This document shows, one piece after another, positions 1 through 13,240 of a stretch of 13,240 nt of DNA. The notes beneath the pieces are model-generated. The model was not told where the DNA came from, searched no databases, and saw only the letters and a list, made by a program, of their open reading frames with translations. How positions within the stretch are numbered: position 1 is the stretch's first letter; each line of letters opens with the position of its first letter. The stretch lies in the NCBI GenBank assembly GCA_963745075.1, contig CAVUWV010000029.1, forward strand, positions 1-13,240. Reading direction: 5' to 3'. Position numbers and translations under genes: made by a program. This stretch comes from Candidatus Hydrogenedentota bacterium. GTDB lineage: Bacteria; Hydrogenedentota; Hydrogenedentia; Hydrogenedentales; SLHB01.

Positions 1-372
1 GGGGTTGCGTTCGACGTACCGGACCGCCGCCCACAAATGGGCTTCGTCCAGCACGCACGAATAGAAGCGCCCCTGCCACACGTGGCCGCTCATCTGGGTC
101 AGCGTGTTGAAGCGCATGGCGTAAACGGTGTGTGCATCGCGCAACGCGTGGGCCAGCGACTCCTCGCGTTCCGGCACCGCGACGAGGTGAATGTGGTTGG
201 TCATGAGACAATACGCCCAGATGTCCAGGCCATGCCGCTCCCCGTACTTCTTCAGGAACCGCAGGTAGGCGTGGCGATCATCCTCCGTCTCAAAGACATC
301 CGCCCGCCGATTACCCCGCTGGGTTACGTGATGCGGATACCCCGGAACAACAACGCGTGCAACTCTGCTCAT
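1..372 (-). CDS. REP-associated tyrosine transposase (RAYT; IS200/IS605-superfamily Y1 HUH), runs off the left window edge
   Basis: Manual translation from ATG at 372: MSRVARVVVPGYPHHVTQRGNRRADVF...IWAYCLMTNHIHLVAVP...GHVWQGRFYSCVLDEAHLWAAVRYVERNP. It contains HVTQRGN, the HUH motif (NHIHL), WQGRF and the catalytic Tyr motif RYVERNP. Not in the ORF track because there is no stop in the window. Confidence 0.93.
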   Translation of the reverse strand, partial: MSRVARVVVPGYPHHVTQRGNRRADVFETEDDRHAYLRFLKKYGERHGLDIWAYCLMTNHIHLVAVPEREESLAHALRDAHTVYAMRFNTLTQMSGHVWQGRFYSCVLDEAHLWAAVRYVERNP

Positions 373-378
373 AGGGAC

Positions 379-408
379 ACCATAACTCGAACCAGCCCCA
401 AAAATCAA
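379..408 (-). promoter_or_regulatory. Possible sigma70 promoter for a leaderless RAYT transcript
   Basis: TTGATT (408-403), 18 nt, TATGGT (384-379), then 6 nt to the ATG at 372. No Shine-Dalgarno sequence. Confidence 0.35.
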
Positions 409-409
409 C

Positions 410-447
410 TTAATTCGTAGTCTGTCCCTGAATTTCCCTGAATTTCC
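410..447 (+). repeat. RAYT-associated terminal motif (type A) with 10-bp tandem duplication
   Basis: TTAATTCGTAGTCTGTCCCTGAATTTCCCTGAATTTCC. The first 27 nt are identical to 10050-10076. CCCTGAATTT occurs twice (426-435, 436-445). Confidence 0.9.
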
Positions 448-508
448 GCATAACAAGAAAAAACATTCCACTCCAATCACTTGTCGGGGATTACATACTC
501 TCTGTCAA

Positions 509-1420
509 TTATGTGCAAGCAGCAGTGCTTCTTCGTATTTCGTGTGCTGTGAATTCAAAGAAATCTGCAAGCGCCAGTGACGGCGGAGCGCCGAAGGGAA
601 AAACATCATCTCGAGGGCTATCGCTTTTGATCGCAGCACACCATGACTCCAGAAGGTCACAATAGATCACTAGGGCTGTGCCAGGGATATCTGCCCTATC
701 GGTTACGACGTAGGCGGGCGGGGCCGCAGAGACCACCACCCAGAGACGAGCATCTATGTCGCCTATTTTTCTGTCAAACTCGAATAGGAATACAGCAAAT
801 CTTCCGCGCTCCCCACATCCAAAATATCTCCGAACTATCTGGGGACACCAAGCAAATTTCGACAAAAACGCCTCTCCTTGTTCAAGCAGCGTCTGAAAAT
901 CTTTTGGAACTTTGCCATATCCGAAGGTGTCAGAGATCGGCGACAGATTCTTATAGTCGAAAGAACACGTTTTGACTCTTCCGCTACCACTTCCCCATCG
1001 CCTATACCGAGTCTCTCTACAAATTTGTTGAATCCCTTCGAACGCGTCCCGGACTACCCCACGAGGAGAACGTCCGCTGCGCGGTGTCGCAACCGACCAA
1101 TAAAGGTCCCAAGCCTCAAGCACCCGGCCCGCCTTCAGCAGTGCATCGGCTTTCATTACGATACTACCAGTATCATTCGGGTCGCGGGCCAGGACTTCAT
1201 TCATGGAAGCTATGGCATCATTGTATCGACCTAGGTCCAGTTCGCACGTTGCCTTAAACCTCCACATCTGGAGTGAGTCAGGGTCCAACTGCAAGTATTC
1301 GTTCATGGATCTTACTAAGTCATCGTCAAACGGCCGCGTGAAGTAACCACACTTGCATCGTAGACGCAAGCGCAGCCGTTTCCTACGTAAAACTATATAC
1401 TCCAAGAACCTCCTAAACAT
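509..1420 (-). CDS. TPR-repeat protein with C-terminal DUF4826-like domain; candidate immunity protein
   Basis: 303-aa ORF. TPR-like helices (LGRYNDAIASMNEVLARDPND; KADALLKAGRVLEA). C-terminal LWVVVSAAPPAYV...ALVIYCDLLESW recalls DUF4826-like proteins (from memory, unverified). Visibly AT-richer than the core genes. Start uncertain. Confidence 0.6.
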   Translation of the reverse strand: MFRRFLEYIVLRRKRLRLRLRCKCGYFTRPFDDDLVRSMNEYLQLDPDSLQMWRFKATCELDLGRYNDAIASMNEVLARDPNDTGSIVMKADALLKAGRVLEAWDLYWSVATPRSGRSPRGVVRDAFEGIQQICRETRYRRWGSGSGRVKTCSFDYKNLSPISDTFGYGKVPKDFQTLLEQGEAFLSKFAWCPQIVRRYFGCGERGRFAVFLFEFDRKIGDIDARLWVVVSAAPPAYVVTDRADIPGTALVIYCDLLESWCAAIKSDSPRDDVFPFGAPPSLALADFFEFTAHEIRRSTAACT

Positions 1421-1530
1421 GACACGACCGATAGAACCACTGGGATTCCAAGTTTATCTGTACAAGTTTCTAAGCGGAATCTGGCATTTTCCCAAATCTT
1501 GTTTAGATTTTCTAATGGGATCTAGAAAAG

Positions 1531-1748
1531 TCAATGATGCGAAATGTTCCGAATTATCCTAATCCCGGCAACGAGAAGATTAAACCCTACGCAGTCCAAC
1601 ATACATTTTGCATAGCGTGGTTTACTTTTGCACAGACCGTGGCAACTTCTCGGTGGTGGTCGATTCGAATCCGGATCTGGATTACCAGGTTGACCAACAG
1701 TCTCGACTACAATCGGCTTCACGGGACAAGTGACGGGCTCGTCCCGCC
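1531..1748 (-). pseudogene. 5'-truncated Cys/Pro-rich ORF tip, possibly a polymorphic-toxin C-terminus
   Basis: The frame RRDEPVTCPVKPIVVETVGQPGNPDPDSNRPPPRSCHGLCKSKPRYAKCMLDCVGFNLLVAGIRIIRNISHH* starts directly after the motif half TGTCCCTTTATTTCC and lies upstream of 509-1420 on the same strand. No family recognised. Confidence 0.35.
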
Positions 1749-1778
1749 GGAAATAAAGGGACATCCATGATAGGTATA

Positions 1779-1784
1779 AGTCAA
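1779..1784 (-). promoter_or_regulatory. Outward-facing -35 box of the IS circle-junction promoter
   Basis: TTGACT near the right end. Joining the ends gives TTGACT-18 nt-TAGCAT with an extended -10 TG (-10 at 3349-3344). Confidence 0.7.
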
Positions 1785-2017
1785 GAGGCAAAGCGGGCGG
1801 TTTGCCATTCCGTCGGTTGGGCGTCTTTGGGGCGAAGAGGTAGCTGATTGTTGGGCGGAGACTTAGGCGGCCTGGGCGTAGTGCGGTGCCGAGAATGGGT
1901 AGCTTGCGTATAGCTCGTCGGAGGCAGCGCAGTGCGACCGGGCCGCCGTCGTTCGGGCAGTACTCCCCCTTCGCGGTCCGCGGGTTGGTTTCGCGCGCCG
2001 CGCCATCACGTCGTTTC

Positions 2018-2204
2018 CGGTTCTCCGTTTTGCTGACGAGATAGGTTCTCGCAACCAGACATCCATTTGCAGATACCACGTTGACGGCGTGGGTCCGATG
2101 TTTGCGTTTGGGAGAGCCGCCGCGCCCGAAACAGACTACGGGGGTATCGGGATTTGTGTCCCTTGCCCAGTCCCTAACGGCGGGATACGGCGGCAGGAGA
2201 ACCG
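2018..2204 (-). ncRNA. Predicted bridge/seek RNA of the IS1111-type element
   Basis: Closed by a 9-bp stem CGGTTCTCC/GGAGAACCG. In order it contains AAGGGACA (2164-2157), CGTAGTCTGT (2140-2131), GCAAACA (2105-2099) and ATGGATGT (2066-2059), matching target right, target left, donor right (6/7) and donor left. Internal stems GCCGCCG/CGGCGGC and CCCGA/TCGGG. Boundaries approximate. Confidence 0.75.
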
Positions 2205-2218
2205 TATGTGAAAACCTC

Positions 2219-3244
2219 CTACACCTCGGGCGCTATGAAGGGCTGCCCGGATTTGTCCACGGCCAACAGATAGGCCACCAGTTTGCGCGCCACGGCCAGG
2301 GTCGCGCGGTTCTTGTTGTATCCCCGAACGATGGCTTGCTCGCGTATGCGCGTCAAGTGGGCGTGTTTGGACGGCGCCAGCTTGGCCGCTTCGATGAGAA
2401 TGGACTGTAAGTGGGGGTTGCGTTCTTTGGACAAGGGCATGCGCCACTGTTTGTCGCCCGACTCGTGTTGGGCCGAGCACAACCCGCAGTAACTCTGCGC
2501 GCGCCGGATGTTGGAAAAGCGATGCGGGTCGTCGATCTCGAGGGCCCAGGTCAGCGCCGTAACCTGGCCCACGCCGCCCACCGACTGGAGCAGGGTCACC
2601 CGGTCGCACAAGGCGGCATGCCGGGTCAAGACATCGAGCAAGTGGCGCTGGGCGGCCGTGAACAATTCGAGATTGGTCCGAGTCATGCGTAACAAGTTGA
2701 CCACCGACGGTGGCACGTCTTCCAGGCTGTCCACCAGCTCGGAGAAGTACTTCTTTCCGTGCAGTTTGGATTTGGCGTACTCCACGCCCGTCTCCATCAG
2801 AATGCCCGACGCCTTGTTCTTCATGCGGGTGGCGTGTCCGACCAGGAAGTTGCGGTACCGCAGAATCCGCCGTAACTCGCGCACCTCGGCCGAGGCCATG
2901 TAGCACGAGGGAAACAGGTCGGCCCGCAGCAGGTTGGCCAGCATTTCGGCGTCGATGCGGTCGTTCTTGTTCTTCGACAGCGCCTTGAGCCGGCGCGGAT
3001 GTCCCACGTGAAGCTCGGCTGCGTACGGCAACAGGGCGTCGTAGACCCAACCGGTAAACAAGGTCGCCTCGATGCCCGCGACGAAGGGCCGCGTGCGAGA
3101 GGTCGCAAACGCCACCAGTTCCTCCTTGCGCGCACCGATCGTCCCCCGATCCGCCACGTTGCCCAACGGGTCCTTCTCGCAAAACGCAATGGTCCGCTTG
3201 TGGATGTCCAGGCCGATGAAGTGATACGCTTGAGTCGTGTTCAT
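2219..3244 (-). CDS. IS110-family DEDD recombinase/transposase (IS1111 type)
   Basis: 341 aa. RuvC-like DEDD residues in FIGLDIHK, GIEAT and KNDRIDA. C-terminal LLQSVGGVGQVTA...YCGLCSAQHESG with the conserved Ser, and AVARKL. RBS GAAGGAG upstream of the ATG. Confidence 0.96.
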   Translation of the reverse strand: MNTTQAYHFIGLDIHKRTIAFCEKDPLGNVADRGTIGARKEELVAFATSRTRPFVAGIEATLFTGWVYDALLPYAAELHVGHPRRLKALSKNKNDRIDAEMLANLLRADLFPSCYMASAEVRELRRILRYRNFLVGHATRMKNKASGILMETGVEYAKSKLHGKKYFSELVDSLEDVPPSVVNLLRMTRTNLELFTAAQRHLLDVLTRHAALCDRVTLLQSVGGVGQVTALTWALEIDDPHRFSNIRRAQSYCGLCSAQHESGDKQWRMPLSKERNPHLQSILIEAAKLAPSKHAHLTRIREQAIVRGYNKNRATLAVARKLVAYLLAVDKSGQPFIAPEV

Positions 3245-3349
3245 GGGAAGTCTCCTTCTGTGATGGGCGCTCCATACGCCCCTTGCACTTAGTGTAAGGC
3301 AGACTTCCCACTTTTCTTTCCTTAGTGACCTCGCAACCTATGCATGCTA

Positions 3350-3364
3350 ACAGACTACGAATTA
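3350..3364 (-). repeat. 5' half of a type A RAYT motif containing the RAYT stop codon; the 3' half is at 1749-1763
   Basis: TAATTCGTAGTCTGT on the minus strand, identical to 411-425 and 10051-10065, and cut at TGT by the IS. Confidence 0.85.
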
Positions 3365-3921
3365 CCCACTTCTCCGCCGTCTTTCTCCGTCCGTTTGCGT
3401 TTCCGGCCTCGTTTGGCAGGACGCAGGAGGCGACCGAGCAGGTTCTCCAGCTGGACCACAAACTGGCTCCCGCCGCAGGGGCGGCCAGTGCTGGTCTGGC
3501 GGCGAATGCGATCGACGGCATCGGGGTCCTCCTCCACACGAAGCCATTGCGCCCAGTCCTCGATAACGCCGGGCGGGGGAAACTCCTTCGATAGTAGCGG
3601 GTCCGGCTGGGTTTGGCAAGGGATTCCGGCTTCGGAAGGGACAGACCCCGTGTTTCGCTCCGAAGACTGCGCGAAAGACGGGGTCAGTCCCACGCAATGG
3701 GCGCGCGCGCTGGACCAGGGGTGGTCTTCGGCCCGGTCGACCATTCCCGCGCGGACGGGGTTGCGTTCGACGTACCGGACCGCCGCCCACAAATGGGCTT
3801 CGTCCAGCACGCACGAATAAAATCGCCCCTGCCACACGTGGCCGCTCAGTTGGGTGCGCGTGTTGAAACGCATGGCGTAAACGGTGTGCGCGTCGCGCAA
3901 CGCGTGGGCCCGAGATTCCTC
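3355..3921 (-). pseudogene. 5'-truncated RAYT lacking the HUH motif, with an in-frame palindromic insertion
   Basis: 3757-3921 is a near-identical repeat of 1-165 (EES.AHALRDAHTVYAMRFN...RYVERNP). It continues WSSARAH...TGRPCG...LLRPAKRGRK...GNS*. No NHIHL or start upstream; only a decayed RYP*RHATGG trace to about 3950. Confidence 0.88.
3638..3691. repeat. 54-bp REPIN-like hairpin, copy 1, inside the RAYT pseudogene
   Basis: GGGACAGACCCCGT...ACGGGGTCAGTCCC, 51/54 identical to 11891-11944. Confidence 0.9.
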
Positions 3922-3964
3922 ACCGCCGGTGGCGTGACGTCACGGGTAACGGTGCAGATGCGGA

Positions 3965-4162
3965 TTACGCGATGGGGGCATCGGCACGATACAACACGGT
4001 ATAGATCAAGTCCCCCGAGCCAGCGCGGCCGCCGGGTTCATGGCTAAGCACGGTTTTTACGGTAACCACGTCGACCTTATACTGCTGAATCCACGTATTG
4101 ACATTTGCGTCGAGGTCCGCCGTCTTGTCTTCGTACCCCTTAAACGTGCGCACAAAAACCAT
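3965..4162 (-). CDS. Small hypothetical protein (65 aa)
   Basis: ATG with a good RBS (AAGGAGAAGG) and a natural-looking alpha/beta sequence (VRTFKG...LDANVNTWI...IYTVLY). Confidence 0.75.
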   Translation of the reverse strand: MVFVRTFKGYEDKTADLDANVNTWIQQYKVDVVTVKTVLSHEPGGRAGSGDLIYTVLYRADAPIA

Positions 4163-4418
4163 TTGCCTTCTCCTTACCCATCGAAATCACCGGAAGTAAG
4201 CCGGGTCAATTGTGTCTAAGTTGCAAGGTGCGAATTCAGTGTACCAACCGTTGGTCGGGCAGCCAAGTTGTTGACCGGAACGAGAAAGTCGCGTAGGCTG
4301 GATACAGGGTGCGGACGTGCAAGGACTTCGAGAGAGTATGAGATGCCCCACCCAACAATAGCGAGTTGCGCTACCCTTTCATCCGGTGGATTCCGATCAC
4401 CCGAAGTCAGGAGGTTTC

Positions 4419-5480
4419 GTGAAAGCAGCATACATTACACAGAACGGGGACCTCGAAAGCATACAAGTCGGCGAGATTCCGGACCCCGAGCTTGCCGACG
4501 ACGAGGTCATGATTGAGGTCAAAGCGGCAGCGTTGAACCACCTGGACATCTGGGTTCGGAAGGGCCGGCCAGGCCTCGAACTCTGTCTCCCCCACGTGCT
4601 CGGCTCCGATGCCATGGGCACCGTCGTCGCGGTGGGCAAGGCGGTGGATTCGGTCGCGGTGGGCCAGGACGTGATAGTCGACCCGGGTCTGTCCTGCGGC
4701 GTGTGCGAGTACTGCCTGCGCGGCGAGCAAAGCGAATGCCTCTATTACGGGATTATCGGGATGAGCCGTCCCGGAACGTTCGCGGAACGAGTCAGCGTGC
4801 CCGCCACGAACGTTCACCCGGTGCCGAGTCACTTGAGTCCGGCGGAAGCGGCGGCGCTCCCGCTGGTGTACCTGACGGCCTGGCGCATGCTCATGTCGCG
4901 GGGACAGTTACATCCGGGGGACACGGTGCTCATTCACGGGATCGGCGGCGGCGTTGCGCTGGCGAGCCTTCAATTGGCCCGGCTTGCGGGCGCGGAAGTG
5001 ATCGTGACGTCTTCTTCCGAAGAAAAGCTGAAACGAGCGAGCAAACTGGGCGCTTCGGTAACGATGAACTATGCGAACAATTCCGATATCGCGGTCTCCA
5101 TCAAGGACTTGACGGGGGGCCGGGGCGTGGATCTCGTGATCGACGCGGTGGGCGCCGCAACGTGGCCCATCAATTTCGGTGCGGTCCGGCGCGGCGGGAA
5201 GATCGTTCACTGCGGCGTAACGTCCGGGGCTTCGGCACAAGTTGACATCTCGGCGTTGTATTGGAACCAGGTCACCGTCTTGGGGTCCACGATGGGTTCG
5301 CGGGAAGATTTCCGGCGCATGGTCCGTGCGGTAAATGCGGCGACGCTTCGCCCGGTGGTGGATTCGGTGGTATCGCTGCATGATATCCGCAGCGCGACGG
5401 AGCGAATGGAACGCGGCGAACAGTTCGGCAAGATTGTGTTGGACATGAAAGGGAAGTTTGCTGAATCTGTGACCGCGTGA
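4419..5480 (+). CDS. Zinc-binding medium-chain dehydrogenase/reductase (alcohol dehydrogenase / quinone reductase-like)
   Basis: GTG start after AGGAGG. VKAAALNHLD, PHVLGSD, structural Zn motif CGVCEYC...C, nucleotide-binding HGIGGGVA, and terminal FGKIVL. Confidence 0.93.
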   Translation: MKAAYITQNGDLESIQVGEIPDPELADDEVMIEVKAAALNHLDIWVRKGRPGLELCLPHVLGSDAMGTVVAVGKAVDSVAVGQDVIVDPGLSCGVCEYCLRGEQSECLYYGIIGMSRPGTFAERVSVPATNVHPVPSHLSPAEAAALPLVYLTAWRMLMSRGQLHPGDTVLIHGIGGGVALASLQLARLAGAEVIVTSSSEEKLKRASKLGASVTMNYANNSDIAVSIKDLTGGRGVDLVIDAVGAATWPINFGAVRRGGKIVHCGVTSGASAQVDISALYWNQVTVLGSTMGSREDFRRMVRAVNAATLRPVVDSVVSLHDIRSATERMERGEQFGKIVLDMKGKFAESVTA

Positions 5481-5492
5481 CGTCCGGGCGTT

Positions 5493-6638
5493 TTACGAGA
5501 ACAAACGTTTTCGCGCCACCAAGCCGGCCATCAGCAAACCGAAGAACGCGCCCAGTACCCACACGCGACGATCTGCAAAAAACCCCCGCTTTGGTTTTGC
5601 ACCCGATTCCGCGGCACGTGCGGGCGGGTCGTCGTTGCCGGCGCCGACCGGGTCGACGTTGGCAAGGCTTGCCATCTGACGGACCTCGCCCGTATTCCCC
5701 TCGGCGAGGAGGGGGGCCACGCCGGGATGGGAATCCTCAGGCGCCGAAGCCGGAGTGCCGGTCTCCGTGGATCCCGAAGCGGCGGGCGCTGCACCGGTTG
5801 CACCGTCTTCCGTCGCCACCGGTGAAGGGATTCCCGCACGCTTCTGTGCGAATTCACGGGCCATTCGATCCAACTGAGACAACCGCGATGCGGCGTCATC
5901 CGATCGGGACGCGTTCAAGGCCCGGGATCCTGTCGGGCGTCCCGTATCCAACACGCCCGTTGGAACGGTCGACTTCCCGTTCGATGCCGGGGACTGGGGA
6001 TTCGACACACTGGGAACCGTTGTATCTGTGGGCTCCGAAGCCGGCGCCGTTGTATCGTCCGTTGGAGGTGCGGGCGGTTCGTTTTCGTCGGTCGGGGTCG
6101 GATCCGAACCCGGTTCCGTATTGGGCGGATTGTTTGGATCCTGGGGATTCGAGTCATCGGCAGGCGACGCACTCAATTGCAGGGTGGCGGAACTGCCTCG
6201 CGATGCGATGGTCTGGCCGGCCAGCGAGGCGAGTGTTGTTCCGTCGATTGCAATATTCGTTTCCGCTGCGGCGGCGCCGACACGGCGGAGCGAGATGTCC
6301 GCGATCTTGCCGTTTTCCATGGTGGACTGGTTCAGGCCGAACATCATGACGACATACTCGCCGGGAGAAGTCATGTTGTATTGCACGCCCTTGCCGGCGG
6401 CAATCGCTGCGTCGCCGGTGCGGACGCCGTTGGGCACCAGAACGGAGGGATCGTAATGAAAGGTGAAATCCAGGGCGGCGACTCCGGAATCGACGCTCCC
6501 CTCCAAATAGACGGGTACGGTCACTGCATTTCCCTGGACCGCCGGTGTCCCCACACTCAAGACCCCTTCACCCAGGGCTGAAGGCAGGGCAAATACCAGC
6601 AGTACGCCCAGTGCAGTTACTTCACGGTTTACTCTCAT
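5493..6638 (-). CDS. Membrane-anchored surface protein with a cohesin-like domain
   Basis: Signal peptide, then a cohesin-like beta sandwich (VTVPVYL...VAALDFTFHYDPSVL...GKIADISL), a long Pro/Thr/Ser/Asp linker, and a C-terminal TM helix with a basic tail (RKRLFS). Confidence 0.8.
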   Translation of the reverse strand: MRVNREVTALGVLLVFALPSALGEGVLSVGTPAVQGNAVTVPVYLEGSVDSGVAALDFTFHYDPSVLVPNGVRTGDAAIAAGKGVQYNMTSPGEYVVMMFGLNQSTMENGKIADISLRRVGAAAAETNIAIDGTTLASLAGQTIASRGSSATLQLSASPADDSNPQDPNNPPNTEPGSDPTPTDENEPPAPPTDDTTAPASEPTDTTVPSVSNPQSPASNGKSTVPTGVLDTGRPTGSRALNASRSDDAASRLSQLDRMAREFAQKRAGIPSPVATEDGATGAAPAASGSTETGTPASAPEDSHPGVAPLLAEGNTGEVRQMASLANVDPVGAGNDDPPARAAESGAKPKRGFFADRRVWVLGAFFGLLMAGLVARKRLFS

Positions 6639-6779
6639 TGCCAGATCCGCTCTATGCTGCCCACGACGTTGACGATACTCGAATAACGACTTGCGCCATG
6701 TTTTCGTTGACGACCCCGGTCCGCGACCTACGTAACCTTAACATGCGCCGCATCAAAACGTTACACACGAGACGGGCGA

Positions 6780-7418
6780 TCATTGGGGATCGTCTTTGCT
6801 ACCAGCGGGTTGCGAAAGTGTAGGTTCCGACGGCTCTCCGGGATCGGTGGTTTTGGTCGTCGCGCCGCTGTCGTCTTGTGAGTCGATCCACTGGACCGAA
6901 CTGGTTTCCCCCAGTTGGTCCTCGTTCGAGGTTTCTTGGTAGGTACTGGGGAAAATCGACGCCATTGCGGCGAACGCCTGGGTGTGGCCAAGCAGGGAAT
7001 ACCGCATCACGACGATCAGGAGGTAAAACCAGGCCGAAGTCTTGGCCAAGGCAACGACAATAACGATCACGCGCAGATTCGGGACCGGGATGTCCGAGAG
7101 ATGGGTGACTTGCGATAAGGGAAAGTTCAGGAACGCGACCAGACCGAGAATGATGAATTGCAGGGCGCGCCCCTTCGCTTCCATACCGGTCAGACCCACG
7201 TCCAGACAACGGTGATAGGCAAAAAGCCCGAGAAAGGCTGAAAACGCCAAGGTGATCATGTGGGGACTGTTTACCATCGCGGTCAGAATACTAACGTCGC
7301 CCCAGTCCCGAAGCGTGAAGTAGAGCCATTCGGGGGAGAGGCCCGCAAAGAAGTAGACGGCCCACATGGCAGCCGCCGCTAGCGACCATGGGTCCCATTG
7401 TTTTTCGGATTGTGACAA
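6780..7418 (-). CDS. Hypothetical integral membrane protein (about 4 TM helices, acidic tail)
   Basis: TTG start with GGAG RBS, four hydrophobic segments and a disordered acidic C-terminus. Confidence 0.75.
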   Translation of the reverse strand: MSQSEKQWDPWSLAAAAMWAVYFFAGLSPEWLYFTLRDWGDVSILTAMVNSPHMITLAFSAFLGLFAYHRCLDVGLTGMEAKGRALQFIILGLVAFLNFPLSQVTHLSDIPVPNLRVIVIVVALAKTSAWFYLLIVVMRYSLLGHTQAFAAMASIFPSTYQETSNEDQLGETSSVQWIDSQDDSGATTKTTDPGEPSEPTLSQPAGSKDDPQ

Positions 7419-7585
7419 CTTGATACTCCAGGACCTGTGCGACGGTTGGGTTTTCGATTCTATCCCTGCTTGAAGAGCGGTTCTGACGGAAGCATGACCC
7501 GCTGTGAGCCTGTCCCATATTGGAGCAAAGGCTCGGACGCCATGTCAACCGCTCCGCACCGGCAACGAGGGATCTGGCGTGCACG

Positions 7586-8767
7586 TTAGAGGCCCGAACG
7601 CAATACCGCATCGCAGATGGGACCGCGAGACTTGTGTCCTTTCAGGACCAAATGTCCGTAATTGTGACTGCCGCGCAACATTCGCACGATCCAGTTCAGG
7701 GCGTTGTTGGACTCGTTGAGGTAGGGATTGTCGACCTGCCGCGTGTCGCCGAGACATATACACTTCACGTTCTCGCCCATCCGGGTGAGCAGGGCGCGAA
7801 TCTCGTTGCGCGACAGATTCTGGGTCTCGTCGATGATCACGACGGCGTCCTCGATATTCATTCCGCGGATAAAGGCAAGGGGCAGAATCTCGAACTTCGC
7901 GGGGTCGTATTTTGAATGTTCGGCCTTGGGATCGGCGAAGATCTTGTTCGCGGGGCGCAAACCGTGAAGTTTCGCCGTCAGGCCGTGCAGGTAGCTGATA
8001 TAGGGTTCCAGCTTTTCCGCCACGTCGCCGGGCAGAAACCCCATCTTGGCGCCAATCTCGATCATGGGTTTGAGCACGTAGATCTTGTTGAACCGCTTCG
8101 TTTCGAGCGTGAGATAGAGCGCCGCCGCAAGGGCGAGAAATGTCTTCCCAAAGCCGGCTTCGCTTTGCAGCGTGACCAGATCGATTTGTTCGTTGAGCAG
8201 CAGCTCAAACGCGAGGTTCTGATAGACGGTCCGCGGCTTAACCTTCCAGACTTCGTGTTCGTACTCGATGACCCGGGGGCCATCCGAACTATGAAACAAG
8301 GGTTTGCCTTCGTGCCACTTGAAACTGTTCGGGTAGGGTTCTTCGCCGTCCGTGACAAACCCGGTGTATTGCTGGGAATCCGATTCGAAGGGGTGGGAAC
8401 TCTTAAATTCCTGGCTGCGAACGCCGCTGAATTCCGCGATCAATTGGAGAATGCGATCGTTGGTGACCAGGATGGGATCGTTCAATCCGCCGCTCTTGAT
8501 TTCTTTGAGGATCTGGAGGTCGACGTTGGGAACCAGCGGCTCACTGCCGTTCTGGCCGATGATGGTGATTGTCTCGAAGTTCTGCCGGATGGAGTCCACG
8601 GCTTTCGCGACCAAATGCTGCACCCGAGGCTCTTTCTTCAGCTTGTCCAGTTCCAGAAGGACGTGGAATGGTATGCTTACCGAGTTTTCCTCGCCATTGC
8701 GCAATATGCGAATGCAGTTTGGATCCTCGAGCAAAGCGTTGGTGTCGAGAACGTAGCTCTTTTTCAT
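7586..8767 (-). CDS. PhoH-family ATPase with N-terminal PIN domain (PhoH2/YlaK-like)
   Basis: Start MKKSYVLDTN after GGAGG. PIN motifs VLDTN, VLLELD and VTND. Walker A-like SEAGFGKT, MGFLPGD, FIRGMNI, IIDETQN, LGDTRQVD. Confidence 0.93.
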   Translation of the reverse strand: MKKSYVLDTNALLEDPNCIRILRNGEENSVSIPFHVLLELDKLKKEPRVQHLVAKAVDSIRQNFETITIIGQNGSEPLVPNVDLQILKEIKSGGLNDPILVTNDRILQLIAEFSGVRSQEFKSSHPFESDSQQYTGFVTDGEEPYPNSFKWHEGKPLFHSSDGPRVIEYEHEVWKVKPRTVYQNLAFELLLNEQIDLVTLQSEAGFGKTFLALAAALYLTLETKRFNKIYVLKPMIEIGAKMGFLPGDVAEKLEPYISYLHGLTAKLHGLRPANKIFADPKAEHSKYDPAKFEILPLAFIRGMNIEDAVVIIDETQNLSRNEIRALLTRMGENVKCICLGDTRQVDNPYLNESNNALNWIVRMLRGSHNYGHLVLKGHKSRGPICDAVLRSGL

Positions 8768-8897
8768 GGATTCGCCTCCAAAACGCAAGCGCCGGAAGAC
8801 ACGAGGACAGGTTTGCGAAACGTCCCGTAATGACGCGGGCTTCGCCAGGATGATGGGACCGAGGGAAATGGAAACCAAGTGCGGCGTCGCCGCAACC

Positions 8898-8957
8898 AAA
8901 TTCGAAATCCGAAGCACGAAATCCGAAACAAATCCCAATGTTCCAAATCGGAAATGA
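8898..8957. repeat. Degenerate heptamer tandem repeat
   Basis: AAATTCG AAATCCG AAGCACG AAATCCG AAAC AAATCCC AATGTTCC AAATCGG AAATGAC, upstream of the PhoH gene. Confidence 0.7.
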
Positions 8958-9677
8958 CTAAAACGCGGATCGGCCCACCTGGTGGCTTGGAGGTTGGCCG
9001 ACTGCCAGCGGATTCGGACATCCGTGCGGCACGGTTCAACCGGCTCACTTTGCCGAACGGCGAATTCAGCCGCCCGGCGCCCCATCCAACTCCGTATGGT
9101 TCGATGTTGACTATCCTTGGCCCGGTCGCTACCGCAGGGTCCTCGGTACGGAACGTCCGCCCGAAGGCGTAGCGCCTGTTCCAATTCGCGCAGCGAAGGG
9201 CCAACGATTCAGCGCACCCCTTCGCCCCTTCTACAGACAGCATAGCATACAATATGTAGGATTGCCACACTTTGTACTACCATATATTGATTTCCTCGAA
9301 AAGCAAGAAAGACTGGTCTGCGCAGTGACACCCCCCTCTGCTTTTGACGAAACAAGGGGAGAGATTCCGAGTTGGAGGAATTGACGGTCCCCGGCAAGGG
9401 GGGTGTCCGATTGCAGGTTGTGGTCCCCGGGTTCGGGAGGATGACGTGGCGATTGCGGATTTCGGATTTTTTGGGTTGGCATGGATGGAGTTGTCCTTAT
9501 CATTATAGGCCGGAGTGTTGCAGTGGAATCCGGCTGGAGGCTGGACTTTCGGCCTTCAAGAAGATGAACCGCGAACCCGCGAAGTTCGCGAAGTAAGAAC
9601 CAAGAACCGTACGCGTAGAGAACTTTTTGGCTCGTGCCGTCCCAGCACCCTTGGACCAAAGCGCCGCGACATGATAG

Positions 9678-9710
9678 CCCGGGGCAAACTACGCCGTGGC
9701 GTAGCCCGGG
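9678..9710. repeat. REP-like palindrome
   Basis: CCCGGG...CTACGCC-GT-GGCGTAG-CCCGGG hairpin in non-coding DNA. Confidence 0.5.
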
Positions 9711-9838
9711 TAAAAGTGCACCCGAACCAAAGCGCTGAAGGTGCGCAACAATCTAATAACGGCCCCTCCCAAACTCCAAAATCGCAAAACCACTACCTGT
9801 CCTATTGCGCATTTTAGCCCGGTGCGCTACTCTTATAG

Positions 9839-10060
9839 GGGTTCGCCCAGGCCAGCACGACCAAGGACTGGTCCGAGCGGCTTCACGTGGAGGATGGCTA
9901 CGATGCCGTTGACCGCATTCGCTATCAGACCAACATCACGCCACCGGTGTGGCTTGTGGGATAACTGGGACATTCCCTTGACCGCCTCCTCCGCCCCGCC
10001 AGGCGCGGCCGCAAGCCCAAGCGAACCGGTGGAAACGGCGAGGAAGAGTTTAATTCGTAG
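9839..10060 (+). pseudogene. Decayed RAYT C-terminal remnant
   Basis: Frame 2 reads KDWSERLHVEDGYDAVDRIRYQTN...*LGHSLDRLLRPARRGRKPKRTGGNGEEEFNS*. This aligns with EDWAQWLRVEEDPDAVDRIRRQTS...LLGRLLRPAKRGRKRKRTEKDGGEVGNS* of 3355-3900. Internal TAA at 9962. Confidence 0.85.
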
Positions 10061-10091
10061 TCTGTCCCTGAATTTCTCTCTGAATTTCTCT
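10050..10091 (+). repeat. RAYT-associated terminal motif (type A) with 12-bp tandem duplication
   Basis: TTAATTCGTAGTCTGTCCCTGAATTTCTCTCTGAATTTCTCT. CTGAATTTCTCT occurs twice (10068-10079, 10080-10091). Contains the RAYT stop codon. Confidence 0.9.
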
Positions 10092-10492
10092 GCTTCATCC
10101 GAAATGGAGACCAATCGTGGTCGTATTCGCCCGCTGGAGTGACCGAAGAAGGAAATCAGAAACATGTTCAATGTCAGGAAATAAACTGTCCGGAAGACTT
10201 TGATGAGGACGGCTTCAGTAGACAACTTAATGATACACTGAATGACTCACAGGCATGCAAAGGGGAGTGGAAGAAAGGCAAACGCGGGGATGGCGGCTCA
10301 TACCATCTTACGGAGCACAATTGCTGTCATTTTGTGGACGAAATGCTACATTCGCAGGGCTGTAACGGCGTGAAGTACTATTGGCCATATAAGAACCTGC
10401 CTCATGAGTTCGTTCCGAACGACGATCTCCCAATGCCGAACGGCAGTGGAACTGGGCCGGAGACTCCTTGCGACAAAGCGAAGGGAGATTGA
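10091..10492 (+). pseudogene. 5'-truncated permuted papain-fold (PPPDE/DeSI-like) domain, likely a polymorphic-toxin C-terminus
   Basis: The frame starts at the motif junction with CFIRNGDQSWSYSPAGV and contains YHLTEHNCCHFVDEML (Y-x-L-x3-N-C-x-H-F catalytic Cys motif). Cys-rich and followed closely by a small membrane gene. Confidence 0.65.
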
Positions 10493-10500
10493 GGCGGGGT

Positions 10501-10965
10501 ATGGTGAGTACGACCTTTGTCGCCGTGATAGCTGGCGTAGCTTTCGGTCTAATTCTCGTTCTAGGTAGTCTTCTTTTAGCTTGGCGATCAAAGGCTCGCA
10601 GACTCACTGGTGTTATCGCGCTACTGGTCGCTCTTTCCATCGTTGGAGTTGTGGGCAACGACCTTCGAAATGCTTGGCTGCGAGTATCGTCAGGCGAACT
10701 CTTACTTTCAGAAATCCCAGTAGGAACTCAAAGGACCCATTTGGAGGAGTACCTAAAGGAGAACATGACACGTTTGCACATCCGAGAATGGAAGAAGCCG
10801 AGCGCTGAGGACTGGCAAGATGGCAGGAATCCTATGCCCACGTACTTTGTACTGTTCGATGTGGGGTTTTCGTATTGGGCAACGTTTGTAGAGAACAAAG
10901 GCTCTATTTGCATAATGATGGACAAACAATCACAAGTTGTCAGCGGAATTGGATGGGTCTTGTGA
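10501..10965 (+). CDS. Small membrane protein (2 TM helices plus soluble domain); candidate immunity protein
   Basis: ATG 8 nt after the upstream stop (alternative TTG at 10489 overlaps the stop). Two hydrophobic helices. AT-richer than the core. Confidence 0.65.
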   Translation: MVSTTFVAVIAGVAFGLILVLGSLLLAWRSKARRLTGVIALLVALSIVGVVGNDLRNAWLRVSSGELLLSEIPVGTQRTHLEEYLKENMTRLHIREWKKPSAEDWQDGRNPMPTYFVLFDVGFSYWATFVENKGSICIMMDKQSQVVSGIGWVL

Positions 10966-11052
10966 TGAGTTTCGATGCGTTGAGGGTACGACTCTGACGC
11001 GACTCCTGATTCGCTGGGCGGAGGCCGGGCCGGATCAAAATAATTAAATAAT

Positions 11053-11462
11053 TGGGGACAGTAACCATTTATTGCGGCTGGACCTGGGCGGGTGGTTCGA
11101 GGCGACGCCCGCCTCGAACTGGAAGGGCACGCTCACAGCCCTCGCCGATTCCGGCCCCAAGGTGGACCTCCTTCGCCTGCACACGCGTACGGGCCGTCCC
11201 CTCGGCGGCGATTCGCTTCTCAGCAAGGTGGAAACCTACCTCGGCCGCCGTGTCCGCGCCATCCCGTGCGGGCGCCCCCACGGCAGCAAAGACACGTTCC
11301 CGCGCAAGCGACGGTAAACGAAACCGTGCGCGAAACCGATTGCGCATTTCGGGCGCCAGTAGTAGTATTGCAAAAGGATCACGGATGCACGGGCCCATCG
11401 GAATTCACGCACCCGGCATCGAGCGTCAAGGAGGGGACTGCAATAAATGGTTACTGTCCCCA
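11053..11462 (+). mobile_element. Non-autonomous RAYT derivative with 23-bp perfect inverted repeats (type B motif)
   Basis: TGGGGACAGTAACCATTTATTGC (11053-11075) and GCAATAAATGGTTACTGTCCCCA (11440-11462). Tandem duplications at the outer ends: AAATAATT x2 (11038-11053) and TCCCCATTTAT x2 (11457-11478). Confidence 0.8.
11072..11317 (+). pseudogene. C-terminal fragment of a second RAYT subfamily
   Basis: LDLGGWFEA...VDLLRLHTRTGRPLGGDSLLSKVETYLGRRVRAIPCGRP matches the RAYT C-terminal pattern (compare RQTSTGRPCGGSQFVVQLENLLGRLLRPAKRGR). It begins at the IR. Confidence 0.8.
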
Positions 11463-11481
11463 TTTATTCCCCATTTATTCC

Positions 11482-11886
11482 GTTGTCTCTCGGTATCACG
11501 CCTGATGGCGTGCGACCTGGCGACGCAGGCGACTTCGCTCCGCGGTAGTCGCCAGGGAAAGTATCCATCCGCTCCAGTTGGGCGATGGCTTCGTCGATAC
11601 GGCCCTGCTCTTTCAGACAGGTAAAGGCCAACCAGTTGGCCTCAGGTTCCAGGGGGTCTTTCTTCAGCAGCCGTTCAAAGAGGGGTAATGCCTCGCGGTA
11701 ACGTCCTGTCTGGACGTAGACCTTGCCCAGATTTCGCAGCGACGTGACGTAGTCGCGGTCAGTCTCCAGGGCTTGCGAGTAATACCGCTCCGCCGCCGCC
11801 AACTGGCCATATTCCGCGCAAACGCTGCCGAGGTTGTTCAACGTCTCCTTCCCGCCTTCTCCGATGCGGAGGGCCGGGTTGTTGGG
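11482..11886 (-). pseudogene. Internal fragment of a TPR-repeat gene bracketed by CTGTCCC motifs
   Basis: TLNNLGSVCAEYGQLAAAERYYSQALETD / LRNLGKVYVQTGRYREALPLFERLLKKDP / CLKEQGRIDEAIAQLE. The frame is open back into the hairpin at 11891, and its stop (11464) lies inside the type B motif. Confidence 0.75.
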
Positions 11887-11890
11887 GAGA

Positions 11891-11944
11891 GGGACAGACC
11901 CCGTGTTTTGCTCCGAAGACTCCGCAAAAGACGGGGTCAGTCCC
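11891..11944. repeat. 54-bp REPIN-like hairpin, copy 2
   Basis: GGGACAGACCCCGTGTTTTGCTCCGAAGACTCCGCAAAAGACGGGGTCAGTCCC, 3 differences from 3638-3691. Confidence 0.9.
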
Positions 11945-12011
11945 GATTACGGGGCCGCTGCTGTGGACGGCGTGGTATAGTACGCGGATCAAGCACCCCA
12001 TCGAGGAGATT

Positions 12012-12818
12012 ATGCATCCGGTTCTGTTTGAATTCGCGGGGATCACCATCGGCTCGTATTCGGTGCTATTGGCGATTGCGATTGTCGTGAGCGTTTCGCT
12101 GGCGGTGCGCGAGGCGGAACGCCGCCATCTGCCCATCACGTATCCGATGGCAGTGTTGGTACTTTTGGGTGCGTTATTCGGGGCGAGGGTCTTCTGGATT
12201 CTTCAGTTCAGCGAGCCGAGTCAGCTCTGGCGCGCGGTAATCCTGTGGTCGCCGGGCCTTGTCTTCTACGGCGGTTTGGTGGGCGGAAACCTGGTGCTAT
12301 TGGTCGCGCTTCGATACCGGGGAGCGCCACTCTGGCCGTCACTGGATGTCGTGGCGCCGCACGCGGCGCTGGGGGAGGGAATCGCGCGGATCGGGTGTTT
12401 CCTTGCGGGTTGCTGCTGGGGCCGGGTTTGCACGGTGCCGTGGGGGGTGCGGTTTCCGGCGGGAAGTTTCGCCTACGTGGACCAACTGGATGCGGGTCTA
12501 CTCGATAACACCGGAGCCACCTCGCTGCCGGTCCATCCGACTCAACTGTATATGGCGTTTGGCCTTGCCGCGGTTTACGCGATGCTGCTGTTTCTCCTCT
12601 ACCGAAAACATCGGGCAGGGACGGTGGTGACGGCGTATATCGCGCTGTACGGTCTGCTGCGCTTCACGGTCGAGGCATTCCGTGGAGACAGCGCGCGACC
12701 ATTTCTGGGCATGACCGTCTCGCAGGTAATCAGCGGGGTATGCTTTTTTGCAGGGCTTGTCGTTTTGCTCCGTCTCCTGATTCGGCACGGGACCATCGTG
12801 ACTTCCAAAACGCCATAG
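12012..12818 (+). CDS. lgt: Prolipoprotein diacylglyceryl transferase
   Basis: MHPVLF start with GAGGAG RBS. GARVFW, GLVFYGG, RIGCFLAGCCWG, HPTQLY and RFTVEAFRGD motifs, with multiple TM helices. Confidence 0.95.
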   Translation: MHPVLFEFAGITIGSYSVLLAIAIVVSVSLAVREAERRHLPITYPMAVLVLLGALFGARVFWILQFSEPSQLWRAVILWSPGLVFYGGLVGGNLVLLVALRYRGAPLWPSLDVVAPHAALGEGIARIGCFLAGCCWGRVCTVPWGVRFPAGSFAYVDQLDAGLLDNTGATSLPVHPTQLYMAFGLAAVYAMLLFLLYRKHRAGTVVTAYIALYGLLRFTVEAFRGDSARPFLGMTVSQVISGVCFFAGLVVLLRLLIRHGTIVTSKTP

Positions 12819-12948
12819 ATCTACGCGGTCGGCGATCGCGTGACTACGGTTTGGACGATCGATCGCGTTCTTGCATGGCCGTGCTGGGCCGCGTATTCTG
12901 CTGGCGGTCAACCTTCCGATACCTGCAAGAATAGGACTTGGAGCACCG

Positions 12949-13240
12949 ATGACGACACTGGTTTCGTGGAATGTGAATGGGATTCGCGCGGCGGGCCGCA
13001 ATGGTTTTCTGGACTGGCTGGACCGGGAACAGCCGGACGTGCTGTGCGTGCAGGAAATCAAGGCGAATGCGGAGGATGTACCGCCGGAATTGCGTGACCC
13101 GAAGGGGTATGGAAGTGTATGGCAATCGGCGAAGAAGAAGGGCTACAGCGGGGTCGCCACGTACTTTCGGACGGACCGGGAACGCTTTCGGTTAAGCCGA
13201 TGGGCATTGCGGAGTTCGACGACGAGGGCCGCGTGCAATT
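12949..13240 (+). CDS. xth: Exodeoxyribonuclease III / AP endonuclease, partial, with an apparent frameshift near 13183
   Basis: MTTLVSWNVNGIRAA...QPDVLCVQEIKA...KKGYSGVATY. The expected continuation LSVKPMGIAEFDDEGRVQ is in a different frame. Confidence 0.9.
   Translation, partial: MTTLVSWNVNGIRAAGRNGFLDWLDREQPDVLCVQEIKANAEDVPPELRDPKGYGSVWQSAKKKGYSGVATYFRTDRERFRLSRWALRSSTTRAACN

Follow-up and report, generated by a model that had tools for sequence, protein, structure and literature searches.

Foreign DNA between the ends of Y1/HUH elements in a Candidatus Hydrogenedentota genome: a probable by-product of TIRtron pile-ups

A 13,240-nucleotide stretch of DNA from Candidatus Hydrogenedentota bacterium (GCA_963745075.1, CAVUWV010000029.1:1-13240; contig C29, here called the window) raises the question of whether RAYT enzymes operate a gene capture system. 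The first-pass annotation had placed three cargo segments (448-1748, 10092-11037 and 11482-11886) between inward-pointing CTGTCCC motifs and proposed an integron-like array that captures gene pieces and may stockpile immunity genes. The motifs themselves are real, since exact CTGTCCC was found eight times in the window against 1.70 expected, and none of 200 shuffles reached eight. The sites lie at 422(+), 3638(-), 4901(-), 7510(+), 10062(+), 11055(-), 11454(+) and 11891(-); six are contained in TIR or REPIN units, while TIR context is lacking at 4901, within an ADH gene, and at 7510. In segments 10092-11037 and 11482-11886 the exact motif points inward from both sides, but 448-1748 has it at the left only, its right bracket being half of an A-type TIR (1749-1763). 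That RAYT genes, remnants or a hairpin lie outside the motifs was confirmed.

In TIRtrons (TIRYT), a Y1/HUH gene is flanked by TIRs with the consensus GGGGWSAS (Di Nocera et al. 2013, PMC3733652), which corresponds to the reverse complement of the CTGTCCC motif. The motif is the core of the TIRs of two subfamilies, A and B, of Y1/HUH transposase; the earlier assignment of the genes to RAYT-type Y1/HUH enzymes, and of the motif to these genes, was correct. Full units of RAYT-A and RAYT-B carry the gene between outward-facing TIRs. RAYT-A (258 aa; motifs NHIH, WQ, YVERNP and WSSA) matched the Y1/HUH core domain PF01797 with E 7.9e-12, and RAYT-B (232 aa; NHVH, WQ, YVELNP and WSSA), present in full at C20:153615-154540, matched it with E 5.6e-14. 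The window begins with the N-terminal 124 aa of a RAYT-A gene cut by the contig end (1..372, minus strand; PF01797, E 4.5e-12), with 97-99% protein identity to full copies on contigs C24, C9 and C20.

On either side of the full RAYT-A copies stands the same 28-bp TIR, in inverted orientation. The left end of the window copy (408..447) carries this TIR too, with its outer arm CTGAATTTCC tandemly duplicated; the A-type core AGGGACAG fits GGGGWSAS at 7/8 positions, and this TIR forms only a weak hairpin (-0.8 kcal/mol, z 0.1). A RAYT-A remnant without about its first 69 codons (3355..3921, minus strand; tblastn 94-100% to the C-terminal part of RAYT-A) ends in a right-end TIR that has been split by an IS110-family insertion sequence (1764..3349, minus strand; transposase 2219-3244, PF01548/PF02371; NF033542 188 bits, above the cut-off of 140). 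The outer half (1749..1763) rejoins the inner half (3350..3364), which includes the RAYT stop codon, both on the minus strand, and a 2-bp duplication marks the point of entry. All three IS110 copies (window; C10, 99.9%; C23, 90%) lie inside A- or B-type TIR cores.

Within the ORF of this remnant, and in frame, lies a REPIN-like hairpin (3634..3691; -21.9 kcal/mol, z -5.8), which is also present in the RAYT-A copies on C24 and C9 and is replaced by another insert in that on C20. The 5' break of the remnant (3921) meets the spacer downstream of the gene small65 at a short similar stretch. The small65 3' end and spacer (3910..4075) have a second copy, 84.5% identical, on C9; there the gene is interrupted by RAYT-A, an insertion into a gene, and abuts the right-end TIR of the element, beside NamZ. 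On the right of the window lies a C-terminal remnant that is RAYT-A-like but divergent, together with ~200 bp of DNA upstream of it (9629..10049, plus strand), and its right end is an A-type TIR (10050..10091, plus strand) with a duplicated outer arm (10080-10091). A second REPIN-like hairpin (11886..11944; -20.5 kcal/mol, z -5.3) has the core GGGACAGAC in common with the A-type TIR. About 10 copies of it occur in this genome and, among the matches listed, at least 40 in each of the congeners G001 and G002; as in canonical RAYT systems, a dispersed palindromic repeat family related to the flanking repeats is present.

The B-type TIR contains GGGGACAG, which fits GGGGWSAS. In the window it bounds B-mini (11040..11481, plus strand), a RAYT-B unit with an internal deletion that comprises a left TIR (11047-11075), the last 82 codons (11063-11311), a 3' region and a right TIR (11440-11470; folding -5.2 kcal/mol, z -4.0), with arms duplicated at both ends. 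The four copies, the others being at C20:1144-1561, C20:152318-152739 and C27:217584-218007, are 97-98.6% identical, and the copy on C27 interrupts an Rhs ORF.

The bracketing pattern follows from this arrangement. CTGTCCC marks an element end when read in the outward direction, and any DNA enclosed by two adjacent elements is therefore bound to have inward-pointing motifs on both sides; since the ends of complete units invariably face outward, the inward pairs are the ends of adjacent elements. A TIR-pattern scan of the genome gave 44 matches, 35 of them with TIR context, which formed nine outward pairs of 64-884 bp, corresponding to the units, and six inward pairs of less than 10 kb. The window contributes two further inward pairs that the pattern missed, making eight.

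The cargo is AT-richer, as had been noted (GC 0.42-0.54 against 0.58-0.60 in most contigs). The claim that each segment starts with a 5'-truncated ORF at the junction holds for one of the three. Cargo 0 (448..1748, minus strand), an AT-richer foreign segment, has an open frame of 73 residues running from the junction (1531-1748), for which a homologue search found none, and the next ORF, of 303 aa (509-1420), has its own ATG and matches to TPR families of Pfam. The C-terminal half of this TPR ORF resembles ~165-aa ORFs of three congeners, one of which also lies between TIRs.

The truncation claim stands for cargo 1 (10092-11037), and so does the description of this segment as the truncated tip of a polymorphic toxin followed by a small gene. 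Cargo 1a (10092..10492, plus strand; frame open from 10061) encodes an Rhs C-terminal toxin domain. A phmmer search returned seven matches (E 2.6e-6 to 9e-4), and in four of six fetched homologues the Rhs_assc_core domain TIGR03696 directly precedes the matched domain, as would be expected for the toxin of an orphan module. The match to PPPDE was weak (E 0.0099, below the cut-off). The homologue alignment begins at the 'HCY' position of the toxin domain; the fragment lacks the whole Rhs body, the core end (DPxGL) and about the first 20 residues of the toxin, no full rhs gene lies upstream in the window, and no Rhs-like sequence was found elsewhere in the window outside this tip. The break falls at the exact end of the duplicated TIR arm, that is, at the TIR edge. 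Directly 3' lies cargo 1b (10468..10965, plus strand), a small ORF with hydrophobic N-terminal stretches, which has one weak relative among 53 other genomes of the family and gave no match in family profile searches. Cargo 1 is likely to be a dead toxin tip followed by a candidate antidote, or immunity, gene encoding a small membrane protein.

In cargo 2 (11482..11876, minus strand) the truncation is at the opposite end: the 5' part of a TPR gene (TPR Pfam matches) is kept, beside the hairpin, and the 3' end has been cut by the B-type TIR. Paralogues (91%) on C10 and C20 extend ~270 bp past the break.

That the cargo is non-resident DNA is argued by the spacer between phoH and lgt, which is 3242 bp here and only 577-666 bp in three syntenic relatives (G003, G001 and G004); resident, full-length counterparts of the cargo were not found there. 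The right boundary of the phoH-lgt block is a REPIN, and pile-ups occupy both spacers flanking a conserved five-gene block. Some junctions lie away from TIRs, for example that between remnant and spacer at 3921 and, on C27, the fusion of a RAYT remnant with a fragment of Rhs. The remnant-plus-upstream unit at 9629..10049 recurs at C27:212193-212544 (84%) and C20:1-236 (98.7%), and positions 9822-13238 of the window have a 97-98.7% variant at C20:1-2977, whose inner content differs. The contigs probably follow one another in the order C9, C29, C20, an order resting on synteny with one relative rather than on the assembly.

Taken together, these data are best explained by TIRtron pile-ups that trapped foreign DNA as a transposon by-product rather than by a dedicated capture system, a reading to which we assign a probability of roughly 0.6. 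The two pile-ups consist of RAYT-like Y1/HUH genes whose inverted repeats have a GGGGACAG-type core, of derivatives of these shortened by deletion, and of a REPIN hairpin related to them; the trapped DNA is accessory and AT-richer, and much of it would derive from Rhs toxin/immunity islands colonized by the elements. All three Rhs-like regions found adjoin TIR elements, and in a congener a different deleted derivative forms an array in which an Rhs fragment separates copies. Insertion has cut genes at the TIR edge, which can be seen directly. Deletions anchored at an element end, together with recombination among the many copies 80-98% similar, may then have removed the other halves and copied mosaic blocks to new places. 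Dead toxin tips and gene stubs, along with small downstream genes left intact, are what this process would leave between element ends. No element copy could be shown to be a simple insertion, its two flanks joined in an empty site, so that ordinary transposition is itself deduced from copy number, and the copies are 3-20% apart and thus give no sign of recent activity.

Also counted against the by-product reading are the tandem duplications of TIR arms and a series of junctions anchored at B-mini. In this series the right TIR of B-mini is fixed and the same downstream sequence is progressively shortened in four steps, from ORF181 with an Rhs stub, a full TPR gene and the hairpin, to 394 bp of the TPR gene, to 60 bp of it, and to half of the hairpin. 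The left flanks of the four copies are unrelated, and the right flanks all derive from one TPR-hairpin unit, the only cargo unit to recur, which it does as a paralogous gene family. Together with the arm duplications and a duplication or inversion of a TIR unit at C20:237-288, the series looks, from sequence comparison, like site-specific action at the ends and unlike random deletion.

It could be, although we consider it unlikely, that the Y1 enzyme itself moves flanking DNA, either by cleaving at one TIR and finishing at whichever compatible hairpin comes next, be it a REPIN or a TIR from the other subfamily, or by end-anchored deletions. The element would carry along any DNA between a right TIR and that hairpin, and elements with their passengers would accumulate in arrays. 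One-ended (read-through) transposition of IS91/ISCR elements would be an analogue. The B-mini series is consistent with this, as are the toxin break at the duplicated arm, the remnant-plus-upstream unit common to C27, C29 and C20, the REPIN at the right end of the phoH-lgt block, and the congener G004, where ~890 bp separate a B-type right TIR from the TPR gene in the same orientation. However, neither circle junctions nor pairs of empty and filled sites were found, several junctions lie within RAYT genes rather than at TIRs, passengers are absent from most family members elsewhere, and recombination between copies with ordinary deletion could yield the same pictures.

A selected integron-like system, in which the RAYT would collect gene pieces between its motifs and build up a stock of immunity genes, now appears very improbable. 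The foreign, AT-richer cargo, the one dead toxin tip with its intact downstream ORF, and small unknown genes between TIRs, both here and in a congener, would suit it. However, no segment carries a site of its own; the brackets are the inverted, outward ends of neighbouring whole or deleted units, with transposase remnants between them. The contents of the inward pairs across the genome were mixed (FGE-sulfatase, a 957-aa FG-GAP protein, a 37-bp spacer), and three of the eight held apparently whole genes, FGE-sulfatase twice and DUF7684 once. Neither cargo 0 nor cargo 1 has a second copy in this genome. Related loci from many phyla carry flanking inverted repeats in 27 of 35 cases, the core being GGGAC/GGGGAC and the AT-rich arms covarying, and in 21 of 27 family members from other genomes the TIRs occur solely beside the gene.

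A mosaic produced by chimeric joins or mixed strains at repeats in a metagenome bin is similarly hard to credit, for although RAYT copies lie at or near the broken ends of C29, C9 and C20 and the C20 variant of the right-hand array differs inside, the TIR-edge junctions are precise to the base and are seen again on separate contigs and in the genome of a second species, the stated contamination is 0.8%, and the unique core 3921-9629 links both arrays in one contig.

Among known systems, integrons resemble this locus in lining up small genes, often of unknown kind, between repeated sites. The present locus differs in having no integrase, attI or common promoter; its sites, being inverted unit ends, are not part of cassettes with one orientation, its first ORFs are broken, and cassettes that recur and move as units were not seen for cargo 0 and cargo 1. 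Orphan Rhs toxin-immunity modules adjoin insertion sequences, as in E. coli Rhs elements with H-rpt/ISAs1, and cargo 1 resembles them in its startless toxin tip followed by a small gene, with IS elements around Rhs loci and Rhs core fragments. The tip differs in lacking both the first toxin residues and the core end, which most orphans retain, and in lying far from any full rhs gene with Y1/HUH units as neighbours.

IS200/IS605 elements and their deleted, hairpin-ended derivatives (PATE-type) combine a Y1 enzyme, structured ends, non-autonomous deletion derivatives and copies in a single orientation, all of which are matched here; in contrast, tnpB is absent, the element ends are genuine inverted repeats and no target tetranucleotide could be defined. 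The REPtron, or RAYT-REPIN, system of E. coli TnpA-REP is similar in that the gene is bracketed by inverted palindromic repeats that are also dispersed, with repeat-unit clusters and tandem duplications. Here, however, a strong hairpin with a GT[AG]G foot at its base is absent, folding of the A-type TIR is not significant, the gene is multi-copy, and the REP-associated tyrosine transposase model NF047646 scored 74.9 and 71.9 bits, below its cut-off of 80. ISPpu9 of P. putida is an IS110-family element that inserts into REP sequences (PMC8450116), and the IS110 copies described above share such sequence-specific insertion into a short repeat, three of three lying in a TIR core with a 2-bp duplication; from the part of that account used here, the difference lies in the target, a TIR of a TIRYT element rather than a GTAG-type REP.

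TnpA-Y1 subclass 2.1, the TIRtron/TIRYT class, is defined by NHVH/NH[YF]H, W[EQ], Y[IV]ELNP/Y[IV]HLNP, an SS tail and a length of ~238 aa (Quentin et al. 2018, PMC6006769), and has a C-terminal helix-turn-helix (Bac_DnaA_C, HTH_23 or HTH_28). The tails of RAYT-A and RAYT-B differ in that no such domain was detected with Pfam at E up to 1. Quentin et al. found no REP-like sequences for subclass 2.1, and a hairpin in frame inside the gene is reported for subclass 2.4 only; the portions of PMC6006769, PMC3733652 and PMC5581495 used here contain no account of arrays in which foreign DNA separates the units. RAYT Group 1 is described as the most IS-like RAYT group, 6.3% of its members having near-identical duplicates and some members lying on plasmids (Bertels et al. 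2017, PMC5581495). As far as these published descriptions extend, the TIRtron likeness consists of a Y1/HUH gene of ~230-260 aa, GGGGWSAS-core repeats, NHxH, WQ, Y...NP and a WSSA tail, and the motifs NH[IV]H, WQ and YVE[RL]NP of RAYT-A and RAYT-B fit subclass 2.1, NHIH being a near fit. Compared with the mean of 1.9 copies given for such elements, 4-5 copies of one subfamily are present here, with remnants and derivatives, and a hairpin repeat family has the TIR core in common.

The CTGTCCC motif occurred at eight sites in the window against 1.7 expected, a number reached in none of 200 shuffles, and the repeat cluster described in the first-pass annotation is thus real. Across the genome bin (6.8 Mb in 36 contigs, the window being the entire 13,240-bp contig C29), the sites fell by sequence context into three kinds, namely an A type (TTAATTCGTAGTCTGTCCCTGAATTTCC), a B type (GCAATAAATGGTTACTGTCCCCATTTATT(C/G)C) and a 59-nt hairpin (GGGACAGACCCCGT...ACGGGGTCAGTCCC). 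Context was used for this classification in place of a generic filter for stems around CTGTCC, which gave no discrimination (136 sites vs 115 with shuffled flanks). The context pattern returned 44 matches genome-wide, 35 of which were judged to be true ends. When folded as single-stranded DNA, the B repeat formed a 9-bp stem (-5.2 kcal/mol, z -4.0) and the 59-nt hairpin was strong (-20.5 and -21.9 kcal/mol), while the A repeat folded no better than shuffled sequence. Rfam and tRNA scans of the window found no known RNA.

Full-length units consisted of a transposase gene lying between two inverted copies of its own repeat, with CTGTCCC facing outward at both ends. RAYT-A, a 258-aa gene whose right repeat contains its stop codon, was present in this form on contigs C24, C9 and C20, and RAYT-B (232 aa) at C20:153772-154467. 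Related loci were found in many phyla, and 27 of the 35 were flanked by inverted repeats whose core is GGGAC or GGGGAC and whose AT-rich arms covary; the remainder had a GGGTAC variant (one), unrelated repeats only (three) or none (four). Tandem duplication of an outer arm, as seen in the window, was also observed at several of the related loci. Such units have been named TIRtrons and their enzymes TIRYTs, with GGGGWSAS as the consensus of the terminal inverted repeat (TIR) (Di Nocera et al. 2013, PMC3733652), and a later survey equates them with TnpA-Y1 subclass 2.1, the Group 1 of Bertels (Quentin et al. 2018, PMC6006769). The sequence motifs of the RAYTs in this genome fit subclass 2.1. The canonical RAYT model was narrowly missed (74.9 and 71.9 bits vs a cut-off of 80), and no C-terminal HTH was detected in RAYT-A or RAYT-B. 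The earlier identification of RAYT-type enzymes was correct. The locus is made up of clustered elements of the known TIRtron type, set in accessory DNA that is largely Rhs-related.

The REPIN-like 59-nt hairpin was also found in frame within the RAYT-A coding sequence at window 3634-3691, where it encodes the peptide GLTPSFAQSSERNTGSVP. The C24 and C9 copies carry it likewise, the latter with a stop codon inside it, and in the C20 copy this position is taken by another insert, which carries two GGGACTGTCCC palindromes. In the available text of Quentin et al. (2018, PMC6006769), REPs within genes are ascribed to subclass 2.4 only.

The genes of the window were assigned from ORF and Pfam scans, and the closest public loci belonged to Candidatus Hydrogenedentota MAGs. 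At the left, the N terminus of a RAYT-A Y1/HUH transposase (372..1, minus strand) is ended by the contig edge and is followed by its left TIR (408-447), by cargo 0 (448-1748) and by the right TIR of a second RAYT-A, which is split by an IS110-family element (1764-3349; transposase 2219-3244). The second RAYT-A itself (3355-3921) is 5'-truncated. A conserved block then encodes small65, a zinc alcohol dehydrogenase, a cohesin-domain protein, a membrane protein and PIN-PhoH (3965-8770). Native phoH upstream sequence runs to about 9300, and includes a ~90-bp repeat rich in GAAATCCGAA units (8875-8965) that has no Rfam match and is matched at ~40 further genomic places at 82-97% identity. Beyond it lie ~330 bp of unassigned DNA and a divergent RAYT-A-like remnant with an intact right TIR at its end (10050-10091); a short repeat at the left edge of the inserted block (9476-9558) has four other genomic copies (83-88% identity). 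Next come cargo 1 (10092-11039), the deleted RAYT-B unit B-mini (424 bp; 11047-11470), cargo 2 (11482-11876), the hairpin (11886-11944), the lgt promoter region, lgt (12012-12818) and the start of an exonuclease III-like gene.

The IS110-family element, whose NCBIfam match is named an RNA-guided transposase, was present in three copies (window 1764-3349, C10:323839-325446 and C23:101905-103064). All three lie within the core of a TIRYT terminal repeat, two of A type and one of B type, and in each case insertion occurred at ...CTG^TCCC and duplicated 2 bp. The element appears to use TIRYT repeats as a specific target.

It had been proposed that the segments between inward-facing motifs are cassettes captured in an integron-like manner. 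Outward pairs numbered nine genome-wide, spanned 64-884 bp and correspond to the units; an inward pair is therefore the space separating two adjacent units, and the capture proposal is unsupported. Six inward pairs of less than 10 kb were found, in addition to two in the window that the pattern missed. The contents of the other inward pairs were a complete FGE-sulfatase domain gene on C24, 6.5 kb with an FGE-sulfatase gene and a 957-aa FG-GAP protein on C31, a DUF7684 gene with an Rhs stub on C20, 37 bp at a second C20 pair, and 1.1 kb on C36. Among the 27 related loci with a definable TIR, copies were confined to within ~300 bp of the gene in 21 and further copies were present in six; inward-facing pairs 0.6-1.3 kb apart occurred in four (L023, L040, L043 and L059). 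Most of these loci thus lack further copies, and the TIRYT class as a whole is not an array builder.

The origin of the cargo was addressed by the comparison of the phoH-lgt interval across relatives that the first-pass annotation had called for. The gene order NamZ-small65-ADH-cohesin-TM-phoH-lgt-xth is kept in three related genomes (G003, G001 and G004), in which the phoH-lgt spacer measures 577-666 bp vs 3242 bp in the window and contains no TIR motif. Judged by this synteny, the cargo DNA is non-resident. Cargo 0 and cargo 1 have a GC content of 0.42-0.54, and no second copy of either was found in the genome.

The RAYT stop codon (10058-10060) marks the point from which the frame of cargo 1 is open. 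Its tip gave seven weak matches among 1.8 billion representatives (E 2.6e-6 to 9e-4), and in four of the six homologues retrieved the Rhs-associated core TIGR03696 (E 3e-13 to 5e-20) directly precedes the matched domain. By alignment the tip begins at the 'HCY' position, with ~20 toxin-domain residues missing along with all preceding sequence, and the break coincides with the final base of the duplicated TIR arm. Downstream lies a small ORF whose N-terminal part has hydrophobic stretches, a candidate immunity gene; it had one weak relative among the family's 53 other genomes. For cargo 0, no longer protein was homologous to the frame abutting the junction, a weak line of evidence, and its TPR protein matches, in the C-terminal half only, ORFs of ~165 aa in three congeners. 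At one related locus (L108, G005:C190), a homologue of this C-terminal half adjoins a comM-like gene. Cargo 2 comprises the first 394 bp, at the 5' end, of a TPR gene, and paralogues on C10 and C20 (91%) run ~270 bp past the break. The earlier observation was largely right, and its identification of one toxin tip was correct; its description of cargo 2 as 5'-truncated does not hold, since the 5' part is kept and its 3' end is cut by a B-type TIR.

Rhs-like DNA was located by tblastn with Rhs ORFs as queries, as a strict YD-repeat pattern gave eight hits only. It was present at only three places (C10:394501-403163, C20:151541-151723 and C27:212463-217607), which are partly paralogous and hence not independent, and every one of them has TIR elements or the TPR-hairpin unit next to it. 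One junction on C27 joins a RAYT remnant to an Rhs fragment without a TIR, and the last Rhs ORF there is cut by B-mini. In the related genome G001, two copies of another deleted derivative lie in the same orientation and enclose a cargo-0 gene homologue together with an Rhs fragment. The 3' part of B-mini (11338-11470), just inside the right TIR, holds a promoter-like TTGCGC-N17-TAGTAT, an AAGGAGG box and an outward-reading ATG in the hairpin. Long ORFs run from this ATG (MVTVPIY...) at two places, encoding a 535-aa Rhs fragment on C10 and 181 aa on C20, and the frame closes after ~25-33 codons at the two other B-type right TIRs read; this was judged no more than in-frame fusion by chance would produce.

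The left flanks of the four B-mini copies are unrelated. At the right TIR a series of junctions was found, joining ORF181, an Rhs stub, a full TPR gene and the hairpin (C20:150728-152339), 394 bp of the TPR gene and the hairpin (window), 60 bp and the hairpin (C20:1563-1682), and half a hairpin (C27). In related genome G004 the TPR gene and a B-type right TIR share one orientation and are ~890 bp apart, and the long form may therefore be ancestral. Outer TIR arms are tandemly duplicated at several ends, and at C20:237-288 two tandem left-TIR units stand in place of the remnant's right TIR. Together, the junction series, arm duplications and this replacement suggest site-specific events, short of proving them. 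Simple pairs of empty and filled sites were found neither at the FGGY locus nor at the G003 and G005 copies of RAYT-B, where the flanking sequences were non-contiguous in the other genome. At the FGGY locus (L120, G003:C2:150000-164000), the first ~590 bp of the kinase gene are duplicated (88% identical) ~3.9 kb upstream, beside a B-type TIR, resembling the duplicated small65 end that flanks the window's left array.

The start of C20 holds another version of the right array. C20:1-236 matches window 9822-10057 (98.7%) and C20:1622-2977 matches window 11884-13238 (97.1%); the interval is occupied on C20 by a full RAYT-A, then 37 bp, then B-mini and a TPR stub of 60 bp, and cargo 1 and the 394-bp stub are both absent. 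Mismatches occur in clumps, and identity is complete over the final ~40 bases up to the C29 end. C20:1-2977 may be either a co-assembled strain variant of window 9822-13238 or its paralogue. One soil sequencing run contained a fraction of 0.05 of the sampled words. From synteny with G003, rather than from assembly, we infer the contig order rc(C9), C29, C20. On this order a third RAYT-A (C9) would lie inside a second copy of the small65 3' end (84.5% identical), beside NamZ, and the left array would therefore hold three RAYT-A copies on one strand.

It could be that the TIRYT enzyme makes end-anchored strand transfers that move the DNA between a TIR and the next compatible hairpin to new places, with arrays accumulating disabled toxin tips and intact immunity genes. 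We regard this as unlikely; if true, an HUH enzyme would have built the equivalent of orphan toxin-immunity islands, and this would give an initial clue to the effect of Group 1 RAYTs on genomes. Within the parts of the literature on RAYTs, TIRYTs and orphan Rhs immunity that were consulted, TIRYT arrays holding trapped toxin fragments were not described. We favour reading the locus as transposon clutter that surrounds accessory genes, and not as a new machine for gene capture. The base-precise junction series at one end nevertheless makes a good natural test case of whether a Y1 enzyme can drag or delete neighbouring DNA. Debate continues over the cellular role and the mobility of RAYT-like enzymes, among which the TIR-flanked group has received the least study. 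In this genome and at least one congener that group behaves like insertion sequences, with several copies, deleted derivatives, a related hairpin family, insertion into genes and dense clustering in toxin/immunity islands, and Group 1 has been described as the most IS-like of the RAYT groups (Bertels et al. 2017, PMC5581495).

Follow-up and report, generated by a model that had tools for sequence, protein, structure and literature searches.

The closest described systems for the locus analysed here are RNA-guided insertion sequences of the IS110 family. According to the parts of the cited accounts used here, IS621 has handshake bases that come after the right guides and, once the top strand has been exchanged, form pairs with the other substrate (PMC11208158), and it releases a single-stranded circle (10.64898/2026.08.31.748434); for CazIS110-1, the strand released as a single-stranded circle is the top strand (10.1101/2025.10.25.684509). 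Elements of the IS1111 family form a junction promoter when their ends are joined (PMC11187229), and their sub-terminal inverted repeats are usually near-perfect and 11-13 bp long, with a range of 7-17 given in PMC11208160. The window, i.e., the whole stretch of DNA analysed here, is an entire contig of 13,240 bases. As judged from its sequence, the element that it carries (Table 1) is an IS110-family RNA-guided transposon with an IS1111-type layout, the guide-RNA part of which is a further member of the system described in 2024.

Extent of the element and its recombinase

The ends of the insertion sequence are regarded as real because a second copy (G000:C10, 99.9% identity across 1608 bases) diverges from the window precisely at TGT on both sides and because an exact uninterrupted (empty) site was found at G000:C31:201448(-). 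A third, 90%-identical copy (G000:C23:101906-103064) sits in a second repeat class and has unrelated sequence breaking up its RNA; at G000:C15:145532-145877 there is an orphan 3' fragment with altered donor guides and an intact hairpin. The nearest relatives with a named source were from Candidatus Hydrogenedentota; a close relative was absent from 401 genomes of the phylum of G138, and a peptide scan of viral contigs found no relative of the recombinase. The 34 viral matches to a 16-base RNA pattern were rejected; the five inspected were chance-like and tblastn showed the recombinase in none. Read mapping found no junction contig, in data of a kind that is unable to reveal expression.

The preliminary description of this DNA had proposed an intact IS110-family recombinase with a guide RNA encoded downstream. 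The recombinase was borne out by the presence of two Pfam domains, PF01548 (the DEDD RuvC domain) and PF02371 (the C-terminal Tnp domain with the catalytic serine), and by an alignment that places all five catalytic residues in register with those of IS621. Several features of the IS1111 group were also found: a long non-coding region lies 3' of the gene (455 bases, versus 108 bases 5'), the top-strand match comes ahead of the bottom-strand match on the RNA (2175-2170 before 2140-2131), and the element extends past its inverted repeats by 7 bases on the left (3352-3346) and 3 bases on the right (1766-1764). The inverted repeats comprise nine pairs and one bulge, and their 6-bp perfect part co-changes among relatives, the right repeat changing together with the left in L082/L083 and in a Desulfocapsa element. 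In the C-terminal domain, the GL and SG of the IS1111 consensus GL-P----S(t)G were found and the P is replaced by S; the layout is therefore named IS1111-type, without formal filing of the element in the IS1111 group.

Table 1. Features of the element and its surroundings (coordinates in the window; strand in brackets)
Feature	Position	Remarks
Empty target repeat	410..439 (+)	Beside Y1 (RAYT-like) transposase gene; another at 10050-10079
Whole insertion sequence	1761..3352 (-)	1592 bp including both TGT copies; from second copy and empty site
Right sub-terminal inverted repeat ACCTATCAT	1767..1775 (-)	3 bases inside end
Predicted junction-promoter -35 box TTGACT	1779..1784 (-)	TTGAC conserved among relatives
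Small conserved hairpin	1787..1806 (-)	Directly ahead of junction -35 box
Second hairpin, candidate single-strand origin	1866..1949 (+)	Folds on strand antisense to recombinase
Invariant core of second hairpin	1890-1898 CGAGAATGG, 1914-1923 CTCGTCGGAG (+)	
Bridge/seek RNA region	2018..2204 (-)	9-bp closing stem; target arm, donor arm and third hairpin join at multi-branch loop
Left-donor guide AUGGAUGU	2059..2066 (-)	8/8 to right end; then invariant CU (2058-2057), candidate handshake bases
Right-donor guide GCAAAC	2100..2105 (-)	5/6 here; 6/6 as UCAAAC in L198/L201
Left-target guide CGUAGUCUGU	2131..2140 (-)	Then invariant UU (2130-2129), candidate handshake bases
AAGGGACA	2157..2164 (-)	5' arm of target-arm apical hairpin, paired in consensus fold; not guide
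Right-target guide AGGGAC, corrected	2170..2175 (-)	Pairs with top strand of GT and right flank; unpaired in consensus fold
DEDD recombinase gene, 341 aa	2219..3244 (-)	Catalytic D13 E59 D95 D98 S262
Leader segment	3296..3310 (-)	Pairs with ribosome-binding site and start codon (3257-3242)
Left sub-terminal inverted repeat ATGCATAGGT	3336..3345 (-)	7 bases inside end; one-base bulge versus right repeat
Predicted junction-promoter -10 box TAGCAT	3344..3349 (-)	TG ahead after joining; 18-base spacer

The ends also carry predicted signals for expression. In the small hairpin ahead of the putative junction promoter, both sides of the stem change among relatives and the loop is conserved, as judged by eye. 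The leader segment near the left end is predicted to sequester the element's own ribosome-binding site, the modelled duplex being stronger for cognate than for swapped sequences (-22.9 versus -17.6 kcal/mol; 0/20000 permutations, 13 elements). Complementarity was also seen between the leader arm and a segment lying 30-115 bases in from the right end (window ~1790-1880), with -31.6 for cognate and -27.4 for swapped sequences (P=0.0006), the window being the weakest case at -18.8; pairing of the leader arm with the right end could free the ribosome-binding site in transcripts that cross the junction. Most relatives have a TAnnnT hexamer 3' of the leader arm. A crude scan of 1740-3400 found no promoter-like site.

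As the co-variation described below shows, the guide RNA of the window element is directed to a repeat frequently found beside Y1 (RAYT-like) genes: for the first repeat class, seven of the 13 empty sites lie <=700 bases from a Y1 transposase match, and 4/19 of the second class do so, in a genome with 16 Y1 matches. Repeats of several classes that contain CTGTCCC occur at 1-439, 3355-3921, 3637-3691, 10050-10079, 11047-11075, 11440-11468 and 11890-11944. Many CTGTCCC-containing repeats adjoin Y1 (RAYT-like) genes or remnants thereof, and the repeat class targeted differs from relative to relative. Other genes of the window encode a TPR protein, located downstream of the element (509-1420, minus strand), a cohesin-domain protein (5493-6638, minus strand) and a PIN-PhoH fusion (7586-8767, minus strand). 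At L008, two different IS110 elements lie in tandem; the IS110-family elements at L502 (~1640-1700) and L008 (1240-1300) are beside sites that resemble those of the attC type.

Guide RNA, core dinucleotide and exchanged strand

All four strings that the preliminary description had listed as guide-like were found on the minus strand at their places, inside the 9-bp closing stem (2204-2196 paired to 2026-2018). The fold of 2018-2204 had a z of -3.25, and none of 200 shuffles was equally good. In 3000 dinucleotide shuffles of this region, the chance of the guide matches was 0 for the 10-mer CGTAGTCTGT (2140-2131), 0.0007 for ATGGATGT (2066-2059), 0.003 for AAGGGACA (2164-2157) and 0.18 for the 6/7 donor match of GCAAACA (2105-2099), which is weak alone. 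Co-variation was assessed by tabulating flanks against RNA segments in 17 elements with 49-100% protein identity; as the relatives are not independent, every P value given below is optimistic. C10 and L198 were excluded from the co-variation counts as near-duplicates, L186 and L187 are without a left end, and the G012 row joins ends from two contigs. The table leaves out L259, whose flank is cut, L262, which has no RNA, and L001 and C23, in which the 3' end is unusable.

Three of the proposed guides were upheld by this comparison. The left-target guide co-varies with the left flanks (63 matches versus 33.4 permuted, 0/20000 permutations, 13 elements) and the right-donor guide with the left ends (42 versus 35.7 permuted, P=0.0005, 13 elements); the left-donor guide, with its full match in the window, shows a single co-change with the right end, in the Desulfocapsa plasmid element. 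The right-target guide had to be reassigned. The string originally proposed for this role, AAGGGACA, gave 35 matches versus 34.3 permuted (P=0.46) and a mean fit of 3.6/8, and is a stem arm; a second AGGGAC (2175-2170), which also fits the right flank, had been overlooked. This segment, ending GGAC, gave 61 matches versus 51.9 permuted (P=0.0016, 15 elements) and fits the right flank at 6.1/7 on average, with a maximum of 9/9; matching 9-base runs are found in L201, L263 and L187. Fits were poor for the left-target guide in L163 (5/9) and L083 (6/9) and for the right-target guide in L260 (3). It is hardly credible that the four guides are exactly those first listed, around a TGT core: AAGGGACA does fit 8/8 in the window (chance 0.003), but co-variation is absent at its position, which is paired in the consensus fold, and this RNA segment, unchanged in the C10 copy, there meets a different flank. 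As a natural case of reprogramming, four changes at 2135-2138 switch the left-target guide to the second repeat class in ~90%-identical relatives, which are contigs of three RNA-labelled assemblies that do not allow transcription to be inferred.

It had further been expected that the guides would sit in loops and co-vary with their targets. In a consensus fold of seven RNAs, the first expectation held for the target guides, the corrected right-target guide and the left-target guide facing each other across an internal loop, and failed for the two donor guides, which are paired together at almost invariant columns; co-variation was found for the left-target, corrected right-target and right-donor guides, with one co-change for the left-donor guide. 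A single-sequence fold pairs the guides with one another (mean unpaired 0.2-0.4). Taken together, the sequence comparisons make it very probable that this is a guide RNA, in which the two target guides (right, then left) are followed by the two donor guides (right, then left), with GT as the core.

The core had been proposed as TGT (or GT), with TGT included in all four guides. The inclusion of TGT in all four fails and GT is favoured, since the corrected right-target guide stops at GT and the base that follows it, U in 17/17 elements, cannot pair with the T preceding GT; both top-strand guides are able to pair through GT in all rows, and GT is the most likely core from these alignments. The left-target guide is followed by UU and the left-donor guide by CU in 17/17 rows, and the first base after GT is T in the donor and C in the target in every row possessing it. 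The UU suits the bottom strand of the donor, with one pair here and two where the left end begins TT, and the CU suits the bottom strand of the target, with a pair plus wobble; no such fit to the donor is seen for the bases that follow the right-target guide. The same pair-plus-wobble pattern is described, on the opposite strand, for wild-type IS621 in the relevant part of PMC11208158. These candidate handshake bases are invariant, which places them outside the reach of co-variation. Because the loop order is reversed compared with IS621 and because the non-cognate substrate is the one that suits the invariant bases following the left guides, exchange of the bottom (antisense) strand first is somewhat favoured, by analogy with IS621. 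A search of the literature, as far as its texts were available, found no strand assignment for IS1111 elements. Activity of the guide RNA and recombinase is presumed from IS621 and ISEc11.

A second hairpin shared with other insertion sequences and microviruses

In the 3' non-coding end, the block at 1866-1949 is conserved far above its surroundings and forms a second hairpin, whose 34-base core is common to insertion sequences and single-stranded phages (microvirus contigs). An alignment of 33 copies had 87.6% of cells paired, 69 double changes and a covariation of 0.444 versus 0.108 when shuffled (0/500 shuffles equal), figures that are inflated by the picking of copies through the core pattern and a stem judged by eye. 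In the window, the plus strand folds with z = -3.46 and the minus strand with z = -0.11. Single mismatches in the variable stem, counted as G-T against A-C on the reverse form, stood at 17:2 in 27 copies and 20:4 in 21 others (37:6 pooled; 9 versus 1 per element in each set), at 54:34 in a looser count (P=0.04) and at 5:2 within five microviruses. This asymmetry indicates that just one strand of the hairpin folds. A pairing of the hairpin loop with the left end was considered and dropped; the partner of the left-end segment concerned is the ribosome-binding site, and in other elements the loop is free to vary.

The strand that folds follows the layout of IS110 elements. The folded form is on the sense strand in 7/7 IS110 elements with a long non-coding end 5' of the gene, some of them kin, of which L483 alone shows the guide order of IS621 (L484 has a right-target match and no clear left-target match). 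It is antisense in the 3'-type IS110 elements, i.e., the window family, L260/L264, L047, L501 and L502, although for L047, L501 and L502 the long 3' end was called by eye and guides were not located. The position of the hairpin varies: it comes after the RNA in the window and precedes it in L260/L264, and L502 has it 5' of the gene, the folded form being antisense in spite of this placement. In IS3-like elements, the hairpin is found in either orientation. Some relatives without the core hairpin have other long hairpins in the same place (L223 at ~400-470; the 3' ends of L163 and L198), which are possibly signals in an exchangeable slot.

The core pattern was found in 17/135 genomes of the window's phylum (control 0) and, for the phylum of G135, in nine genomes out of 301 (one site in the reversed control). 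A hairpin model, whose matches here were not picked by eye, matched 20/151 genomes of the phylum of G137 and 3/151 of that of G138; all three matches in G000 belong to the window's IS family. When 24 model loci were examined, 14 adjoined a transposase, five were at contig ends and five lay mid-contig without a transposase. Pfam assigned neighbours of the hairpin to IS110, IS3/IS481-like, IS256, ISL3, IS30-like, Y1 and integrase genes, the hairpin lying near a Y1 gene in L275 and after an integrase in L271, and L489 has it beside an IS630-like transposase. Many core-pattern sites, often at contig ends, have no transposase in reach. Copies without a nearby transposase were seen at L272, L273, L276-L278, L280-L283, L472, L479, L482, L486 and L499, and transposase-less copies are possibly small non-autonomous elements or relics. 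The model had no match in L163, L185, L198, L223, L258, L259, L261 or L263, and only two of ~90 distant IS110 loci had the hairpin. Matches at L269 and L503 were rejected as chance-like.

Among viral contigs, the hairpin was found in five small contigs that carry microvirus Rep, scaffold or capsid genes: four among 36 viral matches and one further contig among 31 matches of another scan. The count of 36 against 1 in the reversed control overstates the signal, as two phage coding sequences (one a terminase) account for 18 of the 36. In all five, the hairpin lies between genes, with CGAGAATGG...CTCGTCGGAG, the folded form, on the coding strand; in four of the five, it lies upstream of the Rep gene. 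A looser viral scan with 79 matches found no microviruses beyond these five, and with filters off the model matched none of four annotated gokushoviruses, phiX174 or G4, so that the hairpin is rare among microviruses. Searches by blastn found nothing in plasmids and only short chance matches in phages, and Rfam gave nothing at the gathering score and one chance match at E 1.5. None of the titles and abstracts found in literature searches described the hairpin, which, with Rfam as the motif catalogue covered, is provisionally considered undescribed.

These observations suggest a life cycle in which the RNA-guided recombinase would exchange the bottom strand first and release an antisense single-stranded circle, on which the hairpin would fold and act as a host-recognised single-strand origin (a priming site for primase, primosome or RNA polymerase). 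Second-strand synthesis from the hairpin would then give a double-stranded circle with the junction promoter. Microviruses package the coding strand, and the hairpin is read as a priming signal for the second strand because it is on the strand predicted to be released and on the coding strand of single-stranded phages. The hairpin thus folds on a strand that is single-stranded in the life cycle, this strand being a predicted one for 3'-type elements. Even so, a priming role has about an even chance of being correct on these sequence patterns, and the whole chain, from guide RNA through bottom-strand circle to hairpin origin, is likewise evenly balanced. Several observations count against an origin, among them the following: the hairpin is optional and absent from many relatives; the IS630 family, which is cut-and-paste, is represented among its neighbours (L489); and in DDE copy-out elements the donor already supplies a 3'OH primer, according to the part of 10.1101/2023.06.07.543989 used here. 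The wider proposal, that a single undescribed single-strand origin is common to several copy-out IS families and some microviruses and that its strand in IS110 elements follows the excised strand (top in 5'-RNA, IS621-type elements and bottom in 3'-RNA, IS1111-type elements), may hold, with slightly worse than even prospects.

Its patchy distribution could also mean that the hairpin is a passenger repeat, i.e., a mobile palindrome or landing site without a role in the cycle of an otherwise ordinary IS1111-type bridge-RNA element. The many relatives without it, its differing positions and the several loci without a transposase would fit this explanation. However, the core is invariant while the stem is rewritten by compensatory changes, the folded strand tracks the IS110 layout type, and the hairpin is kept in compact microvirus genomes and, in G000, is confined to this IS family for all three matches, which makes a passenger unlikely.

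It is similarly unlikely that the hairpin works at the RNA level, whether in processing, in stability or in antisense or translation control. The folded form is mRNA-sense in the microviruses and in 5'-type IS110 elements, the placement of four of the five microvirus copies upstream of Rep would agree with such a function, and the G-T asymmetry suits RNA equally well; yet, relative to the transposase, the strand that folds is the antisense one in the window family, L047, L260, L501, L502 and several IS3/IS256/ISL3 elements, and neither the crude promoter scan of 1740-3400 nor Rfam gave a match. A single-stranded DNA signal with another job, such as protection, packaging, recruitment of a protein (SSB, helicase, HUH nuclease) or an Frpo-like promoter, would share the strand logic of an origin and could draw on the copies near a Y1 gene (L275) and after an integrase (L271), and the GAGAAT hexamer resembles a -10 box. 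For a promoter, no -35-like partner was seen and in the window the hairpin is far from, and opposite to, the sole gene; signals of this kind as a group appear improbable.

Comparison with known systems

The guide RNA alone is another natural example of its kind, useful in that all four guides, set around a GT core, have been reprogrammed among its relatives. The single-stranded circles of IS110 elements leave open how the second strand is gained and which strand IS1111-type enzymes move first, and the 34-base core of the hairpin allows a direct test. If the proposal is true, the hairpin would be the missing second-strand start of bridge-recombinase circles and a genomic read-out of the excised strand. 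If it is an origin, it could be a part with which bridge-editing systems are made to yield more circles, and some uncultured microviruses would have in it a candidate origin for their complementary strand.

As described in the parts of PMC11187229 used here, the seekRNAs of the IS1111 family (ISEc11, ISPa11, ISKpn4, ISPst6) resemble that of the window in having the non-coding region 3' of the gene and the top-strand match first. Elements of this family also share the 7-base left and 3-base right extensions, a protein of similar size (330-350 aa in their case) and the junction promoter, and ISPa11, like the window element, targets a repeat. The window element differs from them in its short and bulged inverted repeats, the absence of the P of GL-P----SG, the readability of both donor guides, one of which co-varies, and a 455-base 3' end with an extra hairpin. 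Among plasmid matches, no named element above ~33% identity was seen, the unannotated Desulfocapsa copy being an exception.

With IS621, as presented in the portions of PMC11208160 and PMC11208158 drawn on, the element shares four guides, a two-base core, the DEDD plus serine residues and handshake-like bases, the recombinases themselves matching weakly in sequence (E 1e-7). Unlike in IS621, the RNA is 3' of the gene, the guide order is reversed, the core is GT rather than CT and the handshake-like bases follow the left guides (PMC11208158 for the last). Copy-out by IS621 and CazIS110-1 yields a single-stranded circle, which would have to gain a second strand, but of the top strand (10.64898/2026.08.31.748434; 10.1101/2025.10.25.684509); the word primase is absent from both texts, and no cis priming signal was found in the sections considered here.

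The core words of the hairpin are absent from the Frpo/ssi table in the part of PMC11541004 used here. In contrast to the G4 and phiX174 origins, which the model does not match, the hairpin described here is carried by insertion sequences. Like the complementary-strand origins of G4 and phiX174 and the ssi and Frpo sites of plasmids (PMC11541004, in the part cited), it is intergenic and, as read here, lies on the strand that a single-stranded replicon packages or transfers.
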